The translations under genes were made by a program, and so were the position numbers. 64,000 nucleotides of DNA, from positions 2,495 to 66,494 of the forward strand of contig JABHZW010000034.1 of assembly GCA_018656005.1 (NCBI GenBank). The letters are read 5' to 3'. The stretch comes from Candidatus Pseudelusimicrobium marinum. GTDB lineage: Bacteria > Elusimicrobiota > Elusimicrobia > Elusimicrobiales > Elusimicrobiaceae. This document shows, piece by piece, positions 1-64,000 of this stretch. Each line of letters begins with the position of its first letter. Within the stretch, counting starts at the first letter, position 1. The notes under the pieces were generated by a model. It saw only the letters and a list, made by a program, of their open reading frames with translations. It was not told the origin of the DNA and ran no database searches.

Positions 1-40
1 TAACTTATTTTAATATTCTTAATTTAACAGGTTTTTAAGA

Positions 41-69
41 CTGCCAGCGATTTTGTGGGCAGTTTTTTT
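41..69 (+). terminator. possible intrinsic terminator of the upstream off-window gene
   Basis: ACTGCC (40-45) pairs with GGCAGT (58-63), followed by a T7 run (63-69). The stem is short and the loop is 12 nt. Confidence 0.35.
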
Positions 70-90
70 ATTTATGGAGGACTAAATATT

Positions 91-1251
91 ATGGCGTTTT
101 ATATAGGTAAAGACAGAGAAGCAAGAAGAACCTATGGTTTCGACGAAGTTGCATTAGCACCAGGTTGTCTAACCATAGACCCAGAGGATACAGATGTTAC
201 CACAAATATAGGAAAATATAAACTTCCAATACCATTATTAGCGTCTGCTATGGACGGTGTGGTAGATACCGAATTTGCAATCGCAATGGGTAAATTAGGC
301 GGTTTAGCAGTACTAAATTTAGACGGTATTAATACAAGATATGATAATGTCAGAGAAATAACCAAAAAAATATCAGACTCTGATCCTGAAACAGCAACAA
401 AGCTAGTTCAACAGCTTTACACCCCACCAATTAGGGAAGAACTTATAACACAAAGAGTTAAAGAAATAAAAGAAGCTGGTGTTTTATGTGCAGTTTCTTG
501 TATTCCACAAAATGCAGCAAAGTTTGGCCCAATCGCTAAAGAAGCTGGTTGTGATATTTTTGTAGTACAATCCACGGTGATAAGTGTAAACTTTAAATCT
601 AAAGAGCATGAAGCGTTGGACTTAAAGAAGTTTTGTAAAGACATGGAAATCCCCGTAATAGCAGGCAATTGTGTAAACTATAAAGCTGCATTAGAACTTA
701 TGGAAACTGGTATAGCTGGTTTATTAGTTGGTGTAGGACCGGGCGCTGCTTGTACAAGTAGAGGTGTGTTGGGTATTGGTGTACCGCAAGTAACAGCTAC
801 TATAGATTGTGCAGTTGCAAGAGATAAATTTGAAAAAGAAACTGGCACAAGAGTTGCAATAATTACAGACGGCGGTATGAGCTGTGGTGGAGATATATGT
901 AAATGTTTCGCATCAGGTGCAGATGCCATAATGTTTGGTAGTGGATTTGCAAAATCCAAAGAAGCGCCGGGATATGGATACCACTGGGGTATGGCAACAC
1001 CGCATGCTAACTTACCAAGAGGTACAAGAGTGAAAGTGAGTATAACTGGCACTCTTGAAGAAATTTTATATGGACCTTCAAGATTAGACGATGGCTCTCA
1101 AAACTTAGTAGGTGCATTAAAAACATCTATGGGTACAATGGGCGCATCTAATATAAGAGAGTTTCAGAAAGCGGAACTTATTATTGCACCAGCAATTAAG
1201 ACCGAAGGAAAATTGTTACAGAAAGCACAGAAGATAGGTATGTGCAAGTAA
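91..1251 (+). CDS. IMP dehydrogenase/GMP reductase-family protein (short, CBS-less GuaB3-like form)
   Basis: ORF 55..1251. IMPDH barrel motifs include the catalytic loop VGVGPGAACTSR and ITDGGM. The start is moved to ATG 91, which follows GGAGG at 76-80. No CBS-pair insertion is visible. Confidence 0.8.
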   Translation: MAFYIGKDREARRTYGFDEVALAPGCLTIDPEDTDVTTNIGKYKLPIPLLASAMDGVVDTEFAIAMGKLGGLAVLNLDGINTRYDNVREITKKISDSDPETATKLVQQLYTPPIREELITQRVKEIKEAGVLCAVSCIPQNAAKFGPIAKEAGCDIFVVQSTVISVNFKSKEHEALDLKKFCKDMEIPVIAGNCVNYKAALELMETGIAGLLVGVGPGAACTSRGVLGIGVPQVTATIDCAVARDKFEKETGTRVAIITDGGMSCGGDICKCFASGADAIMFGSGFAKSKEAPGYGYHWGMATPHANLPRGTRVKVSITGTLEEILYGPSRLDDGSQNLVGALKTSMGTMGASNIREFQKAELIIAPAIKTEGKLLQKAQKIGMCK

Positions 1252-1474
1252 AACTTCCATTTTTGGCACTAAACTTTGTCAGAGGCGAGCTTAAATACTC
1301 GGGGGTAACCCCCACTCACGGTATTCTACGCTCGCCTCTTTCTTGTTTAGCACTCAAAAATGAAAGTTTTACGGGTGGCCTTTTCTCGTTCTTGCCTAAA
1401 AATACTCGCAAACTCGTTTATCACTTGAGGATTGAGCTTCTCGACCAAAACTGAAAGTTTTATATGTTTTGTTT

Positions 1475-1565
1475 CCTCTCCCTTTGGGAGAGGATTAAGG
1501 TGAGGGCTATGTTTCTTTTCTCCCTTTTGTAAAGGGAGTACCCGAATGTAAATGAGGGGGAGGGA
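1475..1565. repeat. purine/pyrimidine-tract hairpin repeats (family B), two units
   Basis: Unit one is CCTCTCCC-TTT-GGGAGAGG followed by GGTGAGGG. Unit two is CTCCC-TTTTGTAAA-GGGAG. Positions 1516-1542 are identical over 27 nt to 20728-20754, and a related unit lies at 51648-51690. Confidence 0.8.
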
Positions 1566-1610
1566 TTTTTTTGTATAATAAAATTAACTTATAAATAGGG
1601 GGTGGGTAAT

Positions 1611-1757
1611 ATGGGATGCGGAGGATGTAGTTCAGATCACGAAGGAATGCCAACAGAAGAAAAATGTTTTTGCGATAAATGTAATTGTGAACACATTAAA
1701 GAAGAATGTAAAGATGGCAAATGTCCTAAATGTGGATGCCAAGTAAAAATGGTTTAA
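1611..1757 (+). CDS. cysteine-rich small protein (48 aa, 10 Cys, 2 His; metallothionein-like spacing)
   Basis: Below the ORF-track size cutoff. ATG 1611 follows GGGGGTGGG (1598-1606). Hand translation gives MGCGGCSSDHEGMPTEEKCFCDKCNCEHIKEECKDGKCPKCGCQVKMV. TAA 1755-1757 overlaps the folK stop on the opposite strand. Confidence 0.55.
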   Translation: MGCGGCSSDHEGMPTEEKCFCDKCNCEHIKEECKDGKCPKCGCQVKMV

Positions 1758-2206
1758 GTTAAGTTTTTAAATAGCTCTAAAATTTGTTTTCCCGTTTTTG
1801 GACAAATGAAATTTGGAGCTATTTCATTTAATGGTTCTAACACAAACTTTCGTTCGTATAGACGAGGATGAGGGATTGTTAAATTTTTTTCTTCTATTAT
1901 TTCGTCGTCATAAAAAATAATATCCAAATCTAATATTCTTGGTTCATTTTTCTGAACCCGCACTCTTCCAGCTTGTTTTTCTATTTTTAACAACTCTTTT
2001 AGTAATTGTTGTGGGGAAAGTTGCGTTTCAAAAGTTAAAGCACCATTAGTAAAATCTGGCTGATTAGCATTGCCGACTGGCTTAGTGATGTAATATTTGG
2101 AAATTTTTGTGATAGTTCCAATTTGCTTTAACTTTTGAAACGCTATTTCAAAACTTTCTTCAACATTACCAATATTTCCGCCAAATGCGATTAGTACTTT
2201 ATGCAT
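1754..2206 (-). CDS. folK: 2-amino-4-hydroxy-6-hydroxymethyldihydropteridine diphosphokinase (HPPK)
   Basis: HPPK motifs IAFGGNIGN, RILDLDIIFYD and IPHPRLYERKFVLEPL. It overlaps folP by 8 nt. Confidence 0.9.
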   Translation of the reverse strand: MHKVLIAFGGNIGNVEESFEIAFQKLKQIGTITKISKYYITKPVGNANQPDFTNGALTFETQLSPQQLLKELLKIEKQAGRVRVQKNEPRILDLDIIFYDDEIIEEKNLTIPHPRLYERKFVLEPLNEIAPNFICPKTGKQILELFKNLT

Positions 2207-2975
2207 TTTCTATTTTTTCCATTATTTCTAAGACTTCTTTTGTTTCTTTTACATCGTGAACTCTAAAAATTCTTGCACCTCGTAAATACGAGTGACATAC
2301 ACTTGCTAAACTTCCATAAAGTCGTTTTTCTGGTGTTGAACCGAGAAAAGATTTACGAGATGTACCTATTAATATAGTTTTTTTTAATTTTTCAAATGTT
2401 TTTAGATTTTTTAAAAGTTCAAAATTCTGTTCTTTAGTTTTTGCAAAGCCAATACCGGGATCTATAATAATTTTGTCAGTGTCTATCCCAAGTTTTTTGC
2501 AATCTGAAATTTTATTTTTAAAAAAAGCAAAAATTTCTTTGGTAACATTTTTATAATCAGTCATTTGTTGCATTGTTTCTGGTGTGCCACGCATATGCAT
2601 TATTATTACAGATGCATTGGTATCTTTAATAAGTTGCATCATCTTAGCATTTTTTAAACCAGTGATATCATTAACAATATCCGCACCAGCTTCCAATGCT
2701 TTTTTAGCAGTTTCTGGCTTGTAAGTATCGACTGAAATTAATATTTTTGGGAATTTTTTGCGAACTGCTTTTATAACAGGTATTATTTTTTGTTGTTCAA
2801 TATTTTCACTAACAGCTTTCGCGTTAGGACGGCTACTTTCTGCACCGATATCTATAATATCTGCACCATCTTTTATCATTTTTGTTGCTTGTTTTAATGC
2901 TGTTTTGGTGGTGTTATATTGACCGCCATCATAAAAACTATCTGGTGTGATATTTAAAATACCCATTACTTTCAT
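2199..2975 (-). CDS. folP: dihydropteroate synthase
   Basis: Pterin-binding barrel motifs GILNITPDSFYDGG, DIGAESSRP and DPGIGF. Confidence 0.92.
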   Translation of the reverse strand: MKVMGILNITPDSFYDGGQYNTTKTALKQATKMIKDGADIIDIGAESSRPNAKAVSENIEQQKIIPVIKAVRKKFPKILISVDTYKPETAKKALEAGADIVNDITGLKNAKMMQLIKDTNASVIIMHMRGTPETMQQMTDYKNVTKEIFAFFKNKISDCKKLGIDTDKIIIDPGIGFAKTKEQNFELLKNLKTFEKLKKTILIGTSRKSFLGSTPEKRLYGSLASVCHSYLRGARIFRVHDVKETKEVLEIMEKIENA

Positions 2976-2994
2976 TTTTTTACTTCTCCTTTTT

Positions 2995-3104
2995 GGTAAA
3001 TTTTTTCTTTTTTGCTCCTAAAGTAGGGTTCCCTCGCAAGCTTCGGGTTGTTCCAACCTACTAGTCGTCGCAAAGAAATAAAAAATTTCCACAAAAATGC
3101 TCGT
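2995..3104. repeat. nested-hairpin intergenic element (family C) between folE and folP
   Basis: The outer arms GGTAAATTTTTTCTTTTTTGC (2995-3015) and GCAAAGAAATAAAAAATTTCC (3070-3090) pair at about 18 of 21 positions. The core CCTAAAGT-stem...stem-ACTAGTCGTCGCAAAG aligns with the cores at 10068 and 24689, with covarying stems. Confidence 0.7.
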
Positions 3105-3113
3105 AAATTTTTT

Positions 3114-3725
3114 TTATTTGTGTTGAGTGAATTGTAAAAACTCTGCTCTTACTTCTGGTTGTTCAAATACGCCCCTCAAGGCGGAAGTTACCATTATGGC
3201 ATTATTTTTTCTTACGCCTCTAGAGGATATACACATATGCTGAGCTTTGCAAACTACCATCACACCTTGAGGGGCGAGATGTTTCATTAAACTATCTGCA
3301 ATGTCTGCACAAAGTTTTTCTTGAATTTGTAATCGTCTTGCAAAAATATCTGCCATTCTGGCTAATTTGGATATCCCAATGATTTTTTTGTTGGGAATAT
3401 ATCCAATACTTATTGTTCCAAAGAATGGTAAAAAGTGATGTTCGCATGTAGAATAAAATTCCATATCTTTTAAGATAACCATTTCATCGCAAGTACCTTC
3501 TATGAAAGTTTTCAAAACACTTTCTGGTTTTTGTTTATAGCCACTAAACATTTCTTTGTAGCTATTTAACATTCTTTTAGGGGTTTCTTTTAAACCTTCT
3601 CTATTAGGGTTATCGCCGACATATGCTAAAACTTTTTTTAAACTTTGTTCTATTTTATGTTCAGCATTTTGTGAAGCTGTACGCTTAACTTTATTTGCGG
3701 GTTTACGCTTATTATTTTTAGGCAT
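3114..3725 (-). CDS. folE: GTP cyclohydrolase I
   Basis: Motifs GDNPNREGLKETPKR, CEHHFLPFFG and HMCISSRGV. The basic 24-aa N-terminal extension is encoded inside the queE 3' end (76-nt overlap). Confidence 0.92.
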   Translation of the reverse strand: MPKNNKRKPANKVKRTASQNAEHKIEQSLKKVLAYVGDNPNREGLKETPKRMLNSYKEMFSGYKQKPESVLKTFIEGTCDEMVILKDMEFYSTCEHHFLPFFGTISIGYIPNKKIIGISKLARMADIFARRLQIQEKLCADIADSLMKHLAPQGVMVVCKAQHMCISSRGVRKNNAIMVTSALRGVFEQPEVRAEFLQFTQHK

Positions 3726-4282
3726 TTGTTTATATGCTCCTTCTTATTATCTTGTGGTTGTATATATATTAAAGTGTTTTTACCTGTTTGATTTATTAAA
3801 CTTTTTAATTGTTTATCTGTTGTTTGTCTGTTAATTATGATTTTTAGTTCGTCCGCTTTTTTAAGAATTTTTTTGTTGAATTTTTTCTTAGGCGAAATTG
3901 TTAACCAATAAACCAAACTTGTATCTATATCTTTAAAACCATTGCTTTCTATATGTATATTATATCTTTTCTTACTTAATACGCTAAATAGTGGTAATAT
4001 ATCTTGTTCCAAAGGCTCGCCACCTGTTAATGTCACTGTTTTTGTAGGATATTTACTTATAGTTTGTAAGATTTGTTTTGCAGTTAACCGAAGGTTAACT
4101 GCTTTTGCGAATTTACTGTCGCAAAAGTTGCAACCCATGTTGCAACCAGCAAATCTTACAAAAACAGCACTAGTGCCTGTAAAAGCACCTTCGCCTTGTA
4201 TGGAATAAAAAATCTCATTGATATTGTAAATGGTATTTTTAACTTTTCTATTTTTCTTTTGCGATTGCACAGGCATCTTCAC
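3650..4282 (-). CDS. queE: 7-carboxy-7-deazaguanine synthase (radical SAM)
   Basis: Motifs IQGEG, cluster motif CNMGCNFCDS, TLTGGEP and a C-terminal KLSVQLHKML. The candidate starts GTG 4282, ATG 4276 and GTG 4270 all overlap the queD 3' end. Confidence 0.88.
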   Translation of the reverse strand: MKMPVQSQKKNRKVKNTIYNINEIFYSIQGEGAFTGTSAVFVRFAGCNMGCNFCDSKFAKAVNLRLTAKQILQTISKYPTKTVTLTGGEPLEQDILPLFSVLSKKRYNIHIESNGFKDIDTSLVYWLTISPKKKFNKKILKKADELKIIINRQTTDKQLKSLINQTGKNTLIYIQPQDNKKEHINKCLKIISVNPQIKLSVQLHKMLNIK

Positions 4283-4595
4283 TTTCCCATATTTCTAATG
4301 TTTTTAGCTTTAAGCTTTTTTGTGCTAGTAGCTTGCCAATTTTTTCAAAGTAAAAATTGGCTAAGTTTTCTGCTGTTGGATTTTCAATAATATCGTTTAG
4401 ATACATATGATCTGGCAAAACATCGTCTACTAATTGTTTAAGTTTCTTAAAATCGTAAACCATACCATCTTTTTGAATATCGCCTTCTATTAGGAAAACT
4501 GCTTGCCAAGTATGTCCGTGCAATGCTTCACATTTGCCTTCATAATTTGGGAGACGATGCGCACAACTAAATTTTCTTTTAATCTTTAATAACAT
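4248..4595 (-). CDS. queD: 6-carboxy-5,6,7,8-tetrahydropterin synthase
   Basis: Motifs SCAHRL and CxxxHGH (CEALHGHTW). The start is set at ATG 4595 behind GAGTGAGGA; the ORF-track GTG 4604 is also possible. Confidence 0.88.
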   Translation of the reverse strand: MLLKIKRKFSCAHRLPNYEGKCEALHGHTWQAVFLIEGDIQKDGMVYDFKKLKQLVDDVLPDHMYLNDIIENPTAENLANFYFEKIGKLLAQKSLKLKTLEIWESEDACAIAKEK

Positions 4596-5418
4596 AATCC
4601 TCACTCTCTTTATCTTCTTTTTTCAAAATTCTATCTAAATAAAAACCTGCTATTATCAAGTAAATTGCAAATGCAAATGGTATTTTGAAACTTAATAATG
4701 TGCTTACAAGTCCAATTAAAAGTATTGGTGTTACGAGGTAGATACTCCATTTAAACATTTCCCCAGGTGTCACAAATGCCTTTCTGAAAGAATTTATTGT
4801 TAAACCTAATAGGAATATAGATATTGTAAAGAACATCATTTTCAAAATAGTAAAAAGCCCTATTATGGTAACCATAAACGATATTATTCCTTTTGTAATA
4901 CTTATTATATTGGTATGCAAAATTTCTGGTGTAATTTCTACATTAAGATTAACTTTTGGTATTGGTGAAGCCTGCATACTGTTATAGTTTTTTATTATAT
5001 AGAAGGTATCCTTTGTTAAATATGCGGCGATATTATTTTGTTTCATTTCGTTTAAGCTTACCGGTTCTGTTCGGCTGGTGTTTGCCAAAATAAAACCTTC
5101 GTTGTGTGCTAATGTCATATTTTCCCAATCTTTTTCTATACGGACATCATTTTTCTGACTTATTACAATTGCTAATGTTTCATTGTCGTTAACATTTAGT
5201 ATTCCATTATCATAAGTAATATGTGGTATGCTATCTGCATGTTTGTTTATGAAATTGTGTATTTTAGGTTTGAAAACAAAACTTGTCGCAATAGAAATTA
5301 CTAACATATACACGGCAAATAAATATACGGAATAAAGTAATGCTCTCCATATGGATTTTTTTGCTACTTCTTTATAGAAGTTTAAATTTATAAGTGCTTT
5401 TATTGGTTCTGTAAACAT
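4579..5418 (-). CDS. polytopic membrane protein of unknown function (DUF1189/YvdJ-like layout)
   Basis: 279-aa ORF with an N-terminal TM helix, a soluble middle section of about 120 aa and 3-4 C-terminal TM helices. It lies 10 nt downstream of tgt and overlaps queD by 17 nt. The family assignment is by recollection only. Confidence 0.55.
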   Translation of the reverse strand: MFTEPIKALINLNFYKEVAKKSIWRALLYSVYLFAVYMLVISIATSFVFKPKIHNFINKHADSIPHITYDNGILNVNDNETLAIVISQKNDVRIEKDWENMTLAHNEGFILANTSRTEPVSLNEMKQNNIAAYLTKDTFYIIKNYNSMQASPIPKVNLNVEITPEILHTNIISITKGIISFMVTIIGLFTILKMMFFTISIFLLGLTINSFRKAFVTPGEMFKWSIYLVTPILLIGLVSTLLSFKIPFAFAIYLIIAGFYLDRILKKEDKESEDYVIKD

Positions 5419-5428
5419 AATTTTTCTC

Positions 5429-6601
<1,173 letters not shown>

Positions 6602-7645
6602 CTATAAAATTAACATAGCATCGCCAAAGGAATAGAACCGATATTTTTCTTCCACAGCTTGGGTATATGCTTTAAATAAAAAGTCTACATCGCCCAAAAA
6701 TGCCGATGTTAGGCATATTGGGGTGCTGTCTGCTAGGTGGAAGTTTGTGATTAAACAATCTATCACTTTAAATTTGTATGGAGGGTATATAAATAGGTTG
6801 GTGTGTTTGCCACCGCTTAAAACCTCTCCCTTTTTTTCTGGGTTTGCGAAACTTTCTAGTGTTCTTACACAAGTTGTACCTGTTGCAAATAATCTGCCAC
6901 CGTTTTGTTTAGTTTTGTTTATCTGTTTTGCTGTGCTTTCAGATATTACCGCAAACTCTGCCAACATTTCGTGATCTTTTGGAGAGGTTTTAAGCGGTTT
7001 AAAAGTTCCAAAACCAACATGAAGTGTAATTTCTAAAATTTTGACACCTTTATCTTCCAACTTTTTTAAAAGTTCTTTTGTAAAGTGGAAACCAGCTGTT
7101 GGTGCTGCAATAGAACCTGTTTGTTTGGCATAAATTGTTTGATAATCTTCTTTATCTGCATCTATTTTAGTATTTTGTCCGCTAGATTTTCTTGCTTTTT
7201 CTATATAAGGGGGAAGTGGCATAGAACCATAGGTATCGGCGTAACTCAAGATATTTTCTGTATTAAATTTCATTAAAAATTCGTTGTTTTCATTTTTTGA
7301 TAGGAATTTGCCTACAATACCACCTTCAAAAAATATTTCTGTGTTTGGTTTGTATCCTGTGGAAAGAGTTTTCCAAATTGTAGCATCTTCTGTTTGCGAA
7401 ACTAGTAAAACTTCTATTTTGCCACCGCTCTTTTTTTTACCTAAAATTTTTGCAGGAAAAACTTTTGTGTTATTTATAACAAGACAATCGCCACTATTAA
7501 AATATTGCAAAATATCTGCAAAAATTTTAGATTCTATTTGCCCACTTTTCCTATTTAGCACCATTAGTTTGGAGCTATCTCTTGGGCAAGCAGGTTTTTT
7601 TGCTATTAAATTTTCTATTTGTAGTTTTGTGAATTTTTCGAACAT
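6602..7645 (-). CDS. queA: S-adenosylmethionine:tRNA ribosyltransferase-isomerase
   Basis: Full-length QueA-like ORF with motifs GSIAAPTAGFHFT, GFGTFKP and TTCVRTLES. Confidence 0.9.
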   Translation of the reverse strand: MFEKFTKLQIENLIAKKPACPRDSSKLMVLNRKSGQIESKIFADILQYFNSGDCLVINNTKVFPAKILGKKKSGGKIEVLLVSQTEDATIWKTLSTGYKPNTEIFFEGGIVGKFLSKNENNEFLMKFNTENILSYADTYGSMPLPPYIEKARKSSGQNTKIDADKEDYQTIYAKQTGSIAAPTAGFHFTKELLKKLEDKGVKILEITLHVGFGTFKPLKTSPKDHEMLAEFAVISESTAKQINKTKQNGGRLFATGTTCVRTLESFANPEKKGEVLSGGKHTNLFIYPPYKFKVIDCLITNFHLADSTPICLTSAFLGDVDFLFKAYTQAVEEKYRFYSFGDAMLIL

Positions 7646-7649
7646 AATT

Positions 7650-8753
7650 TTATATCTTTATTAATTTGCTACCGGGGTAGTAGTTGAGTAAAATTTCTTT
7701 ATATTTTATGCCGTCCATAGCCATACCATGTGCGCCATCTTGACATAATCCAGCTCCATGACCGTATCCTTTCCCGACGAACATATAACCATTACTCACT
7801 TTGCTTACACCAGTAAATTTACAGCTTTTTAATTTACTTGCACCTATTGCTATACGAAAGTTATTACAAGAAACATATTTTGTTGTATTTGTTGTTTGAA
7901 TTTTTAAAGAAGTTGTTCTGCCAGATTTATCTTTATCAGAAATTCTTAAATCTTTTATCTTACCCTTAACTTTTAAATTTTTAAGTGCCTTATTGATTTC
8001 TGTATTATTAAAAGTTCTAGACCATTGATAATTGGGTGAATGTCTATCATACCTACATTTAGCGCCTTGTAAAACTTTAGGAGTATCTTTCATCCACGGT
8101 GGACTAGATGTTTCTCCTCCGCAGTTGCCATGATAATAAGTGTAAAAAGTTTTATCTTTATAAGTTAAAACTTCGCCTTTAGTTTCGTCTACTGCTCTTT
8201 TAACTTTGTTTGCTGGGTTAACACTTGATCCATATACCTGACTTCTGGTATCTGCATAAACATCGAAATTAATTTTTCTATTATCTCTCATAGTTGCCAA
8301 AGTATAAGTTCTTGCTGTAACTGCTTGAGATTTTAGGGCTTCTAGTTTCCAACTAGCACTCATTTCGTAGGGGAGTACACCGTAGAGATATTTTTCTAAA
8401 TCTATTTCTTCCACCACATCTATAGTGCGATGTTTTGTTGGTAAAATTAAAATATTACCTTCGTATTTTTTCTTATTTATGGTTATATATCCTCGGCTGA
8501 TTATTTTTACACCTTTTTTACTTTTTATGTTTCCAACTCGTACTTCGCCACTGGAAAGTTTTTTTGCGGTAAAGGTACCAGTGTCAGAAATTTTATAGCT
8601 TTTGTTGTTTGATAGGTTAATGAAAATTGTGCTATCTTCTATTTTAATTCTTTCTCTTTTAGTGTTTGGATTAAGTGCTACTCGTACAGTTTTTGCTTCC
8701 GCGATTAAGTTGAAAGTTAAAAGTAGGGTTAATAGTAAGATTAATTTTTTCAT
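7650..8753 (-). CDS. SpoIID/LytB-domain protein (secreted cell-wall amidase enhancer / lytic transglycosylase family)
   Basis: Signal peptide, then YLYGVLPYEM...ALKSQAVTARTY and GYGHGAGLCQDGA. Confidence 0.85.
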   Translation of the reverse strand: MKKLILLLTLLLTFNLIAEAKTVRVALNPNTKRERIKIEDSTIFINLSNNKSYKISDTGTFTAKKLSSGEVRVGNIKSKKGVKIISRGYITINKKKYEGNILILPTKHRTIDVVEEIDLEKYLYGVLPYEMSASWKLEALKSQAVTARTYTLATMRDNRKINFDVYADTRSQVYGSSVNPANKVKRAVDETKGEVLTYKDKTFYTYYHGNCGGETSSPPWMKDTPKVLQGAKCRYDRHSPNYQWSRTFNNTEINKALKNLKVKGKIKDLRISDKDKSGRTTSLKIQTTNTTKYVSCNNFRIAIGASKLKSCKFTGVSKVSNGYMFVGKGYGHGAGLCQDGAHGMAMDGIKYKEILLNYYPGSKLIKI

Positions 8754-10009
8754 TTTATTATTTCCTTTATAAAGTTTACAGACTTTTTTGATACACCTTT
8801 ATATTTTAAAGCTGTTTGTTTTATTTTGTCTGCAGAATTGGAGTTTATGTTTTTAATGGTGGTTTCAAAATTGTTTTTATCAACAATTTTTGCACCATTT
8901 TTTTCTAAATCTTTAGCGATATCTTTCAAATTGTAAGTGTTTTTACCAAATATTAATGGTTTTCCTAAGATCGCAGGTTCAAGCAAATTATGACCGCCTT
9001 TATCTGCTATTGTGCCACCTACAAAACAAATGTTTGACATATCGTATAACGAGGATAAGTATCCTATTTTATCTGCAATTAAAACTTGAGGTTCTTTGCC
9101 AATAATTTTGGCTTGAACCTGCGATAATAATGCAAAATTTAAACCAATTTCTTGTAAGTTTTTTGTAATTGAGGGTAATCGTTCCAAATGTCTTGGCGCA
9201 ATGATAGTTTTTAGGTTTAAATTTTGCGTTGCTTTAAATATAATTTCTTCTTCCTGTTGATGAGTACTGCCACAGGTTAGAATTTGTTTGTCTTGCCAGT
9301 TTAAAATTTTAAGGATATCTAAAGTTTTTGGACTTTCTTCAAGGTTATCGTATTTTATATTGCCAAGCACTTTTTGTTTTTTAGTTGTAAGTCCTAACTC
9401 TTTAAATCTTGATTGAACAGCTTTATTTTGAAAGCTTGCACCATCAACTTTGCTAAATAAAATTTTAAACATTGGTTTAACGAGTTTGTATTTTTTGAAA
9501 CTTCGTGCAGACATATTTGCATTTGCAAGTATCACTTTTGACCCGCTAGATTTTGCACCCAAAATCATATTAGGCCATAATTCTTTTTCTATAATTATTA
9601 ATGCGTGTGGTTTGAAAATTTTAGTGAAACGATATATTAGGGGTGCAAAATCTAGCGGGGCTATAATAGTTTTGATATTGTGTAAGTTATTTAATTTATC
9701 TTTTGCTATTTTTTTGCCAAGGGCTGTGGTTGTTGTTACCAAAATTTTCCTATTAGGAAAATTTTGATTAATTAAAGCCAAAAATTGTTTTATAGCAAGC
9801 ACTTCACCCGCACTTGAGGCATGAACCCAAATACACCCTTCAAAACCGTCTACATTATATGCTACAAACCGTTCTTTTAGCTCTTTGTTAAGATTTTTAA
9901 GCAGTCCTCGTCTTGCGGATAACAAAAACCACAATACATATATCACAGCCACAAATGGGGCTAATATGTTCAGTAATACAATATATAAATATCCTAGAAA
10001 CTTATTCAT
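8750..10009 (-). CDS. waaA: 3-deoxy-D-manno-octulosonic acid (Kdo) transferase
   Basis: N-terminal TM helix, then WVHASSAGEV and VTTTTALG. It has an ATGA-type 4-nt overlap with the downstream gene. Confidence 0.88.
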   Translation of the reverse strand: MNKFLGYLYIVLLNILAPFVAVIYVLWFLLSARRGLLKNLNKELKERFVAYNVDGFEGCIWVHASSAGEVLAIKQFLALINQNFPNRKILVTTTTALGKKIAKDKLNNLHNIKTIIAPLDFAPLIYRFTKIFKPHALIIIEKELWPNMILGAKSSGSKVILANANMSARSFKKYKLVKPMFKILFSKVDGASFQNKAVQSRFKELGLTTKKQKVLGNIKYDNLEESPKTLDILKILNWQDKQILTCGSTHQQEEEIIFKATQNLNLKTIIAPRHLERLPSITKNLQEIGLNFALLSQVQAKIIGKEPQVLIADKIGYLSSLYDMSNICFVGGTIADKGGHNLLEPAILGKPLIFGKNTYNLKDIAKDLEKNGAKIVDKNNFETTIKNINSNSADKIKQTALKYKGVSKKSVNFIKEIIK

Positions 10010-10028
10010 ACATATATTTTATAATTTT

Positions 10029-10146
10029 ACTTCGTCTTTTGTCAGATTTCATTGTCTCTTTTTACTCAAGTCCCGCTACTGCTTCGCAGTATTAGCTAAT
10101 GGACTATACATAAAAAATCGACTTCGAAATCTGACAAAATACTTGT
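10029..10146. repeat. nested-hairpin intergenic element (family C)
   Basis: The outer arms TTTTGTCAGATTTC (10037-10050) and GAAATCTGACAAAA (10126-10139) pair perfectly. The core AAGTCCCGCTACTGCTTCGCAGTATT.GCT.A.GGACTA (10068-10106) matches 24689-24728. Confidence 0.8.
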
Positions 10147-10179
10147 AAAAACAAAAAATGTAGAAATTACTTTATTTTA

Positions 10180-10857
10180 TTAGGAGATTATTTGGGTAGC
10201 TTGTTCGTTTAATTGGTTTAAAGTGTCTTTAAGTTCTAATCTAGCTTCTTTCAAATCTTTATCTGGAGCGATATGTATTGGCTCTCCATAAACATAGGAA
10301 GCAGAGCCAAATGGGAGGGGAACTTGGAATTTATCCCAACTACCAGCACTAATTTTGTTAGTAATCTGACAAGCCACTGGTACAATTGGAAGACCAGTTT
10401 TTTTGGCTAAATAAATTATACCTGGTTGAATGGTGTATACAGGACCTCGTGGACCGTCTGGTGTTATAGCCAAAGAATAATTTGCATCTGCGATATCTAT
10501 AAGTCCTCTTAATGCAGAAAAACCGCCTTTAGAGGTTGAACCTCTCATAGCTTTAATGCCAAACTTATGAGCTGTTCTTGCTATATATTCGCCATCTTTA
10601 CTTAAACTTATAAGACAGCAAACTTTTCTGTCTGCTTCAAATTTAGATGTTAAGTATAAAACGAATGCTTGTTGATTATGCCAAAAAGCATATATGCAAG
10701 GTTTGTTTTCTTGTTTTAGATTTTTGTAATTTTCTGGAAATTTGTGTTTGATTTTTTTTGTAACACCAACAATCATAAGATAAATGTAAATTAGCCATGC
10801 GACTATAATATATTTAAAAGATGCTTTTTTTCTTGTGGTTAATAGTGTGTCTATCAT
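10180..10857 (-). CDS. DUF374-domain protein (lysophospholipid-acyltransferase-like, commonly linked to waaA)
   Basis: ITPDGPRGP motif and an N-terminal TM helix. It is adjacent to waaA. Confidence 0.75.
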   Translation of the reverse strand: MIDTLLTTRKKASFKYIIVAWLIYIYLMIVGVTKKIKHKFPENYKNLKQENKPCIYAFWHNQQAFVLYLTSKFEADRKVCCLISLSKDGEYIARTAHKFGIKAMRGSTSKGGFSALRGLIDIADANYSLAITPDGPRGPVYTIQPGIIYLAKKTGLPIVPVACQITNKISAGSWDKFQVPLPFGSASYVYGEPIHIAPDKDLKEARLELKDTLNQLNEQATQIIS

Positions 10858-10858
10858 A

Positions 10859-11488
10859 TTATTTTCTTTTTTTACTTTTCTTTACCCACGGCGATATAAA
10901 TGCTGTACAATATTTTGGGGTGAAAGAAGTATCTATAAATTTTGCCGAAATTTTTTCGGGCTTTAAAATGTCTGACATTTTTAAAATAGTGTTTTTACTT
11001 ACTTCGCTATCTGGCTTTAATGCAGTTTGAAAAAATTTCGGCTCTCTTATATAGTTAAATTGCGGATAGTAAAGCATTATGTTTTGTAAAATTTCAAAGT
11101 TATCTTTTTTCGCTTGGCTTTTGATGAGTTCAAACACAAAATTAAAAGAAGTTTTTAAAAATTCCATAATAGCAATATTTGCTATTACAATTTGTTTATC
11201 GTTTGTTAATTTTTCAAGCTCGGTTTCTATGTCTTTACCCAAAGTTATTATAGCGCCTGAAAATATTTCGTTGTTTTCTAAATCTATGCCGTCAAAAGCA
11301 ATGTCTTCTTTTTCAAAAGTTTGATAAACAACACCATTATCTAATTTATCTGCGAGTTCCTGCGCAAAGTCTTGTACATCGGAGTTAGAGGCAAAACCTG
11401 CCTCTGCAATATCTATCTTCCCATGTATTACTTTGCGCAGTATCTCTTTACTATGTGTCGCAATTTTAAACTTTTTTATTTTCAACAT
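10859..11488 (-). CDS. hypothetical protein
   Basis: 209-aa ORF tightly packed against the next gene (1-nt spacer). I recognise no confident motif. Confidence 0.6.
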   Translation of the reverse strand: MLKIKKFKIATHSKEILRKVIHGKIDIAEAGFASNSDVQDFAQELADKLDNGVVYQTFEKEDIAFDGIDLENNEIFSGAIITLGKDIETELEKLTNDKQIVIANIAIMEFLKTSFNFVFELIKSQAKKDNFEILQNIMLYYPQFNYIREPKFFQTALKPDSEVSKNTILKMSDILKPEKISAKFIDTSFTPKYCTAFISPWVKKSKKRK

Positions 11489-11500
11489 ATAAACCTATGT

Positions 11501-11559
11501 GTCATGCTGAACTTGTTTCAGCATCTTTCTATAAGATCCTGAAACAAGTTCAGGATGAC
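11501..11559. repeat. convergent doublet of GTC-AT..AT-C hairpin repeats (family A)
   Basis: Forward unit GTCATGCTGAACTTGTTTCAGCATC (11501-11525) and inverted unit GATCCTGAAACAAGTTCAGGATGAC (11535-11559). The latter is the reverse complement of the unit at 45357-45381. Confidence 0.9.
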
Positions 11560-11574
11560 AGAAAGAGTATTAGC

Positions 11575-12588
11575 TTATTTCTTCTTTTTTTTCTTCTTGC
11601 CTCGTTTCTTTGCATATTTACTTTCTACTGGTGTATAATTAGTGTCGTCTTTTAGATGTTTAGGTGTGTGATCTACTGGTGTAGAATCCGCAATAATAGG
11701 ATTACCTTCACCTATCCAACTATAAACTAAACTTGTAGCAATTGCTATTGTGGAATATGTACCCACAACAACACCAATTAACATTGCAAATGCAAAGTTA
11801 TTAAGTACTGGTCCGCCCAATAAATACACAAACACTACAGCAATAAAAATAGTTACACTAGTAATTATTGTCCTTGATAATGTTTCATTTAAACTTAAAT
11901 TGATTAAGTTTTTAAGTGTTATTTTTGGGTTTAGTTTTAAGTTTTCTCTCATTCTATCAAACACGACAATTGTATCGTTGATAGAAAAACCTGCAATTGT
12001 TAAAAATGCTGCCACGATAATAAGATCTATTTCTTTTTGCAAGAGTGCAAAAACACCAACTGCTATAAATACATCGTGTAAGAGTGCCGTAACACCTGTT
12101 GCGCCCCAAATTGGATTTTTAAATCTAAACGCTATGTATATGATGATGAAAAATAATGCAAACACCATAGCCATCACTGCTCGTTTTCTTAAATCTTTAC
12201 CGACAGTAGGTCCTACATAATCTAATTTAGTTTTATTTTCCTCAATTTGATAAGGCAACTTGTTAAGTGCAGTTTTAATTTTTGTGCCAACTTCATTAAC
12301 ATTTTCTTGTTTACCTTTTACTTTTATCGCAAAAGAGTTAGAGTTTCTGAAACTTTGTATTTCAGCTTCTATACCTTCATCTAATAAAGCTTCTCTTAAC
12401 TGATGTGTTGAAGTTTCGCCTTTAAATTCTACCTGCATCATTGTACCGCCGGTAAAATCTAAACCAAAGTTTAATCCTTTAGCAAAAATTGACATTAAAC
12501 CAATGGCTACTAAAATACCGGATATAGCAAAAAATATTTTTCGCTTTCCAACAAAATCTATATTTGTTTTTGGTAATATTTTCATCAT
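11575..12588 (-). CDS. secF: protein-export membrane protein SecF
   Basis: SecF topology and motifs (LNFGLDFTGGT, FSINDTIVVFDR). It has a 4-nt overlap with secD and a C-terminal KKRGKKKKKKK tail encoded by an A-rich tract. Confidence 0.92.
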   Translation of the reverse strand: MMKILPKTNIDFVGKRKIFFAISGILVAIGLMSIFAKGLNFGLDFTGGTMMQVEFKGETSTHQLREALLDEGIEAEIQSFRNSNSFAIKVKGKQENVNEVGTKIKTALNKLPYQIEENKTKLDYVGPTVGKDLRKRAVMAMVFALFFIIIYIAFRFKNPIWGATGVTALLHDVFIAVGVFALLQKEIDLIIVAAFLTIAGFSINDTIVVFDRMRENLKLNPKITLKNLINLSLNETLSRTIITSVTIFIAVVFVYLLGGPVLNNFAFAMLIGVVVGTYSTIAIATSLVYSWIGEGNPIIADSTPVDHTPKHLKDDTNYTPVESKYAKKRGKKKKKKK

Positions 12589-13997
12589 ATACTTATATCC
12601 TCCGGGTTAGCAGTTAGCAGGAAGTCGTACACCGCTTTTGTTACAAATACCGATGTAAACACACCAACTAATAAACCAAGTGTAAGTGTCACAGCAAAAC
12701 CTTTTACAGGACCTGATCCAAATTGGAACAAGAACGCTGCTGCAAGCCATGTTGTTAAGTTGCTATCAAAAATAGCGGTCCAAGCTTTTTGATAGCCTGT
12801 CTTAATAGCCATTGCAAGTGGTTTGCCTAATAATTTTTCTTCTCTTATTCTTTCTAAAATAAGCACATTAGCATCAACCGCCATAGCAAGCGAGAGTATG
12901 ATACCCGCTATACCAGGAAGTGTTAGCGTTGCTCCAAAATATGCCATTAAAGCTAGCAATGTTACTAAGTTCAGTATTAATGCTCCGCTTGCTATGGCAC
13001 CAGAAAAACGATAGTAAACCATCATAAATACAAGTATGAATATTAAGCCGTACATAGATGCTTTTACACCCATTTTGATAGAGTCTTCACCAAGTCCTGG
13101 ACCTACGGTTCTTTTCTCTATAATATGTACAGGTGCAGGTAAAGCACCAGCTCTTAATACAATGGCAATATGTCTTGCTTCGTCCATCATATCAAGACCG
13201 GTAATTCTACCTTCTCCTGGTATTCTGGAGTTAATTCTAGGTGCAGTTTGAACCACATTATCTAAAATAATTGCCATATTTTTACCTACATTATTACCGG
13301 TGAGGGTAGCAAAATCTTTTTTACCTGCTTTATCAAATCTGAAAGCAACTTCTGGTAAACCGTATTGTCCGTTAGGTGCAACTCTTGCATCTTCCAAATT
13401 AGCACCTGTTATAGGAGTTTTCTTTGTTAGAACATAAAGTTCTTGATCTTTACCACGAAGTACGGTTAACCCTGCAGGAAGTTTTTTTTGGATATTTGCT
13501 TTAAGCAAACCATCTGCATCAAATGGTTCTTCTATGTTTGAAACTATCTCTAAAGCTTTTGCAGAATTTTCGCCAGTTTTGACAATTTTAAATTCCAACA
13601 TAGCAGTTTTACCAATTAAGGCTTCTGCTTGTTCTGGATTGGAAATACCCGGCATTTGCACAGCTATCCATTTGTCGCCCTGTCTTGTGATAGGTGTTTC
13701 AGCTACACCGTATTGGTCTATACGGTTTCTTAAAATTTCTATCGCTCTTGCTATTGCTTCAGATACGGTTTCTTTTTTACTTAATTTAGAAACATCAAGT
13801 TCTAAAAGCAAGTAAGTTCCGCCCCGAAGGTCTAAACCTAAGTTTAAAATATTTTTTGGTCGTTCGCCTGTTTGTTCTAATTTGGCTTTGTCTGTATCAG
13901 ATTGGCTGTACCATTCATGCGTTGGTAACAACAAATACACAGAGCCAATTATCACAAATAGGATTACTATCCACTTTATTGTTAATTTGTAAGACAT
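12585..13997 (-). CDS. secD: protein-export membrane protein SecD
   Basis: Motifs LGLDLRGG and AVDANVLILERIREE, with a large periplasmic domain. Confidence 0.92.
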   Translation of the reverse strand: MSYKLTIKWIVILFVIIGSVYLLLPTHEWYSQSDTDKAKLEQTGERPKNILNLGLDLRGGTYLLLELDVSKLSKKETVSEAIARAIEILRNRIDQYGVAETPITRQGDKWIAVQMPGISNPEQAEALIGKTAMLEFKIVKTGENSAKALEIVSNIEEPFDADGLLKANIQKKLPAGLTVLRGKDQELYVLTKKTPITGANLEDARVAPNGQYGLPEVAFRFDKAGKKDFATLTGNNVGKNMAIILDNVVQTAPRINSRIPGEGRITGLDMMDEARHIAIVLRAGALPAPVHIIEKRTVGPGLGEDSIKMGVKASMYGLIFILVFMMVYYRFSGAIASGALILNLVTLLALMAYFGATLTLPGIAGIILSLAMAVDANVLILERIREEKLLGKPLAMAIKTGYQKAWTAIFDSNLTTWLAAAFLFQFGSGPVKGFAVTLTLGLLVGVFTSVFVTKAVYDFLLTANPEDISI

Positions 13998-14016
13998 TTT
14001 TTCAAAACTCCGTTAA

Positions 14017-14322
14017 TTATTTTTTTGGATTTAATTTTTCAACATCTTTTGGATCTGCAAAAGTAGCAATTGCTTGTTTTACAATTAAGATTTTTGTGTT
14101 TTGAGCAATTTTAATTTCTACTCTATCTAAATCTTTAAAGCCTTCTATTTCGCCGATCATACCACTTGTGGTGATAATTTTATCGCCCTTTTTCAAGCTA
14201 TCTATCATTAATTTTTTTTGTTTAGCTTGTTTTTTTTGTGGTCTTATGATTAAAAAGTAGAATATCAATACCATTGGTACGATTAATACTAAAGAATCCA
14301 TTATGCTTCCGTTTTGTGCCAT
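14017..14322 (-). CDS. yajC: preprotein translocase subunit YajC
   Basis: Single TM helix followed by LKKGDKIITTSGMIGEI. It lies upstream of secDF. Confidence 0.88.
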   Translation of the reverse strand: MAQNGSIMDSLVLIVPMVLIFYFLIIRPQKKQAKQKKLMIDSLKKGDKIITTSGMIGEIEGFKDLDRVEIKIAQNTKILIVKQAIATFADPKDVEKLNPKK

Positions 14323-14394
14323 TGTTCAGTTCCTCCGAGTTATTTTTGTATGCTAAATTTTATCAAATTTAGACAATAAAATCATTACTATATA

Positions 14395-16152
14395 TTATTC
14401 CATATATGAGTGTATCAAATCTATTATATTTTTTTCGTCTTTTTTGGTGGTGTTAAGCGGTATTATTTGCTGATTTTCTTGATTCTTTATAAGAATGTAG
14501 CTTTCTTTCATATCGAAAAGAGTTCTTGGTTGGTTATCAAGCAAACTTTTGCCAAAATAACCTTGCGGTATTTTTATGTGTAGTAAATCTAAAATTGTTG
14601 GTGCGATGTCTAATTGTGAAATATTTTCCTGTTGAGTTAACTTGCCTATGTTTTGTTTGGATATAAAAATTATAGGTACATCATCATAAATTTCTTTGTA
14701 TGGTTTAAATAATTTTTCTGTGCCTGCATTTGCAAAAAATGGATGATCGCTAGTTATTATAAAGAGGGTTTTATCGTCTAAGATATTTTCTGAAATTAAA
14801 CTATCGTAAAAAAGTTTTAAATCGTAATCGTGTTTATGGAAGGCACTTACGAGGGTTTGTTTGTTGTAATATTTTTTAGTTTTTTCATCTTTAATTTCTG
14901 GATATTTTTGTGTCAAATAATCTGGTCGTCCAAGTGGGATATGGGTGTCTACTGTTAAGATTTGTGTGAAAGTTTTTTTGTTTTTATTCTTTTTTAAATA
15001 ATCTACGGTAAATTCGAATAATTTTCTATCGGTTAAACCCCAAAAGGCAATAGAATCTTTATATTCTTTTTGTTTTTTGAAATAATTTTCGCCGTATATT
15101 TTAGAAAATCCAGCTTGTTTAAAAAGTTTGTCTTCGTCCATATAATCTTCTCTTGCACCACGGATAAATGTGGTTTTAAAGCCCCTGTCTGCTAAAATTT
15201 TAACAAAAGAATTAGGATAGTTTGTTGTTGTACTCATCGGCACATTAGGATGCGAATTAAATATTACACTTAATCCATATAATGTTGAAAGTGTGGTGCG
15301 TTTTAAAATTGTGGTTGGATAATTATTAGCAAAATAATCTAAAGTTGAGCTGGCTTCTGATGGAATGTTTTTATTATATTTGCTAAAAAATTTAGCACTC
15401 ATTGCTTCGGTTGTTAAAAGTATAATTCTTTCAAAATTTTGATTGTTTTTTTGCGGTGTGTTTTGTGCATTAAAGATATTAAATTTTTTAGCTGTATTTT
15501 GAATATTTTTTGGCATATCTTTAAGGTTTTTATATGTCTTGTAATCTGGCTTTTTATCGAATGTGCTTTGCAATATATAAACAGGCGAAGGTTGTAATAA
15601 TAAATTTGCATAAAAAGTTTGTATTTTATTAAAATTTTTGCATATTTTTACTGGTGCAAAATATGTGAAAATAAAAATTAAAACAAAACCCATTATAAAT
15701 AGTTTTAAAGAGTTTTTTTTGTCTGTTTTTTTATGCAAAAATTTTATTGGAATATAAGAAACCAAACCAAGAGCTATGAAAAGTTTAATTGCGGTAGGAG
15801 AAAAAATAAAATCATAATTTGCTCCGCTCATTGTATGTAAATATTTTATACCAAATCGTTCTTTAAAATAAGCAAGCAAAACAAAATCTGCAGAAATTAA
15901 TGCAAAATATAAAAAGAAAAATCCTGCTAAAATAAATTTATTTTTGACACCCAAAATATTCAAAACACTTATTAATAAAAGTATAAACAATGCTTCAACA
16001 ATAAATTTACTAATTACACCCAAACCTAAAACAAGGGGGGAAGGTGTTGTTAATTGATAAAGTCCAAAAATAAATAATGATACCGCTGGTAGTGATAGTA
16101 AAGATATTAAAGGCAAATGGTTTTTAATTTTATTATAAAAATGTTTTAACAT
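14395..16152 (-). CDS. membrane-anchored sulfatase-family transferase (LtaS / phosphoglycerol- or phosphoethanolamine-transferase type)
   Basis: About 5 N-terminal TM helices plus an alkaline-phosphatase-superfamily domain (TVDTHIPLG, ITSDHPFF). Confidence 0.75.
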   Translation of the reverse strand: MLKHFYNKIKNHLPLISLLSLPAVSLFIFGLYQLTTPSPLVLGLGVISKFIVEALFILLLISVLNILGVKNKFILAGFFFLYFALISADFVLLAYFKERFGIKYLHTMSGANYDFIFSPTAIKLFIALGLVSYIPIKFLHKKTDKKNSLKLFIMGFVLIFIFTYFAPVKICKNFNKIQTFYANLLLQPSPVYILQSTFDKKPDYKTYKNLKDMPKNIQNTAKKFNIFNAQNTPQKNNQNFERIILLTTEAMSAKFFSKYNKNIPSEASSTLDYFANNYPTTILKRTTLSTLYGLSVIFNSHPNVPMSTTTNYPNSFVKILADRGFKTTFIRGAREDYMDEDKLFKQAGFSKIYGENYFKKQKEYKDSIAFWGLTDRKLFEFTVDYLKKNKNKKTFTQILTVDTHIPLGRPDYLTQKYPEIKDEKTKKYYNKQTLVSAFHKHDYDLKLFYDSLISENILDDKTLFIITSDHPFFANAGTEKLFKPYKEIYDDVPIIFISKQNIGKLTQQENISQLDIAPTILDLLHIKIPQGYFGKSLLDNQPRTLFDMKESYILIKNQENQQIIPLNTTKKDEKNIIDLIHSYME

Positions 16153-16170
16153 ATAGTGCTTTCCCCAAAT

Positions 16171-16200
16171 TTGATATACTGGTATTATATATTTTATAAT
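16171..16200 (+). promoter_or_regulatory. candidate sigma70-type promoter for thrS
   Basis: TTGATA (16171-16176), 18-nt spacer, TATAAT (16195-16200), lying 36 nt upstream of ATG 16236. Such hexamers are common in AT-rich DNA. Confidence 0.3.
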
Positions 16201-16235
16201 ATCTTAATACCTAACTAAAATGGAAGACCAAAAAA

Positions 16236-17993
16236 ATGGAAAAACAAGAAAATAACTTTTTAGATACAATGCGTCATAGCTGTGCTCATGTAATGGCAGA
16301 AGCTGTGCAACAACTTTTTAAAGGCACAAAACTTGGTATGGGTCCGTCGATAGACAATGGCTTTTACTATGATTTTGAAAGTACTCATAAATTCGTACCA
16401 GAAGACTTGCCTAAAATAGAAAAAAAGATGAAAGAGATTATAAAATCTCGTGAAAAATTTGAATGCCACAAAATTGCCAAGAAAAAAGCGGTGGAATTTT
16501 TCGCCAAAAGAGGCGAAAAATTCAAAGTAGAATTAATAAAAGAGCTTAAAGATGGCGAAATTACTTACTTTGAAAGTGGCAATTTTGTGGATTTATGTAA
16601 AGGTCCACATTTGGAACATACAGGGCAGATTAAACATTTCAAATTAACTCATGTGGCTGGTGCATATTGGAGGGGAGACGAAAATAAACCTATGCTCCAA
16701 AGAATTTATGGTATAGCTTTTCAAGATAAAGGCAAGCTCAATACATATTTAACTCAGCTTGAAGAAGCTAAGAAAAGAGATCATAGAAAATTGGGTCAAG
16801 AGCTAAAATTATTTAGCTTATCCGAGGATATTGGTCCGGGTTTAATACTTTGGCACCCAAAGGGTGGTATTATAAGAACCACACTTCAAAGATGGTTGGA
16901 AGACGAAAATATGCGTCGTGGTTATAAAATAGTTTACACACCTCACATCGCAAGAAGAGGTTTGTGGGAAACTAGTGGTCATACAAATTTTTACAGCGAA
17001 AATATGTTCGCACCGATGGAAATTGATAATCAAAAATATCAAATTAAACCAATGAACTGCCCGTTCCACATAGGCATTTACAAAAGCGAATTGAGAAGTT
17101 ATAGAGATTTGCCTTTTAAATTGTCAGAACTTGGCACAGTTTATCGTTATGAAAGAAGTGGAGTATTGCATGGTTTATTAAGAGTTCGTGGGTTCACACT
17201 CGACGATGCTCACATCTTCTGCACACCAGAACAAATCGATAAAGAAGTGCAAGACAGTATCGATTTTGTAATTTTCATAATGAAAACTTTTGGCTTTAAA
17301 GACTATAAAGTTGAACTTTCAATTTGGGACGAAAAAAATCCAAAAAAATATGTAGGAACAAAGAAAGATTGGAATATGGCACAAAAATCCTTAGAAAATG
17401 TTTTAAAGAAACGCAAAATCCCATACAAAGTGGAAGTAGGCGAAGCAGCTTTCTACGGACCGAAAATTGATATCAAATTAGTGGACGCCATTAAAAGAAC
17501 ATGGCAACTTTCTACCATTCAATTTGACTTTAATCTACCGACAAGATTCAACCTAGAATATGTTGGTAAAAAAGGCAGAGCAAAGCCGTATATGGTGCAT
17601 CGTGCATTATTTGGAAGTATAGAAAGGTTTGTAGGAATTTTAATAGAACATTATGCAGGACAATTTCCATTATGGCTAAATCCTGTACAGGTAAAAATAT
17701 TAACTTTAACAGACAAAGAAGAAAAGTATGCGAAAAAGTTAGCAGAAAAATTACAAGCTAAAGGCATACGAGTGGAAATGGATTTAAGGGCAGAAAAATT
17801 AGGCTTGAAAATTCGTGAAACCCACGGACAGAAAGTTGGTTATACAGCAATTATCGGCGGACGAGAAGCAGAAGAAAATAAAGTTGCAGTTCGCTTAAGA
17901 AGTGGCAAAAACCAGACAATCTCATTAGATGATTTTGTAGGCAAAGTTGCTAAAGAAATTAAAAATAAAGATTTAGAACCAACAATAAAATAG
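16236..17993 (+). CDS. thrS: threonine--tRNA ligase (lacks the N-terminal TGS domain)
   Basis: It starts at the editing-domain motif MRHSCAHVMAEA. Class II core motifs (FRDEL-like YRYERSG, GFTLDDAHIF) and an anticodon-binding C-terminus are present. Confidence 0.92.
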   Translation: MEKQENNFLDTMRHSCAHVMAEAVQQLFKGTKLGMGPSIDNGFYYDFESTHKFVPEDLPKIEKKMKEIIKSREKFECHKIAKKKAVEFFAKRGEKFKVELIKELKDGEITYFESGNFVDLCKGPHLEHTGQIKHFKLTHVAGAYWRGDENKPMLQRIYGIAFQDKGKLNTYLTQLEEAKKRDHRKLGQELKLFSLSEDIGPGLILWHPKGGIIRTTLQRWLEDENMRRGYKIVYTPHIARRGLWETSGHTNFYSENMFAPMEIDNQKYQIKPMNCPFHIGIYKSELRSYRDLPFKLSELGTVYRYERSGVLHGLLRVRGFTLDDAHIFCTPEQIDKEVQDSIDFVIFIMKTFGFKDYKVELSIWDEKNPKKYVGTKKDWNMAQKSLENVLKKRKIPYKVEVGEAAFYGPKIDIKLVDAIKRTWQLSTIQFDFNLPTRFNLEYVGKKGRAKPYMVHRALFGSIERFVGILIEHYAGQFPLWLNPVQVKILTLTDKEEKYAKKLAEKLQAKGIRVEMDLRAEKLGLKIRETHGQKVGYTAIIGGREAEENKVAVRLRSGKNQTISLDDFVGKVAKEIKNKDLEPTIK

Positions 17994-18002
17994 GGAAGAG
18001 AT

Positions 18003-19055
18003 ATGGAAAATATAGTTTCAGACAGAATAAAAAAGATACAAAAACAAGTACGAAAAGAAAAGTTAAATGGCTATGTAATAACAGATTATATTGATATAAA
18101 TTATTTAACGAATTTTCATTTTGGTAAAGGTGAAACAATGCTTCTAGTTACAAAAACAAATGCTTTTTGTTATGCTAGGAAATTGTATGTATCAGAATTT
18201 GCAAAATCACGAGAAAAGTACTGTGAAATATTTGAATCGGTTGATTTTAAGAAGGATGTTTTATCAAAAATAGCAGAATTAAAAATTAAAAAAGTAGGGT
18301 TTGATTTTCAAAAAGTCAGTTATTTAGACGGTAAATTATTTATAAAAAATAAATTTAAAGAAGCTCCAAGTTTTGTAACAGAACTTAGAAAAATCAAAAC
18401 AAAAGAGTGTATAAAAAGGATTAGACATGCATGTAAAATCGCACATGAAACTTATGAACTTGTTCGCAAAAAAATTAAAACTGGTATGACCGAACTTGAA
18501 GTAGCTAGTATTTTAGAAAATACTATGCGTTCTAAAGGTGCTACAAAAGTTTCTTTTGAAAGTGTTGTCGCATTTGGTGCAGGTGCAGCAGAACCACATC
18601 ATATAACTGGTACCAGAAAACTAAAAAACAATGAAAATATTTTAATAGATTTTGGTTGTATATATAAGGACTATTGTTCGGATATAACAAGAACATGGTG
18701 GCACGGCAAAAAACCTTCAGCAGAATTTAAGAAAGTTCATGCTTTAGTACAAAAATCTCACGATGAATGTGTAAAAAAAGTACGAATTGGTATGACTGGT
18801 ATAGAAGGCGATAAACTTTGTAGACATATTATCGAAAAAGCCGGATACGGCAAATATTTTATACATCCTACAGGACATAGTCTTGGAATGAAAATTCATG
18901 AAGGACCATATATATCACAAATAGAAAAAGAAAAGCTAAAAGAAAATAATGTTTTTACCATCGAACCTGGAATTTATTTGCCAGATAAATTTGGTGTAAG
19001 AATTGAAGACACCGTTGTGTTAACGAAAAGTGGCGCAAAAATTTTAACAAAGTAG
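18003..19055 (+). CDS. M24-family Xaa-Pro aminopeptidase/dipeptidase
   Basis: Pita-bread metal-ligand pattern DFGCIYKDYCSDITRT, HPTGHSLG and EPGIY..G.RIED. Confidence 0.85.
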   Translation: MENIVSDRIKKIQKQVRKEKLNGYVITDYIDINYLTNFHFGKGETMLLVTKTNAFCYARKLYVSEFAKSREKYCEIFESVDFKKDVLSKIAELKIKKVGFDFQKVSYLDGKLFIKNKFKEAPSFVTELRKIKTKECIKRIRHACKIAHETYELVRKKIKTGMTELEVASILENTMRSKGATKVSFESVVAFGAGAAEPHHITGTRKLKNNENILIDFGCIYKDYCSDITRTWWHGKKPSAEFKKVHALVQKSHDECVKKVRIGMTGIEGDKLCRHIIEKAGYGKYFIHPTGHSLGMKIHEGPYISQIEKEKLKENNVFTIEPGIYLPDKFGVRIEDTVVLTKSGAKILTK

Positions 19056-19065
19056 GAAAAAAGAA

Positions 19066-19632
19066 ATGTTATCAACAAGTGAATTAAAAGAAAATTTAAT
19101 TTTTGAAGATGAAAATGGCGAGATAGTTCAAGTTATTTCACATAGCCATCACCGAAAGTCGCAAGCAAGAGCTGTTGTAAGACTAAAACTTAAAAATTTT
19201 TCAACTGGAGTAATTACAGAAAGATCTTACAGACCAGAGGATAAATTTAATGAAGTAGCCGTACAAAAACGACCACAAACATATTTATATACAACAGGCG
19301 ACAATGCTTGTTTTATGGACGCTACAAATTACGAACAATATGAAGTGCCAGTATCAAAAATTAAAAACGAATATAAATACCTTACAGATAATATGGAAGT
19401 TGAAGGGCTTTTTATTAACGAAGCATTTTTCTCTGTAGTATTACCAGTAAAAATGACATTCAAAATAGATTTTACCGAACCAGGTGTAAAAGGCGATACA
19501 GTTTCTAATACATTTAAACCAGCCACACTTGAAAACGGTATAGAAATAAGAGTACCACTATTCATTAATGAAGGCGACAAAGTTGTAATAGATACAAGAA
19601 CCGGTGAATATGTGGAACGAGCATCTAAATAA
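19066..19632 (+). CDS. efp: elongation factor P
   Basis: 188 aa with the EF-P three-domain pattern, including VPLFINEGDKVVIDTRTGEYVER. Confidence 0.92.
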   Translation: MLSTSELKENLIFEDENGEIVQVISHSHHRKSQARAVVRLKLKNFSTGVITERSYRPEDKFNEVAVQKRPQTYLYTTGDNACFMDATNYEQYEVPVSKIKNEYKYLTDNMEVEGLFINEAFFSVVLPVKMTFKIDFTEPGVKGDTVSNTFKPATLENGIEIRVPLFINEGDKVVIDTRTGEYVERASK

Positions 19633-19971
19633 ATGAAATGTTTTAGTAAAACAAAAAATATTTTAGTATCTGAAAATATTAAAATAGCGCAAACTTATTT
19701 TTCTCGTATGAAAGGTTTACTTAGGAAAACTAGTTTGCCACAAGGCGAAGGATTATATATAACAAAGTGCAAACAAGTGCATACCTTTTTTATGAAATTT
19801 GCAATTGATGTGGTGTTTATCGACGAAAAGGGGAAAGTTTTAAAAATTGTATATAATATGAAACCTTGGAGAATTAGCCCTTTTATTTTTAGTGCTTTTG
19901 CAACTTATGAATTTAATGCAGGGTTTGTTAAAGGTAAAATATCAGAAGGCGATATTTTGGAAATAAAATAA
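19633..19971 (+). CDS. DUF192-domain protein
   Basis: Motifs RMKGLL, LYITKCKQVHTFFMKFAIDVVFID and KPW. Its start abuts the efp stop. Confidence 0.7.
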   Translation: MKCFSKTKNILVSENIKIAQTYFSRMKGLLRKTSLPQGEGLYITKCKQVHTFFMKFAIDVVFIDEKGKVLKIVYNMKPWRISPFIFSAFATYEFNAGFVKGKISEGDILEIK

Positions 19972-19990
19972 AAAAGAGGAAATAAAAATA

Positions 19991-20710
19991 ATGAAAAAAA
20001 TTTTAATATCAATAATTTTAATATCAGTGGCGGGTTTAAGCTACGCGGGTAGCTATGACGATTTTTATAATAATGCTTCGGCAGAAAATTTAAAACCGTT
20101 TACAAAAGATGCATCTGCCTTATTAAATTCTGGCATATTCACAACTGGCAGAATTTTGGGTTGGGGCGGATATCGTTTTGGTGTAAGAGCATCGTATATG
20201 AATAAACCTAGCGACGAAAACACAGCACTTGGCACAGATAAATCTTCATTAACCGTACCTTGGATACAAGCAGACATTGGCTTGCCTTTAAGAATAGATG
20301 GTTTTATAAGAACATCCAACTATCATAAATATGCCATTACTGGTGGAGGTTTCAGATGGGGCGTTTTTAGACCTTCGGATAAACCAGGATCTTTCCAAAT
20401 GTTAATCTCTTTAGCAGGACATAACTCCGTTAACGATTATTTTTCCCTAACAACTTATAATGCAAGTTTAGTGGGTTCGTTTAAGTTTGATACCTTTAAT
20501 CCATATGCAGGTGTCGGTATAGATTACGGCAAATTACAAGTTAGAAATGTGGCGGATAGTAGTTTGATAGGAGTTAGTGAAGAAGCAAGCACACCACACT
20601 ATACATTGGGTGTAAATTTCTTACTTTGGAAGTTTTTCGAATTTGCAATTGCAGGGAACTATGCGAATTATGGGTTAGGTGGCGAAGCATCTTTAGCTTT
20701 CAGGTTTTAG
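19991..20710 (+). CDS. outer-membrane beta-barrel protein (hypothetical)
   Basis: Signal peptide (..AGLSYA), alternating amphipathic strands and a C-terminal ...SLAFRF. Confidence 0.7.
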   Translation: MKKILISIILISVAGLSYAGSYDDFYNNASAENLKPFTKDASALLNSGIFTTGRILGWGGYRFGVRASYMNKPSDENTALGTDKSSLTVPWIQADIGLPLRIDGFIRTSNYHKYAITGGGFRWGVFRPSDKPGSFQMLISLAGHNSVNDYFSLTTYNASLVGSFKFDTFNPYAGVGIDYGKLQVRNVADSSLIGVSEEASTPHYTLGVNFLLWKFFEFAIAGNYANYGLGGEASLAFRF

Positions 20711-20727
20711 TTCAGCTTTTCTGTAAA

Positions 20728-20772
20728 TTTTCTCCCTTTTGTAAAGGGAGTACCTGCGTAAGCAGGGGAGGG
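20728..20772. repeat. family B hairpin repeat
   Basis: TTTTCTCCCTTTTGTAAAGGGAGTACC is identical to 1516-1542. It is followed by the hairpin CCTGC-GTAA-GCAGG and GGGAGGG. Confidence 0.85.
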
Positions 20773-20935
20773 TTTTAATAATAAGGTGGCTATGTAACAT
20801 TAGCAAAACTAGTGTTATGTAGAAAGTTTAAACACAATAAAACCCCCGATATTTGTTAACACAAATATCACCCCCACAGAGTCTGTGTCCACGACTTTTT
20901 GAAAGGGGGAAAGTAAAAAAAGTTTTATATAGCAT

Positions 20936-20970
20936 AAAAAAAGCGGGCGATATTAATCGCCCGCTTTTTG
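20936..20970 (+). terminator. intrinsic terminator
   Basis: An A-tract, then the stem GCGGGCGAT-ATTAA-TCGCCCGC (20943-20964), then TTTTT. It lies 226 nt beyond the OMP gene stop, after a repeat-rich spacer. Confidence 0.8.
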
Positions 20971-21010
20971 TTTAATAGCACTTTTGGAAAGGGTTTTTTA
21001 TAGTGCAAAA

Positions 21011-21046
21011 GTACTAGTTCTATATAGTACTAAAGTACCTTGTGTG
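21011..21046 (+). promoter_or_regulatory. palindromic element (family D) upstream of the 21117 gene
   Basis: GTACTAGT-N7-AGTACTAAAGTACC-TTGTG. The same GTACTAGT-N7/8-AGTACTAAAGTACC-WTTGTG occurs at 30161-30197. The 14-mer ends 78 nt before ATG 21117. Confidence 0.5.
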
Positions 21047-21116
21047 TTTTTGGAGTAGGTGGTAAAATATAGCTGTAAAAGAAAATTTTCATCATAAACA
21101 CATGGGAGAAAAAAGA

Positions 21117-21854
21117 ATGAAAAAATTAACAACAATGTTAGCAATATTAATGTTTTCTGTATTAAGTATCAACTTATCTGCAACAAATAATAATGTTAAC
21201 GAAATGGTTGCAAAACTTGTAGATAACCAAACAACACTAACCTCTTATTTCATCGCACATAATATGCATTTTAGGTTAAACAAATGTATGGCTACCTTTT
21301 TACCAGAAGGTATATTTACAGTTTTTCATGAAGCTTGTCTTGGTGAAGGTACTAATAAAGCAGGTGCAAAAATAAGTTTTAATATTGGCAATGTTAAGGA
21401 TATAAAAGCAACAGTTAGTACAATAGAAAAATTCGGAGAAACTTTTGCTTTACTTAAAACTGATGTTTCATATTCTATACCAGAAGGTGGAAAGCTTACT
21501 TTTTATGAAGGCGAAACATTGCTTTATGAAGTAAAAGAGCAAGGGGACACTAGAAAGCTAGTAGGTTCTTTCATATATCCTGTGTTAAATGCAGGAATCC
21601 TTGGTTTTGACCCAAAACCTGTATTTCCTGTATTGAGCATTAGTGATAAGGATGCAGAAATATCAAAAGGAAGTCTTTTTGCTTCATCGGGTAGGCCTGT
21701 TGCGGGGAGTCTTTTAATTAGAGAAGATGCAGAAACTGGGAAGAAAGAAATAATTGATGCTTTTAGAATGTATACAGGAAAAACGGATAGTCATACTGGG
21801 GCGATTACATACACGGCTCATTTCTACGCACCATTTAAGTTTAAAAAGCAATAA
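21117..21854 (+). CDS. hypothetical secreted protein
   Basis: ORF 21102..21854. The start is set at ATG 21117 behind GGGAGA. Signal peptide MKKLTTMLAILMFSVLSINLSA. I recognise no domain. Strong terminators flank the gene. Confidence 0.7.
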   Translation: MKKLTTMLAILMFSVLSINLSATNNNVNEMVAKLVDNQTTLTSYFIAHNMHFRLNKCMATFLPEGIFTVFHEACLGEGTNKAGAKISFNIGNVKDIKATVSTIEKFGETFALLKTDVSYSIPEGGKLTFYEGETLLYEVKEQGDTRKLVGSFIYPVLNAGILGFDPKPVFPVLSISDKDAEISKGSLFASSGRPVAGSLLIREDAETGKKEIIDAFRMYTGKTDSHTGAITYTAHFYAPFKFKKQ

Positions 21855-21874
21855 TCGAATTTTGTACATTGAAT

Positions 21875-21906
21875 AAAAAGGCAGGGAATTTTCCCTGCCT
21901 TTTTTG
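21875..21906 (+). terminator. intrinsic terminator (A-tract / T-tract, potentially bidirectional)
   Basis: AAAAAGGCAGGGAATTTTCCCTGCCTTTTTTG, with a perfect 7-bp GC-rich stem. Confidence 0.85.
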
Positions 21907-21998
21907 TTTGCTCAAAAAATATACAAACCAGTTTCCAACTTTTTCCAAATTTAGTATCATTTATATGAGCTAAAAAACCCAATTTATATTAAAACAAT

Positions 21999-22073
21999 GT
22001 CATTCCGTGCTTGACACGGAATCCAGGATAAAAAAAGAAAAGACCTAGATTGCGGATCAAGTCCGCAATGACA
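21999..22073. repeat. convergent doublet of family A hairpin repeats
   Basis: Forward unit GTCATTCCGTGCTTGACACGGAATCC (from 21999) and inverted unit AGATTGCGGATCAAGTCCGCAATGACAA (22047-22073). They overlap the spurious 5' extension of the gap ORF. Confidence 0.9.
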
Positions 22074-22091
22074 ATAATAGGAGATAGTATC

Positions 22092-23099
22092 ATGGCAATT
22101 AAGGTAGCAATTAACGGCTTCGGCAGAATAGGTAGACTAGTTCTAAGAGCAGGATTAAAAAATCCTAACCTAGAATTTGTAGCCGTAAACGACTTATCAG
22201 ATGCAAAAACAATGGCGCATCTATTCAAATACGATTCAACTTTCGGTATCTTTGACGGGGAAGTAAAAGTAACCGAAAATGCATTAATAATCAACGGTAA
22301 AGAAATTAAAATTCTTGCTGAAAGAAATCCAGCAGACCTTCCTTGGAAAGATCTTGGTGTAGATATCGCTATAGAAAGCACAGGTATCTTTACACAAGAC
22401 ACAAAAGCACAAATGCATTTAGATGCTGGTGCAAAAAAAGTAATAATTTCCGCACCTGGTAAAGGCGACGGCGTAACAACAATTTGTATGGGTATTAACG
22501 AAGAAGTCTATAACCCAGCAGAAAATCATATAATCTCTAATGCAAGTTGTACAACTAACTGCTTAGCACCAGTTGTAAAAGTGTTAGAAGAAAAATTTGG
22601 CATAGTAAATGGCTTGATGACAACCATTCATTCCTACACCAACGACCAACCAGTACTAGACTTTGCTCATAAAGATTTAAGAAGAGCAAGAGCGGCAGCG
22701 GTTTCTATGATACCAACCACAACAGGTGCAGCAAAAGCGATCGGTTTAGTGATGCCAAATTTAAAAGGTAAGCTAAACGGCTATGCTATGAGAGTACCAA
22801 CACCAAATGTATCCGTGGTAGATTTAACAGTATTATTGAAAAAAGAAACTACCAAAGAAGAAATCAATAAAGTTATGAAAGAATCAGCAGAAGGAGCAAT
22901 GAAAGGTGTGCTTGAATTTAATGATGTTCCTTTAGTATCTAAAGATTTCAATGGTAATCCAAACAGCAGTATTTTTGATGCAGGTATGACAGATGTTATA
23001 GATGGCAATCATGCAAAAATATTAGCTTGGTATGATAATGAATGGGGATACTCCAATAGAGTTATAGACTTAACAAACTTTGTTGGTTCAAAACTATAG
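22092..23099 (+). CDS. gap: glyceraldehyde-3-phosphate dehydrogenase (type I)
   Basis: Motifs [15 protein letters not shown] and [12 protein letters not shown]. The start is set at ATG 22092 behind AGGAGA; the upstream ORF extension is repeat DNA. Confidence 0.93.
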
Positions 23100-23100
23100 T

Positions 23101-24321
23101 ATGAAAATTAAAAGAATAGAAGATGTTAATTTAGATTCAAAGACCGTACTTGTTAGGGTGGATTATAATGTCCCTATCAAGGACGGTCTTGTTACAGATA
23201 ATACAAGAATAGTTTCTACTGAAAAAACAATAAAATATCTATTAGAAAAAAATTGCAAAATAGTTTTGATGGCACATCTCGGTAGACCAAAAGGTCAAGT
23301 AGTAGAAGAGTTCAGTCTAAAACCAGTAGTACCTGAAATAGAAAGAGTTATGGGTGTAAAGGTTCACTTTGCAACCGATTGTGTTGGCGAAGAAGCAGAT
23401 AAAGTTGTAGCCGAAGCTAAACAAGGCGAAATAGTTTTACTGGAAAATTTAAGGTTCCATAAAGAAGAAACAGATAATGATAAAGCATTTGCCGAAAAAC
23501 TCGCTAAACATGGCGAAGTTTTTGTGCAAGATGCTTTTGGTGCATTGCATAGGGCACATGCATCAACATCTGCTGTAGCCGAGTTTTTCGGCATAGAAGA
23601 TAAGGCAATTGGTTTTTTAGTTCAAAAAGAATTAGAGTTTTTGGATAGAGCCATAAAAACACCACAAAAACCATTTACAGTAATAGTTGGTGGTGCAAAA
23701 GTATCAGACAAAATAGAAGTATTAAACAAATTTATAGATTTATGTGATACCATTTTAATCGGTGGTGGTATGGCATACACATTTTTAAGAGCGCAAGGTT
23801 TAAACATTGGTAATTCTTTGGTAGAGGAAGAAAAAGTAGAATCTGCCAAATCTATAATAGAAAAGGCAGCGTCTAACAATGTAGAAATTTTATTACCGGC
23901 AGACCATGTTATAGCAACAGAATTATCCGACGCAGGGAGCGAGCCTCTCGCTGTAGAACCTCAGCTAACAGATAGTATGGCAATACCAGAAGGTTATATG
24001 GGTTTAGACATTGGTCCACGAACAGCAGCACTTTTTGCAGAAAAAATTAAAACATCAAAAACAGTTTTTTGGAATGGTCCATTGGGTGTGTTTGAAAACG
24101 ATTTATTTGCAAAAGGCAGTATAGCCATTGCAGAAATTTTAAGACAAGCTACTGAAGAAGGTGTAATAACCATCGTAGGTGGTGGGGATAGCTTATCTGT
24201 ACTAAAAAAAGCTAAAATAGATAGACAAGCTTTAACACATTGTTCCACTGGTGGTGGTGCAAGTATGGAATTTTTGGAAGGCAAAGTGCTTCCCGGTTTA
24301 AAAGCGGTTTCACAAGAATAA
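23101..24321 (+). CDS. pgk: phosphoglycerate kinase
   Basis: Motifs VRVDYNVP, MAHLGRPKG and GGGDS. ATG 23101 lies 1 nt after the gap stop. Confidence 0.93.
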   Translation: MKIKRIEDVNLDSKTVLVRVDYNVPIKDGLVTDNTRIVSTEKTIKYLLEKNCKIVLMAHLGRPKGQVVEEFSLKPVVPEIERVMGVKVHFATDCVGEEADKVVAEAKQGEIVLLENLRFHKEETDNDKAFAEKLAKHGEVFVQDAFGALHRAHASTSAVAEFFGIEDKAIGFLVQKELEFLDRAIKTPQKPFTVIVGGAKVSDKIEVLNKFIDLCDTILIGGGMAYTFLRAQGLNIGNSLVEEEKVESAKSIIEKAASNNVEILLPADHVIATELSDAGSEPLAVEPQLTDSMAIPEGYMGLDIGPRTAALFAEKIKTSKTVFWNGPLGVFENDLFAKGSIAIAEILRQATEEGVITIVGGGDSLSVLKKAKIDRQALTHCSTGGGASMEFLEGKVLPGLKAVSQE

Positions 24322-24339
24322 AATCAGGAGAATATCATA

Positions 24340-24630
24340 ATGTATACATTTCTATTAATAATTCACTTCCTAGCATGTTTTTTACTTGTAGTTGCAATAT
24401 TATTGCAATCTGGTAAAGGCAGTGCGGCAGGAATATTTGGATCTAGCGGTGGTGGTGACGGTATGATGAATGCCCCAGCAACAGCTAGCTTTATTTCAAG
24501 GTTCACTATGGCACTTGCAGTACTTATTGCTATAACATCAATATCTTTAACGGTATTAGTATCAAAAGGTACAAGTAAATCCATTATGGATAGTAGTGTA
24601 GCACCAGTGCAAGCAGAAGAAACAAAGTAA
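24340..24630 (+). CDS. secG: preprotein translocase subunit SecG
   Basis: Two TM helices, an LLQSGKGS motif and a Gly-rich loop. Confidence 0.85.
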   Translation: MYTFLLIIHFLACFLLVVAILLQSGKGSAAGIFGSSGGGDGMMNAPATASFISRFTMALAVLIAITSISLTVLVSKGTSKSIMDSSVAPVQAEETK

Positions 24631-24785
24631 CTTCGTCTTCTGGCTGAATTTTTGTTTTTTTTTACCAGGGGCTGGCTCCCAGCTCCTTAAGTCCCGCTAC
24701 TGCTTCGCAGTATTCGCTGAACGGACTAGGCGTCGAAAAGAAAACAAAAATTCAGCACAGAATACTCGTTCCCTTCGGGACGCTG
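24631..24785. repeat. nested-hairpin intergenic element (family C)
   Basis: The outer arms GCTGAATTTTTGTTTT (24643-24658) and AAAACAAAAATTCAGC (24741-24756) pair perfectly. The core at 24689-24728 matches 10068-10106. The element starts ACTTCGTCTT like the copy at 10029 and ends with a CGTTCCC-TTCG-GGACG hairpin. Confidence 0.8.
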
Positions 24786-24814
24786 TTTTGTAAACTTTAA
24801 AAAACGGAGATATT

Positions 24815-25657
24815 ATGAAAAAAATCTCTCTTTCCCTAATAGCTTTATTTTTTGCCACAAGCATTTATGCTTATCCACCTTTTGACTTTGAACTTGGTGC
24901 AAGATCTTCAGCTATGGGTGGTGCATATACCGCTGTAAAAGGCGATATTTATGCTGTCAATTATAACCCCGCTGCAGATGTTGAACCTCATCAAGCAGCA
25001 GCAGATTTTAGTTTCGGTAAAAACTTCATAAATAATGCAAGTATGTTTGGTTATTCTGGCTATTGGGACGAATATCAATTAACAGGTTTTACAGGATATA
25101 TCAAAGGTGATAACCATAAGGATAAATATCTAAATTTATCTGGTGCTAAACATCATCAATTTTCTCTCCTTCCAAATTACACACATATTGGTGTAAGTTT
25201 AAAATATATAGGTACAGATTATTCCAACGAATCCTACTCAGATTCTGCAATAGATATAGACCTCGGTGCTTTACACGATATTACAGATTCTTTATCTGTG
25301 GGTGCTAGTATATTAAATGTATTTGGTTCTAGATTTTACGATTTTAAACAATCAAGAATACTTCGTCTAGGCGGTGCATACGAATATTTTTACGACGATT
25401 ATAATCAGTTTGCGTTCTCTTCAGACATTGTTAGTAGTTATGGCAAATGGCGTTTAAATTTGGGTAGTGAATACGGATATTTAAGTAAATATTTTGTACG
25501 GTTAGGTTATAAAGGTAATTATGATGACGATACTGGAATAACCTTAGGTTTAGGTTGGTTAACAAGTTTATTTTTAGGCAAATTACGGTTAGATTATTCC
25601 CTTTCAGAATATGAAAACGAGGATTTGCAAAAACTTACAGTTACATTTAATTTCTAA
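24815..25657 (+). CDS. PorV/PorQ-like (UPF0164-like) outer-membrane beta-barrel protein
   Basis: Signal peptide, the N-terminal motif GARSSAMGGAYTAVKGDIYAVNYNPAA and a C-terminal ...VTFNF. Confidence 0.65.
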   Translation: MKKISLSLIALFFATSIYAYPPFDFELGARSSAMGGAYTAVKGDIYAVNYNPAADVEPHQAAADFSFGKNFINNASMFGYSGYWDEYQLTGFTGYIKGDNHKDKYLNLSGAKHHQFSLLPNYTHIGVSLKYIGTDYSNESYSDSAIDIDLGALHDITDSLSVGASILNVFGSRFYDFKQSRILRLGGAYEYFYDDYNQFAFSSDIVSSYGKWRLNLGSEYGYLSKYFVRLGYKGNYDDDTGITLGLGWLTSLFLGKLRLDYSLSEYENEDLQKLTVTFNF

Positions 25658-25669
25658 CGGAGGGTTTTT

Positions 25670-25873
25670 ATGAAAAAGTTTGGAAATTTTATTTTAAAAA
25701 TAATAGTTAGTGTAGTTTTTCTTTTTGCAATTTATATATCTTGGCAAATGTTTTACGATGCTTTCATATTAAAATATGGTAGTGAAATGAGGTTTTACAC
25801 ATTAGCTTTCATGATTATAATTTTAGGTGGAAGTGGATTGTTAACTTACACAGTTTTTAATAAAGATAAATAA
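25670..25873 (+). CDS. small two-TM membrane protein (hypothetical)
   Basis: 67 aa, with GGAGGG 6 nt upstream of the ATG and two hydrophobic helices. Confidence 0.6.
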   Translation: MKKFGNFILKIIVSVVFLFAIYISWQMFYDAFILKYGSEMRFYTLAFMIIILGGSGLLTYTVFNKDK

Positions 25874-25893
25874 ATATAAAGTATAATAAAAAT

Positions 25894-26550
25894 ATGAAAA
25901 ATAAAAAAGGAAATAAAAATTTGTCATTACGAAGAATTTTTTCTTATGTCATTCTCAGCTTGACTGGGAATCTAGTAAAAAATAAGAAAAAATTCTGTGG
26001 TAATCTCGGTTTTACATTAATAGAACTTTTGGTGGTAATACTTATACTAGCAGTACTAGCTAGTATTGCATTACCAAAATATATGGTAGCAAGAGATAGG
26101 GCACACCTTGCTGGTTTAATGACTATTGGTAAAAATGTTAATGATGCTTTGGATAGAATAAGTCTTACTGATGACCAGGCAGATAGCTCAGCTTTAGACA
26201 AATTAGATATAAGTTTTAAGGATTACGAAGGAAGTGATTGTGGTAGCACCTGTAGAATAACAGTTTCAGGTAAAGATTATATGCTTATGCCTGTTCTAAA
26301 TCAGTCTGATGTTCATACTCGGAATTATACTATTTTTTATTCTTATGATAATTCAAATTTTAATAGACTTAATGTCCATACGGAAGAGGGAAAAGTAACT
26401 TGGAATACCACAAATACATATATGCTTTTTTGTTATCAGTATAATGCCTCATATATAGATCCAGATCCAGATAAATGTGAAAGATTAGCAGCAAGTTTTG
26501 GTGCAACTTGTATTGGAGCCACTGGTGCAAGGAGATGTTCTTGGAGCTAA
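25894..26550 (+). CDS. type IV pilin-like protein (prepilin N-terminal cleavage/methylation domain) with a repeat-encoded long leader
   Basis: G|FTLIELLVVILILAVLASIALPKYMVARD, a paralogue of the 41367 gene. The 39-aa leader contains family A repeat DNA in frame. The start is uncertain: ATG 25894, TTG 25921 or TTG 25960. Confidence 0.75.
   Translation: MKNKKGNKNLSLRRIFSYVILSLTGNLVKNKKKFCGNLGFTLIELLVVILILAVLASIALPKYMVARDRAHLAGLMTIGKNVNDALDRISLTDDQADSSALDKLDISFKDYEGSDCGSTCRITVSGKDYMLMPVLNQSDVHTRNYTIFYSYDNSNFNRLNVHTEEGKVTWNTTNTYMLFCYQYNASYIDPDPDKCERLAASFGATCIGATGARRCSWS
25923..26005 (+). repeat. nested family A repeats (one unit inside the loop of another) within the pilin leader
   Basis: The outer unit is GTCATTACG-AAGAATTTTTT...AAAAAATTCT-GTGGTAATC. 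The inner unit is GTCATTCTCAGCTTGACTGGGAATC (25948-25972). Confidence 0.8.
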
Positions 26551-26575
26551 GTAGCTTAATCCATAATTTATTTTT

Positions 26576-27466
26576 TTATTTATCTAAAAAAGCTTTTGCT
26601 TTAGCCTTGTCTTTAGCTATTTGTGCTTTAAGTTCGTCTAAATTATGAAATCGCATCTCTTTTCTAATCTTCTTTAAAAATTGAAGTTTCAAAACTTTAC
26701 CATAAATGTCTTTATCAAAATTTAACAAGTGTGCCTCTATAAGGGGCACATTTTTGTTTATAGTGTTTATCGTCGGGCGAAAGCCAATATTTATAACTGC
26801 ATTATAAGTTTTGTCGTCCAAAATTGCTTTACCTGCATATACACCTTTTGGGTGAATTTTAAAAATAGATGGATCTAAATTAGCGGTAGGAAAACCAATT
26901 TTTCTGCCAAGTTTCATACCCATTATCACCTTACCAGAAATTTCGTAAGGACGGGTTAACATTCGGTTTGCTTTTATAAGATGCCCGCTGTTAAGAGCAT
27001 CGCGAATTAAAGATGAAGATATTTTTTTGCCATCAGAATTTGTTACAAACCCTTCATGAATAAAAGGGATATCATATTGTTTACATTTTTCTGCTAAGAA
27101 ATCTAAATGACCGCTTCGGTTTTTAGCAAATGCAAAATCTCTACCTACTAACATTCCACCCATTTTGTATTTTGTTAAAAGTAGATTGAAAAAGTTTTCT
27201 CTGCTTAAATTTTTTATTGCAAAAAATTTAAGCTCTTTTACCCCGTCAATGTTTTGAGCTTTCAAAAGTTGCTTTTTTTCCTCTGGAGTGCAGATGACAC
27301 TCATTTCTTTATTTACACTTTGCAAAACCTTGGCGGGGTATGCAAAGTATAAAGCCAAACTTTTTTGCTCATACTTTTTAGCAAGAGCTTTAAGCTTGTT
27401 TGTTAAATGTTGATGTCCTTTATGAACTCCGTCAAATGTTCCTATAAGTATAAAATTTTTTGTCAT
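26576..27466 (-). CDS. ribF: bifunctional riboflavin kinase / FMN adenylyltransferase
   Basis: Motifs IGTFDGVHKGHQHL, GFPTANL and LLNFDKDIYG. Confidence 0.9.
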   Translation of the reverse strand: MTKNFILIGTFDGVHKGHQHLTNKLKALAKKYEQKSLALYFAYPAKVLQSVNKEMSVICTPEEKKQLLKAQNIDGVKELKFFAIKNLSRENFFNLLLTKYKMGGMLVGRDFAFAKNRSGHLDFLAEKCKQYDIPFIHEGFVTNSDGKKISSSLIRDALNSGHLIKANRMLTRPYEISGKVIMGMKLGRKIGFPTANLDPSIFKIHPKGVYAGKAILDDKTYNAVINIGFRPTINTINKNVPLIEAHLLNFDKDIYGKVLKLQFLKKIRKEMRFHNLDELKAQIAKDKAKAKAFLDK

Positions 27467-28149
27467 ATTACTCGCACTTCCAAATCTTTTCTACTGATTT
27501 TTTTTACATCTGAAACTTTTATAGCATCCGAAATATCATACTTACCAATTGTTGTTCTTCTTAAACTTGTTAAATGTGCATGTGTACCAAGTTTTTTAGC
27601 TAACATTACTGCTAAACTTCGTACATATGTGCCACTGGATACTTCTACTTTAAATTTTAAAATATTTTTAGAAAGTTTTACATTGCTCCAATTAAAAACT
27701 GTAATTTCGCTTTCCTTTTTTTCTATTTTAACACCTTCTCTTGCAAGTTTATACATTTTTTGTCCGCCGACTTTCTTTGCTGAAAATGGGGGGATAATAT
27801 GGTTGAATTTTCCTGTTAAACTTTTAATAACTTCTTGCAATTTATCCTCTGAAATTTGTGGCACAGCATCTTCTTTTAAAACTTCGCCTTCAGCATCCCA
27901 AGTATCTGTTTTAATACCTAATTTTGCCTTTGCTTCATAGGTTTTTGGTAGTGTTAAAAATTCGTTTTGTTTTTTTGTGAAAGAACCTACAAGTAAAATT
28001 AATAATCCTGTTGCCATAGGGTCTAAAGTGCCTGCATGCCCTACTTTTGTTTTTAAAATGCCACGGCTTATGCAAACAACATCGCTAGATGTCCAGCCTT
28101 GTTCTTTATCTACAAGCAATATGCCGTTTTTGGTTTCTATTTGGTCCAT
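27463..28149 (-). CDS. truB: tRNA pseudouridine(55) synthase
   Basis: Motifs KVGHAGTLDPMATGLL and SSGTYVRSL. Confidence 0.92.
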   Translation of the reverse strand: MDQIETKNGILLVDKEQGWTSSDVVCISRGILKTKVGHAGTLDPMATGLLILLVGSFTKKQNEFLTLPKTYEAKAKLGIKTDTWDAEGEVLKEDAVPQISEDKLQEVIKSLTGKFNHIIPPFSAKKVGGQKMYKLAREGVKIEKKESEITVFNWSNVKLSKNILKFKVEVSSGTYVRSLAVMLAKKLGTHAHLTSLRRTTIGKYDISDAIKVSDVKKISRKDLEVRVI

Positions 28150-29126
28150 TTTATTTCTTTGATGAGCTTTTGTTTTATGTCTGCTAATTTTTTGTGCGAA
28201 CTTTTAAAACCAGATGCTCTTTTATGTCCGCCACCGCCAAACTTTACTGCAACTTTACTTACATCAAACTTATCTTTAGACCGCAAATTTGCAGATATTT
28301 CTTTTGCTTCTTCTTTTAAAAACACAGCAACTTCTACACCCGGTATCATAAGGAAGTTATTGACGACACCTTCACTATGATTATTATTTGCTTTTAGCTC
28401 TTTAAAATCTTTTTTTGTTATTTGAGAAATGGCAAGTTTACCGTTTTTTAAAATTTCTAAATTGGTTAAAGCTCTTGCCATTATGCGAGTGCTTTCTAAA
28501 CTTCTTTTTTGATACATCTCGGTATTTATTTTATCTGCATCTGCACCAAGTGTCTTTAATTTGCCTGCAACTTCATATGTAGATGCCGATGTGTTTTGAT
28601 ATAAAAAACGGTTTGTATCTGTAGATATCCCTGTAAATAAATTTGTTGCCATAGATTTTGTTATGCTGGCTTTTATATGCTGAAAAATGCCAAAAACCAT
28701 TTCCGATACCGAGGATATATTAGCATCTATATAATTTACCGTTCCGTAGCGTTCACACACTATATGGTGATCTATATTCAAAATATGTTTGGCATTTTTC
28801 AGCACATTATCCATATTTTTTTTATTGTCCGAAATTCTGTTCTTACTGGAACATTCAAAAGTTATTATAACATCAAATTTTTCTGTTTTAGGAAATTTTG
28901 CTACATTAATTTTTTTAATATTTGGCATAAAAGAAAACTTGTCAGATAATTGGTCGTCTGAAAACAAATAAACTTTTTTCTTTTTGTTTTTTAGATATTC
29001 CGCCATTGCTAATCCTGCACCCAAAGTATCAGGGTCTGGATTTTTGTGTACGGCGATAAAAAAGCTTTTACCAGTTTTTAAAACTTTAGAAATTTGTTTA
29101 ACTTCTTTTGTAAATTTATTTTTCAT
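28137..29126 (-). CDS. nrnA: DHH/DHHA1 phosphoesterase (NrnA-type oligoribonuclease / pAp phosphatase)
   Basis: Motifs HKNPDPDTLG, NIDHH and GGGHKRASG. Confidence 0.82.
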   Translation of the reverse strand: MKNKFTKEVKQISKVLKTGKSFFIAVHKNPDPDTLGAGLAMAEYLKNKKKKVYLFSDDQLSDKFSFMPNIKKINVAKFPKTEKFDVIITFECSSKNRISDNKKNMDNVLKNAKHILNIDHHIVCERYGTVNYIDANISSVSEMVFGIFQHIKASITKSMATNLFTGISTDTNRFLYQNTSASTYEVAGKLKTLGADADKINTEMYQKRSLESTRIMARALTNLEILKNGKLAISQITKKDFKELKANNNHSEGVVNNFLMIPGVEVAVFLKEEAKEISANLRSKDKFDVSKVAVKFGGGGHKRASGFKSSHKKLADIKQKLIKEIKWTK

Positions 29127-29140
29127 TTTACTTCCTGTTT

Positions 29141-29232
29141 GTCATCTTGAGCGTAGTCGAAAGATCTTGGTATTATAGTGTGAACTTAAAGACAAAGATT
29201 CTTCGGCTTCACTTCGTTTCGCTCAGAATGAC
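29141..29232. repeat. convergent doublet of family A hairpin repeats
   Basis: Forward unit GTCATCTTGAGCGTAGTCGAAAGATC (29141-29166) and inverted unit GATTCTTCGGCTTCACTTCGTTTCGCTCAGAATGAC (29197-29232). Confidence 0.85.
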
Positions 29233-29237
29233 AATTC

Positions 29238-29615
29238 CTATTTTTCTTCTCTTCGTTTCTTTTCTCTTTCTAATTTAGCAAAAACGGTTTCAACTTCTGC
29301 TGCTTTTTCTGGAGTATTATCAAACTCAAAAATAAAAGAGGGGATTCTTTTTAAATGAACCCGTTTTCTTAAATTTGCACCAATTTCTTTTTTCATTTCG
29401 CTAAGAAGTTGTTTTGCATCTTCTCTGGCGTTATCGTCGCCCATAAAAGAATAGAAAACCCTGGCCTGTTTTAAATCTTTACTAATTTTTACACCTACAA
29501 TTGTTATTATGCCGTTTAAATTTTGATTATAAGTTTCACGGGATAATTGTGTATTAAACTCTTGCATAAGCAAGGTTTCAAGCCGTTTCATTCTATCTAC
29601 TTTTTCTGTACTCAT
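29238..29615 (-). CDS. rbfA: ribosome-binding factor A
   Basis: 125 aa with an RbfA-like KH fold pattern (VKISKDLKQARVFYS, PSFIFEFD). Confidence 0.88.
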   Translation of the reverse strand: MSTEKVDRMKRLETLLMQEFNTQLSRETYNQNLNGIITIVGVKISKDLKQARVFYSFMGDDNAREDAKQLLSEMKKEIGANLRKRVHLKRIPSFIFEFDNTPEKAAEVETVFAKLEREKKRREEK

Positions 29616-30106
29616 AATTTTATTTTACCTTTAAATTGTCTGTCCATATCACGAGATAAATCTTTTTTCTTAATGCTATCTCGTTTATCGTGCTGTTTTT
29701 TACCTTTAACAAGCCCTATGCTCATTTTTATCCACCCTTTTTTAAGGTACAACCCAAGCGGAATTATTGTTTGATTTTTCAACTTTTGAAGCCCTAACAA
29801 CTTTTTTATTTCTTTTTTATGAAGTAATAATTTTCTTGTTTTTGTAGGATCAACCTCTTTTATGTGAGCATTTTCGTAAGGAGTTATACTCATATTATGT
29901 ATGAAAGCTTGCATATTATCCTCGATTTTGACAAAAGCACCCTCTAAGCTTACTTCTTTAGCTTTGACAGATTTTACCTCGGCACCGCTAAGTTCTACAC
30001 CGGCTTCGAAGGTTTCTAAAATCTCGTAATCAAAGAAAGCTTTCTTATTTTTGATAATATTATTGTCTGGCTTTTTGCCTATCTTTTTGCCTATTTTTTT
30101 ACTCAT
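29612..30106 (-). CDS. smpB: SsrA-binding protein
   Basis: Motifs NKKAFFDYEI, GAEVKSVK and RKLLLHKKEI. Confidence 0.92.
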   Translation of the reverse strand: MSKKIGKKIGKKPDNNIIKNKKAFFDYEILETFEAGVELSGAEVKSVKAKEVSLEGAFVKIEDNMQAFIHNMSITPYENAHIKEVDPTKTRKLLLHKKEIKKLLGLQKLKNQTIIPLGLYLKKGWIKMSIGLVKGKKQHDKRDSIKKKDLSRDMDRQFKGKIKL

Positions 30107-30149
30107 ATATATATTTTATCAAATAGTTCGGGTATTATGTGAAATTTAC

Positions 30150-30199
30150 GGTAGTACTTTAGTACTAGTCGCTAACTAGTACTAAAGTACCATTGTGCA
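30150..30199 (+). promoter_or_regulatory. palindromic element (family D) in the smpB / ankyrin-gene divergent region
   Basis: TACTTTAGTACTAG-TCGCTAA-CTAGTACTAAAGTA is a perfect 14-bp inverted repeat. It shares GTACTAGT..AGTACTAAAGTACC.TTGTG with 21011-21046. The 14-mer ends 76 nt before ATG 30267. Confidence 0.5.
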
Positions 30200-30266
30200 A
30201 AAATATTATGGTTGATACAATATAATTGTATTATTAAAAATATAATTCGTCTTGGAGGACAAAAAA

Positions 30267-31121
30267 ATGAACAAATCAATAAAAACAATATTGGCAATAG
30301 TAATATTATCTATTGCATTTTGTGGATTAGGAAATGCGCAAGACATACATAAAGTTATCGAGTATGTTGGAAAAGGAAATACAGAATCTCTAAAAAAAGA
30401 ACTTAAGAAAGGAAATATTGAGATAAAAAAAATTACCCCCTATCATATACTTTATACCTCGAAACCACCAACAAGCGTGCATCTAGAGATAGTAAGACTA
30501 TTAATAGATGGTTTTAATGAAGGAGATACAAGAGTAGAATATCTTAGATATGTAGAATATGGTATAGTGAATCGAAAGGCAGTATATCTTAAAAGGAGAT
30601 ATGAGAAGGGGGCTATAGTTTTTATGTGGGAGTTAAAGGAAGGGCATATAGAAATGGCAAAACTATTAATTGATCCAGAAGCAGATCCTGATATACAAGA
30701 TGGAGATGACACCACAATGCTTATGTTTGCATTAAGAAACCATTATATGAAGATAGCAAAATTATTAATTGATAAAGAAGCAGATCTTAATATACAAGAT
30801 AAAAAGGGCAGAACAGCTCTTAGGTGGGCACCATTCTTTAAATATGAAGAGTTACTTGATGCAGGAGCAGATCCTGATATACCAGATAACGATGGCCAAA
30901 CAGTTCTTATGAATGCATCATATTATGGTGTTATGAAAACAGTAAAACTATTAATTGATAAAGAAGCAGATCTTTATATTCGAAATAACGATGGTTATAA
31001 TGCTTTTGAACTAGCTGAGAAAAGAGGTCACAAAGAAATAGCAGAATATATAAAAGAAAAAATGAACGAGAGATCACAAGTGTTAAAAGAAGTGTCTAAG
31101 GATTTAGATGCTGCAAAATAA
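30267..31121 (+). CDS. secreted ankyrin-repeat protein
   Basis: ORF 30252..31121. ATG 30267 follows GGAGG. Signal peptide ..FCGLGNA. At least 4 ANK-like repeats (MAKLLIDPEADPDIQD, IAKLLIDKEADLNIQDKKGRTAL, GADPDIPDNDGQTVLM, TVKLLIDKEADLYIRNNDGYNAFELA), which are also visible as DNA-level repeats. Confidence 0.8.
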   Translation: MNKSIKTILAIVILSIAFCGLGNAQDIHKVIEYVGKGNTESLKKELKKGNIEIKKITPYHILYTSKPPTSVHLEIVRLLIDGFNEGDTRVEYLRYVEYGIVNRKAVYLKRRYEKGAIVFMWELKEGHIEMAKLLIDPEADPDIQDGDDTTMLMFALRNHYMKIAKLLIDKEADLNIQDKKGRTALRWAPFFKYEELLDAGADPDIPDNDGQTVLMNASYYGVMKTVKLLIDKEADLYIRNNDGYNAFELAEKRGHKEIAEYIKEKMNERSQVLKEVSKDLDAAK

Positions 31122-31145
31122 TATGTAAGATATATTGATAACTTT

Positions 31146-31180
31146 AAAGCCTCGCAGGCACTAGCTTGCGGGGCTTTTTT
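31146..31180 (+). terminator. intrinsic terminator after the ankyrin gene
   Basis: GCCTCGCAGGC-ACTA-GCTTGCGGGGC followed by T6. The two non-Watson-Crick positions are G-U pairs only when read on the + strand. Confidence 0.8.
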
Positions 31181-31247
31181 ATAGCACACATAATAATTAT
31201 ATTTATAGTCATTGTAATACTGCACCTAATATTCTAAAATAACATCT

Positions 31248-32063
31248 ATGCCACCATATAAATCATATAACCGCCCCAACAGAAGAAGAAGTAATGGGAA
31301 CAAAAAATCCCACTTCAAACCTATCTTAAAAGGGTTCTTAGTTATATTACTAATTTCAGCAGTTATATTTGGTTTTTACAAGATCACCCCGCTAATTGCC
31401 AAACTTTCTGGCGATATAAAACGACCTCAATGGACATATTTTCAAGTTAACGATATTGTCGTAAAAGGTACAGATGACGAAACCGCTTTGGATATTACAG
31501 ATGATATTTCGTATAATGAAAATGGCATCATTACCTATAAAGATGTCGCAAAAATTAAAAGAGAACTTTTAGCAAAATATACTAACTTTGAAAAAATAGA
31601 GGTTTCTAGAAAATATTTAACAAAAAATTTATATATAAAAGTTAAACCAAGAAAGCCAATTGCAAAGACTTGTGAAGGCGAAGTTTGTCATTATATCGAC
31701 GGCAAAGGATTTGTTTATAAAGACGAGATACAGCCAAGTCTAAATATAATAGATTTAAAAATTGAAGAAGGGGCGAGCAATTTAGATAAAAAATTCGTAC
31801 AATTAATAGTTGAACTGACATCGTTAAATAAGAAGCTAAATTTAAATGTAGAAACCCTAGTTTTACAAGTAGAACAAGAAAATGCAAAATTAATTTTAGA
31901 AAATAATATTACCCTTAATTTAGGGACTTTGGAAAATTCAGAAGCAAGATTAAAAAAAGCTAAAAAAATAATAAAATACTTACAAGAAGAACATAGCGAT
32001 AACTATACATTAAATTTGAAATATTTTGAAAATGGAAAGATTTATCTTAATTTAAATAAGTAG
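31248..32063 (+). CDS. ftsQ: cell division protein FtsQ/DivIB-like
   Basis: A basic N-terminus, one TM helix and a POTRA-like domain. It lies immediately upstream of ftsA-ftsZ. Confidence 0.7.
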   Translation: MPPYKSYNRPNRRRSNGNKKSHFKPILKGFLVILLISAVIFGFYKITPLIAKLSGDIKRPQWTYFQVNDIVVKGTDDETALDITDDISYNENGIITYKDVAKIKRELLAKYTNFEKIEVSRKYLTKNLYIKVKPRKPIAKTCEGEVCHYIDGKGFVYKDEIQPSLNIIDLKIEEGASNLDKKFVQLIVELTSLNKKLNLNVETLVLQVEQENAKLILENNITLNLGTLENSEARLKKAKKIIKYLQEEHSDNYTLNLKYFENGKIYLNLNK

Positions 32064-32072
32064 GTGAAACAA

Positions 32073-33323
32073 ATGTCCAGAAAGATCACAATAGCAGGTT
32101 TAGATATCGGTAGCAACAAAATAACAGGTGTTGTAGCTACAAAAGATTTAGATACAAATACTCTAAAAATGGAACATGTCGCAGTATCAGATTGTAAGGG
32201 TTTAAAAGGAGGGGTTGTAATAGATATACAACAAACTTCAGACAGTATCCAACAAGTTTTACACGAGCTAGAAGATTCCGTAAAAAAAGAACTAGATAAT
32301 ATCTACATTGCAATAAGAGGCTATCATTTGGAGTCTTTTACAAATCATGGTGCTTACAATATATCGAGGGTAGATAAAGAAATTACAGCAGACGATATTT
32401 ACTTTGCAATTGAAAATGCAAAATCTGTGCCGGTCAAAAACGATAATGATATAATAAACACAATTCCACAAAATTTTTCTGTAGATAAACAGCAAGGCAT
32501 TCCAAATCCAGAAGGTATGGAAGGCTCTTTGTTGGAAGTAGATTTACATGTAACCACGGGTTCTTCAACCCATTTAAATAACTTGTTAAGAGCAATAGAA
32601 AGAATTGGTTATAAAGTTGATGTAACTTTATATGGGCTTATCGCATTGGGCGATTGTGCATTAACACAAGAAGAAAAAGATTTAGGTGCATTAATAATAG
32701 ATATCGGCGGGGATACAATGTCCGTCGGTTTATATTTTGACGGCGGTTTAAGGTTTTCAAGAGACATACCATACGGTGCAGATTTAATTACAAGAGACAT
32801 TGCTTATGGTGTTCGCACAAGCCGTACAAATGCGAAAAATCTTAAAGAAGAATATGCCGTTGCACATCCAAGTTATTTGGGCGATGAAGAAGAAATTAAA
32901 GTGGAAGATTTAGATGGAAAAACCACAAATTCCATAAAGAAAACATTTTTATTAGATGTTGTTCAACCAAGAGTTGAAGAACTTTTTACAGAAGTAAAAC
33001 GAGCGCTTGATAGAAGCGGATACAGCGAAGTACCGGCGATAGGTGTATTAACAGGTGGTGGAAGTGTGATGCCAGGTATGAAAGAAATGTGTAGCGAAGT
33101 TTTAGGACTTAAAGAAGTAAGAAGCGGGTCTGTCCAAAGAGATTTAATGATTTCGGATGAAACTTTCTTCGCACCAGAATATAGCACAGCAGTATCTTTA
33201 GTTGTATACGAATCTGAAAGAAATCACTATGGCGATTATAGTAGGGTTGGTGTACAAACTTCTGGTTCAGTTTTAGGAAAAGTATCAAAAATGTTTAAAA
33301 AAATGGACTTTTTTGGCGGGTAA
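32073..33323 (+). CDS. ftsA: cell division protein FtsA
   Basis: Actin-fold motifs AGLDIGSNKI and IIDIGGDT. ATG 32073 follows AGGTGA; the ORF-track GTG 32064 is an alternative. Confidence 0.9.
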   Translation: MSRKITIAGLDIGSNKITGVVATKDLDTNTLKMEHVAVSDCKGLKGGVVIDIQQTSDSIQQVLHELEDSVKKELDNIYIAIRGYHLESFTNHGAYNISRVDKEITADDIYFAIENAKSVPVKNDNDIINTIPQNFSVDKQQGIPNPEGMEGSLLEVDLHVTTGSSTHLNNLLRAIERIGYKVDVTLYGLIALGDCALTQEEKDLGALIIDIGGDTMSVGLYFDGGLRFSRDIPYGADLITRDIAYGVRTSRTNAKNLKEEYAVAHPSYLGDEEEIKVEDLDGKTTNSIKKTFLLDVVQPRVEELFTEVKRALDRSGYSEVPAIGVLTGGGSVMPGMKEMCSEVLGLKEVRSGSVQRDLMISDETFFAPEYSTAVSLVVYESERNHYGDYSRVGVQTSGSVLGKVSKMFKKMDFFGG

Positions 33324-33350
33324 TATATTAATGAAGGTGGATAAATTATA

Positions 33351-34499
33351 ATGGATTTATTTCAACGAGAACATAATATTAAAAAAATGAAAGCTAAAAT
33401 AAAAGTAGCTGGTGTTGGTGGCGGTGGCGGTAATGCACTAAATCATATGATAAGTCGGGGAATTGAAGGGGTTGAATTTATAGCAGTAAATACCGATGCG
33501 CAAGATCTTGTAAAAAATAGTGCTCCGTATATGGTTCAAATAGGCGAACAGTTAACAAAAGGGTTAGGAGTTGGTGGAAATCCGTCAAGAGGAAGGAAGG
33601 CGGCGGAAGAATCTACCGAGGATTTGAAACATTTAATATCAGGGACAGATTTGCTTTTCGTAACTGCAGGTATGGGTGGTGGTACCGGAACTGGAGCCGC
33701 ACCTGTTTTAGCAAAACTCGCAAAAGAAATGATGGGCGATAAAATTTTAGTTATCGCAGTTGTTACAAGACCTTTTGAGTTTGAAGGTTATGTCCGTTCC
33801 CAAAATGCAGAAGAAGGTATTGCAGAAATTCAAAAATATGCAGACTCTACAATAATAATACCTAATGAAAAACTTTTCGAAATAATAGATAGTAAAACTT
33901 CCACAAAAGAAGCATTTAGTATGGTGGATAAAATTTTACTTCAAGCCGTGAGAGGGATATCCGATGTTATCACTTATCCGGGGCAGGTCAATATAGATTT
34001 TAGAGATGTGGAAACCATAATGCGAAACTGTGGTAAATCCCTAATAGGTATAGGCGAAGCAGAAGGCGATAATAGACACATAGAAGCTATTAAACAGGCG
34101 ATTACCTCGCCTTTACTAGAAAATACCGATATTCAGGGTGCAAGAGGCTTTTTAGTACATTTCCTATCTGGCGATGATATAACCTTAAAAGAACAAGGCG
34201 AGGTTATGAATATAGTCAAACAAAATGCCAATAATAAAACGGAAATAATATATGGTTTTAGTACAGATGAAAATTTAGGGAATAAAATGAAAATAACAAT
34301 AGTTGCAGCTGGTTTTGATGCTAATACGGCGGCTGGTATGATGAAAAGAAAAGCGATTACATCAAAAATGAATAGTTCTAATGGTGCGGGCGATAGTGGG
34401 CTTGGTAATGATATGTCCAGTTTATTTGCAACAAAAAAAGAAATGAAAGATACAGAAAAAATGTTGATACCTACATTTTTAAGAAATAAAAAAGATTGA
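33351..34499 (+). CDS. ftsZ: cell division GTPase FtsZ
   Basis: Motifs GVGGGGGNA, NTDAQDL and GMGGGTGTGAAPV. Confidence 0.95.
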   Translation: MDLFQREHNIKKMKAKIKVAGVGGGGGNALNHMISRGIEGVEFIAVNTDAQDLVKNSAPYMVQIGEQLTKGLGVGGNPSRGRKAAEESTEDLKHLISGTDLLFVTAGMGGGTGTGAAPVLAKLAKEMMGDKILVIAVVTRPFEFEGYVRSQNAEEGIAEIQKYADSTIIIPNEKLFEIIDSKTSTKEAFSMVDKILLQAVRGISDVITYPGQVNIDFRDVETIMRNCGKSLIGIGEAEGDNRHIEAIKQAITSPLLENTDIQGARGFLVHFLSGDDITLKEQGEVMNIVKQNANNKTEIIYGFSTDENLGNKMKITIVAAGFDANTAAGMMKRKAITSKMNSSNGAGDSGLGNDMSSLFATKKEMKDTEKMLIPTFLRNKKD

Positions 34500-34544
34500 T
34501 AAAAATTTTTCTAAAGAAGATTAATAAAGTTTAAATATTAACTT

Positions 34545-34677
34545 TTGTCATTGCGAGGGCTGAAAGCCCGTGGCAATCTTAATTTTACAAATTTGTCATT
34601 GCGAGGAGCGATAGCGACGTGGCAATCTTAATTTTATAAATTTGTCATTGCGAGGAGCGATAGCGACGTGGCAATCT
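34545..34677 (+). repeat. three tandem family A units upstream of the GIY-YIG gene
   Basis: Units at 34545-34579, 34593-34628 and 34642-34677 fit TTGTCATTGCGAG-hairpin-CGTGGCAATCT. Units 2 and 3 are identical. The 13-nt spacers are TAATTTTACAAAT and TAATTTTATAAAT. Confidence 0.92.
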
Positions 34678-34688
34678 CGGTGTAAGGT

Positions 34689-34973
34689 ATGAATAAAAAG
34701 TTTTATGTTTATTTTATGACGAACAAAAATAACGAAATCCTATACATAGGAATAACAAATAATTTAGAAAGACGAGTACTAGAACATAGAAACAAATTAA
34801 TAAAAGGTTTTACAGAAAAATATAATTGTACGAAAATAGTACATTACGAAGAGTTTAATTATATAGATAAAGCGATTTTAAGAGAAAAACAAATAAAGAG
34901 TTGGAATAGAAAAAGAAAGAACGATTTGATAAATGAGTATAATTCGAAATGGAATGATTTATATTCAAGCTGA
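34689..34973 (+). CDS. GIY-YIG nuclease-family protein (UPF0213-type, 94 aa)
   Basis: FYVYFMTNKNNEILYIGITNNLERRVLEH fits GIY..YIG..R..E. The gene starts 12 nt after repeat unit 3, and its TGA touches the inverted repeat. Confidence 0.85.
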   Translation: MNKKFYVYFMTNKNNEILYIGITNNLERRVLEHRNKLIKGFTEKYNCTKIVHYEEFNYIDKAILREKQIKSWNRKRKNDLINEYNSKWNDLYSS

Positions 34974-35012
34974 GATTGCCACGAAATTTTTACAAATTTC
35001 TCGCAATGACAA
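34973..35012 (-). repeat. inverted family A unit downstream of the GIY-YIG gene
   Basis: The reverse complement reads TTGTCATTGCGAG-AAATTT-GTAA-AAATTT-CGTGGCAATCT. Degenerate GGCAATGA(CAA) fragments follow at about 35020-35046. Confidence 0.88.
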
Positions 35013-35083
35013 GAAGAGAGGCAATGACAATAAAAAAGGCAATGATTTTAAAATTTAAAATTTAAAATAAAGAGGTAGTTTTT

Positions 35084-36178
35084 ATGGCACTTACATTAAC
35101 AAGTTTACTAAAAACAGTAGTAGAAAATGAAGCAAGCGGTTTGCATATAAGAGGAAACTCTTATTCCTATGTTCGTATTAATACGGCGATAAAAGCTATT
35201 GAAGATAGTTTTTTATCTAACGAACAAGTTAAAAAAATGGCAATGGCTTGTATGGGCGATACGGAAAAAGCAGTTTTTGAAGAAAAAAAATCCGTAGACT
35301 TTTCACTAGATGCTCAAGATTTCGGAAGATTCCGATTTAATGTGTTTTTAAATTCTGGTAAATACTGTATGGCTGTAAGATATATCCCGTATAAAATACC
35401 AAGTTTCGAAGAACTTAATTTGCCAGCAGATACTTTAAAAAAGATAGCAGATAATCAGAGAGGGTTAATACTTGTAACCGGTATGACCGGTAGTGGTAAA
35501 TCCTCTACACTTGCTGCTATGATAGATCATATTAACAGGACAAGAAGAGGGCATATTCTAACAATAGAAGATCCCGTAGAATTTATACATGTGGGCGAAA
35601 AAAGTATCATAAGTCAAATAAACTTAGGTAAAGATACTCCATCTTATAAAGATGCTTTAAGATTTGCAATGAGACAAGATCCAGATGTAATAATGATAGG
35701 CGAGTTAAGAGATACAGAAACAATAGAAGCAGCGATATCTGCTGCGGAAACTGGTCATTTAGTTCTTGCCACAGTTCACACAATTAATGTTGTGCAAACA
35801 ATAGGTAGAATTATAGATGCTTTCCCTATGAACCAACAAGCACAAATACGACTTCAGTTGGCAGATTTGTTAAAAGGTGTAATTTCTCAACGATTATTAC
35901 CAACAAGCAATAATGCTATGATGCCAGCACTAGAAATAATGGTCAATAATGCAAATATTAAGAAATTTATCGCCGACAATAAATTGTTAGAAATAGACAA
36001 AGCAATTGAAGGTGGAGATTATTACGGTATGACAACTTTCGATGATTCTTTGGTAAAACTATACAAAGATGGCAAAGCAAAATTGGATATAATTTTGGAT
36101 TATTCCACCAATTCCGATATGGTTAAACTAAAACTAAAAGGTATCAGAGGCGGAGCAGACGACTGGGAGAACCGATGA
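35084..36178 (+). CDS. pilT: type IV pilus retraction ATPase PilT-family protein
   Basis: Walker A GMTGSGKSST, ILTIEDPVEF, IMIGELRD and GHLVLATVHT. Confidence 0.85.
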   Translation: MALTLTSLLKTVVENEASGLHIRGNSYSYVRINTAIKAIEDSFLSNEQVKKMAMACMGDTEKAVFEEKKSVDFSLDAQDFGRFRFNVFLNSGKYCMAVRYIPYKIPSFEELNLPADTLKKIADNQRGLILVTGMTGSGKSSTLAAMIDHINRTRRGHILTIEDPVEFIHVGEKSIISQINLGKDTPSYKDALRFAMRQDPDVIMIGELRDTETIEAAISAAETGHLVLATVHTINVVQTIGRIIDAFPMNQQAQIRLQLADLLKGVISQRLLPTSNNAMMPALEIMVNNANIKKFIADNKLLEIDKAIEGGDYYGMTTFDDSLVKLYKDGKAKLDIILDYSTNSDMVKLKLKGIRGGADDWENR

Positions 36179-36849
36179 TAAATAAGGTAATAGCGATAGA
36201 CGGACCAGCGGGAGTGGGGAAATCTGCTTTAGGTAAAAGGTTGGCTAATCATTTTGGTTACACTTTTTTAAGTACAGGGCAGATGTATAGAATTTTGGGT
36301 TTAAAAGTTTTAGCTCAAAAAATAGACCCAAAAGATTACGAAAAAGTTGTTGCGGTTGCATTAAAAATAGATTGGGATTTTAAGCCAAACAAAAATAATG
36401 TTTTGGAAATATATGCAGATGGCAAAAAAGTAGGTAGCGAAATATTTTCAGAAGAAGTTGGCGGTGTGGCAAGTAAGGTATCGTCTAACAAAGATGCAAG
36501 ACGGGTTATTACTAATAAACAAAGAGAACTTTGTAAAAAGAAAAATATAGTTATGGAAGGCAGAGATATTGGTACAGTGGTATGTCCGGAAGCAGAAGTT
36601 AAAATATTTTTAGATGCATCTGCAGAAGAAAGAGCAAAAAGAAGATTTAAACAGCTAAAAGAAGATGGTAAATCGGCAGATTTTGAAAAAATTTTAGAAA
36701 GTGTTTGTGCAAGAGATAGGCGGGACACTCAACGAACAGTTGCTCCGTTAAGACAAGCTGAAGACTGTATATATATAGATACTACTAATATTAATTTAGA
36801 GCAGGTAGAACAAAAAGTTTTGGAGATAATTGAGAAAAATGATCGTTAA
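36175..36849 (+). CDS. cmk: cytidylate kinase
   Basis: Motifs IAIDGPAGVGKS and GRDIGTVV. Confidence 0.9.
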   Translation: MINKVIAIDGPAGVGKSALGKRLANHFGYTFLSTGQMYRILGLKVLAQKIDPKDYEKVVAVALKIDWDFKPNKNNVLEIYADGKKVGSEIFSEEVGGVASKVSSNKDARRVITNKQRELCKKKNIVMEGRDIGTVVCPEAEVKIFLDASAEERAKRRFKQLKEDGKSADFEKILESVCARDRRDTQRTVAPLRQAEDCIYIDTTNINLEQVEQKVLEIIEKNDR

Positions 36850-37423
36850 TTTGATAAAATTAATAACAAGGGTATTATTTAGAATTTTATATTTTGCTAA
36901 AGTTGAAGGCCTAGAAAAAATCCCTAAAAACGGAAAGCTAATAATAACAGCCAACCACCTATCAAACGCAGATCCGCCGTTTATAGGCGCTTTTGCAGGT
37001 AAAAAAAGGCCAGTAAAATTTTTAGCAAAAAAAGAGCTCTTTAAAACAAAATTATCGTCTTTCATAATGGAAGGTTTAGGTTGTGTACCTATAGACAGAG
37101 GCAAAGGGGATTTAACTGCTTTAAGAACAATTACCAAAATTCTTAAAGACGATAAATGTGTAATTTTATTCCCGGAAGGTACAAGATCTAAAACAGGTAG
37201 AGTGGGCGAGCCGAAAAGCGGGGTAGGTTTTATTACCTATCAAACTAAAGCACCGGTTTTATGTGCAAGGATTTTTAAAACAGACAAGTTTCCTTGGATG
37301 TTTGGTGCAAAACTTAAATTTGGGAAGATGATAGAATTTGATGAAAATAATTTTAAAGGTAAAGATAAATATCAACAATTTTCGTTATTAATAATGAAAG
37401 AAATAAACTCTATAAAACAATAA
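36839..37423 (+). CDS. plsC: 1-acyl-sn-glycerol-3-phosphate acyltransferase
   Basis: Motifs NHLSNADP and FPEGTRS. ATG 36839 is preferred over the ORF-track TTG 36830. Confidence 0.85.
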   Translation: MIVNLIKLITRVLFRILYFAKVEGLEKIPKNGKLIITANHLSNADPPFIGAFAGKKRPVKFLAKKELFKTKLSSFIMEGLGCVPIDRGKGDLTALRTITKILKDDKCVILFPEGTRSKTGRVGEPKSGVGFITYQTKAPVLCARIFKTDKFPWMFGAKLKFGKMIEFDENNFKGKDKYQQFSLLIMKEINSIKQ

Positions 37424-37479
37424 AGCACGGAGGAACGCGGTTGTAAAACAAAGTTTAATGACCGTAAAAAATAAAAGCC

Positions 37480-38757
37480 ATGACAGCAGCAAAAGAAGAA
37501 ATTAAAAAGACTACAAAACCAGAAGAAGTGAAAGAAATAATCAAAGAAGTTAAAGCAGAAGAAACTAAAACAGAAAAAAAACCAGCTAAAAAATCCCCAA
37601 AAAAAATAGAAGTTAAAGAAGAAGAAATTAATATGGACGAAATGTCTATGGAGCAACTTTTTTCAGCTCAAGATGATTTTTCTAAAGAACTTAAGAAAAA
37701 AGAAGTTGTAAATGTAAGAGTAGTCCAAATAACGGACGAAAATATTTTAGTAGATATAGGTGATAAAAAAGAAGGACTTATATCAGTAAAAGAATTTGAA
37801 GGAAGAGATATTCCTAAAGAAGAAGATACCATACCTGCAATATTATTAAGACCAGGTTCCGAGGAAAGACATGCAATACTTTCCAATAAAAGAGCAATGG
37901 AAAGTGTAGGTTGGGAAAAATGTAAAGAAATTTTTGACACCACCCAAAAAATTAGAGGTGTTGTAAAAGAATGCGTGAAAGGTGGCTATATGGTAGATGT
38001 TATGGGTGTGGCTGGTTTTATGCCATTAAGTTTATCAGAAATTCATAGAGCATTTAAACATTACTTGCCAATTGGCGCAAAAGTAAAATGTAAAATTGTA
38101 GAATTTTCTAAAGAAAAAAATAAACTTATATTATCTAGAAAAGAAATTTTAGCAGAAGAAGAAAAAACAAGACAACAAGAAGTAGTAGCATCTGTAAAAG
38201 AAGGCGAAATTTTAAGAACTGTTGTTTCTAAAGTAGGTAGAGATAAATTATTTTTGAGATTCCACGGTATAGAAGGTTTTGTAGAATTAGAAAATGTTGC
38301 ATGGAAAGATAAAGAAGAAATGCTCAAGAAATATCGTCGAGGACAAAGAATAAGAGCAAAACTTATGAAAATAGATTCTGGCGACAAACCAAGATTAGAG
38401 TTTGGTTTAAAACAGCTTTATTTAAGTCCTTCAGAGTTTTTGAAAAAGAGATATCCGTTCAGAAGCACACCAAAAGCAACAATAGAAAAAATTACCGAAG
38501 AAGGTGTTGAAGTTTCTTTAGGTAAAAATAATAAAGGTTTTATAAACTCTTACGAACTTGGAAGAGATTTTGAAGCCAAAGAAGGCGATAGCATTAAAGT
38601 TTTAGTTTTGGGTATAGATACAGAAAAGTTTATAGTAAATTTATCTGTTAAAAAATACGAAAGTTTCCAAAACAGAAAAATAGTAAAACAGTATATGAGA
38701 CAAGCTCCTCGTCCTACATTAGGTCAGTTATTAGATAATAATACAGAGGATAAGTAA
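37480..38757 (+). CDS. rpsA: 30S ribosomal protein S1-like (four S1 domains, K/E-rich N-terminal extension)
   Basis: Repeated S1 OB-fold pattern (G..V.G.V......G..VD.G..GF.P.SE). It shows the classical cmk-rpsA synteny. Confidence 0.8.
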   Translation: MTAAKEEIKKTTKPEEVKEIIKEVKAEETKTEKKPAKKSPKKIEVKEEEINMDEMSMEQLFSAQDDFSKELKKKEVVNVRVVQITDENILVDIGDKKEGLISVKEFEGRDIPKEEDTIPAILLRPGSEERHAILSNKRAMESVGWEKCKEIFDTTQKIRGVVKECVKGGYMVDVMGVAGFMPLSLSEIHRAFKHYLPIGAKVKCKIVEFSKEKNKLILSRKEILAEEEKTRQQEVVASVKEGEILRTVVSKVGRDKLFLRFHGIEGFVELENVAWKDKEEMLKKYRRGQRIRAKLMKIDSGDKPRLEFGLKQLYLSPSEFLKKRYPFRSTPKATIEKITEEGVEVSLGKNNKGFINSYELGRDFEAKEGDSIKVLVLGIDTEKFIVNLSVKKYESFQNRKIVKQYMRQAPRPTLGQLLDNNTEDK

Positions 38758-38784
38758 AGTTTAAAAAAAGGTTGGCTTTACCAT

Positions 38785-39801
38785 ATGAAAAATCTGAGTA
38801 TAATAGTAAGTAATATTTCAGGAGAACTTTCATCTGAAGAGTTTTTGCCTAGTATCATAGATGCTTGCGAAAGATATAAAGGCAAAAAAGAAATATTATT
38901 TGTACTGCAAAATCATAAAGATAATACCGAAAAAGTGGTTAGTCAAATGGCTAAGCATTGTAGTTTTTTAAGAATAATCAAACCAAGAGATTTTGAACAT
39001 AACTTATCACCCAAAACATTAGGTGCTAAACAAGCCAGAGGCGATGTTTTATTTTTTGTAGACGATAATGTAGAACTTGAACCAGAATTTTTTGAAAAAG
39101 CTGGTAAACATTTACATAAAAACTTTTTTATTTTAAGCACTTGCGGATACAATTATTATTCTGGTAAACAGCAAGACGGCATAAAAATTTTAAAATGGAA
39201 AAAAGGTAACTTCCGTTTTTCAGAAAATATTTTAAATAGATACTTAAAAAAAGATCGTGGAGATTTTTGGCAAAGTTTTGCCGTTCAAGGTGCATACTTT
39301 TTTGTAGATGCAAGACGATTTAGACTTTTAGGTGGCTTTGACGACGCCTTATTTAAAGACTATTTACTAGAAGCAGATCTTGCTTATAGAGGATTAAAAA
39401 GAGGTTGGGATATTATATATTTATCGTCTATAAATGCTTATCATAAAACAAATGTTGCAAGATTAAAATATTCCAAAAAACTAAAGGTTACATTTAAAAG
39501 AAACAGATATTTGTTTGTTTGGAAAAATGTAAGAAGTTTCCGTTTATCTTTAAGTCATATGGTTTGGAATATTTTAAAAATGCCAGACTTTCATAATTGG
39601 AAAGCATATTTTCAGGCATTAAGTAAATTAGGTATAGTTTCTAAAAGAAGAAAAATAGAAAAGAAATATTGCAAAGTTTCAGATATGAAAATTTTGAAAA
39701 AATCTAAAAAACAAAAAGAATCTTTACTAAAAAAATCCTACACTAAAAGACCTTTTAATCCACATTATCGAAAAAATTATAAAAGAAAATTAAGAAGATA
39801 G
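38785..39801 (+). CDS. family 2 glycosyltransferase
   Basis: GT-A pattern with LSIIVSN... and a DxD-like FFVDDNVE. The tail is basic. Confidence 0.65.
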   Translation: MKNLSIIVSNISGELSSEEFLPSIIDACERYKGKKEILFVLQNHKDNTEKVVSQMAKHCSFLRIIKPRDFEHNLSPKTLGAKQARGDVLFFVDDNVELEPEFFEKAGKHLHKNFFILSTCGYNYYSGKQQDGIKILKWKKGNFRFSENILNRYLKKDRGDFWQSFAVQGAYFFVDARRFRLLGGFDDALFKDYLLEADLAYRGLKRGWDIIYLSSINAYHKTNVARLKYSKKLKVTFKRNRYLFVWKNVRSFRLSLSHMVWNILKMPDFHNWKAYFQALSKLGIVSKRRKIEKKYCKVSDMKILKKSKKQKESLLKKSYTKRPFNPHYRKNYKRKLRR

Positions 39802-41310
39802 CATTTTCTTACATTCAGAAATTACCATATCTTTAGTTATAAGTTTCATACATAAAAAGTGTCCTCTAGGACATTTTTTTCCGCCGTGAAGAGCGCAAGG
39901 TCTACATTTTAAATCTTTAACTTCTAACACACTAGAATTTTTGCTGTACGGGAAAAATCCAAGCTCTTTTGTGGTAGGACCAAAAATTGCAATTGTTGGT
40001 ACTTTGTAAGCACATGCAATATGCATAGGACCAGAATCGTTAGTTATAAATAAGTCGAATTTTGGCATTATATTCATTAAGTCTGATAAGCTGGTTTTGC
40101 CAGTCAAATCTATAGGTTTCACATTGGATAAATCTGATATTTTTTTGGCTAGAGCAGAATCGCTTTTACCACCTATTAAAACTGTTTTTGCATTTAAATT
40201 TGTTTCAAGTTCTTCTATAACTTTTGCAAACCTTTCAGGAAACCATCTTTTTGTTAGCCAAACAGAACCGGGGTGAATTGCTACTAGTTTTTTGCCTTCT
40301 TGTTCTTCTAATATTTTAAATTTGCTTGATATTGTTTGCGCCTTTTTCGTGGGATAAATGGAAGGGTCTTTTTCTATAATATTTTGATTTTCATCTGCTA
40401 ATGTTTTTAGTAAGGAAAGGTTTCGCTCAAAGTCGTGCATCATCCACGAAAAAGGCGCTGTTTTTGTATATAAAAATTTACCCGCACTGGAACTAAAACC
40501 AACTCTAACTTTTGTTTTACTTAAATAGGCAATTAAAGCGCTTGTGAAACTTCGGTGGGGGACTATTATTATATTGAACTTTTTCTTTTCTATTTTTTTA
40601 GCAATTTCAAGTAAGCCTTTAATTTTTGAAAGTTTGTGTTTATCGTAAATTATAATTTCGGATACTTCTTGTAATGGTTTGAAAATTTCTTTGGTTTCTG
40701 GTCTGGTAATAACAGAAATTTTAGCTTGTGGGAAAATTTTTGCAGTTTCTTTAATTAATGGTGCAGTTAGCACGGTATCACCGAGGAATGCGGTTTGTAA
40801 AATTGCTATTTTGGATATTTTCTTGCCCGATGTTTTCTTTTGAGTGTATTTCCAATCTTCAAATTCAAGCTCTTTAAATTTTGGTTCTATATTAAATTTT
40901 TCTAAAGCATTTAAATATTTTTCTAGTGAATGCTTTTCAAGTACTGGGCTTGGCAAACGAAAGTTTACAAACAATTTTCGCGCAAAAGAATTTTTCTTAT
41001 AAATAGAAATATTTGGAATTTTAGTAAAACTTCTAATCAAAAAACTTCTTAAATTATTATGTAAATCTAACAAATACGAAAAATTCTTTTGCTTTATTAA
41101 ACTTACAGTTTCAAATAAATTTGTGAAGGTAATAATTTCATCTATATAAGGATTACTTTGCAAAGCTTCTTTAAATTGCGGTTTCACTAATAATGCTACG
41201 AAAGCATCGGGATATTTTTCCTTTATATTCTTATATATGGGAGCTGTTAAAACGATATCTCCCAAAGACGACATTCTTATTACAAGAAATTTTTTGTCAG
41301 TTGTTTCCAT
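39790..41310 (-). CDS. family 9 glycosyltransferase (LPS heptosyltransferase-like) with a duplicated N-terminal half-domain
   Basis: Two copies of the GT9 N-terminal motif (FLVIRMSSLGDIVLTAP and IAILQTAFLGDTVLTAP) precede one C-terminal half (TNDSGPMHIA). Total length is 506 aa. Confidence 0.8.
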   Translation of the reverse strand: METTDKKFLVIRMSSLGDIVLTAPIYKNIKEKYPDAFVALLVKPQFKEALQSNPYIDEIITFTNLFETVSLIKQKNFSYLLDLHNNLRSFLIRSFTKIPNISIYKKNSFARKLFVNFRLPSPVLEKHSLEKYLNALEKFNIEPKFKELEFEDWKYTQKKTSGKKISKIAILQTAFLGDTVLTAPLIKETAKIFPQAKISVITRPETKEIFKPLQEVSEIIIYDKHKLSKIKGLLEIAKKIEKKKFNIIIVPHRSFTSALIAYLSKTKVRVGFSSSAGKFLYTKTAPFSWMMHDFERNLSLLKTLADENQNIIEKDPSIYPTKKAQTISSKFKILEEQEGKKLVAIHPGSVWLTKRWFPERFAKVIEELETNLNAKTVLIGGKSDSALAKKISDLSNVKPIDLTGKTSLSDLMNIMPKFDLFITNDSGPMHIACAYKVPTIAIFGPTTKELGFFPYSKNSSVLEVKDLKCRPCALHGGKKCPRGHFLCMKLITKDMVISECKKMLSS

Positions 41311-41366
41311 AACTTAATTTTACCATTTATTTTGATTTTTAAACTTTATTTTGATACTATCTATTT

Positions 41367-41846
41367 ATGAATAAAAAAGCATTTACACTTATAGAACTTC
41401 TAGTTGTGGTACTTATTATAGCTATATTAGCATCTATTGCACTACCAAAGTATATGGTTGCTAAAGAAAAAACGCATGCTGTTAGTGCAATGACAAGATT
41501 AAAATCAGTTGCAGAAGCTTTAGATAGATATAAATTAGCTATAGGGTCTTACCCTTCAACAATATCTAACTGGAGTGCTCTTGATATAGAAATGCCAGAA
41601 GGCTGTTCTGATACTGGCTATTGTACTGGCGATATTTGGCAATGGTATATATATGCTAATAGCGGGAGTGTTCTAGCACACAGAGATCCTAGAACAAAAT
41701 ATTACATTATTTATTCTCAAACAAATAAGTATTTCACATGTTATGTATACGGGGCTGGTTCAAATACTGATTTTTACGAAAAAGTCTGTAAAAGCTTATG
41801 TGGGACAGATTTAACATCTGGTACCAACCCTTATTGTGTTATTTAA
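41367..41846 (+). CDS. type IV pilin-like protein (prepilin N-terminal cleavage/methylation domain)
   Basis: MNKKA|FTLIELLVVVLIIAILASIALPKYMVAKEK, with a Cys-containing C-terminal domain. Confidence 0.85.
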   Translation: MNKKAFTLIELLVVVLIIAILASIALPKYMVAKEKTHAVSAMTRLKSVAEALDRYKLAIGSYPSTISNWSALDIEMPEGCSDTGYCTGDIWQWYIYANSGSVLAHRDPRTKYYIIYSQTNKYFTCYVYGAGSNTDFYEKVCKSLCGTDLTSGTNPYCVI

Positions 41847-41900
41847 ATAAGAAAGATAACAAAAAAACTCGTGGGCAATTGTCTGCGAGTTTTTTCATTT

Positions 41901-41937
41901 GTCATTCTCGCACACTAGTGCGGGAATCCAGTATAAA
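41901..41937 (+). repeat. single family A hairpin unit
   Basis: GTCATTCTCGCACACTAGTGCGGGAATCCAGTATAAA differs at one position from the copy at 59427-59463. Confidence 0.9.
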
Positions 41938-42121
41938 AAAAGAGCCGACGAAATTTTCGTCAGCCCTTAGTGTCTTTGAGTGGAGGGAAAAATATAAGTT
42001 AAATTAATTATCCCTGCTAATATATTATAGTTATTTTAAAGCACAAGGTCAACACGGATTTATATAATATATAATGATTGTTTAAATAACAGTCAAAAAA
42101 ATAGTAAAATAAAATCTAACT

Positions 42122-42757
42122 ATGGAATTCATATTATTTGTACCAATACTTTTATTTTCTGTGATAGTACACGAATACTCTCACGGATATGTCGCCATGA
42201 AATGTGGCGATGATACCGCATACCTAATGGGTCGGTTAACATTTAACCCATTGGTTCATATTGATATTGTTGGAACGGTTATACTTCCAATAATTTGTGT
42301 TTATAGTGGGTTGCCAATTTTTGGTTGGGCAAAGCCAGTGCCAGTGAATCCATTCAGATTAAAAGATCCAGAAAAAGATATGGTTAAAGTCGCCATCGCA
42401 GGACCGCTTGCAAATATAATGCTTGTGATACTTAGTGTTTTATTTTTCAAGTTGATTATTAGTGTTGGTTTTATTTCCAGTATTTTGCCAATGGCATTAG
42501 TAAGTAAAATGATGTGGTACTTTATTAGTTTAAATGTAATTTTGGCTATTTTCAATATGGTGCCAATACCGCCGTTAGACGGCAGTAAAGTGTTAGCTGG
42601 TTTTTTACCAAGACATTTGGCGATAGAATACGAGAAAATATCAAAATATGGTTTCTATATACTTATAGCATTACTTTTTACAGGTGGGATAAGATTCGTT
42701 TTACTTCCACCATTTTATTTTGCGATAAGACTTGTGGAAATTTTTTTAAAACTTTAA
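42122..42757 (+). CDS. M50-family (site-2 protease-like) membrane metalloprotease
   Basis: HEYSHG zinc motif in TM1, the second motif NMVPIPPLDGSKV and a polytopic topology. Confidence 0.85.
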   Translation: MEFILFVPILLFSVIVHEYSHGYVAMKCGDDTAYLMGRLTFNPLVHIDIVGTVILPIICVYSGLPIFGWAKPVPVNPFRLKDPEKDMVKVAIAGPLANIMLVILSVLFFKLIISVGFISSILPMALVSKMMWYFISLNVILAIFNMVPIPPLDGSKVLAGFLPRHLAIEYEKISKYGFYILIALLFTGGIRFVLLPPFYFAIRLVEIFLKL

Positions 42758-42772
42758 ATAGAGGTAATTTTT

Positions 42773-43825
42773 ATGACAAAAGATAAAAAAATAATAGTTT
42801 CAGGTATGCGACCAACAGGTGTATTACATTTAGGCAACTACCACGGAGCTTTGAAAAATTGGATAGAACTTCAAAATACACATGAATGTTTCTTTTGTGT
42901 GGTGGATTATCATGCATTAACAACTGCATACGATAAAACTGAAGATTTACAGGCAAATATAAGAGATATGCTTAAAAGTTGGTTGGCAGCAGGTTTAGAC
43001 CCTAAGAAATGTAGTATTTACATTCAGTCGCATTTGCCTCAAACAGCAGAAGTTAATTTGCTTCTAGGTATGATAACACCACTAGGCTGGTTATTAAGAA
43101 ATCCAAGTTATAAAGAACAGCTTGAAGAAATTTTTAGGAAAAAATATAAAGGACAATTAAGTAAAAGTGCCTCAGAAAAGGTAGGCATGCTTAGTGAAAA
43201 AGAATTATCGGAACTATCTTCTTTTGGGTTCTTGGGTTACCCCGTATTAATGGCGTCGGACATTCTTATACACGGCGCTGATCTTGTCCCTGTGGGACAA
43301 GATCAGCTAGTTCACCTAGAGCTAACCCGTGATATTGCCAAAAAATTCAATTCTACTTTCAGCAAGGATGTTTTAAAAGAGCCAAATTCTTTATTAACTA
43401 AAACGCCAAAGTTGTTGGGTTTAGATGGTCGAAAAATGTCTAAATCTTACAATAACACAATAAACTTGGGCGAAGATTTAGAAGTAGCCAAGAAAAAAAT
43501 AATGGGTATGTTTACAGACCCTAAGAAAGTTAAAAAAGACGATAAAGGACACCCGAAAGATTGTGCAGTATATTCTCTACACAAGGTTTACAATAAAGAT
43601 TGTAATGCTCGTGGCGAGGAATGTAAAGCAGGAAGCATTGGTTGTGTTCAATGTAAAAAAGATTTGTTTGAATTAATGCAACCAGAACTTAAAGAATTTA
43701 ATGAAAGAAAAAAATCTATCACAGATGCTATGGTAGACAAAATTTTAAAAGACGGTTTAGTGAAGGCAACAAAATCTGCCGATGCAGTTTTAGAAAAAAT
43801 AAAAAAAACAATGCACCTAAAATAA
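42773..43825 (+). CDS. trpS: tryptophan--tRNA ligase (with C-terminal Cys cluster)
   Basis: HLGNYHG (HIGH motif), KMSKS, VGQDQ and Cx6Cx2C at 43562-43654. Confidence 0.92.
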   Translation: MTKDKKIIVSGMRPTGVLHLGNYHGALKNWIELQNTHECFFCVVDYHALTTAYDKTEDLQANIRDMLKSWLAAGLDPKKCSIYIQSHLPQTAEVNLLLGMITPLGWLLRNPSYKEQLEEIFRKKYKGQLSKSASEKVGMLSEKELSELSSFGFLGYPVLMASDILIHGADLVPVGQDQLVHLELTRDIAKKFNSTFSKDVLKEPNSLLTKTPKLLGLDGRKMSKSYNNTINLGEDLEVAKKKIMGMFTDPKKVKKDDKGHPKDCAVYSLHKVYNKDCNARGEECKAGSIGCVQCKKDLFELMQPELKEFNERKKSITDAMVDKILKDGLVKATKSADAVLEKIKKTMHLK

Positions 43826-43837
43826 ATAAGGGAAAGT

Positions 43838-44632
43838 ATGCAGTATAATCAAGATAAAAGAGATGCGATGAAAGTTAATTTGGATATTTTTGAAGGTCCT
43901 ATGGATCTTCTGCTCCATTTAATTAAAAAAGACAATATAGACATCTACGACATAAATATTTCGGACATCACAAAGCAATATCTTGAATATCTTCAAATGC
44001 TTAAAGATTTAAATTTGGATGTAGCTGGCGAATTTTTGGTAATGGCAAGTAGTCTTATGCAAGTAAAAGCAAAAATGCTTTTGCCATCTTATCAAACCGA
44101 ATTTGGCGACGAAGGACCAGATCCTGCAAAAGAACTTATAGAAAGAATTTTGGAATATCAAAAATTTAAATCGGCATCCGAACACTTGCGAAAAAAGTTT
44201 GAAGTTAATAAAGATAAATTTTATAAAACAGCATTATCTATCGAGGAGCGGGACAAAGTTTTAAATATAGAAACTTTTGAACTTTTCGATGCTCTTAAAA
44301 GAGCTTTAGACAGAGCCAAAGACAAAAATACAGAACAAGAAATAACAGTAGAAGCAGAGCAGTTTCGCATAGAAGATAAAATGGATAAAATTGTAAATAT
44401 TTTCGCCAATAAAGAATGGGTTTTGGTGGACGATATATTTGGTGGCGAAACAAAAACTCAGGGTGTGATAAGCTGTTTCTTAGCACTTTTGGAACTTATT
44501 AAAATAAGAAAACTTTTAGCCAATCAAGATAATGAAGATAAAGAAATACGAATTTATTTAAGACCAGAAAATAAAAATATAGACCATCGGTCTTTATTAA
44601 ACCTAAATAATGAGGGAGAGGAAAATGAATAA
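43838..44632 (+). CDS. scpA: segregation and condensation protein A
   Basis: FEGPMDLLLHLIKKDNIDIYDINISDIT. It lies upstream of scpB. Confidence 0.88.
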   Translation: MQYNQDKRDAMKVNLDIFEGPMDLLLHLIKKDNIDIYDINISDITKQYLEYLQMLKDLNLDVAGEFLVMASSLMQVKAKMLLPSYQTEFGDEGPDPAKELIERILEYQKFKSASEHLRKKFEVNKDKFYKTALSIEERDKVLNIETFELFDALKRALDRAKDKNTEQEITVEAEQFRIEDKMDKIVNIFANKEWVLVDDIFGGETKTQGVISCFLALLELIKIRKLLANQDNEDKEIRIYLRPENKNIDHRSLLNLNNEGEENE

Positions 44633-45350
44633 TCAAGAAAACAAAACTCCAGAAAAAAAACATATAGTAGAAACATTACTTTTTATTACAAACAAACCAA
44701 TAGCTCTAACCAAATTGGTGGAATGTGCAGAACTTATAGATAAAGACGAAGCAAGACAAATAATTGCAGAACTTAAAACTCAATATGAGCATAGTGCCAT
44801 ACAAATAAATGAAGTTGCGGGTGGTTATCAGCTAAGCACAAAGCCAGAATTTGGTAGATGGGTAAGGAAATTATTTGCAGAAAAAATGGTTATGAAATTA
44901 TCGCCAGCAGCACTCGAAAGTTTGGCAATTATCGCCTATAAACAACCTATCACTAAAGCAGAGGTGGAAAGTATTCGTGGTGTGGATAGTGGCGCTCCAT
45001 TAGAAAGATTATTGGAAAAAGAACTTGTAAAAATTGCAGGTAGAAAAGATACCGTGGGTAAACCACTTTTATATGCAACAACAGAAGAATTTTTAAGATT
45101 ATTTGGTATTAATAGGGTTAACGATTTGCCAGACATCGCATCTTTTGCATCTAAAGAACAAGAAAACGGGCAGGATTTACCTTTTATTAAAGAACCAGAT
45201 GAAGATACAGAAACAATAGAAGAACCCGATGTGCCAAAAGAAGACGAAGTTGTAGAACAGGTAGAACCACAACCAGAACCAGAATTGCAACCAGAACCAC
45301 AACCGCAATTACAAGAAGAGGTTCAACAGCAAGAAGTTGAAAGGGAATAA
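44625..45350 (+). CDS. scpB: segregation and condensation protein B (acidic PQPE-repeat tail)
   Basis: Motifs IVETLLFITNKPI and LAIIAYKQPITKAEVESIRGV. ATG 44625 follows GAGGGAGAGG. Confidence 0.88.
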   Translation: MNNQENKTPEKKHIVETLLFITNKPIALTKLVECAELIDKDEARQIIAELKTQYEHSAIQINEVAGGYQLSTKPEFGRWVRKLFAEKMVMKLSPAALESLAIIAYKQPITKAEVESIRGVDSGAPLERLLEKELVKIAGRKDTVGKPLLYATTEEFLRLFGINRVNDLPDIASFASKEQENGQDLPFIKEPDEDTETIEEPDVPKEDEVVEQVEPQPEPELQPEPQPQLQEEVQQQEVERE

Positions 45351-45356
45351 TTTTCT

Positions 45357-45417
45357 GTCATCCTGAACTTGTTTCAGGATCTTATAGTAAGATTGCGGAC
45401 CAAGCCCGCAATGACAA
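45357..45417. repeat. convergent doublet of family A hairpin repeats
   Basis: Forward unit GTCATCCTGAACTTGTTTCAGGATC (45357-45381) and inverted unit AGATTGCGGACCAAGCCCGCAATGACAA (45390-45417). Confidence 0.9.
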
Positions 45418-45442
45418 ATTTTAAAGTATTAGGAGAAAAGGA

Positions 45443-46870
45443 ATGAATATTGCGTTTGCTTCAAGTGAGGCATTTCCATTTTGTAAAACCGGCGGATTAG
45501 CAGACGCTGTTGGTGCATTATCGCAGGAAATTGCAAGAAAAGAAAACAATAGAGTAGTTTTATTTTTGCCTCATTATAGAAATATATCCAATGCAAACTC
45601 TTTAAAAGCTATCAAGGGTAGTTTTGTTGTGCCTATCGAAGACAGACTAGAAAGTGTATCACTTTCCTTTGTGAACTGGGGTAGTGTTATTGTGTTTTTT
45701 GTAAAAAATGCAAAATATTTTGATAGAGAAGGCTTCTATAACCAAAATAATAAAGATTTTGAAGATAACGACGAAAGATTCATCTTTTTTAACAGAGCAG
45801 TGCTAGAAAGTTTAAAGTATATCGGTTTCAAACCACATATTATCCATTGTAATGATTGGCAAACAGCATTAATACCTGCATATCTAAAAACCACATACAA
45901 AACAGATGCTTTTTTTGCTAGAAGTAAAACTTTATTAACGGTTCATAACCTTGCATATCAAGGGCATTATAGTTATAAAAGTTTTATCAAAAGTGGTTTA
46001 GGTGAAAAACATTACACAACTAGCGGATTAGAATTTTATGGTGGTATGAATTTCTTAAAAGGTGGACTAGTTTATGCAGATAAAGTTAATACCGTTAGTC
46101 CAACATATGCAAAAGAAACTTTAAAAAGTAATGAAACCGCACATGGTCTAAAAGATGTTCTAAAACATAGAGGTAAAGATTATAGTGGCATAATCAATGG
46201 CATAGACTTTGAAGTGTGGGATCCTGCGATGGATTCTTATCTTCCTGTCGGCTACGACGATGAAAACTATAAAAAAGGTAAAAATATTTGTAAAAATTTC
46301 TTAAGAAAAGAAGTTGGTTTATCAGAAAGTAAAACACTTCCACTTGTAGGAATAGTGTCCCGTATTACATATCAAAAAGGCTTAGACTTGGCAGTACATG
46401 CAATAGAGCAACTTAAAGATAAAGCACAATTTGTAATTTTGGGCAGTGGCGAAAAAGCCACTCAACAAAAATTTAAAGAACTTGCAGATGAGTATGAAAA
46501 TATAGCTGTTGTTCAAAAATTAGACGAACCTATGGCGCATAAAATTTATGCAGGTAGCGATATATTTTTAATGCCATCTCGTTTTGAACCTTGCGGACTT
46601 TCACAAATGATAGCAATGCGTTATGGTAGCGTGCCTGTGGTTTCAAAAGTTGGCGGTTTGGCAGATACTATTAACAAAAAAAATGGTTTCTTTGTTGATA
46701 GTGTAGATAAAGAAGGAATTTTAAAAACTTTAAGAGAAGTTGTCGTCACTTACGGCGATAAAGACAAGTGGGATAAATTGGTTGTTAATTGTATGCAGGG
46801 CGATTTTTCTTGGGATAAATCTTCCAGCGATTATCAGAAATTGTACGATGAACTAATTTCAAAAAAATAA
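45443..46870 (+). CDS. glgA: glycogen synthase (ADP-glucose type)
   Basis: Motifs SEAFPFCKTGGLADAVGAL, HCNDWQTAL and PSRFEPCGLSQM. Confidence 0.92.
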   Translation: MNIAFASSEAFPFCKTGGLADAVGALSQEIARKENNRVVLFLPHYRNISNANSLKAIKGSFVVPIEDRLESVSLSFVNWGSVIVFFVKNAKYFDREGFYNQNNKDFEDNDERFIFFNRAVLESLKYIGFKPHIIHCNDWQTALIPAYLKTTYKTDAFFARSKTLLTVHNLAYQGHYSYKSFIKSGLGEKHYTTSGLEFYGGMNFLKGGLVYADKVNTVSPTYAKETLKSNETAHGLKDVLKHRGKDYSGIINGIDFEVWDPAMDSYLPVGYDDENYKKGKNICKNFLRKEVGLSESKTLPLVGIVSRITYQKGLDLAVHAIEQLKDKAQFVILGSGEKATQQKFKELADEYENIAVVQKLDEPMAHKIYAGSDIFLMPSRFEPCGLSQMIAMRYGSVPVVSKVGGLADTINKKNGFFVDSVDKEGILKTLREVVVTYGDKDKWDKLVVNCMQGDFSWDKSSSDYQKLYDELISKK

Positions 46871-46890
46871 AATAAGAAGAGGGCAAACTT

Positions 46891-48369
46891 ATGTTAAACA
46901 AAATAAAAACACTAAAAAAACCATTGATAATAATTTTGGTTTTAGCAACATTATTTGTTGTAGGTAAAAATATATTTTCACCAAAACATTCTGCTAATAA
47001 AGAAGCAGAAACAAAACATTTTTCAGAGCCAGTGGCAAAGAATGTAATTCTTTATATCGGCGATGGTATGGGTCCAGAAGCTATGGGTCTATTAATGCAA
47101 TATGCAAGATATGCACAAAATTCAAAATACATAGAAAAACAAAGTGTGTTAGAAAAATTTATGAACGATTCTGCTCAAGGTTTAGTTTTAAACAACATCC
47201 ATAATGGCATAGTTACAGATTCTGCAGCCGCAATAACACAAATGACTAGTGGCGAAATATCCTCTGCTGGTTATATAGGTATGAATTATAAAAAACAACC
47301 AGTAAAAACAGTATTAGTAAAAGCTAAAGAAAATGGTAAAGCTGTTGGTATCGTCTGCGATAGCGAACTTATAGATGCTACCCCATCTGGTTTGGTAGCT
47401 CATAATTTAAACAGATACGATAAAGATAATATCGCTGAAGATATGATAAATTCGAATGTAGATGTGATGTTATCTGGTGGGTTAGCGTATTTTATATCTA
47501 AAAAACAGAAAGGTTCAAAACGAACCGATAATAAAGATTTGGTAGCCTTAGCACATAAGAAAGGTTACGATATTGTGTATGATAAAAAAGGTTTAAGAAA
47601 TTCCCGTTCTGGTAAAATTTTAGGTTTATTTTCGAATAAATATATGCCTTATGCAATAGATAAATATGAAAGAGAAAATTTGTATGTGCCAGATTTATCT
47701 TCAATGGCATTAAAAGCATTAAGGGTGCTATCAAAAAAAGAAGATGGCTTTTTCTTGATGGTAGAAGCAGCTAAATTAGATTGGGCTTTACATATGCAAG
47801 ACGCAGGCGCAACAATGCATGAAATGTTAGCTTTCGACGAAACACTAGCCTTCTTATATAAATATGCATACAACCACCCAGACACACTTTTAATAGTAAC
47901 AGCAGATCACGATACTGGCGGTTTTGGGTTTGAATATAATAAAGATAAAAGTGAAAAACAAGTAATTGCAATAGATGGTAGTAAAGCAAAAATGGGTTAT
48001 AAAAACTTTGCAAGTTACGAAAATTTAGACAGATTGTACGGGCAGAAAACTTTATGGCAAAACTTTCAAAAAGAATTTGAAAGTTTTCCAAAAGATCAGC
48101 AAAATTTATCTAACTTTACAGCACTTTTCAATAATATGTTTGCAATGTTTTTGGATAAACAAGAACTCAAACAAATTTTTGAAACAAGAGATTATAAAGC
48201 AGCAAAAACTCTTTTAGATGCTAAAAGAAATGTGGTTTGGGCAACTAACAATCATATATCCACACCGGTTAATGTGATAGCTTATGGTGCTGGTAGTGAA
48301 TACTTTAAGGGAGTTTATCATAATACGGAAATTGCTACTAAAATTTCTGTAATTTTAGGTTTAGAATAG
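46891..48369 (+). CDS. alkaline phosphatase (PhoA family), secreted or membrane-anchored
   Basis: N-terminal hydrophobic anchor, then IGDGMG, the active-site DSAAA and TADHDTGG. Confidence 0.85.
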   Translation: MLNKIKTLKKPLIIILVLATLFVVGKNIFSPKHSANKEAETKHFSEPVAKNVILYIGDGMGPEAMGLLMQYARYAQNSKYIEKQSVLEKFMNDSAQGLVLNNIHNGIVTDSAAAITQMTSGEISSAGYIGMNYKKQPVKTVLVKAKENGKAVGIVCDSELIDATPSGLVAHNLNRYDKDNIAEDMINSNVDVMLSGGLAYFISKKQKGSKRTDNKDLVALAHKKGYDIVYDKKGLRNSRSGKILGLFSNKYMPYAIDKYERENLYVPDLSSMALKALRVLSKKEDGFFLMVEAAKLDWALHMQDAGATMHEMLAFDETLAFLYKYAYNHPDTLLIVTADHDTGGFGFEYNKDKSEKQVIAIDGSKAKMGYKNFASYENLDRLYGQKTLWQNFQKEFESFPKDQQNLSNFTALFNNMFAMFLDKQELKQIFETRDYKAAKTLLDAKRNVVWATNNHISTPVNVIAYGAGSEYFKGVYHNTEIATKISVILGLE

Positions 48370-48379
48370 GAGAAATTTT

Positions 48380-49159
48380 ATGAAAAAAGATTTTTTTAAA
48401 GAAAAATTAGCATACATCATAATGCATGGTTATAGAAGGATATTTCTTATATCGTTAATGATAGTTTTTAGTATGCAAATGATAGTTTTTCTGCAAGATA
48501 AATTAACTTTGCTACATGAAAATATGTATGAAGATTTTAGGATAATTACCGTCGTAGAGCAAGGTTCTTCAGATCAGGCGGTAGAAGATCTTTTTACAAG
48601 TTTAAACGAACAAAAATCTATATACGAAGCAGAATATGTTAGCTTGGAAAATGTTATAGAAGAGTTTGAAACTTTGAACCCTCAAATATCCAAAGATGTA
48701 CTAAAAATAGAAGAAAATATTTTTGAAGGTTACTTTGAAATTACACCAAAGAAATCAACTTTTACAAATATGGTTTCTTGGGTAAAAAACAATGTGGAAA
48801 AGCACGAAATTGTAGAAAAAGTTTATTATAATCTAGCTCAAGTAGATATGATGAATAATATTAACGGCTTTTCTAAATTTTTAAATTTTGCAATTTGGTT
48901 TATAGTAATTTTAGCTGGCTTGTTTTTCTTTTTTGTAGAAACTTCTAAACAATTTAAACAAGAATTTACAAGTTATAGAGGTTTTGTATCTGGTGCATTA
49001 GCAGGGCTTTTTGGGCTTGCGATATTGTTTATATTCTTTTTTCCAGTAAAAGCGTTAAACCCAGAATTTTGGACATTTTTACCAGTATACAAACAACTTT
49101 TACTTGTTTTATTTGGCGGTTTTATAGGGTGGGTTTTATATAGATGGCAAGAACGATAA
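48380..49159 (+). CDS. ftsX: FtsX-like permease
   Basis: TM1, a periplasmic alpha/beta domain and three C-terminal TM helices. It is followed by M23/EnvC-like and S41 genes (classical synteny), but no ftsE lies upstream. Confidence 0.6.
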   Translation: MKKDFFKEKLAYIIMHGYRRIFLISLMIVFSMQMIVFLQDKLTLLHENMYEDFRIITVVEQGSSDQAVEDLFTSLNEQKSIYEAEYVSLENVIEEFETLNPQISKDVLKIEENIFEGYFEITPKKSTFTNMVSWVKNNVEKHEIVEKVYYNLAQVDMMNNINGFSKFLNFAIWFIVILAGLFFFFVETSKQFKQEFTSYRGFVSGALAGLFGLAILFIFFFPVKALNPEFWTFLPVYKQLLLVLFGGFIGWVLYRWQER

Positions 49160-50304
49160 AACTTTTTTTAGCAGTACTATTTTTATTTTCTTGTACTTGT
49201 TTTTTGCAAGCACAAAGTAGTGCTGAACGCAAAAAACAACAAGAGCTTAAAAATATTGAAAATAGGCAACAGGAAACCCGTCGTCAGTTTGAAAAGTATA
49301 AAAAAGAAAAGGATGAAATTTCTAAGGAAATATCAAGTGTAAAGAAAAAGAAACAACGAACACAAAATTTATCAAAAAAAGTTGATAGGGATAAAATTAC
49401 AACTCAAAAAAATCTAAAAACAACAAGAAGGCAGAGGGTAATTTTGGATATTAGTAAACAAATTTTAAGCAAATCTTACACAGAAGTTATGGAAGATTAT
49501 TATTTTAATCAAAAAATAAAAGGCAAAAGTTATACAAGTAAAAATTTAGGTGCTAAAATATTTTGGGAATATGAAATTAAAGCAGAAGGTCACTTTTTAA
49601 ACGCATTATATAAGGAAGACGAAACTGCAGAAAAAAATATTAATACATATATAAGTAAAACCAAAAGTTTAGATAAAAAGAAAAAAGAACTTAAACGCAC
49701 AACTCAAACTTTAGAAAAAACTTATAGTAAAAAAGTATCAGATTTGAAAGTTACAACATCAAAGTACAATCAAGCCAAACAAGAGCTTAATAGATTGGAA
49801 GCATCTGCAAAGGAAATGCAAAGAATTTTAAGCAAACTAGAAACTCAGCGGACCGGTAAAAAGTCTACTAAACAAAAAGTGCCACCGCCGATTTCATCAT
49901 ATAGTCTACCATGGCCTATTAGTGGTAGGGTTATAAGCAAGTTTGGTAAGGAATATAATAAACAGCTTCAAACTTGGATATATAGAGATGGTATAAAAAT
50001 AGAATCCAAATCTGCTCAGGTGATTAAAGCAGTTGCAAGTGGTAGCATTATATATGCAGGACAGTTTAGAAGCTATGGTAATGTTGTCATAGTGGAACAT
50101 GGTAAAGGGTTTTTTACAATTTACGGGTTTTTGAGCAGGTTGATTGTGAAGAAAGGACAAAATGTTGTCACAGGTACAAATTTGGGTTATACTGGTAAAG
50201 ATACGCAAGGTAATACAATGGGAAGTGGCAAAAGAGCTTTATATTTTGAAATACGGTTTGGAGTAGATGCCCAAGATCCACTTAGATGGTTGCGAATTAA
50301 ATAG
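49144..50304 (+). CDS. M23/LytM-domain protein with long coiled coil (EnvC-like murein hydrolase activator)
   Basis: Signal peptide, a K/E/Q-rich coiled coil and a C-terminal LytM domain (GIKIES..., GNVVIVEHGKGFFTIYG). Confidence 0.82.
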   Translation: MARTIKLFLAVLFLFSCTCFLQAQSSAERKKQQELKNIENRQQETRRQFEKYKKEKDEISKEISSVKKKKQRTQNLSKKVDRDKITTQKNLKTTRRQRVILDISKQILSKSYTEVMEDYYFNQKIKGKSYTSKNLGAKIFWEYEIKAEGHFLNALYKEDETAEKNINTYISKTKSLDKKKKELKRTTQTLEKTYSKKVSDLKVTTSKYNQAKQELNRLEASAKEMQRILSKLETQRTGKKSTKQKVPPPISSYSLPWPISGRVISKFGKEYNKQLQTWIYRDGIKIESKSAQVIKAVASGSIIYAGQFRSYGNVVIVEHGKGFFTIYGFLSRLIVKKGQNVVTGTNLGYTGKDTQGNTMGSGKRALYFEIRFGVDAQDPLRWLRIK

Positions 50305-50348
50305 CGATTTTGCACGTGCAAAATCGCAACAACAAACGAGGAGAAAAA

Positions 50349-51638
50349 ATGAAGAAAAGAATAATTTATATAAGTGCAGTTTTAGTAATTGCATTATTTG
50401 TGGGATTTATGTTTCCAAAAGCATATTCTGCTATGGACAACACTTACAGCAAGCTAAAAGTTTTAATGGAAGTTTTGAGTTTAACACAAGAAAACTATGT
50501 CGACGAAGTTGATACAGAAGAACTTATCTACGGTGCAGCAAGAGGCATAGTGCAAGAGTTAGATCCGTATTCCGAATTTATGGACCCTGAACGATTTGCA
50601 GAAATGAAAGAAGACTCTAAAGGTGAGTTTACTGGTATAGGTGTACGATTATCTCCAGCAAGTGGCGAACTTGCTATTATAACACCAATTCCTGGCACAC
50701 CTGCATACAAAGCTGGCATTAAACCGGGCGATAAAATTATAAAAGTAAACGGCAAGCCAACGATAGATATGACTATAGATGAATCCATCAAAAACATTCG
50801 TGGTAAAGCCGGCACAACGGTGTTGCTTACGATTGGCAGAAAAGATTCAGAAACAGGCGAATGGAAAATTTTAGAAGAACCTATAAAAATTAAACGAGCA
50901 AAAATTATCCCAGAAGTTGTGAAATACAGAATGTTGGACGATAAAATAGGGTATATATATGTAATGGACTTTTCTGGTCATACGGTAGAGAAGGTAGAAA
51001 AAGCATTAAAGTCTATGAAAAAAGATGGTATGGAAAGTGTCATTTTAGATTTTAGGTTCAATCCAGGCGGTTTATTAACTGGTGCTGTGGATATTTGTCG
51101 AATGTTTTTAAAAGAAGATTTAAAAATAGTCTACACAAAAGGTAGAGTGGCAAATAGTTATTTGGAATACAAAAGTGTGAAAGATGCTCCGTATAAAGAT
51201 TTGCCTTTGGTTGTTTTGGTAAACGAGATGTCTGCAAGTGCAAGTGAAATTGTAGCAGGTGCTTTAAAGGATAATAAAAGAGCCGTGTTAATTGGCGAAA
51301 GAACTTTTGGTAAAGCAAGTGTTCAAACAATAATTCCGTTGTCAGACGAGTCTGCACTTCGTTTAACAATAGCAAAATATTACACACCAAGCGGTGTTTC
51401 TATACATAGGGATTTAAGATCTGATAAACCAGAAGATAGAGGGGGAATACAACCTGATATCGAGGTAAAAGTAGGGTTTGAAGATGAAATTAAATTGTTA
51501 AGACAATTTAATGATATTTATTATCCAAGTAAAAAGCAAAAGAAAAGTGCTGTTGAAGAAAAAGATCAAATTGAAGATGTAATTTTAACAAGAGCGCAAG
51601 AAATTTTAAAAGCAAAGGATAGTCTAAAAAATTTATAA
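50349..51638 (+). CDS. S41-family carboxy-terminal processing protease
   Basis: PDZ domain (GIGV..., PAYKAGIKPGDKIIKVNG) and catalytic region NEMSASASEIVAGALKD...GERTFGKASVQ. ATG 50349 follows GAGGAGA. Confidence 0.9.
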   Translation: MKKRIIYISAVLVIALFVGFMFPKAYSAMDNTYSKLKVLMEVLSLTQENYVDEVDTEELIYGAARGIVQELDPYSEFMDPERFAEMKEDSKGEFTGIGVRLSPASGELAIITPIPGTPAYKAGIKPGDKIIKVNGKPTIDMTIDESIKNIRGKAGTTVLLTIGRKDSETGEWKILEEPIKIKRAKIIPEVVKYRMLDDKIGYIYVMDFSGHTVEKVEKALKSMKKDGMESVILDFRFNPGGLLTGAVDICRMFLKEDLKIVYTKGRVANSYLEYKSVKDAPYKDLPLVVLVNEMSASASEIVAGALKDNKRAVLIGERTFGKASVQTIIPLSDESALRLTIAKYYTPSGVSIHRDLRSDKPEDRGGIQPDIEVKVGFEDEIKLLRQFNDIYYPSKKQKKSAVEEKDQIEDVILTRAQEILKAKDSLKNL

Positions 51639-51647
51639 AACACACAA

Positions 51648-51690
51648 CTCCCTCTCCCTACATGAGGGGAGAGGGTTGGGGAGAGGGTGA
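51648..51690. repeat. family B-related purine/pyrimidine hairpin
   Basis: CTCCCTCTCCC-TACATGAG-GGGAGAGGG followed by TTGGGGAGAGGGTGA. Confidence 0.75.
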
Positions 51691-51729
51691 AAGTTTCCTT
51701 TAATTATAAAATAAGGTTGTATTTATAAA

Positions 51730-52764
51730 ATGAAAAAAGATTTTTATACACTTGGAATAGAAACCACCTGCGATGAGACTTCTGCCTCCGTTTTAAAAAA
51801 TGGAACAGAACTTGTTAGCAATGTAGTTTATTCTCAAACAGATATACACAAAAAGTTTAAGGGTGTCGTGCCAGAACTTGCAAGTAGAGCGCATTCTATG
51901 AAAATGGCTAGCGTTGTTAAACAGGCAATTTCAAAGCTTGGTACAAAACCTAAAATAGATGTCGTTGCATTTGCATCAGGTCCCGGTTTGCCAGGTGCTT
52001 TGCTAGTTGGCAGAGTGGGTGCAGAACTTTTATCAAGAATGTATAATGCCAAACTTATCGGCGTTAATCACCTTGAAGGACACCTCTTAGCATGCGATTT
52101 TAAAGAAGGTACAGCAAAAACACAGTTAACCTTTCCGTTGATAGGTTTAATAGTTTCTGGCGGACATACAGAGCTTTGGATAGGCAAAAACTACGGCGAT
52201 TATAAACTTATAGGTAGAACTCGTGACGATGCAGTAGGCGAAGCATTTGATAAAGTTGCAAAACTTTTAGATCTTGGTTATCCTGGTGGTCCAAAAGTTT
52301 CGCAGTTGGCACAAAAATTTAGAAGTAGTGGAAAAGAATGTAAAATAAAATTCCCACGACCATATATGCGTGGCACTTTTGAATTTAGTTTTAGTGGTGT
52401 CAAAACTGCTGTAAGTTATTTTTTAAGGGATAATAAAAAATTTAATAAAGACGAAGTCTGCTATGCTTTTGAAGAAGCTGTGGTGGATACTTTAATATAT
52501 AAGGTATTAGAAGCTGTAAAATATTATAAAATAAAAGCTATCGCCGTTGGTGGTGGAGTATCTGCAAATAAGTGGTTAAGAAAACGGTTAGGCGAAGAAT
52601 GCGATAAACGAAAAATAAAATTATATTTTTCAGAACCTATGTATTGTTCAGACAATGCCGCGATGATAGCACTCGCAGGTTATAAAAAATTTAAAAAGTT
52701 GGGTAAGAAAAATTTCAATATAGAAATAAATCCCAATATGATAATAGATAGTTGGAGGGACTAA
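51730..52764 (+). CDS. tsaD: tRNA N6-adenosine threonylcarbamoyltransferase
   Basis: Motifs LGIETTCDETS, NHLEGH, VSGGHT and GGGVSAN. Confidence 0.93.
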   Translation: MKKDFYTLGIETTCDETSASVLKNGTELVSNVVYSQTDIHKKFKGVVPELASRAHSMKMASVVKQAISKLGTKPKIDVVAFASGPGLPGALLVGRVGAELLSRMYNAKLIGVNHLEGHLLACDFKEGTAKTQLTFPLIGLIVSGGHTELWIGKNYGDYKLIGRTRDDAVGEAFDKVAKLLDLGYPGGPKVSQLAQKFRSSGKECKIKFPRPYMRGTFEFSFSGVKTAVSYFLRDNKKFNKDEVCYAFEEAVVDTLIYKVLEAVKYYKIKAIAVGGGVSANKWLRKRLGEECDKRKIKLYFSEPMYCSDNAAMIALAGYKKFKKLGKKNFNIEINPNMIIDSWRD

Positions 52765-53972
52765 TGAATTTTTGGGTTTTGTTAGATTCTGGTACAAACA
52801 CAATAAAAAACTTTGAAAAGCTTTTATGCAAATTCAAAAGTGAAAATCCAACTATTCCTGTAAACCTAAAAGTTTTAACAAGACAAGATATGTGGAAAAG
52901 TATTTATACTTTTAAAAGATATCTAAAACCACAAGATGCACCAGATGTTATAGAAATACCTCATTATTGGACAACTTTATTATCGCAATCCGAAATAATA
53001 GAAAATTTATCCTCGTTAGACCCTAAAATTTCAGTAAAATCTTTTTTACCACAAGTTCAAGCACATTGTTATAAAAGTGGTACAAAAAACATATATTCTT
53101 TGCCTTGGTGGATGGATGTTTTAGCAATTCACTATCGGGTAGATCACCTAAAAGCAGTTTGTAAAAATCCACAAAAAGAACTTGAAACTTGGAACGGACT
53201 TTTTGCAGTTTGTGAAAAATTAAAAACTAAATTTAAAGCCGTAGAAGCTTATTATCCTATCCAAAATGCAGATTGGAGGGGCTCTATTTCCATAAGAAGT
53301 ATTTTCCCATGTTTATGGAGCAAAGGGGTAGGTTTATTTAACGAAAATTTTACAAAAAGTATGGTGGGAAATAAAAAATTCAAAGAAATAATTTCAAGTT
53401 ATTTAAAACTTGCAACTAATAAAAATATTCCTGTTTTAAAAGAAAGAGGAAGCCTTGGAAATATGATGCTTGGCAAAGCAAGTATGATATTAACCCGTCG
53501 TCATGGACTGGATATGTTTGAATCTACAAAACAAAAATTTAAAGTTGAAACCACAAAATTTCCAATGACTGGAAATAAAGAAGTTAACTATTTGTCGGGG
53601 ATAAATTTGGCAATAGCAAGTGGTGGTAAAAATAAAAAACATGCTTTGATATTTTTAAAATGGTTAGCTAAACCAGGAAATCAGAAAGAATATGCAAAAT
53701 CAATTGAAGCATTTCCAACTTCAACAACGGCATTTAATAATTTGATAAAAGCATCGCCAACACGGTTTCATATATATAAGGAAATAGTAAAAAATTCTAA
53801 AGTTTTACCAAACATTTTGGTGTGCGGTACGGCTGTAGAAATTTTAAATAAAGTTTTAGCACTTAATGTGCGAGATATTGCAAGAGGTAAATATAAAGAA
53901 AAGAATTTGTTTGATATGTTGGACAAATCTTGCCAAGAAATAAATTATTTACTTTCTTTGTATAAGAAATAG
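52764..53972 (+). CDS. periplasmic-binding-protein-fold (ABC family-1 SBP-like) protein without signal peptide
   Basis: ORF 52752..53972. ATG 52764 overlaps the tsaD TAA (TAATG) behind GGAGGGA. The sequence begins directly MNFWVLLDSG.. with no hydrophobic leader or lipobox. The SBP-like assignment is by pattern only. Confidence 0.55.
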   Translation: MNFWVLLDSGTNTIKNFEKLLCKFKSENPTIPVNLKVLTRQDMWKSIYTFKRYLKPQDAPDVIEIPHYWTTLLSQSEIIENLSSLDPKISVKSFLPQVQAHCYKSGTKNIYSLPWWMDVLAIHYRVDHLKAVCKNPQKELETWNGLFAVCEKLKTKFKAVEAYYPIQNADWRGSISIRSIFPCLWSKGVGLFNENFTKSMVGNKKFKEIISSYLKLATNKNIPVLKERGSLGNMMLGKASMILTRRHGLDMFESTKQKFKVETTKFPMTGNKEVNYLSGINLAIASGGKNKKHALIFLKWLAKPGNQKEYAKSIEAFPTSTTAFNNLIKASPTRFHIYKEIVKNSKVLPNILVCGTAVEILNKVLALNVRDIARGKYKEKNLFDMLDKSCQEINYLLSLYKK

Positions 53973-53985
53973 GAACAAAAAATTT

Positions 53986-55470
53986 ATGAATCAAAAGGAT
54001 TTTTTATATAAATTTCATAAACATCTAAACAAGCCGTACTCCAGCTTTAAAGAGCTGATAGAGGATGCTCTAATTTTAATGGAAAAAGAATTAGGAGTAG
54101 ATAAAATTTACTTTTTTAACTGGTATCCGCAAGAAGAAATTTTATCTTTAGAAATGTTATGTTCGGGTGGAATTTGCACTCCACTTCAAGAAGAAATTTA
54201 TTTAAATAAAAAATCCACATTAAGAAAAAACTTAACTGTAAGAACTCCATATATATCTAAATTTATGGAATACACAACAATGTATATCGAGGTAGAATGG
54301 AATAGTGTGTCAGAAAAATCTGTAAAAAAGCACGGGGTTTTAAGAATAGAAAGAACAGATAAAAATAAACCATTTACAAAAAAAGAAGCTATGTTTGCTA
54401 ATGAAATAGCAAAGGAACTTTCACATAATATGTCCAATGCACAAAGTGATCAATATTACGCAACTCGCTTAAAAAGAGTAGATGCTTTAAACGAACTCAG
54501 TAAAATTTTTGCAACATCAATGCGGATTAAAGATAGTGTTGGTTATATACTTTCTGGCATACAAAAATATTTTGGTTTTGATAGGGTTCGCCTTTATTTA
54601 GAAGACAAAAAAGCAGGCGAATTTTTTGATGGAATTTCGGTAGATTTAAGTTCCAAAATAACAAATATAAAACTCAAAAATTTAACCAAACAAGAAAGAG
54701 ATTTTATTTCTGGTATGCAAAATAAATTTAATGCAGGTTCAACAGAATCTTACATTTATTTACCGCTAAAAGTTAAGCAAAAACAACTGGGTTTTTTAGT
54801 GTGTGATAATTTACTTTCTCGTGTAAATATTTCTTATGAAGATTTTATTTATCTTCGTCAATTTTCGTCGCAAATTGCACTATCTTTAGACAATGCTTTA
54901 TTGTTTGATAAAGTTAAAGAACTTTCCAATTTTGACGAGCTCACCGGACTTGCAGTAAGACGCTATTTTGATCAAAGATTAAAAGAAGAAGTTTACCGAA
55001 GTAAAAGATTTAAAACACCATTTGCATTAATTGTTGCAGACATAGATTGGTTCAAAAATATTAACGATAAAATGGGTCATCCAGCGGGTGATTGGGTATT
55101 AAAAAAAGTGTCCGAAATAATAAAAAATAATTTAAGACAAAGCGACTTTTGTGCAAGATATGGTGGCGATGAAATTACTATGCTTTTGCCACGCACAAAT
55201 CAAAAAGAAGCGAAACAATTGGCTGTTCGTTTACAAAAAAAGATAAGCGAATTAAAAATGCCAAAACAATTTTTTGTTGATACAGATATTGAAATATCTG
55301 TAAGTCAAGGGGTTAGTGTTTTTCCTAAAGATGGCAAAACTTATACGGATATAATCAAAAAAGCAGATAAGGCCTTATATTTTGCTAAGAATCGAGGAAG
55401 GGGAGGGGTTTTTCTATACGAAGAAATGATGGCTAAAAGTAGAAAAAAAGGGGTTATCAGAAAAAAATAG
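53986..55470 (+). CDS. GAF-like sensor diguanylate cyclase (GGDEF)
   Basis: The C-terminal GGDEF domain has FDELTGLAVRRYF, the I-site RQSD five residues before the active-site RYGGDEI, and ALYFAKNRGRG. Confidence 0.85.
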   Translation: MNQKDFLYKFHKHLNKPYSSFKELIEDALILMEKELGVDKIYFFNWYPQEEILSLEMLCSGGICTPLQEEIYLNKKSTLRKNLTVRTPYISKFMEYTTMYIEVEWNSVSEKSVKKHGVLRIERTDKNKPFTKKEAMFANEIAKELSHNMSNAQSDQYYATRLKRVDALNELSKIFATSMRIKDSVGYILSGIQKYFGFDRVRLYLEDKKAGEFFDGISVDLSSKITNIKLKNLTKQERDFISGMQNKFNAGSTESYIYLPLKVKQKQLGFLVCDNLLSRVNISYEDFIYLRQFSSQIALSLDNALLFDKVKELSNFDELTGLAVRRYFDQRLKEEVYRSKRFKTPFALIVADIDWFKNINDKMGHPAGDWVLKKVSEIIKNNLRQSDFCARYGGDEITMLLPRTNQKEAKQLAVRLQKKISELKMPKQFFVDTDIEISVSQGVSVFPKDGKTYTDIIKKADKALYFAKNRGRGGVFLYEEMMAKSRKKGVIRKK

Positions 55471-55646
55471 TTGACTTTTTGCCGAAAAGTTGCAAAAATT
55501 TAAGTAGTGTATACAAATCTATTTACAGAATGACAACTTAATATACTTAATATATATAATAGTTATTGATTTTAGTTTAGGGATAGTTCTGCAACAATTT
55601 TGGACACACAAATCTCTAAGGATATTTTATTTATGGAGCTTAAACT

Positions 55647-58600
55647 ATGAAAAAGTTTTTCAAATTAACTACTTTAAATTTAACCCTCTCAATTTTATCT
55701 CTAATAATCTTCAGCAATATTTCTTTTGCTGCTGGCCCAACAGCTTATGTTGGTAATATTTACACCCTGTTTGAAGAAGCAGGCGATCCTACCCAATGTG
55801 TGCTTACAAGTACTACTTCAGCTACAGATGTAAGTTTCTTAACTGCAGGAACTTTCGGTGATTGTACTTCAACAGATCCTTGGGTATGTTCTGCACTTAT
55901 AGAGTTTGACCAACCAAAAGCAACTACAGCATATCCAGACCATTGTTTAGCATTATGTGCAAACATAACTTGTGTTTCAACAGATACTGCTGGCGGTAAT
56001 TTCCCAATTAACGAATTTACTTTTGAGGTTTTTAAATTTGAAGGACAAGTCGGTGGTAACTTAGAAGATGAAAATGTTTACCCAACAATTCGTTCCATAA
56101 GCTTAGACACAAGTGCAGATATTAATGGTGTAGTAGAGTGTGTTACTGGTACTGGTGTTTCAACAATGACTTTCTGTACAGCATGGGACGGGCATTATCC
56201 GTTTGAAGGAAACTTTGCAAAAACTAATGGACAATTTGGTTTCAGAGCAAGAATGGCAGTAGACTATCCCGGCGACGGTATCAACTTTGACAGAATTACT
56301 ATCGATGATGTTTCTGCATATCCAGGTGTTAACCAAATTCCAATTCAGGTGGATGTCTCGGACATTCATAGTGTAACAAGTTCAACAACAATTGTTGGTA
56401 CATCACCAGCAGTGGCAGCATCTCCATACTTTTTAAATTACAGGTTAAGTAAAGAGTCCACTGTATCCATTGACATATACGATGCTAATTCTGCGGATGT
56501 TATTGATACCTTGTTTATTCCCGCAGGTGGTTCAGGATATGTTAACGGTGAGACTGTTACATTACTGGGTTCAGTAGGAAGCACAAATGGAACTGGTACA
56601 GCTACTGTTGTTGCTGGAGGTGGTGTATTTGCGGTAACTGCTGTTACTGTAACTGATGGTGGAACAGGTCATGCTGTAGGTAATACTATTACCATACAAG
56701 GAAGTGGTTCAGGTGCAGTAGGATCAGTTACTACAGTATCAGCAATAGCCGTAAATCCAGATAGAACATTGATAACCAATCAGCCAAGAACAGGTGAAGG
56801 TATTCCAACACCAAGCATATTAAACTCAGACGCATGGGACGGCAGAAATGATACAGGACGACTACTTCCTGCAGGCAATTATTTGGCTTATATAACAGCA
56901 CAATCCTTTGACGAATTTGATTATAACACTACAGGTACTGCAGATGTCGCAAGAAGCAAAACACATCAAATTTCTTTAGACCCTCTACAAATTACAGATG
57001 TAGCTATAACTGGTTTAGCACAACAATCTACCAGTTATGCCAAAATAGATTTATTGCTAACAGAATCTGCTAAAGTGTATTGGGAAATTTACGAACCTGG
57101 TACAGAAGTCACCACTTTATACACAGGTACACTTGGTGGCGGTACGCTTACCGCACCGGGTATTGGACCGGTAGTACCATCTGGTAGTTTAGTAGCAAGA
57201 TATGTAGAACAAAAACCATTAAGAACCCCAGAAGATTTAAAATGGGACGGCACTTGTAATGCAACGGCAACAGTATCTGCTTGTAATACAGGTGCAACTT
57301 ATGGTTTAGGTGTTCCATTAGCAGATGGCAATTATCCTTATGCATTGTGGGCAGAAATTCCATATGAAACAGGTGCAAATACAGAAAATGTAAAAACAGT
57401 TCAATATTATACAGGTTATATTCCTGTTGAAAGAGGGCTTGTAGAAACAACTGTAAATTCTATAGGTTATACAACCGTGGGTTCTTCGCCAACTGCATAT
57501 AATATAGATCCATTTGTATTCCAATACTCTATAAATAGAGATGCACTCGTAGATATGAAAATTTTGACAAACGATGGTGCAGAAGCAGTAAGAACACTTT
57601 TCACAACTCAAACGGTACAGGGTAGTTTCCAAAACCAAGAAGTATGGAATGGTATAGACGATACTGGCAGATATGTAGGTCCAGGTACATATATGTTGCA
57701 AATAGTAACACAAGATGCCTTATTCCCAACAGAGCCAACAAAAAGAACTACAACAACAGTATTCTTCCCAGTAGATTTATTTAGAGTTGTAGATGTAGAA
57801 GCCACAAACTTATTAGGTGGAGAAGGGGAAACAGCGGATATTTCCTACACACTATCTAAAAGTATGCAGGCATATTTGCGTATTTATGCTTTGGGTACTG
57901 AGATACCTACAAACGGTCAATGGCCACCTTCAATAGCGACAATAGGTACACCAATAAAAACATTTGCAGGTGCATTGTTACCAGGTGAAAATTTAAGAAT
58001 AACAGAATTATGGGACGGGTTAGACGACAATGGTAATGTATTGCCCGATGGCGAATATCCATTCTTTATAGAGGCAAAAACTCCAGCAACAACAGAAGTT
58101 GCAGTTTATTATGATGCTAACGGAGATTCACAAACTGTAACAAATACAGCAAGTTATCCTGCGACAGATAGGGTAACAGGTTTTGTAAAAATTGTAAGAG
58201 GTCAGATAGAATTTAAAACAGACAGCTTAAAATCTGTAGCAACCAAACCTACTTTAATATATACAAGCGAAAACGTTTCTACACCTCCGTACGAAATTCA
58301 ATTTGAAGTTTTACAAGAAGCAGAAGTTTCAGTTGAAATTTTAGCAACGGCGGCATCTTCTTCTGCGGTATGTCCTGCAGAGGGTGATACTTGTAGAACA
58401 TTAACAAAAACCGCAGGTGAAGTATTTGATGCAGACCTAGTACATTCATTATTCTGGGATGCAAAAGATAGTAATGGTGCTTATGTCCCAACAGGAGCAT
58501 ACAGAGTTAAGTTTTCAGCACTAGATCACCCAGATAACCTCCAAGATGCTAATATAAGATACTTAAACCAAGTTGTAGATTATGAAGTCTACGATATTGA

Positions 58601-59417
58601 AAGAACTTTTATAAGTCCACAAAGCCCAACAGCATTAATAGGGTATCAGGTAGGCGTACCAATGAAAGTTGGTATACAAATATTCAAACCAGGTACTGGT
58701 ATTCAAGCAGATGGTACATTACTTTACCAAGGTGCTGCAATATCTAGTGTCAACGAAGTATTAGTAAAAAGTATAGTTGGTTTGCGAACAGAAAGAATTG
58801 GTTTAGAAGATTTCTGGGACGGTTCAGACTTTGCACTTCAAACAGTACCAGACGGAAATTATATATTCAGATTTGTAACAAGTACAGATTATAGAGCAAT
58901 AGATAGTGTAACTGGTGGCTTAGCAACTGGTTATACAGTGTCAAGTCTTGCGGATTTAGAGGCATATGGCACTTCTTATAATATAGAAGTAGGTAGCGGA
59001 GACAGTGGCTTTGTATGTGATGATTGGGAAAATTACACAATTTTCTATCCAAACCCATTAAGACAAGCAACTGGTACTATGGAAGTAACAAAAATACCGA
59101 TACCAGGAAATGTATCTATAAAAGTATACAATTTGGCTGCAGATTTGGTCAGAAGCAGAAATTACGAATGTATAGACCTAGATGGTAATACACAAACTAT
59201 GACAGAAAGTTTATCTGTACAGCCAAACTTCACATTCAGCTCCCCATCGGGTTCTACAACAACATTAAGAAACGCAGAGTTAAGATGTACATGGGATAAA
59301 AAGAACAATCATGGCAAGAATGTGGCAAGAGGTATATATTTTGTGATGACAGAGTTTAAAGCAACATCAGGTGGCGGACAACATTGTTTTGCAGTAGAGA
59401 AGGTATTAATACCATAA
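55647..59417 (+). CDS. 1256-aa secreted surface protein with about 8 FlgD-Ig-like repeats and a T9SS-type C-terminal sorting-like domain
   Basis: Signal peptide ..NISFAAG. Recurrent W(D/N)G.D..G..(V/L)P.G.Y motifs (DAWDGRNDTGRLLPAGNY, EVWNGIDDTGRYVGPGTY, ELWDGLDDNGNVLPDGEY, LFWDAKDSNGAYVPTGAY, DFWDGSDFALQTVPDGNY). The C-terminus reads YPNPL...VSIKVYNLAADLV...CTWDKKNNHGKNVARGIYFV. Confidence 0.8.
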   Translation: MKKFFKLTTLNLTLSILSLIIFSNISFAAGPTAYVGNIYTLFEEAGDPTQCVLTSTTSATDVSFLTAGTFGDCTSTDPWVCSALIEFDQPKATTAYPDHCLALCANITCVSTDTAGGNFPINEFTFEVFKFEGQVGGNLEDENVYPTIRSISLDTSADINGVVECVTGTGVSTMTFCTAWDGHYPFEGNFAKTNGQFGFRARMAVDYPGDGINFDRITIDDVSAYPGVNQIPIQVDVSDIHSVTSSTTIVGTSPAVAASPYFLNYRLSKESTVSIDIYDANSADVIDTLFIPAGGSGYVNGETVTLLGSVGSTNGTGTATVVAGGGVFAVTAVTVTDGGTGHAVGNTITIQGSGSGAVGSVTTVSAIAVNPDRTLITNQPRTGEGIPTPSILNSDAWDGRNDTGRLLPAGNYLAYITAQSFDEFDYNTTGTADVARSKTHQISLDPLQITDVAITGLAQQSTSYAKIDLLLTESAKVYWEIYEPGTEVTTLYTGTLGGGTLTAPGIGPVVPSGSLVARYVEQKPLRTPEDLKWDGTCNATATVSACNTGATYGLGVPLADGNYPYALWAEIPYETGANTENVKTVQYYTGYIPVERGLVETTVNSIGYTTVGSSPTAYNIDPFVFQYSINRDALVDMKILTNDGAEAVRTLFTTQTVQGSFQNQEVWNGIDDTGRYVGPGTYMLQIVTQDALFPTEPTKRTTTTVFFPVDLFRVVDVEATNLLGGEGETADISYTLSKSMQAYLRIYALGTEIPTNGQWPPSIATIGTPIKTFAGALLPGENLRITELWDGLDDNGNVLPDGEYPFFIEAKTPATTEVAVYYDANGDSQTVTNTASYPATDRVTGFVKIVRGQIEFKTDSLKSVATKPTLIYTSENVSTPPYEIQFEVLQEAEVSVEILATAASSSAVCPAEGDTCRTLTKTAGEVFDADLVHSLFWDAKDSNGAYVPTGAYRVKFSALDHPDNLQDANIRYLNQVVDYEVYDIERTFISPQSPTALIGYQVGVPMKVGIQIFKPGTGIQADGTLLYQGAAISSVNEVLVKSIVGLRTERIGLEDFWDGSDFALQTVPDGNYIFRFVTSTDYRAIDSVTGGLATGYTVSSLADLEAYGTSYNIEVGSGDSGFVCDDWENYTIFYPNPLRQATGTMEVTKIPIPGNVSIKVYNLAADLVRSRNYECIDLDGNTQTMTESLSVQPNFTFSSPSGSTTTLRNAELRCTWDKKNNHGKNVARGIYFVMTEFKATSGGGQHCFAVEKVLIP

Positions 59418-59426
59418 TTTTAGTAG

Positions 59427-59463
59427 GTCATTCTCGCACATTAGTGCGGGAATCCAGTATAAA
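59427..59463 (+). repeat. single family A hairpin unit between the giant gene and the PorV-like gene
   Basis: GTCATTCTCGCACATTAGTGCGGGAATCCAGTATAAA matches 41901-41937 at 36 of 37 positions. Confidence 0.9.
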
Positions 59464-59482
59464 TTAAGAAGGGATTTAAAAC

Positions 59483-60451
59483 ATGAAAAATAAAAAACAC
59501 TTATTAACTTTTGTACTAGCGGTTTTATTACCTGTTAGTGTCTATGCAGGTGGCGAGGAAGACCTTGGTACTTCTGCGAGCTCATTCTTAAAAATCGGTG
59601 CTGGTGCTCCAACAGCACAAGCATTAGGTAATGCTTATGTATCCATAGCAGAAGGCTCGGAAGCTTTATTTTGGAATCCTGCAGGTATAGCAGGTGCTGA
59701 CGATAAAGAATTCCAGTTTTCATATTTAGACTGGCTTCAAGGTTATAAAGCAAGAACCTTAGCATATGTTACCCCAATGGGTGGTGGATCGGTGCTTGGT
59801 ATCACTGCAAACTATATGGACTTAAAAGATTTTAATTGTACTTTAGCAGATGGTACACCTTGTGTGAGTGATGATATATATGTAAGAAACTTTATAGGAA
59901 GTTTAAGTTTAGCACATGATTTTTATACAGAAATTTTTAAAGCTGGTGTAACAGCAAAGTATATTACAGAAAATAATGACGGCAGTCATTACACAAATAT
60001 GGCTTTTGATATTGGTGGAATAGTACAAGCAACAGATTGGCTTAGTTTAGGACTAGCTTTCCAAAACTTAGGCGATTCTAAAGAAGTACCAACAGTTTTA
60101 AGATTAGGTGGTGGACTTCACTCAAGATACTTAACAGTATCTGTAGAAATGGCAGAATATGCAGACGATGAAGCACGATATGGTATAGGTGTAGAAGTTC
60201 ATGTACCAGAAGACATCATAGAATTTGGGCATTTTGGTTTAAGAGTAGGTTATTATACAAGGGATAGTCATGGTTTAAGCGATAACTCTTTGGTAAACAG
60301 ACTTAACTTGGCAGATAGTTCCAAAATATCTTTTGGTTTTGGTTTAGATACAGGCAAAATTTTCGGATACGGAGTATCCATAGATTATGCAATGACACCT
60401 TATGGTGCATTGGGAGAGGCACATCAACTTGGTTTAGGCATACAGTGGTAA
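59483..60451 (+). CDS. PorV/PorQ-like outer-membrane beta-barrel protein
   Basis: Signal peptide, then SASSFLKIGAGAPTAQALGNAYVSIAEGSEALFWNPAGIA and a beta-barrel strand pattern. Confidence 0.7.
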   Translation: MKNKKHLLTFVLAVLLPVSVYAGGEEDLGTSASSFLKIGAGAPTAQALGNAYVSIAEGSEALFWNPAGIAGADDKEFQFSYLDWLQGYKARTLAYVTPMGGGSVLGITANYMDLKDFNCTLADGTPCVSDDIYVRNFIGSLSLAHDFYTEIFKAGVTAKYITENNDGSHYTNMAFDIGGIVQATDWLSLGLAFQNLGDSKEVPTVLRLGGGLHSRYLTVSVEMAEYADDEARYGIGVEVHVPEDIIEFGHFGLRVGYYTRDSHGLSDNSLVNRLNLADSSKISFGFGLDTGKIFGYGVSIDYAMTPYGALGEAHQLGLGIQW

Positions 60452-60472
60452 GCTAGGTTGTAAAAAGGTGGT

Positions 60473-60637
60473 ATGAAAAGAATAAAAAATAAAAAAGGGC
60501 AAATAGCGGTAGAATACATAATGGCAGCAGCTTTTTTATTTGCAGCATTTGCGTTATTTTATAAATATTATTCTTGGATAACACCAAAACAATTTGAACA
60601 GGGTGCGAAAATAATATTAACGGTTAACGAAGAATAA
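60473..60637 (+). CDS. Flp/Fap-type pilin-like small protein (54 aa)
   Basis: Below the ORF-track cutoff. AAGGTGG lies upstream. Hand translation gives MKRIKNKKG|QIAVEYIMAAAFLFAAFALF..., which fits the Flp G/xxxxEY processing motif plus a hydrophobic helix. Confidence 0.65.
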   Translation: MKRIKNKKGQIAVEYIMAAAFLFAAFALFYKYYSWITPKQFEQGAKIILTVNEE

Positions 60638-60654
60638 TTAGGAGGATAAATAGA

Positions 60655-60867
60655 ATGCTTAAATTATCAATAAAGGTAAATAACTTTTTGGACAAACAAA
60701 AACAATTGCTAAAAAAACAAGATGGTCAAAATACAATTGAATATTTGTTTATGTTAGGTATCATCGTGGTAGTAGTCGGCATAGTTGGGGTTGCAATAAA
60801 GAAATTTATGCCTGATTTGTTTGAAAAAATCCAAGCAAAAATTATGGGTCAAGCAGACCAAATATAG
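60655..60867 (+). CDS. flp: Flp family type IVb pilin
   Basis: TAGGAGG lies upstream. The sequence ..KKQDG|QNTIEYLFMLGIIVVVVGIVGVAI has the Flp motif. Confidence 0.8.
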   Translation: MLKLSIKVNNFLDKQKQLLKKQDGQNTIEYLFMLGIIVVVVGIVGVAIKKFMPDLFEKIQAKIMGQADQI

Positions 60868-60914
60868 TTTTGTTGAAAATTTGTTATTTGAAAATATCGT
60901 AAGAGGTGTGTTTC

Positions 60915-61379
60915 GTGAAAAATTGTAAGGGACAAAGTGCAATTGAGCTATTGTTAGTATTACCTATATTTATGCTTCTAATATTTTTTATATTAGAGCT
61001 TGGAAATATAGCGTATCATACAATTTTGGCAAACCACACTTCTTATGAACTAGCACGAATAGGTTCTATGGTAGCTGTGAGAGAGCATGGTGGCAAGGCA
61101 GATAGTTATGTCGCCGAATATAGAATGAAAAACGCGCTAGAAAAAATGTTTAAAAGAGATGCAAGGTATATGAGTGTTAGTGCTGTAATACAGCCAACTG
61201 GAAAAGACCCGCAAACAAAAGGACATGTAAACGAAGATTTGATAGTAACATTGGTGTATCCAATAAGATTGATATTTCCGGGTACAAAATATGTATTTGC
61301 AGACAAGCCTAAAAAGTTAGGCAAAAAAAGAGTAAAGGCAGTGGTAAGAATGCCTATTGAAAAACCACTTTTAAATTAA
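60915..61379 (+). CDS. tadE: TadE-like pseudopilin / pilus assembly protein
   Basis: KGQSAIELLLVLPIFMLLIFFILELG is the TadE N-terminal motif. GTG 60915 lies 8 nt after AAGAGG; the ORF-track GTG 60906 is an alternative. Confidence 0.75.
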   Translation: MKNCKGQSAIELLLVLPIFMLLIFFILELGNIAYHTILANHTSYELARIGSMVAVREHGGKADSYVAEYRMKNALEKMFKRDARYMSVSAVIQPTGKDPQTKGHVNEDLIVTLVYPIRLIFPGTKYVFADKPKKLGKKRVKAVVRMPIEKPLLN

Positions 61380-61421
61380 AAAGATTTTTAGTTAATTAAA
61401 AATTTACAGAGGAGTAATAAT

Positions 61422-62183
61422 ATGTTGAAAAAAGGTTTAATGTTTCCATTATTTTTAGCTATCATCGCTGCACTAATCTACTTTATGGTAGTATCCAGTG
61501 CTGAAAGAAGAGCAAAAGGAAAGCAACGGCTTGTGCCAGTTGCGATATCTGCATTTGATATCCCAGAAAGAAATGTAATAAGACAAGGTATGGTGCGAGT
61601 AGCAAAAATACCTGCAGGTTATGCACAAAAAGATAGTTTTGAAATAAGAACTACTACAGATTTAAATGTGTTAAACGGAATGGTCACCAAAGTAAAAATC
61701 CCCAAAGGCAACCAGATAACAAAACATATGGTATCCAGTTTAACAGGAGATATAGGGTTAAGTGTAAAAGTTCCACAACGATACAGAGGTATGGTTATAG
61801 AGGTAGATAATGCAGTAAGCCAGTTAGTAAAACCAGGCGATAAAGTGGACATAATTGTAACATTAGAGGTGTACATAAGGGGCATAAAAAGACCAGTTTC
61901 ATTTACAATACTTCAAAACCAAACGGTTTTGGGTGTAGGTAATAATTTAGGACAAGGAATCAATGCACAGATGGCAAAAAGTAATAAAGAAAAACAACTA
62001 GAAGCGGCAGCATATACCAATACATCTGCATTGAGTTTGCAATTATCTCCATTAGATGCACAATACCTAGCACTAACAAAAAGTGTAGCGGACGAAATTA
62101 CAGTTGTTGTAAGAGCTATTGGAGATGAGGAAATTTATCCTCTAGAAATGTCGGACTTAACAAGGTTAAGCAGTGGTAATTAG
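61422..62183 (+). CDS. cpaB: Flp pilus assembly protein CpaB/RcpC
   Basis: N-terminal TM helix, a SAF-like domain (IPERNVIRQGMV) and an RcpC-type beta domain (VKPGDKVDIIVT). The genomic context supports the call. Confidence 0.75.
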   Translation: MLKKGLMFPLFLAIIAALIYFMVVSSAERRAKGKQRLVPVAISAFDIPERNVIRQGMVRVAKIPAGYAQKDSFEIRTTTDLNVLNGMVTKVKIPKGNQITKHMVSSLTGDIGLSVKVPQRYRGMVIEVDNAVSQLVKPGDKVDIIVTLEVYIRGIKRPVSFTILQNQTVLGVGNNLGQGINAQMAKSNKEKQLEAAAYTNTSALSLQLSPLDAQYLALTKSVADEITVVVRAIGDEEIYPLEMSDLTRLSSGN

Positions 62184-62203
62184 CCTCAAGGAGAAAACAC
62201 AAT

Positions 62204-62947
62204 ATGAATATTAAGTTCTTTTTAAAAAAACCCTTAGCAATACTATTTATTTTAATGCTTGGTACAAATTTATTTTCAGCGAAAACAAAACTAGTAGCTG
62301 TAAGTGCCGATATTGTTGAAATAAGAGGCTCGCTATCTAGAACGGTAGGTTTTTCGTGGACCGATGCAATAACATTTGGAGAATCTAGAATACCAAGTAT
62401 GTTCACTCTCGGCGAATTTGAAAGACTAACCGCTCTTCAAACAACACTTCGTTTACTTGAAACGGAAGGTAAGGCACAGATATTATCCAACCCCAAGGTA
62501 ATAGCTAAAACTGGTACAACCGCTAACTTTTTAGCAGGTGGTAGTTTCCCGGTTCCATATGCAAATTCCAGCGGGGGGATAGGTGCAGATTTTAAAGATT
62601 ATGGTGTAGCCTTAAATGTTTTACCAACTATAATTGTTGAAAGAGGAAATGTTATAGATGTTCAAATAGAATTAGAACTATCTAGACCAGACTATTCCAG
62701 ACCACTTGTTATAGCAGGTACAACAATACCAGCTATTAACAGCAGAAAAATGTCCACACATGTGGAACTTGATAGTGGTGAAACCTTGGTAATAAGTGGA
62801 CTTAAAACAAGCAGTAAAGATACCTCCTATAGAAGAGTGCCGTTTTTAGGCAGGATACCACTTATTGGTGCATTATTTACAAATAAAGAAACAGTGGAAG
62901 AGCAAGTATCATTATTCCTATTTGTAACGGTGGAAATAGTAGAATAG
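62204..62947 (+). CDS. cpaC: short secretin-domain protein (CpaC/RcpA-like, 247 aa)
   Basis: Signal peptide, then secretin C-domain motifs ILSNPKVIAKTGTTANFLAGG, TLVISGL and VPFLGRIPLIGALF. N-terminal ring-building domains are largely absent. Confidence 0.75.
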   Translation: MNIKFFLKKPLAILFILMLGTNLFSAKTKLVAVSADIVEIRGSLSRTVGFSWTDAITFGESRIPSMFTLGEFERLTALQTTLRLLETEGKAQILSNPKVIAKTGTTANFLAGGSFPVPYANSSGGIGADFKDYGVALNVLPTIIVERGNVIDVQIELELSRPDYSRPLVIAGTTIPAINSRKMSTHVELDSGETLVISGLKTSSKDTSYRRVPFLGRIPLIGALFTNKETVEEQVSLFLFVTVEIVE

Positions 62948-62978
62948 AAAATTTAAAAGATTAAAAAAGGGCACTTAT

Positions 62979-64000
62979 ATGAAAGAAGGTTTAACAAATA
63001 GAGAAGATAACAGAAGAATAGTCGCCTTTGCAGGACCAAAAGAAGGTGTAGGTAAAACTACACTTTTATTAAATTTAGCTCTATACTGGGCAGATGTCCA
63101 AAAAAGACCTGTGTTAATAGTTCCTTTAGACCCCTTAGCCCGACAGGAACACAATTTTTACCTCAATATAAAAGAAAGAACATCAATCGCAGATTTGATG
63201 AAAATTTTAGGCACAAAAAATATAACAGCTGCTGGTAATTTACTTAAAGGTAAAATTCCAATGTCAGAATACGGTGTAGGTGTTTTAAATTTAGCAGTAA
63301 ATAGAAAAGAAATTCTTAGCTTAAGTCCAAATATTTTAGTGCCGATATTATCTAAATTATCAGAAACTTTTGACATTTTTTTAGATGTAGAAAGTAGTTT
63401 CCCAATGCAAGCATTTGCCTTTGAAGTAGCAGATTATATTTTTTGGGTAACGAACCCAATAAGAACTCACCTAAATTCAACAATAACACTTTTTAAAGAT
63501 TATAAGAGCATGCACTATTCATTAGATAAAGTTGAAGTGCTTTGTAATGGATACGATTTACCGGGTTCTATACCAGAAATAGAGATGGAAAAATTCTTTA
63601 AAAAACTTGGCAAAGATATTCTATTGTTTATGCCGTGGGAAGAAAGTGTAGTAAAAAACACTAATAGAAAAAAAATAGCGATTTTAGAAAGTCCAGAATC
63701 TGCTTTTGTAGAAGGACTAAAAGTAATTCTAAATAAAATTAAAGAAACGAAACCTATTGGTAAAAGAGATTGGATGTCTTCAGTTTCAGATGAAGAATTT
63801 ATGCAATCTGCTAGTAGTGTCTGGAGTGGTGTCGGTGGTGCTGGCAAAGTTCAAGAGGGAGGGGTTTTTGGCGAGCATGAACAAGTTCAAGAAGAAGATT
63901 CCGAACAATCTACTTTATGGGAAGACCTAAAACAAAAAGTTCATAAAGAAGTTATAAAAATTTTAGAAGTAGAAAGAATTGTGGTAAGTGAAACTGCTCA
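62979..64000 (+). CDS. TadZ/CpaE-like ParA/MinD-family ATPase, partial (ORF open at window end; possible fusion to a CpaF/TadA-like N-terminus)
   Basis: Not in the ORF track because it has no stop. I translated it by hand from ATG 62979 and found no stop through 64000. It has a deviant Walker A (AFAGPKEGVGKTTLLLNLA). After about 260 aa comes a Gly/Glu-rich linker, then LWEDLKQKVHKEVIKILEVE. Confidence 0.65.
   Translation, partial: MKEGLTNREDNRRIVAFAGPKEGVGKTTLLLNLALYWADVQKRPVLIVPLDPLARQEHNFYLNIKERTSIADLMKILGTKNITAAGNLLKGKIPMSEYGVGVLNLAVNRKEILSLSPNILVPILSKLSETFDIFLDVESSFPMQAFAFEVADYIFWVTNPIRTHLNSTITLFKDYKSMHYSLDKVEVLCNGYDLPGSIPEIEMEKFFKKLGKDILLFMPWEESVVKNTNRKKIAILESPESAFVEGLKVILNKIKETKPIGKRDWMSSVSDEEFMQSASSVWSGVGGAGKVQEGGVFGEHEQVQEEDSEQSTLWEDLKQKVHKEVIKILEVERIVVSETA

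Follow-up and report, generated by a model that had tools for sequence, protein, structure and literature searches.

The dispersed hairpins described here are probably TGTC-tagged REPs, or Ssn-related motifs (SRMs), that are recognized in single-stranded form by GIY-YIG nucleases of the Ssn family. We analyzed 64,000 nt of Candidatus Pseudelusimicrobium marinum (assembly GCA_018656005.1, contig JABHZW010000034.1, positions 2,495-66,494, forward strand), referred to below as the window. The repeat family itself is already known, both as the CGTC/TGTC REP superfamily (Di Nocera, De Gregorio, and Rocco 2013, BMC Genomics, PMC3733652) and as the NTS/SRM sites of Ssn nucleases (Chenal et al. 2025, Nat Commun, PMC11893778). 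The evidence for the assignment comes from the pairing and fixed flanks of the units, from an ssn gene that they bracket, and from the recurrence of this arrangement in other bacteria.

The window holds 16 full units with the plan T-GTC-AT[stem]-loop-[stem]AT-C-Y (Table 1), along with truncated remnants at ~35017-35045. A sequence-only reading of the same DNA had reported at least 16 units, and every copy on its list was recovered in place. The GTC-AT/AT-C frame that it proposed also holds, but the 5' flank is TGTC and the 3' C is always followed by a pyrimidine. We found the four inverted doublets that it had described; their tags point outward, and their spacers measure 9, 24, 30, and 9 nt. 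All units in the window lie between open reading frames with the exception of the nested pair at 25923-26005, which is the pilin-leader copy already singled out as exceptional. The doublet at 11501-11559 consists of GTC-ATGCTGAA-CTTGT-TTCAGCAT-C, a 9-nt spacer, and the reverse complement of GTC-ATCCTGAA-CTTGT-TTCAGGAT-C. Folding indicates that this near-homodimer can form a single 28-bp imperfect hairpin (-25 kcal/mol as ssDNA, z = -9), whereas heterodimers form two separate hairpins. A search of the window against Rfam at gathering thresholds returned no match.

Table 1. Hairpin units and the ssn gene in the 64,000-nt window
Feature	Position	Strand	Remarks
Type-A unit GTCATGCTGAACTTGTTTCAGCATC	11501..11525	+	left half of a tag-outward (HH) doublet; 8-bp stem, 5-nt loop CTTGT
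Type-A unit GTCATCCTGAACTTGTTTCAGGATC	11535..11559	-	right half; 9-nt spacer
Type-A unit, stem ATTCCGTG, tail CCAGG	21999..22023	+	left half of the 24-nt-spacer doublet
Type-A unit, stem ATTGCGGA	22048..22072	-	right half of the 24-nt-spacer doublet
Type-B-like outer unit GTCATTACGAAG...CTGTGGTAATC	25923..26005	+	in-frame insertion in a prepilin leader
Type-A unit in the loop of the outer unit at 25923-26005	25948-25972	+	nested
Short type-C unit GTCATCTTGAGCGTAGTCGAAAGATC	29141..29166	+	left half of the 30-nt-spacer doublet; weak hairpin
Type-C unit GTCATTCTGAGCGAAACGAAGTGAAGCCGAAGAATC	29197..29232	-	right half of the 30-nt-spacer doublet
Tandem array of three type-B units	34547-34578, 34595-34627, 34644-34676	+	upstream of ssn
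ssn, 94-aa single-domain GIY-YIG nuclease, homolog of Neisseria SsnA	34689..34973	+	Pfam PF01541, 1.2e-17
Inverted type-B unit	34974..35010	-	begins directly behind the ssn stop codon; truncated GCAATGAC remnants continue to ~35045
Type-D unit GTCATTCTCGCACACTAGTGCGGGAATC, tail CAG	41901..41928	+	from the hairpin scan
Type-A unit, stem ATCCTGAA	45357..45381	+	left half of a 9-nt-spacer heterodimer
Type-A unit, stem ATTGCGGG	45391..45415	-	right half; heterodimer with 45357-45381
Type-D unit GTCATTCTCGCACATTAGTGCGGGAATC, tail CAG	59427..59454	+	from the hairpin scan

The pairing of the stems was examined with a pattern that fixes only the flanks (TGTCAT-N17-ATCY) and leaves the six variable stem positions free. 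This search returned 62 matches of 25 nt at one spacing, compared with an expectation of ~7 per spacing. Sixty of these 62 flank-defined 25-mers, comprising 16 distinct sequences, pair at all six variable positions, and the remaining two look like chance matches. Among the real type-A 25-mers, 60 of 60 are perfectly paired and no stem is broken. Across 20 distinct flank-defined rows, 88% of cells were paired and all six variable pairs (6/6) had changed on both sides. The covariation score of these rows was reached by none of 500 shuffles, and shifting the partner by 1-3 columns lowered pairing to 23-43%. In type B (defined below), the pair beside the fixed base alternates between G-C and A-T in a co-varying manner, and nearly every copy has its own small palindrome in the distal part.

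The sequences flanking the stem appear conserved as well. Of 109 units, 105 have T immediately before GTC (position -1, which was left free in the scan), and all 109 have a pyrimidine directly 3' of the closing C (C in 18, T in 91). GTC and the 3' C are present in every unit, both being fixed in the search patterns; their conservation is supported by the excess of matches over chance and by the preferences at the two free neighboring positions (-1 and +1). Tails reading CCAG are seen on type-D units and on the doublets with 24-nt spacers. Because the arms change together and the unpaired flanks and two basal A-T pairs appear to stay fixed, the hairpin is constrained, as the sequence-only reading had argued, and so are its oriented, unpaired flanks. 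These fixed, oriented, and unpaired flanks would fit recognition by a protein better than a role in RNA.

We surveyed the whole 1.2-Mb genome for further units. A loose hairpin scan that allowed long loops did not rise above shuffled sequence (134 matches versus 101-125) and was dropped for a stricter scan requiring GTCAT, a closing ATC, at least 5 outer pairs, and a folded hairpin. The strict scan gave 113 matches, three of them false, leaving 110 real units; shuffles gave 3-6. These fall into four subtypes. Type A (60 units, 25 nt) has the loop CTTGW or TTTAK. Type B (33 units, 26 of them distinct) reads GTCATTGCGAGG-[variable inner hairpin]-CGTGGCAATC, type C (8 units) reads GTCATCTTGAGCG...GAAGTCGAAAGATC, and type D (9 units) reads GTCATTCTCGCAC-ACTA-GTGCGGGAATC. 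The stems of types A and D are 8-10 bp long with loops of 3-5 nt. Types B and C are variants that keep the AT base and have longer, bulged stems. Units with the ACTA loop and ATTGCGAGG...CGTGGCAAT units had been taken for stem variants of a single family but are distinct subtypes.

The genome-wide set also has a characteristic arrangement. Dimers are predominantly of the HH form with tags outside (23 real cases, versus 4 TT), heterodimers included, and inverted doublets recur as whole units with fixed spacing at several loci. The units avoid coding sequence: although ~90% of the genome is coding, 98 of 110 fall outside crude ORFs. Divergent spacers are also avoided: they hold 4 of 90 units and account for 21% of spacer length. 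Most units follow a gene, in spacers between tandem or convergent neighbors. Doublet flanks were inspected by eye for target-site duplication, and no consistent direct repeat was seen, only T-rich 5' flanks.

The ssn gene in the window is bracketed by type-B units, with three on the plus strand upstream and one on the minus strand downstream (34547-35010). The last upstream unit ends 12 nt before the ssn start codon, and its tail, CTCGGTGTAAGGT, contains the likely ribosome-binding site of ssn. The sequence-only reading had listed units around 34689-34973 and did not tie the hairpins to the GIY-YIG gene. PF01541 covers residues 4-77 of the 94-aa protein, which contains no extra domain, in keeping with the ~90-100-aa single-domain plan of the Ssn nuclease family (cd10448). 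A tblastn search of a 7.3-Gb plasmid collection with Ssn reached two Neisseria gonorrhoeae chromosomes filed as plasmids (4e-19), in which the SsnA ortholog (94 aa) is located inside a cluster of 16 NTS copies. BLASTP aligned Ssn with this N. gonorrhoeae ortholog without gaps at 48% identity (E 6e-29); both E values lie below the 1e-10 to Neisseria SsnA by which published homologs were defined (PMC11893778), with the gonococcal ortholog as the sequence compared here. The N. meningitidis catalytic residues Y6, Y17, and E64 align, again free of gaps, with Y8, Y19, and E66 of Ssn. NCBIfam gave sub-threshold matches only, and the closest PDB sequence was a UPF0213 protein (E 0.0065).

This gene, which belongs to the type-B lineage, is the sole small GIY-YIG gene that we found in the genome. 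Neither other Ssn paralogs, including a type-A enzyme, nor their remnants were detected in the assembly, a MAG that is 92.75% complete. In other assemblies, the ssn gene of this species often sits on contigs of <2 kb. Given this incompleteness and the tendency of the cassettes to end up on very short contigs, the absence of other paralogs is not proven.

The association between ssn and the hairpins extends far beyond this genome. We examined 80 Ssn homologs (51-89% identity) from Patescibacteria, Bacteroidota, Bacillota, Pseudomonadota, Chloroflexota, Nitrospirota, and other phyla. A GTC-hairpin-C unit lies within 250 bp of 68 of the 80 genes, and 42 of 80 have units on both sides. The usual layout places a plus-strand unit ~50 nt upstream and a minus-strand unit 10-25 nt downstream. 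Of the 39 loci that could be classified, 34 carry one subtype on both flanks, and 25-mers identical to type-A units adjoin Ssn genes in distant phyla. Mapping subtype onto the Ssn tree required 15 changes, compared with 37 in shuffles, and none of 200 shuffles gave a value as low. This pattern shows clustering and falls short of proof of co-evolution because close relatives share labels.

A sister species in the same genus (G001; genes ~80% identical) offered a closer comparison. It carries four Ssn paralogs, which we name by contig. The C40 paralog is 89% identical to the Ssn of the window and has type-B flanks, and the C35 paralog (53% identical) has type B upstream. The C119 paralog (53% identical) has GTCATCCTGAACTTGTTTCAGGATC, the unit found at 11535 and 45357 of the window, on both sides; this type-A ssn was found on a 2.8-kb contig. 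The C3 paralog (60% identical) has type-C flanks. Judged from these sequences, each hairpin subtype appears to be paired with its own Ssn lineage. In the present assembly, type-A doublets occur without a cognate enzyme. Because they match the flanks of a G001 paralog that is lacking here, they may be relics, they may belong to an enzyme copy that was not assembled, or the type-B enzyme may cross-recognize them.

A covariance model of type A, an analysis that the sequence-only reading had proposed, detected 64-65 units in this genome and from 0 to >100 copies in 60 genomes of the same family, 23 of them positive, so that the units are not confined to the window. Ssn was present in 10 of the 12 family genomes with at least 20 type-A matches, versus 8 of the remaining 48. 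One 98%-complete genome (G016) contains >100 type-A units, and no Ssn was found in it; either units can outlast their enzyme, or assembly and binning regularly drop the cassette.

Comparison of the two congeners revealed turnover. The sister species lacks the doublet at 45357-45415 in its orthologous scpB-glgA spacer, so that the two species differ in the presence of one doublet. The secF spacer of G001 holds different units, and the G001 contigs break there. In G001 the neighbors of the 89%-identical ssn cassette are carA and carB, whereas in our genome they are ftsZ and a T2SSE ATPase gene; its immediate flanks are the same in both (TTTTGTCATTGCGAGG...GGCAATCTCGGTGTAAG-ATG). The ftsZ site of G001 is occupied instead by a 53%-identical paralog. 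A clean empty site for the cassette was not found; the carA-carB spacer here holds other inserted material. Intergenic DNA has diverged too far between the congeners for exact element boundaries to be drawn. Doublet polymorphism between strains had also been anticipated. An exact-protein look-up with the ScpB protein for this strain comparison gave no match. Contigs of the same species from other assemblies are 99.8-100% identical and carry the same cassette and the same doublets, with no polymorphism at the two doublets checked.

These observations can be combined with the biochemistry of Neisseria SsnA into a model. In Neisseria, the NTS (CGTCATTCCCGCGMAVGCGGGAATCYRG) is bound by SsnA, a 94-aa GIY-YIG protein, as ssDNA only, with no binding of RNA; SsnA cuts a few bases upstream of the hairpin, and the identity of the loop is dispensable (PMC11893778). 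For N. meningitidis SsnA, the C after the palindrome is key to binding and the three bases before it are key to cutting (PMC11893778). By analogy, the small single-domain Ssn would recognize the hairpin on one strand, as ssDNA, binding the folded tagged strand and nicking it a few bases 5' of the tag (PMC11893778). The parts expected to be fixed would be the unpaired T-GTC, the two basal A-T pairs, and the C and pyrimidine after the stem, with GTC and the 3' C corresponding to the positions critical for cutting and binding by the meningococcal enzyme. The rest of the stem would need only to pair, and the loop would accept extra sequence. A stem held to pairing alone and a tolerant loop would account for the compensatory changes, the hypervariable inner palindromes of type B, and the nested unit at 25923-26005. 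Changing the palindrome of N. meningitidis SsnA's site with the hairpin kept abolished activity (PMC11893778), and one enzyme serving all four stem classes is therefore not expected.

The segment at 34547-35010 is a canonical cassette, in which one or more hairpins precede ssn and an inverted hairpin follows it. Single units that lack a gene and tag-outward doublets would be miniature relatives of this cassette that have dispersed together with the cognate enzyme or through its action. Cleavage by Ssn may have caused this spread. Ssn homologs flanked by such motifs were previously reported across phyla, and in Neisseria the NTS/Ssn system limits recombination of incoming transforming ssDNA (PMC11893778).

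We weighed this model against a role of the hairpins in RNA, in which stem-loops in 3'-UTRs or between cistrons would stabilize transcripts or end them, with the stems kept by selection for RNA folding. Such a role would suit the location of most units behind genes, in spacers of the tandem and convergent kinds, and single units in tandem spacers are mostly sense-oriented (24 versus 5). This sense bias is confounded, however, with GC skew and replication direction, as the tag lies on the G-rich strand in 34 cases versus 13; the biases relative to transcription and to GC skew cannot be told apart, and units also occur in clusters. Among doublets the two orientations are balanced (15:15). Non-Watson-Crick pairs are rare in the stems of this genome, and those that occur read T-G on the tagged strand, a point in favor of the RNA role, but in G016 C-A mismatches are as frequent as G-T, though the cases are few. 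Many REPs have been argued to be transcribed (Di Nocera et al. 2013, PMC3733652). Against this, no U-run follows the hairpin on the transcribed strand at 11501-11559, where the lone terminator-like match is on the non-transcribed strand, and the Rfam search of the window gave no match. RNA stability also leaves the oriented unpaired TGTC and C-Y flanks unexplained, and the lack of RNA binding by N. meningitidis SsnA (PMC11893778) points the same way. We consider an RNA-level explanation improbable.

Two further readings concern the enzyme. REPINs carry a GTAG tag, and their enzyme, RAYT, is a Y1 (HUH) transposase. Classical REP/REPIN elements mobilized by such an IS200/IS605-like transposase would explain why inverted doublets recur whole at several loci with fixed spacing and why the units are patchily distributed among relatives. 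The inverted-doublet logic that the sequence-only reading borrowed from REPINs does hold as a description of layout, but the system behind it is not RAYT: the tag is TGTC, a PF01797 search of this 92.75%-complete genome gave no match where 6 of 14 control genomes did match, and the repeat-flanked gene is a GIY-YIG nuclease, here and at 68 of 80 homologous loci. These results contradict mobilization by RAYT, which we regard as highly implausible. A different possibility is that the type-A doublets of this genome are inert relics of a lost type-A Ssn, with perfect stems that reflect the copying of a few masters; they would persist only through being recent and harmless. The 60 type-A units do reduce to 16 distinct sequences, two of which make up 31 copies; G016 carries its many units with no Ssn found, no turnover was seen among strains, and no type-A Ssn or remnant was found in our assembly. 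Short repeat-flanked cassettes assemble badly, however, and the MAG is incomplete. The perfect pairing of all 60 real 25-mers, the gain or loss of a doublet since the split from the congener, and the same stems beside Ssn genes in distant phyla also speak against inert copies. We judge the relic reading unlikely for the type-A doublets, yet it is a live one and is compatible with recognition of the family by Ssn.

Recognition by Ssn, our preferred explanation, leads to a broader and more tentative picture that we hold to be possible and on balance doubtful. The cassettes and gene-less doublets might be tiny ssDNA mobile elements in which a 94-aa nuclease takes the role of RAYT/TnpA, with types A-D acting as competing pairs of enzyme and hairpin specificity within one small genome. 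Orphaned doublets such as 11501-11559 would then mark a lost or cross-served enzyme, and the repeated in-frame landing in prepilin leaders would be a tolerated or preferred target. Two differences between the congeners, the move of the 89%-identical cassette and the presence of a 53%-identical paralog in its place at ftsZ, bear on whether such cassettes are mobile elements or domesticated genes.

What is new in these data is the host lineage, the AT-rich units that escape the published search string, the four co-resident subtypes with paralog-specific pairing in a congener, the relocation and replacement of a cassette between congeners, and the prepilin leaders that repeatedly carry in-frame copies. 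The carriers of Ssn and SRMs now include an Elusimicrobiaceae-like MAG of gut or environmental origin. The four subtypes, the one-to-one pairing in G001, and the clustering on the Ssn tree together make a compact natural set of candidate enzyme-site pairs. Such pairs would be useful for mapping Ssn specificity, and site-specific cutting of ssDNA is the stated biotechnological use of these enzymes.

We compared the units with three known systems. RAYT-linked REP/BIME and REPIN elements were reportedly described by Nunvar in 2010, Bertels and Rainey in 2011, and Ton-Hoang in 2012. Like them, our units are short hairpins with an unpaired tag that recur as inverted doublets, alongside a single-copy enzyme gene flanked by repeats; the TGTC tag in place of GTAG and the failure to find a Y1 transposase set them apart from REPIN-RAYT. 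Hairpins of the REP/REPIN and Ssn/SRM systems are alike in being recognized as ssDNA (for Ssn, PMC11893778).

The second system is the CGTC-tagged REP superfamily. That superfamily, whose tag is often TGTC, has 8-9-bp stems that start with A-T at positions 1-2, loops of 4-5 nt, and a short tail with the consensus CCA; its dimers are mainly HH, with tags outside, rarely TT, and often heterodimers, and no dedicated enzyme was found (PMC3733652). The units share the unpaired tag, with TGTC for CGTC, A-T at stem positions 1 and 2, and, in types A and D, 8-9-bp stems with 4-5-nt loops. A short 3' tail may also be common to both, its first C having been fixed in the search pattern. They also share the preponderance of HH dimers with frequent heterodimers and the location in tandem or convergent gene spacers with some intragenic copies. 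Unlike in the published elements, the stems of types B and C are long, bulged, or nested and fall outside the four families, and the tail here is C-T or C-C-A-G and not a uniform CCA. The host phylum was not listed in PMC3733652. The published SRM search string (HGTCWYN(0-2)YYVSBRHN(0-5)WNVSBRGN(0-2)RNCYNB) matched this genome twice, compared with a mean of 0.7 in 20 dinucleotide shuffles, and it does recover the copies of N. gonorrhoeae and Azospirillum, which served as a positive control; the low number here was therefore not counted as evidence against kinship. The string demands G+C-rich stems and so misses the AT-rich units here; with so few matches, most units are not SRMs by the authors' operational definition. 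On their sequence, we would assign the units to the CGTC/TGTC REP superfamily, as AT-rich representatives beyond the reach of the operational SRM string. As the string under-counts AT-rich versions, the family is probably wider than reported.

The third system is that of NTS/SRM hairpins and Ssn nucleases. It differs in several respects: the stems here are AT-rich, four subtypes accompany one detected enzyme, and the host is a small-genome Elusimicrobiaceae-like MAG and not a member of Pseudomonadota. The word "Elusimicrobi" is absent from the main text of PMC11893778. The likenesses include a 94-aa protein made up solely of a GIY-YIG domain, which shares 48% identity with the SsnA ortholog of the gonococcus and retains the three catalytic residues that were mutated in that study. 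The architecture of hairpin, ssn, and inverted hairpin is shared, as are the many gene-less and mostly intergenic copies and the unit plan (C/T)GTC-AT...AT-C-Y-R-G. Type D, TGTCATTCTCGCAC-ACTA-GTGCGGGAATCCAG, is the subtype closest to the Neisseria NTS consensus.

We found hairpin units of the TGTC-tagged, Ssn-related family inside coding sequence. The leader M(N/K)KK(A/G)|FTLIELL is common to about 28 type IV pilin-like genes, and 7 of these carry an in-frame unit within the leader, always immediately ahead of the G|F cleavage site. The Gly codon is provided by AATCTCGG(T/G), the tail with which type-B inserts end; this tail is also found ahead of the start codon of ssn, the gene for the 94-aa GIY-YIG nuclease. 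The pilin leaders could be a tolerated landing site or a preferred target, or the units could have spread among pilin paralogues by recombination.

Hairpin units in type IV pilin-like leaders (C, contigs of the window's genome, G000)
Sequence	Position
Window	25894-26010
G000:C45	~39983-40040
G000:C45	~77795-77882
G000:C28	~6770-6892
G000:C30	~28132-28191
G000:C17	~20429-20453
G000:C17	~20916-20974

We compared the hairpin-ssn-hairpin cassette with its counterparts in G001, a sister species of the same genus. Both species carry Ssn at the ftsZ-T2SSE site (window 34689-34973; G001:C35:4563-4838, L105), and the two proteins are only 53% identical despite 72-80% DNA identity in the flanking genes. 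A G001 copy that is 89% identical to the window Ssn instead lies between carA and carB. This pattern looks like replacement or exchange of a cassette at a fixed site. The carA-carB spacer of the window's genome (G000:C37:15022-15690) contains a different small ORF, not the congener's ssn cassette, and also holds G/C-rich palindromes such as CCCCCTTTACGAAAGGGGG. This intergenic region appears to be a hot spot for insertions.

Doublets form exact contig ends in the G001 MAG (the end of C4, at 24172, and the starts of C52 and C150). The hairpin repeats thus break short-read assemblies, so unit copy numbers from MAGs are lower bounds. The structured folE-folP spacer (window 2960-3125) lacks the GTCAT tag and does not belong to the family.

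The covariance model detected more than 100 type-A units in G016, a 98% complete genome of the same family, in which no Ssn homologue was found at E <= 1e-10. Either type-A units outlast the enzyme or the assembly loses the cassette. Elsewhere, Ssn genes at six loci (L045, L058, L044, L048, L030 and L077) are flanked by identical or near-identical type-A 25-mers, e.g. GTCATCCTGAACTTGTTTCAGGATC. The hosts are Syntrophales, Nitrospirota, Parcubacteria, Moraniibacteriota, WOR-3 and Endomicrobiaceae MAGs. Such close sequence matches beside Ssn genes across phyla and families suggest that enzyme-hairpin pairs have spread horizontally.

What the first reader, a model, noticed from the sequence alone, without database searches (positions are those of the whole stretch)
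25912..26010. Nested hairpin repeats inserted in frame, exactly at the prepilin cleavage junction of a pilin-like gene
The paralogue at 41367 starts MNKKA|FTLIELLVV. This gene starts MKNKKG, then has 33 extra codons (NKNLSLRRIFSYVILSLTGNLVKNKKKFCGNLG), then FTLIELLVV.
- The extra 99 nt are family A repeat DNA. An outer unit (GTCATTACG-AAGAATTTTTT ... AAAAAATTCT-GTGGTAATC) carries a complete inner unit (GTCATTCTCAGCTTGACTGGGAATC) in its loop.
- It ends with the same AATCTCGGT seen at the end of the GIY-YIG-proximal unit (34672-34680).
- The insertion is a multiple of three, contains no stop codon and regenerates a Gly at position -1 before Phe+1.

This is direct evidence that the units insert, including into each other's loops. 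It also raises the question of whether the gene still makes a processable prepilin with a 39-aa leader, uses an internal TTG start (25921 or 25960), or is silenced.
Basis: partly seen in the sequence, partly recalled or inferred. Interest (0 to 1): 0.6.

Follow-up and report, generated by a model that had tools for sequence, protein, structure and literature searches.

The report
Hairpin repeats inside pilin leader peptides
A pilin-like gene of a gut Elusimicrobiaceae bacterium carries a nested DNA hairpin repeat, in frame, in the stretch coding for the leader peptide that is normally cut off, and dozens of sister pilin genes in two genera do the same, so the cleaved leader looks like a tolerated home for these repeats.

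Summary
ORF 25894-26550 reads MKNKKG, then 33 extra codons (25912-26010), then G|FTLIELLVV. The extra DNA is an 83-nt family-A hairpin unit (25923-26005) with a 25-nt NTS-like unit (25948-25972) in its loop.

It is not a one-off fresh insertion.
- Three other paralogues in this genome, and at least three in the same-genus MAG, carry a family-A unit at the same junction (...GGCAATCTCGGK|TTY).
- Other hairpin families sit in other pilin leaders, including minor pseudopilins of the pilus operon.
- A scan of 121 Elusimicrobiaceae genomes found hairpin-plus-G|FTLIE in 26 genomes of two genera. The reversed-pattern control gave 0.

In every repeat-bearing leader that lacks a (CA)n tract, the frame from the promoter-proximal ATG is kept. 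A TATAAT box 6 nt before the ATG is conserved.

The repeats resemble the Ssn/NTS system (Chenal 2025). A single 94-aa GIY-YIG gene bracketed by family-A units lies at 34689-34973.

No empty-site allele was found. Most likely the gene makes a prepilin with a 39-aa, repeat-encoded leader. Processing is untested. I class it as a new variant of known kinds: RPE-like in-frame palindromes and Ssn-related repeats.

The parts
25882..25887 (+). TATAAT (-10-like) box, 6 nt before the ATG. This arrangement is conserved before most pilin paralogues.
   Evidence: sequence. TATAAT-N6-ATG before 14 G000 and 10 G001 paralogues. The codon before TAT varies (M/C/K/W/I), so the box is not conserved as coding sequence. 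A promoter role and a leaderless mRNA are inferred.
25894..26550 (+). Type IV pilin-like ORF, 218 aa, with a 39-aa predicted leader.
   Evidence: ORF. PF07963 N_methyl and TIGR02532 match residues 39-60. The exact protein is on 33 contigs.
25894..25911 (+). Ancestral-type short leader codons MKNKKG.
   Evidence: Compared with paralogue leaders MNKKG/MKNKKA/MRNKKA.
25912..26010 (+). The 99 extra nt (33 codons). They consist of an 11-nt left piece, the 83-nt composite unit and TCGGT.
25923..26005 (+). Outer family-A unit core, GTCATTACGA...GTGGTAATC. It is the A/T variant of GTCATTGCGA...GTGGCAATC.
   Evidence: unit list. Length 83, which is 2 mod 3, like every family-A unit found in a pilin leader.
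25933..25947 (+). Left arm of the outer stem (AGAATTTTTTCTTAT).
   Evidence: 15 nt, 100% complementary to 25982-25996.
25982..25996 (+). Right arm of the outer stem (ATAAGAAAAAATTCT).
25948..25972 (+). Inner 25-nt NTS-like unit (GTCATTCTCAG-CTTGA-CTGGGAATC) in the outer loop.
   Evidence: About 25 units of this 25-nt size class occur in the genome.
26008..26013 (+). GGT|TTT, the predicted prepilin-peptidase cleavage junction (Gly-1/Phe+1). The Gly codon comes from the unit's CTCGGT tail.
   Evidence: The same tail occurs at C45:39447, C45:77250, C28:6188 and G001 L018/L019/L023.
26011..26547 (+). Predicted mature pilin (179 aa), intact.
   Evidence: It has 28 matches in its own genome. The nearest paralogues, C54:34855 and C54:35432 (64-65% identity), lack the insert.
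41367..41846 (+). Paralogue with a plain 5-aa leader, MNKKA|FTLIELLVV.
34547..34676 (+). Three tandem family-A units upstream of the GIY-YIG gene. The last one ends AATCTCGGT.
34689..34973 (+). Single-domain 94-aa GIY-YIG (Ssn-like) nuclease gene, the only copy in the genome.
34974..35010 (-). Inverted family-A unit directly after the GIY-YIG gene. The gene is therefore bracketed.

Best explanation
The 99 nt are a composite of two Ssn-related (NTS-like) hairpin repeats. They lie inside the translated, leader-peptide-coding part of a type IV pilin-like gene. This gene is one case of a lineage-wide habit. In two Elusimicrobiaceae genera, many pilin paralogues carry such hairpins between the start codon and the G|F cleavage site.

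The leader is a permissive site because prepilin peptidase removes it. Only arrangements that keep the reading frame and a Gly at -1 survive.

A family-A unit at exactly this junction already existed in the common ancestor of this species and its congener, or it spread among paralogues by exchange of 5' ends. The long AT-rich stem and the inner unit are later, gene-specific changes.

The gene is most likely translated from ATG 25894, on a leaderless or near-leaderless mRNA, into a prepilin with a 39-aa leader that is cut at G39|F40.

Shown: the anatomy, the recurrence, frame conservation, the presence of a prepilin peptidase gene, and the link of family A to the GIY-YIG gene.
Inferred: the start site, translation through the hairpin, processing, and the way the units spread.
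For: 1. Recurrence at the same junction.
- C45:39447 reads MNKKAFKNLSLRGTKCRGNLG|FTLIE.
- C45:77250 reads MNKKGFDSLSLRGTKCRGNLG|FTIME.
- C28:6188 has a nested unit and a 55-aa leader.
- G001 L018, L019 and L023 have the same junction.

2. Other hairpin families sit in other leaders: C30:28205 and two minor pseudopilins of the pilus operon on C17. G001 leaders reach 108 aa.

3. Family scan. 26 of 121 genomes have hairpin-plus-G|FTLIE: own genus 2/2, genus g2 24/72, and none of the 47 genomes searched in the other eight genera. There are up to 12 genes per genome. The reversed-pattern control gave 0.

4. Frame.
- All 11 repeat-bearing leaders without a (CA)n tract are in frame with the promoter-proximal ATG.
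- Family-A cores in leaders are all 2 mod 3 (32, 32, 83, 95; G001 32, 50, 50). Only 13 of 38 units elsewhere are.
- In about 50 g2 loci the frame is open from G|F back through the hairpin, although 1-2 of the 3 frames of those units contain stops.
- Eight G043 paralogues share a 38-45-codon leader at 81% nt identity, with one indel. That indel lies before the second ATG.

5. TATAAT-N6-ATG is conserved before the paralogues.

6. After the inner unit's loop (TTG 25960) no in-frame ATG, GTG or TTG precedes Gly-1, and only 5 nt separate the outer unit's core from Phe+1.

7. A peptidase A24 gene lies at C54:21503-21844.

8. The mature ORF is intact, and the protein is identical on 33 contigs.

9. 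Leader type is scattered on the tree of mature domains: 7 changes for 7 rows, with at least 3 forced by well-supported branches.
Against:
- A 39-aa leader exceeds the 6-26/30 aa reported for class III signal peptides (PMC4471445). It also contains a 14-residue semi-hydrophobic stretch (IFSYVILSLTGNLV). Cleavage is therefore not assured.
- The promoter scan did not call a -35/-10 pair at 25882. The leaderless reading rests on conservation only.
- Frame conservation among paralogues is partly inherited, so the counts are not independent events.
- Hairpin pairing is conserved by compensatory changes inside coding leaders. In G043 the leader DNA is more conserved than the first 150 nt of the mature part, 81% against 61%. 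Both hint at a nucleic-acid-level function rather than mere tolerance.
Confidence: 0.6

Rival explanations
1. The hairpins are kept at the 5' end of pilin genes because they do something at the DNA level with the Ssn-type ssDNA nuclease. They might limit or start recombination of pilin paralogues or of incoming DNA, as NTS repeats do around surface-protein genes in Neisseria. Being translated would then be a side effect.
For: - The units are of the type that brackets the only GIY-YIG/Ssn-like gene.
- NTS repeats cluster next to host-interaction membrane-protein genes and modulate transformation (PMC11893778).
- Hairpin pairing is maintained by compensatory changes within coding leaders.
- Leader DNA is more conserved than the adjacent mature coding DNA in G043.
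- Leader types are scattered relative to the mature-domain tree.
- Ssn homologues occur in 17 of 24 g2 genomes with leader hairpins, against 16 of 48 without.
- Chimeric N/C pilin contigs occur in metagenomes, including both reciprocal C28a/C28b products.
Against: - The genomes with the most leader hairpins (G016, G043, G061, G097) show no Ssn homologue at E<=1e-5.
- The chimeras are all on short contigs. The two with a stated coverage (L038, L105) are at 2-3x. All join flanks of different loci, as misassembly would.
- There is no functional data for any Elusimicrobia Ssn.
- Related genomes are not independent, so the association is weak.
Confidence: 0.17
2. Translation starts inside the repeat, at TTG 25921 or TTG 25960. 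The upstream ATG and the hairpin would then act as a 5' untranslated regulatory structure, and the leader would be 30 or 17 aa.
For: - Both TTG codons are in frame.
- A start at TTG 25960 gives MTGNLVKNKKKFCGNLG|F, a normal-looking basic leader.
- A gene caller chose that start on one short contig (P0044).
- Every family-A unit in this frame supplies TTG codons.
Against: - Neither TTG has a Shine-Dalgarno-like sequence before it.
- TTG 25960 sits in the loop of the inner hairpin, inside a -26 kcal/mol structure.
- This reading does not explain why the distance to the upstream ATG is a multiple of three in 11 of 11 comparable leaders.
- It does not explain why the unit is read in an open frame in about 50 other loci.
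- In many g2 leaders no start codon of any kind lies between the hairpin and Gly-1.
Confidence: 0.1
3. This is a recent, gene-specific insertion of a ready-made composite unit into an empty MKNKKG|FTLIE site.
For: - The nearest paralogues (C54:34855 and C54:35432) have plain MRNKKA|FTLIE leaders.
- Composite nested units do exist in several copies elsewhere.
- Flanking direct repeats GGTTTTA occur around the unit in G001 L019 and L023.
Against: - The left piece and the junction are homologous, position by position, to those of other paralogues and of the congener. GGAAATAAAAATTT here matches GGTTTTAACAATTT there, with 4 substitutions and no gaps.
- No second copy of this composite exists in the genome.
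- No empty allele is present in a 15-billion-protein collection.
Confidence: 0.08
4. The gene is silenced: a decaying paralogue whose start region was wrecked by repeat DNA.
For: The leader is longer than any characterised one (PMC4471445). The family is large (about 28 paralogues), so losing one copy would cost little.
Against: - The 218-codon frame is intact in a 33% GC genome.
- The frame is kept across the 99 nt.
- The promoter-like box, the ATG, Gly-1, Phe+1 and Glu+5 are all intact.
- The protein is identical on 33 contigs.
- The same architecture is present in many genes, including pilus-operon pseudopilins.
Confidence: 0.05

Closest known systems
Ssn nucleases with NTS/SRM hairpin repeats (Chenal et al., Nat Commun 2025, PMC11893778; dRS3/NTS of Neisseria)
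   Same: - Short oriented hairpin repeats with a conserved GTCAT(T) 5' box and a (G)GAATC 3' box. The NTS consensus is CGTCATTCCCGCGMAVGCGGGAATCYRG.
- The stem and loop vary.
- There are dozens of copies per genome.
- A single-domain GIY-YIG gene of about 94 aa is bracketed by its own repeats.
- The repeats cluster next to surface-protein genes.
   Different: [quoted passage not shown] Here they are inside the coding leader of many pilin genes and are kept in frame.
- Family A has an internal loop (GCGA/GTGG) and does not match the published degenerate SRM search string.
- No cleavage data exist for this enzyme.
Rickettsia palindromic elements (RPEs), reviewed in PMC10969869
   Same: Palindromic repeats inserted in frame into protein-coding genes. 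They add a peptide segment without destroying the protein.
   Different: - RPEs are about 100-150 bp, belong to other sequence families, and land in unrelated metabolic genes at surface-exposed positions of the mature protein.
- Here the units are 25-95 nt and concentrate in one gene family.
- They occupy a segment that is predicted to be cleaved off.
REP/BIME elements with RAYT transposases; MITEs
   Same: Short hairpin-forming repeats that form clusters and nested or mosaic arrays and are associated with one nuclease gene. A possible short flanking direct repeat (GGTTTTA) occurs in two G001 copies.
   Different: - REPs are extragenic by definition.
- The associated enzyme is a HUH/Y1 transposase, not a GIY-YIG nuclease.
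- The units have no terminal inverted repeats of the MITE type and no consistent target-site duplication.
Class III (prepilin) signal peptides, including long-leader type IVb pilins (PMC4471445)
   Same: A basic hydrophilic leader ends in Gly. It is followed by Phe+1, Glu+5 and about 21 hydrophobic residues. A dedicated A24 peptidase gene is present.
   Different: Described leaders are 6-26 aa, or up to about 30 aa in type IVb. Here they are 21, 39 and 55 aa, and up to 108 aa in the congener, and they are built from repeat DNA.
Phase-variable contingency genes with simple-sequence repeats in the 5' coding region (Neisseria, Haemophilus, Campylobacter)
   Same: Some sister pilin genes carry (CA)5-9 just after the start codon. 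Most of those are one repeat unit out of frame.
   Different: The window gene has no such tract. No length polymorphism was seen in the few contigs available.

Membership tests
Type IV pilin / class III signal peptide | Gly at -1, Phe (methylatable) at +1, Glu at +5, and about 20 hydrophobic residues after the cleavage site | tested here: met
   G39|FTLIELLVVILILAVLASIALP. PF07963 scores 27.7 bits against a cut-off of 21.2. TIGR02532 scores 30.5 bits against 16.3, over residues 39-60.
Type IV pilin / class III signal peptide | Short hydrophilic leader (6-26 aa; up to about 30 in type IVb) | tested here: not met
   The leader from ATG 25894 is 39 aa and contains IFSYVILSLTGNLV. The known range is taken from PMC4471445.
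Type IV pilin / class III signal peptide | Dedicated prepilin peptidase (A24) encoded in the genome | tested here: met
   PF01478 scores 83.1 bits at G000:C54:21503-21844.
Type IV pilin / class III signal peptide | The leader is actually removed and the N-terminus methylated | not testable with these tools
   Needs protein chemistry.
Ssn-related motif (NTS/SRM) repeats | Inverted repeat of 20-50 nt forming a hairpin, with an oriented conserved 5' flank, in many copies | tested here: met
   42 family-A units and about 25 units of 25 nt share TTTGTCATT...AATCTC. The fold has z = -4.4.
Ssn-related motif (NTS/SRM) repeats | The repeats flank a single-domain GIY-YIG (cd10448-type) gene on both sides | tested here: met
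   The 94-aa PF01541 protein at 34689-34973 has three units upstream and one inverted unit at 34974-35010. Assignment to cd10448 itself was not tested.
Ssn-related motif (NTS/SRM) repeats | Match to the published degenerate SRM search string HGTCWYN(0-2)YYVSBRHN(0-5)WNVSBRGN(0-2)RNCYNB | tested here: not met
   There are only 2 hits in the genome, the same as in shuffles. Neither family A nor the inner unit matches.
Ssn-related motif (NTS/SRM) repeats | ssDNA carrying the unit is cut by the cognate Ssn nuclease | not testable with these tools
   Needs a biochemical assay.
Rickettsia palindromic elements | Palindromic element inserted in frame into a protein-coding gene | tested here: met
   99 nt, in frame, no stop.
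Rickettsia palindromic elements | Sequence homology to an RPE family; about 100-150 bp; a conserved encoded peptide retained in the mature protein | not tested
   No RPE sequences were compared. The size (25-95 nt) and the position in a cleavable leader differ, so this is an analogy only.
MITE | Terminal inverted repeats plus a target-site duplication | tested here: inconclusive
   GGTTTTA flanks the unit in G001 L019 and L023, and a 'GFT' remnant precedes many units. In the window gene the left copy is degenerate (GGAAAT), and intergenic units show only TTT...TC flanks.
Simple-sequence-repeat phase-variable gene | A mutable repeat tract within the 5' coding region that sets the frame | tested here: not met
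   There is no (CA)n tract or long homopolymer in 25894-26010. Such tracts exist in paralogues only.

The most novel reading that the evidence does not exclude
The pilin multigene family of these gut Elusimicrobiaceae may be run as a variation system. In it, Ssn-type hairpins in the leader-coding DNA mark or initiate exchange of 5' expression modules among paralogues, and the (CA)n tracts in the same leaders switch individual genes on and off. This would be a counterpart, in another phylum, of the pilin and opacity-protein variation of Neisseria, with the repeat DNA read through as a disposable leader peptide.
Probability: 0.12. Interest if true: 0.8.

Novelty: new variant of a known kind. Interest (0 to 1): 0.55.

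Why it matters
- It gives a clean natural example of where selfish or semi-domesticated hairpin repeats can live inside genes of a compact 1.2-Mb genome: a peptide segment that the cell throws away.
- It predicts prepilins with leaders of 39 to over 100 residues, well beyond the known range. That is a direct test of how tolerant prepilin peptidases are.
- It places Ssn-related repeats, described as almost always intergenic, inside the coding region of a large surface-protein family. It also ties them to (CA)n tracts and possible paralogue recombination.
- It therefore offers a tractable place to ask what Ssn systems do outside Neisseria.
- For annotation, it warns that start-codon calls for these pilin genes, and hypothetical peptides such as LSLRG..RGNL or CHPELVSGS, are repeat-derived.

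Tried and rejected
- **Empty-site allele.** I searched the 5.8-billion-cluster protein set and the cluster members and found none. The shorter members (P0035, P0036, P0037) are N/C chimeras on short contigs whose flanks come from other loci.
- **Orthologue by synteny.** The congener has OMP, a 69-aa gene and ribF, but no pilin gene between them.
- **Orthologue of the operon pseudopilin in G001**, as a cleaner empty-site test. No match; the assembly is fragmented.
- **Published SRM regex.** It does not match these units.
- **Whole-collection scan for the family-A/G|FTLIE junction.** Apart from the window's own genome, which this scan leaves out, only the congener has it.
- **(CA)n length polymorphism.** The metagenome scan gave one contig. 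The contigs fetched by protein all have the same tract lengths. This is uninformative because they are consensus assemblies.
- **Promoter/terminator scan.** It found no terminator in the unit and did not call the TATAAT at 25882, for lack of a -35.
- **Rfam.** Only a chance miRNA hit, 23.9 bits against 119 gathering bits.
- **The look-up of encoding contigs for the exact window protein** returned nothing, because own-genome records are withheld.
- **Single-origin hypothesis for family-A-bearing paralogues.** The tree is poorly resolved, but its supported branches force at least 3 changes.
Full report
**1.

In the window, ORF 25894-26550 (+) reads MKNKKG, then 33 codons, then GFTLIELLVV.... The paralogue at 41367 reads MNKKA|FTLIELLVV. 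Pfam N_methyl and TIGR02532 match residues 39-60, so the class III signal motif starts 38 residues into the ORF.

The extra 99 nt (25912-26010) break down as follows:
- An 11-nt A/T piece.
- An 83-nt unit, GTCATTACGA...GTGGTAATC (25923-26005).
- TCGGT.

The unit has perfect 15-nt arms (25933-47 and 25982-96). Its loop holds a complete 25-nt unit, GTCATTCTCAGCTTGACTGGGAATC (25948-72). The fold is -26.1 kcal/mol, z = -4.4.

**2. What the repeats are**

The genome (G000) is 1.2 Mb, 62 contigs, 32.7% GC. It holds 42 complete units of 'family A'. Their plan is TTT-GTCATTGCGA(GG), a variable palindromic stem, (C)GTGGCAATC-TC(A). The boundaries are defined by conservation profiles. About 25 simpler 25-nt units share the same GTCATT...AATC ends. 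Nested composites are common, and some composites are themselves multi-copy.

The only GIY-YIG gene of the genome (94 aa, PF01541; window 34689-34973) has three family-A units upstream and one inverted unit directly downstream. I read that paper (PMC11893778). Its main points are:
- Ssn enzymes are small single-domain GIY-YIG ssDNA nucleases flanked by their own hairpin repeats (NTS/SRM).
- The Neisseria NTS consensus is CGTCATTCCCGCGMAVGCGGGAATCYRG, which shares its end boxes with the units here.
- NTS repeats cluster beside host-interaction membrane-protein genes.
- They are rarely inside genes (2%).

The published degenerate SRM string does not match my units. I therefore call them Ssn-related by architecture, not by that test.

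**3. The window gene is not a one-off**

Translating upstream of every G|F[TS]L.E motif in the genome gave these further cases:

| Locus | Leader | Repeat |
|---|---|---|
| C45:39447-39980(-) | MNKKAFKNLSLRGTKCRGNLG\|FTLIE | family A, same junction (...GGCAATCTCGGK\|TTY ACA) |
| C45:77250-77792(-) | MNKKGFDSLSLRGTKCRGNLG\|FTIME | family A, same junction |
| C28:6188-6730(-) | 55 aa | nested family A, same junction |
| C30:28205 | MKNLFNNKKMCHAELVSASFSKTLKQVQGDKSIKG\|F | another hairpin family |
| C17 pilus operon, two minor pseudopilins | MKNKNQNICHLKQNKCHPEQNICHPEQNKCHPELVSGSYRKIADQARNDKRCSG\|FTIVE and MKKLNKNKKICHTELVSVSNKKG\|FTLIE | other hairpin families |

The same-genus MAG is G001, an 'uncultured Elusimicrobiaceae bacterium'. 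Most of the paralogues I fetched from it have repeat-built leaders:
- MKNKKGFNNLSLRGAKRRGNLG|F (L019).
- MMNKKGFNNLSLRGAGGVEALDRRGNLG|F (L023).
- Mosaics of up to 108 codons (L024).

The window's left piece, GGAAATAAAAATTT, aligns without gaps to L019's GGTTTTAACAATTT, with 4 substitutions. The architecture MKNKKG-x-x-N-LSLR...GNLG|F is therefore shared between species.

A scan of one genome for each of 185,579 species for the family-A/G|FTLIE junction found only G001. The window's own genome is left out of that scan.

A looser pattern (GTCAT-hairpin-RATC, 0-30 nt, GGN TTY ACN YTN ATH GA) gave the following over 121 Elusimicrobiaceae genomes:
- It hit 26 genomes.
- Own genus 2/2, genus g2 24/72, and none of the 47 genomes searched in the other eight genera.
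- Up to 12 genes per genome.
- The reversed-pattern control gave 0 hits.

**4. Is the leader translated?**

*The start region.* A TATAAT box sits 6 nt before the ATG in 14 G000 and 10 G001 paralogues, including the window gene (25882-87). The codon before TAT varies (M, C, K, W, I), so the box is conserved as DNA, not as protein. This is the spacing of a leaderless mRNA, which I infer. The simple promoter scan did not call it, for lack of a -35.

*The frame.*
- Every repeat-bearing leader without a (CA)n tract is in frame with that ATG. These are the window gene, C45a, C45b, C30, the two C17 genes, and L016, L019, L021, L023, L029 (L032 is also in frame, but it contains Ns).
- Family-A cores in pilin leaders are all 2 mod 3, as the frame requires. 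Of 38 units elsewhere, 20, 5 and 13 are 0, 1 and 2 mod 3.
- In about 50 loci from genus g2 the frame is open from G|F back through the hairpin. This holds although one frame of the CHPELVSGS-type unit, and two frames of the VILRSCNSES-type unit, contain stops.
- Eight G043 paralogues keep a leader of the same length at 81% nt identity. The single 1-nt indel lies upstream of the second ATG.

*Start codons in the window gene.* After the inner unit's loop (TTG 25960) there is no in-frame ATG, GTG or TTG before Gly-1, and only 5 nt separate the outer unit's core from Phe+1. The only alternative starts are TTG 25921 and TTG 25960. Neither has a Shine-Dalgarno sequence, and the second lies in the inner loop.

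*Other points.* A prepilin peptidase gene is present. The mature ORF is intact, and the protein is identical on 33 contigs.

Together these favour a prepilin with a 39-aa leader. Reported leaders are 6-26 aa, or up to about 30 aa (PMC4471445). Processing is therefore a prediction, not a given.

**5. Insertion history**

No empty-site allele exists in the protein collection. The shorter cluster members are chimeras of one paralogue's N-terminus with the window gene's C-terminus. They lie on short contigs, and two of them (L038, L105) have stated coverage of 2-3x. Their flanks belong to other loci.

The syntenic site in G001 has no pilin gene. On a tree of mature domains the family-A-bearing genes are scattered: 7 changes for 7 rows, with at least 3 forced. 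The window gene's nearest relatives, C54:34855 and C54:35432, have plain leaders.

So one of two things happened. Either the same site was hit repeatedly, or 5' modules move between paralogues.

Many leaders keep a 'G-F-T' remnant before the unit. Examples are MKGFTLC-CHPELVSGS-NKTG|FTLIE, and L092, where the remnant is doubled. In L019 and L023 GGTTTTA flanks the unit on both sides. This looks like a target duplication that regenerates the cleavage site, but intergenic units show no such duplication. I leave the mechanism open.

**6. Hints of more than tolerance**

- Within coding leaders of genus g2 the hairpin is kept by compensatory changes. Across 27 sequences, 98.6% of cells pair, 17 cells show changes on both sides, and 0 of 500 shuffles reach this. 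Slid controls pair at 15-40%.
- The G043 leader DNA is more conserved than the first 150 nt of the mature part, 81% against 61%.
- Ssn homologues are commoner in g2 genomes with leader hairpins (17/24) than in those without (16/48). The four genomes richest in leader hairpins have none, and related genomes are not independent.

**7. Verdict**

The 'fresh insertion' reading is only partly supported.

The best explanation is a tolerated, frame-selected residence of Ssn-related hairpin repeats in a cleavable prepilin leader, shared by many paralogues in two genera. The window gene carries an additional nested unit.

I class it as a new variant of known kinds (RPE-like in-frame palindromes; Ssn/NTS repeats). 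The main open question is whether the hairpins also serve recombination or expression switching of the pilin family.

Noticed in passing
G000:C28:45089-45104 (+) and G000:C28 around 6855-6868 (- strand), outside the window; G001 loci L014, L015, L018, L024, L026, L031: (CA)7-8 tracts lie about 25 nt after the start codon of two pilin paralogues. They are the only (CA)n>=7 tracts in the whole 1.2-Mb genome. In the two genomes together, 2 such leaders are in frame and 6 are out of frame. All 6 are out by the same amount, so one CA unit fewer would restore the frame. This looks like phase variation, but no length variants were seen in the few contigs available.
   Followed up: partly
Loci L038, L105, L106, L107; proteins P0035-P0037, P0042, P0044, P0046, P0058: Metagenome contigs encode pilins that join the N-terminal part of one paralogue to the C-terminal part of another. 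They include both reciprocal products of the inverted pair C28:6188 and C28:45229. P0058 occurs in two samples. The contigs are short (two are at 2-3x coverage) and join flanks of different loci, so this could be misassembly or real recombination or inversion.
   Followed up: partly
G000:C17:19813-21062 (- strand): Two minor pseudopilin genes inside the pilus or type II secretion operon (after a PilC/GspF-like gene and three GspG-like genes) also have hairpin-repeat-encoded leaders, in frame.
   Followed up: partly
G000:C28:45229 upstream; G001 L015 and L031: Units in reverse orientation end in ...CAATGACAAA. In three pilin genes the ATG inside that end is the in-frame start of a short leader (MTNNFKG|F, MTNNLG|F). 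The repeats can therefore donate start codons.
   Followed up: no
Loci L054, L065-L071 (genome G043, genus g2): Among eight pilin paralogues the 135 nt before the cleavage site are 81% identical, while the first 150 nt of the mature coding part are only 61% identical. The leader DNA is thus the best-conserved part of these genes.
   Followed up: partly
window 35084-36178: A PilT-like retraction ATPase gene starts 74 nt after the inverted repeat that closes the GIY-YIG cassette. The Ssn-like gene therefore sits next to pilus machinery.
   Followed up: no
window 25670-26575 compared with L033:1070-1498: The whole pilin gene is absent from the syntenic spot (between the 67/69-aa membrane protein gene and ribF) in the congener. 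That spot instead has about 220 nt of other repeat DNA. The pilin paralogues are therefore not positionally conserved between species.
   Followed up: yes
G001 loci L017, L020, L025, L028: Several contigs of the congener end inside pilin leader repeats. Assemblies of this genus break there, and leader lengths may be under-reported.
   Followed up: no

Follow-up and report, generated by a model that had tools for sequence, protein, structure and literature searches.

Does the small nuclease gene between ftsZ and pilT in Candidatus Pseudelusimicrobium marinum form a new kind of system with the hairpins that bracket it? The locus was analysed within a stretch of 64,000 nucleotides, here called the window, and an earlier note on this DNA had asked whether it was a REP/RAYT-like system built on a different nuclease fold. 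The locus, from an Elusimicrobiaceae genome, very probably belongs to the published Ssn/SRM system (Chenal et al. 2025, Nat Commun 16:2388, PMC11893778), and the surrounding TGTCAT-stem-loop-stem-ATCT hairpins are classed as Ssn-related motifs, the same class as the CGTC-tagged REPs. Since the Ssn/SRM family and its comparison with IS200/RAYT-REP were published in March 2025, the locus is not a new kind of system and the suggested novelty does not hold. The features of the locus are as follows.

34510-35064, no strand: whole cassette, approximate extent, from alignment with the ftsZ-pilT junctions of related genomes, two empty and one filled.
34547-34578, forward strand: forward unit 1, an SRM or (C)GTC-type REP, exact pattern match, GTC-ATTGC-GAG-[GGCTGAAAGCC]-CGTG-GCAAT-C.
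34595-34627, forward strand: forward SRM unit 2, exact pattern match, with a weak distal stem.
34644-34676, forward strand: forward SRM unit 3, exact pattern match, identical in sequence to unit 2.
34689-34973, forward strand: ssn, encoding a 94-aa single-domain GIY-YIG nuclease (Ssn family, SsnA-like), from Pfam and the SsnA alignment.
34974-35010, reverse strand: inverted SRM unit adjoining the ssn stop codon, exact match, GTC-ATTGC-GAG-[AAATTTGTAAAAATTT]-CGTG-GCAAT-C.
35020-35030 (TTGTCATTGCC) and 35038-35046 (ATCATTGCC), reverse strand: two orphan 5' heads (family D6), repeated every 18 nt on the 5' side of the inverted unit.

A search of the window with the unit pattern GTCATTGCGAG-N(8-30)-GGCAATC gave exactly four matches, compared with none in 100 shuffles. 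The three forward units lie where the earlier note had placed them, units 2 and 3 are indeed identical, and the 13-nt spacers between the tandem units (TAATTTTACAAAT and TAATTTTATAAAT) differ at one base, as it had described. Its gap of 12 nt between unit 3 and the ATG is correct when counted from the end of the unit, but becomes 11 nt when counted from the trailing T. The TGA (34971-34973) runs straight into the inverted unit, and the degenerate fragments reported beyond that unit correspond to the two 5' heads. Folded as ssDNA, unit 1 paired over 5 bp at its base (ATTGC/GCAAT) and again in a distal stem, at -7.6 kcal/mol (z=-2.4), and the inverted unit reached -7.3 kcal/mol (z=-3.0). Units 2 and 3 folded at -4.5 kcal/mol with z about -0.3, barely better than shuffles, so that they retain just the basal stem and the conserved GAG/CGTG internal loop. 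The exact subtype GCGAG...CGTGGCAATC was found in the window solely at the ssn locus. An Rfam scan of the ssn locus gave no relevant match. Upstream of ssn a promoter scan gave nothing, and a terminator scan of the locus, T-tract terminators included, was likewise negative; the flanking hairpins thus do not qualify as classical intrinsic terminators, and transcription of ssn is probably by read-through from ftsZ.

The 94-aa GIY-YIG reading frame of the earlier note was recovered, and it is the single ssn gene in the window. Its product matched the Pfam GIY-YIG domain PF01541 at E=1.2e-17 over residues 4-77, and a second domain was absent. The SsnA reference was the gonococcal orthologue (L091:1189-1473), which stood in for N. 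meningitidis SsnA CAX49033.1 and came from two N. gonorrhoeae chromosomes that PLSDB lists among its plasmids; it was recognised by its 94 aa, by Y6, Y17 and E64, and by 16 canonical NTS copies within 2.6 kb. The window protein showed 48% identity to this orthologue over 86 of 94 residues without gaps (pairwise E=5e-29; E=4e-19 in a 7.3-Gb tblastn search). Its catalytic residues Y8, Y19 and E66 were invariant in an alignment of 30 sequences (29 homologues and the window protein), and they align with Y6, Y17 and E64 of SsnA at identical spacing. With the gonococcal orthologue as reference, the protein falls within the lenient limits for Ssn (SsnA homology at E<1e-10 over >75% of the length). 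Its 48% identity to that orthologue lies below the strict limit of at least 60% identity to N. meningitidis SsnA, a cut-off that expresses search stringency and is not a definition of the family. The matches to Pfam and SsnA settle the GIY-YIG fold of the window protein. An NCBIfam search gave no specific family model, only sub-threshold matches. A PDB sequence search found no solved Ssn structure; its sole match, UPF0213 protein 1YWL, was marginal (E=0.0065), and beside the SsnA match the label UPF0213-type in the earlier note is imprecise. A search of 50,697 phage records found no ssn homologue; in the plasmid collection 32 records matched, of which 31 were non-mobilizable.

Chenal et al. 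described the Ssn family as single-domain GIY-YIG nucleases of about 94 aa. SsnA proteins bind NTS/SRM hairpins (CGTCAT..palindrome..ATC) solely as ssDNA and cut a few nucleotides upstream; binding depends critically on the C directly 3' of the palindrome, and cleavage on the GTC 5' of it (PMC11893778). The locus resembles this system in the size, the single domain and the aligned Tyr/Tyr/Glu of its nuclease, in the oriented (Y)GTC-AT..palindrome..AT-C-Y hairpins that bracket the gene (three forward upstream, one inverted downstream), and in the ORF-less copies dispersed in intergenic DNA. It differs in several respects. The host belongs to Elusimicrobiota, a word absent from PMC11893778, and is AT-rich (33% GC); the tag is TGTC and not the published CGTC; and in the flanking units the basal stem is only 5 bp long, the GAG/CGTG internal loop is conserved and the distal stem varies. 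Furthermore, the units are forward upstream and inverted downstream, whereas the nearest flanking units at the N. gonorrhoeae locus have the opposite polarity.

A loose detector (GTCAT, 5-bp basal stem, ATC) found 17 units in the window, whereas 3.3 per 64 kb were expected from shuffles, which gave at most 9. Its matches at 27462 and 56668 look like chance. The remaining features found outside the ssn locus are listed below.

11501-11559, no strand: ORF-less doublet, intergenic, forward GTCATGCTGAAC..GCATC and inverted GTCATCCTGAAC..GGATC.
21999-22072, no strand: ORF-less doublet with two different stems, from the loose detector.
About 25921-26007 (25923-26005), forward strand: nested pair, outer unit of the gene-flanking subtype GTCATTACGAA..TGTGGTAATC, inner unit 25948-25972 in the outer loop.
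29141-29232, no strand: ORF-less doublet, forward 29141-29166 and inverted 29197-29232.
41901-41928, forward strand: single forward unit GTCATTCTCGCACACTAGTGCGGGAATC, from the loose detector, fold z=-5.2.
45357-45415, no strand: ORF-less doublet, forward 45357-45381 and inverted 45391-45415.
59427-59454, forward strand: single forward unit, near-copy of the 41901 unit, from the loose detector.

All window units begin with AT.. and finish with ..AT. The GTC 5' and the C 3' of the stem were invariant in 16 of 16 units, and the base before GTC was T in 15 of 16. At least eight different stems were found in the window within the looser TGTCAT-stem-loop-stem-ATCT family. It is this looser family that is the dominant hairpin repeat said to bracket the gene; the exact flanking subtype is not dominant across the window. 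The four forward/inverted doublets without an ORF and the nested insertion in a gene, both reported before, were also found. The doublet at 11501-11559 folded as ssDNA at -25 kcal/mol (z=-10.6), and the nested pair at 25923-26005 (fold z=-5.1) lies in frame within a prepilin leader, as a 29-codon insert. The 74-nt doublet at 21999-22072 recurs with one extra A inside the cassette of a relative (L089) whose FtsZ is only 82% identical, and its first 29 nt had exact matches in at least 119 metagenome contigs in unrelated contexts.

A check of the kind proposed in the earlier note, whether GIY-YIG homologues are flanked by inverted repeats, was run on 80 homologous loci from many bacterial lineages, with units scored within 100 nt of the gene. 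A forward unit was present at most 100 nt upstream of the start codon in 49 of the 80 loci, and an inverted unit at most 100 nt downstream of the stop in 51. Units flanked the gene on both sides in 35/80 loci and on at least one side in 65/80, and both counts are lower bounds, as the detector misses variant hairpins; most of the 15 "negative" loci carry such variants (GTCTT.., GTCAC.., ..AAAC). Unit density per 50-nt bin near the gene was 0.31 upstream and 0.32 downstream, compared with 0.006 and 0.005, respectively, beyond 1 kb, a 50-60-fold enrichment of correctly oriented units within 100 nt. In most loci 5-40 nt separate the forward unit from the start codon, and 20 of the 52 inverted units within 100 nt of the stop (window included) begin at -1 to +4 nt. 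Upstream and downstream stems belonged to the same class in 21 of 36 loci, where 8.8 were expected and 5000 permutations gave at most 15. Protein identity was 57.3% between loci with a common stem class and 53.8% otherwise, a difference reached in 0 of 2000 permutations. Stutters of orphan 5' heads accompanied 21 of 336 units in the other loci, compared with one in the 3' control. Across many bacterial lineages the repeats accompany the gene and do so in a preferred polarity; the arrangement is not due to chance.

By homology with the characterised enzymes, a unit would fold into a hairpin once the DNA is single-stranded, as on the lagging-strand template or in incoming transforming or conjugative DNA. 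The enzyme would then bind the hairpin, reading the A-T pairs at its base together with the GTC that directly precedes the stem and the C that directly follows it, and cutting would be confined to the strand that reads GTCAT..ATC. With forward units upstream and an inverted unit downstream, cuts are predicted just outside the cassette, one per strand. The GTC and C positions that are invariant in the window units are those critical for cleavage and binding in PMC11893778. The nuclease of the locus probably recognises the flanking GTC-AT..AT-C hairpins, as the earlier note proposed; the association at the 80 loci and the biochemistry of homologues (PMC11893778) support this. In Neisseria, activity was abolished when the stem sequence was altered with the hairpin kept (PMC11893778), so the activity of the enzyme may be limited to the GCGAG/CGTGGCAAT subtype, represented in the window only by the ssn flanks and the outer unit at 25923. 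That one ssn enzyme serves all of the window stems is unproven. The most likely cellular consequence would be sequence-specific restriction or processing of ssDNA, as in Neisseria transformation, and a linked selfish spread of the cassette and the repeats is possible.

The cassette interrupts a conserved ftsZ-pilT context, as had been noted. In two close relatives without it the ftsZ-pilT spacer is 22 nt (L088) and 17 nt (L090), and in the window and in L089 the spacer is filled by SRM-ssn-SRM cassettes whose proteins share only 54% identity. The cassette is a presence/absence polymorphism of about 555 nt within the ftsA-ftsZ-pilT-cmk string, inserted co-directionally. By FtsZ and PilT identities the empty L088 is closest to the filled L089, so that at least two gain or loss events are required. 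The search for empty and filled sites thus yielded two empty relatives and one filled relative. Among seven conspecific contigs the cassette was present in all and no structural change of it was found. No clear target-site duplication was found, and the AAAATTT strings on both sides were indistinguishable from AT-rich low complexity. The locus provides a clean empty/filled comparison for a complete SRM-ssn-SRM cassette in a conserved operon, which bears on the question of mobility.

SRM-ssn-SRM may, tentatively, be an autonomous mobile element, with the ORF-less singlets and doublets as MITE/REPIN-like derivatives mobilised in trans by Ssn, an idea also raised by the authors of PMC11893778; this would extend and not exclude membership of the Ssn/SRM system. 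Copying or excision would begin with nicks 5' of the terminal hairpins and end with repair or ligation by the host. The empty and filled sites at one junction in close relatives point in this direction, as do the compact, IS-like packing of units against the start and stop codons, the common stem class of terminal units, the recurrence of the 74-nt doublet in another species, the unit nested in the loop of another and inserted in frame in a gene, and the identical 29-mer in unrelated metagenome contexts. However, transposition is nowhere demonstrated, GIY-YIG nucleases are hydrolytic with no known strand-transfer activity, and the AT-rich flanks are uninformative as to target-site duplication. 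The cassette is also a single copy in the window and structurally invariant in the seven conspecific assemblies, the low identity between the two filled cassettes and the phage and plasmid records argue against mobility, and recombination between repeats could produce the indels instead. That the cassette is a self-propagating element of a new mechanistic class, whose sole protein is a hydrolytic, hairpin-guided ssDNA nickase and which moves via host replication and repair, is likewise conceivable but rather doubtful. If true, such a nickase-driven element would be the long-missing "transposase" of the CGTC-REP/dRS3/RPE repeats, and repeated nicking could explain why orphan 5' heads are stacked and why hairpins sit in frame inside genes.

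It is unlikely that the hairpins are made or spread by another agent (a Y1/RAYT or IS110-type transposase, or replication slippage) and that Ssn is a co-resident policing or restriction nuclease. The sole in vivo role demonstrated for a homologue is the restriction of incoming NTS-bearing transforming ssDNA in Neisseria, not mobilisation, and 19% of genomes with >200 SRMs have no SsnA homologue (PMC11893778). The stem diversity in the window also exceeds that expected for one sequence-specific enzyme, and the stutters of orphan 5' heads resemble products of slippage or repair. Yet mere co-residence poorly explains the tight, polar and stem-matched flanking of ssn across lineages, and Di Nocera et al. 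2013 (BMC Genomics, PMC3733652), who sought transposases tied to CGTC REPs, found none and concluded that these repeats "lack a dedicated transposase". Very improbable is a third explanation, in which the repeats serve as regulatory hairpins of an ordinary REP-like kind (as terminators or mRNA stabilisers) and the ORF is an unrelated UPF0213/YhbQ-like repair nuclease or a degenerate homing endonuclease. With 91% of the window coding, the genuine units all lie between genes save for the nested pair at 25921-26007, the doublets form very stable hairpins, and the weak match to 1YWL would fit. The enrichment and polarity around 80 homologues are not a coincidence and largely refute this explanation, no T-tract terminators were found at the locus, an additional DNA-binding domain, intron or phage context is absent, and the similarity to SsnA is far above that to UPF0213.

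The locus also resembles other known systems. The CGTC-tagged REPs, which include Neisseria dRS3 and Rickettsia RPE-4 and RPE-6 (PMC3733652), are likewise short stem-loops with (C)GTC at one end and a short unpaired tail, have complementary A and T at stem positions 1-2 as do the window units, and occur mainly as dimers, often heterodimers, with occasional in-frame copies in genes. Elusimicrobia are unlisted in PMC3733652, and 15 of the 16 window units carry T instead of C before GTC. With REP/REPIN-RAYT and IS200/IS605 the locus shares a gene between oriented hairpins recognised as ssDNA (by homology in the window), abundant ORF-less singlets and inverted doublets, and a single-copy gene of mostly vertical inheritance with a "domesticated" flavour. 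Membership of REP/RAYT (REPIN) was rejected, as the enclosed gene encodes a hydrolytic GIY-YIG nuclease and not a covalent Y1 (HUH) transposase and the tag is GTC and not GTAG. GIY-YIG enzymes are hydrolytic and have no known strand-transfer activity, and the covalent strand transfer of a Y1 transposase is impossible for them. The REP/RAYT-like arrangement proposed earlier therefore stands for the geometry, to which the likeness is limited, but not for the chemistry. In addition, the ends of IS200/IS605 are on the same strand and the terminal units here on opposite strands, and transposition is demonstrated for the former but not for Ssn. A GIY-YIG homing endonuclease (I-TevI type) shares the catalytic domain and the presence/absence insertion behaviour, whereas Ssn lacks a DNA-binding or linker domain and its characterised members cut ssDNA only; this candidate was rejected on account of the single 94-aa domain, the chromosomal intergenic site and the absence of matches among the phage records. 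UPF0213/YhbQ proteins are also stand-alone GIY-YIG domains of about 95 aa, but the similarity to 1YWL is far weaker than the match to SsnA, and the UPF0213 family is not known to be associated with repeats.

The partnership of nuclease and hairpin, its biochemistry and the analogy with IS200/RAYT-REP, which was already drawn in PMC11893778, are in this respect a rediscovery, and no later report of Ssn-mediated transposition was found in the literature searched. Every newly found Ssn/hairpin pair offers biotechnology a candidate site-specific ssDNA endonuclease. The published SRM pattern, HGTCWYN(0-2)YYVSBRHN(0-5)WNVSBRGN(0-2)RNCYNB, was built from 29 genomes of four phyla (PMC11893778) and, parsed by hand, accepts the canonical NTS. 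It gave no match in the window and any match in only 2 of the 80 loci, so the repeats are SRM-like by a generalised definition and not by the published operational one. The pattern is too narrow, and in this whole, very widespread clade of Ssn homologues the repeats escape it; published counts of the Ssn-SRM association are thus probably underestimates. A generalised Y-GTC-AT..AT-C-Y hairpin motif fits the units that the published pattern missed and recovers the repeats of the clade. Among 310 units from the 80 loci, a pyrimidine preceded GTC in 94% and followed ATC in 93%, both positions being outside the core required by the detector, and the base before GTC was T in 67% and C in 26%.

The insertion between ftsZ and pilT consisted of the features listed below, and its sequence agreed with the earlier note's description of the units, the open reading frame (ORF) and the inverted unit. 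Each unit is one hairpin repeat, forward or inverted relative to the ssn gene; a head is GTCAT plus the left arm.

34547-34578, + strand: forward unit 1, GTC-ATTGC-GAG-[variable]-CGTG-GCAAT-C
34595-34627, + strand: forward unit 2, GTC-ATTGC-GAG-[variable]-CGTG-GCAAT-C
34644-34676, + strand: forward unit 3, identical in sequence to unit 2
34689-34973, + strand: 94-aa ORF (ssn), Pfam GIY-YIG PF01541, E=1.2e-17
34974-35010, - strand: inverted unit (unit 4), directly 3' of the TGA of the ORF
35020-35046, - strand: two orphan heads, TTGTCATTGCC and ATCATTGCC, with an 18-nt period, beyond the inverted unit

The 13-nt spacers between forward units 1-2 and 2-3 differed by a single base. The two-ended unit pattern matched four times in the window and 0 times in 100 shuffles. 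When folded as ssDNA, the gene-flanking units showed a 5-bp basal stem and, beyond a conserved internal loop, a distal stem that varied; unit 1 (z about -2.4) and unit 4 (z about -3.0) folded better than shuffles, while units 2 and 3 folded no better. Since neither a promoter nor a terminator was found in a scan of the ssn locus, we infer that ssn is expressed by read-through inside the ftsA-ftsZ-pilT-cmk string. A PilT-like T2SSE ATPase gene (PF00437, E=9e-46; 35084-36178) lay directly downstream of the cassette, and type IV pilin-like genes were also found at 25894-26550 and 41367-41846. Type IV pilus machinery serves in DNA uptake by naturally competent bacteria. DNA uptake is the process modulated by SsnA in Neisseria, and the position of ssn next to a pilT-like gene may be a coincidence.

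Full-text searching with the repeat heads turned up Chenal et al. 2025 (PMC11893778), on the Ssn nucleases and their hairpin motifs (SRM; NTS in Neisseria, CGTCATTCCCGCGMAVGCGGGAATCYRG). In that paper, SsnA is a 94-aa single-domain GIY-YIG protein (CDD cd10448) flanked by NTS-like motifs in many phyla, and a degenerate SRM pattern placed at least one motif near 71% of homologues and motifs on both sides in 42%. SsnA bound the hairpin only as ssDNA and on one strand only, and its cut lay a few nucleotides upstream. The base that mattered most for binding was the C directly following the palindrome on its 3' side, while for cleavage it was the three bases on the 5' side; Y6A, Y17A and E64A abolished cleavage (PMC11893778). 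The Neisseria enzyme was stem-sequence-specific, and in N. meningitidis SsnA lowered transformation by NTS-bearing DNA ~5-fold (PMC11893778). The repeats themselves had been catalogued as CGTC-tagged REPs by Di Nocera et al. 2013 (PMC3733652), a class with complementary A/T residues opening the stems and a predominance of dimers, which includes Neisseria dRS3 and Rickettsia RPE-4/6 and members of which "apparently lack a dedicated transposase".

As reference we used a 94-aa ORF of N. gonorrhoeae with Y6, Y17 and E64 (L091:1189-1473), taken to be the gonococcal SsnA orthologue; 16 canonical NTS copies were present in 2.6 kb around it. This reference came from a database artefact: two N. gonorrhoeae chromosomes of 2.17 Mb (NZ_CP119140.1 and NZ_CP119142.1) were filed as plasmids in PLSDB. 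The window protein was 48% identical to the orthologue over 86 residues with no gaps (E=5e-29), with Y8/Y19/E66 opposite Y6/Y17/E64. It fell within the lenient homology criterion of PMC11893778 (E<1e-10, >75% of length) and below the strict one (>=60% identity). The critical GTC and C positions were present in 16/16 window units, and the published SRM regular expression had 0 matches in the window and matches in 2/80 homologous loci. On the basis of the SsnA homology, the critical bases and the lack of pattern matches, we filed the locus as a putative new member of the Ssn/SRM system with repeats outside the published search pattern. REP/RAYT identity was rejected because a Y1 transposase and a GTAG tag were both lacking, and a homing endonuclease because the protein is single-domain and has no phage or intron context. 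The "UPF0213-type" label given earlier was not convincing (E=0.0065 to 1YWL). The interpretation of the earlier note, a nuclease and its hairpins in a REP/RAYT-like arrangement, was largely right but already published: the Discussion of PMC11893778 likens Ssn to IS elements, IS200/IS605 and RAYT/REP-BIME and suggests domestication, and the paper presents no case of mobility. What the present locus adds is a generalised motif and empty and filled sites.

The window protein had >1000 homologues at about 55-65% identity in very distant lineages, and Y8, Y19, G21, R29, H33 and E66 were invariant in a 30-sequence alignment. We scanned 80 homologous loci from reference genomes (including Bacteroidota, Cyanobacteria, Chloroflexota, Patescibacteria/CPR, Omnitrophota, Spirochaetota, Planctomycetota, Proteobacteria and Firmicutes) for hairpins with GTCAT, a basal stem and ATC. 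A forward unit ended <=100 nt upstream of the start in 49/80 loci, an inverted unit started <=100 nt downstream of the stop in 51/80, and both occurred together in 35/80. Unit density per 50-nt bin was 0.31 upstream and 0.32 downstream near the gene, compared with 0.006 and 0.005, respectively, >1 kb away. Forward units outnumbered inverted ones 49:23 upstream, and inverted units outnumbered forward ones 51:20 downstream. As in the window, 20 of 52 downstream inverted units (window included) started -1 to +4 nt from the stop. In contrast to the window and most of the 80 loci, the gonococcal ssnA locus (L091, NZ_CP119140.1 1881087-1883744) showed reversed nearest-repeat polarity, with the nearest upstream NTS inverted and the nearest downstream NTS forward, 3 nt after the stop. 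Upstream and downstream stem classes were the same in 21/36 loci, where 8.8 would be expected and 5000 permutations gave at most 15. Proteins from loci of the same stem class were slightly but significantly more alike (57.3% identity vs 53.8% otherwise; difference reached in 0/2000 permutations). Of the 15 negative loci, most bore variant hairpins missed by the detector (GTCTT.., GTCAC..GGGGTC, ..GCAAAC). Over 310 units the general form was Y-GTC-AT..AT-C-Y, with flanking pyrimidines in 94% (5') and 93% (3'). The partnership of nuclease and repeat proposed in the earlier note, for which GIY-YIG copies lacking flanking repeats were to be the refutation, was therefore not refuted on this count, as the association held in the 80 loci and the negatives mostly carried variant hairpins. 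The observation itself is genuine, and its statistical support is solid.

Homologues cleave ssDNA hairpin- and strand-specifically 5' of the motif and restrict transforming ssDNA (PMC11893778). By homology, the window Ssn would target the GCGAG/CGTGGCAAT hairpins of its own locus in their single-stranded state, and the forward-upstream/inverted-downstream geometry would place one nick on each strand, immediately beyond the cassette ends. The window contained one ssn gene against at least eight stem types.

Empty and filled sites were compared in FtsZ relatives of the window organism, an Elusimicrobiaceae MAG, fetched with their genomic context.

State of the ftsZ-pilT junction
Window, reference: filled, about 555 nt inserted
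L089, FtsZ 82% identical to window: filled, cassette at the same junction
L088, FtsZ 83% identical: empty, 22-nt spacer
L090, FtsZ 76% identical (75% by global alignment): empty, 17-nt spacer

By pairwise FtsZ and PilT identities, empty L088 and filled L089 were mutually closest, which requires a minimum of two gains or losses at this site. The L089 cassette comprised a forward GCGAG-type unit and a 98-aa GIY-YIG ORF, together with a doublet, one inverted unit of GCGAG type, another inverted unit and an orphan head. L089 4207-4300 and window 34644-34712 shared 49/50 nt over the stretch running from the upstream unit's 3' arm to the end of codon 8, while the GIY-YIG proteins were only 54% identical and the flanking FtsZ 82%, which suggests a mosaic or gene-conversion history of the two cassettes. 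The doublet in the L089 cassette was the window 21999-22072 doublet with one extra A, in a different genomic place. Within the species, the cassette was structurally invariant in seven independent assemblies. No target-site duplication was established at the ftsZ-pilT site. These findings are consistent with a cassette that is mobile, or at the least active in recombination, but do not demonstrate the agency of Ssn.

The "dominant repeat" said to bracket the gene held as a looser family, TGTCAT-stem-loop-stem-ATCT, the common repeat of the window with its different stems, but not as the exact GCGAG/CGTGGCAAT subtype, which was confined to the ssn locus with one related case, the outer unit at 25923. 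There were 16 convincing family units in the window, and a loose detector gave 17 hits vs 3.3 expected by chance. A nested hairpin pair of 87 nt (25921-26007; outer 25923-26005, inner 25948-25972 in the loop of the outer) lay in frame in the leader-peptide region of the type IV prepilin-like ORF 25894-26550, which has its N-terminal methylation motif at residues 39-60. With the pair, the leader is 38 residues long instead of about 5-9; that of the paralogue at 41367-41846 is normal (MNKKA|FTLIELL). This insertion is similar to the in-frame RPE insertions of Rickettsia (CGTC-REP class).

Orphan 5' heads with a pyrimidine-rich spacer formed stacks, repeating every 17-32 nt, directly on the 5' side of full units, at 21/336 units vs 1 in the symmetrical 3' control. 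They were seen at window 35020-35046 (-) and in L004, L015, L018, L019, L029 and other homologous loci. This stutter was directional and lay on the side cut by Ssn enzymes; no mention of it was found in the available text of PMC11893778.

Exact copies of the 29-mer GTCATTCCGTGCTTGACACGGAATCCAGG (window 21999-22027, the start of the 21999-22072 doublet) were found in at least 119 metagenome contigs. Among the matches listed (L092-L171), GC content was 37-60%, the flanks were unrelated, and the unit usually formed the outer half of a doublet in which the inverted partner differed. The same hairpin in very different genomes implies strong constraint or frequent transfer. A longer composite repeat, GCGGCGGGGTATCATCGTTTGTCCTGGGCC-unit-ATTGTTTTCTGGATACCGGCTTTCGCCGGTATGACGAATTCGCCGC..., was common to many metagenome hits (L092, L097, L114, L122, L130, L139, L147, L158 and similar), and units therefore sometimes belong to larger repeated modules, as in BIME/NIME mosaics.
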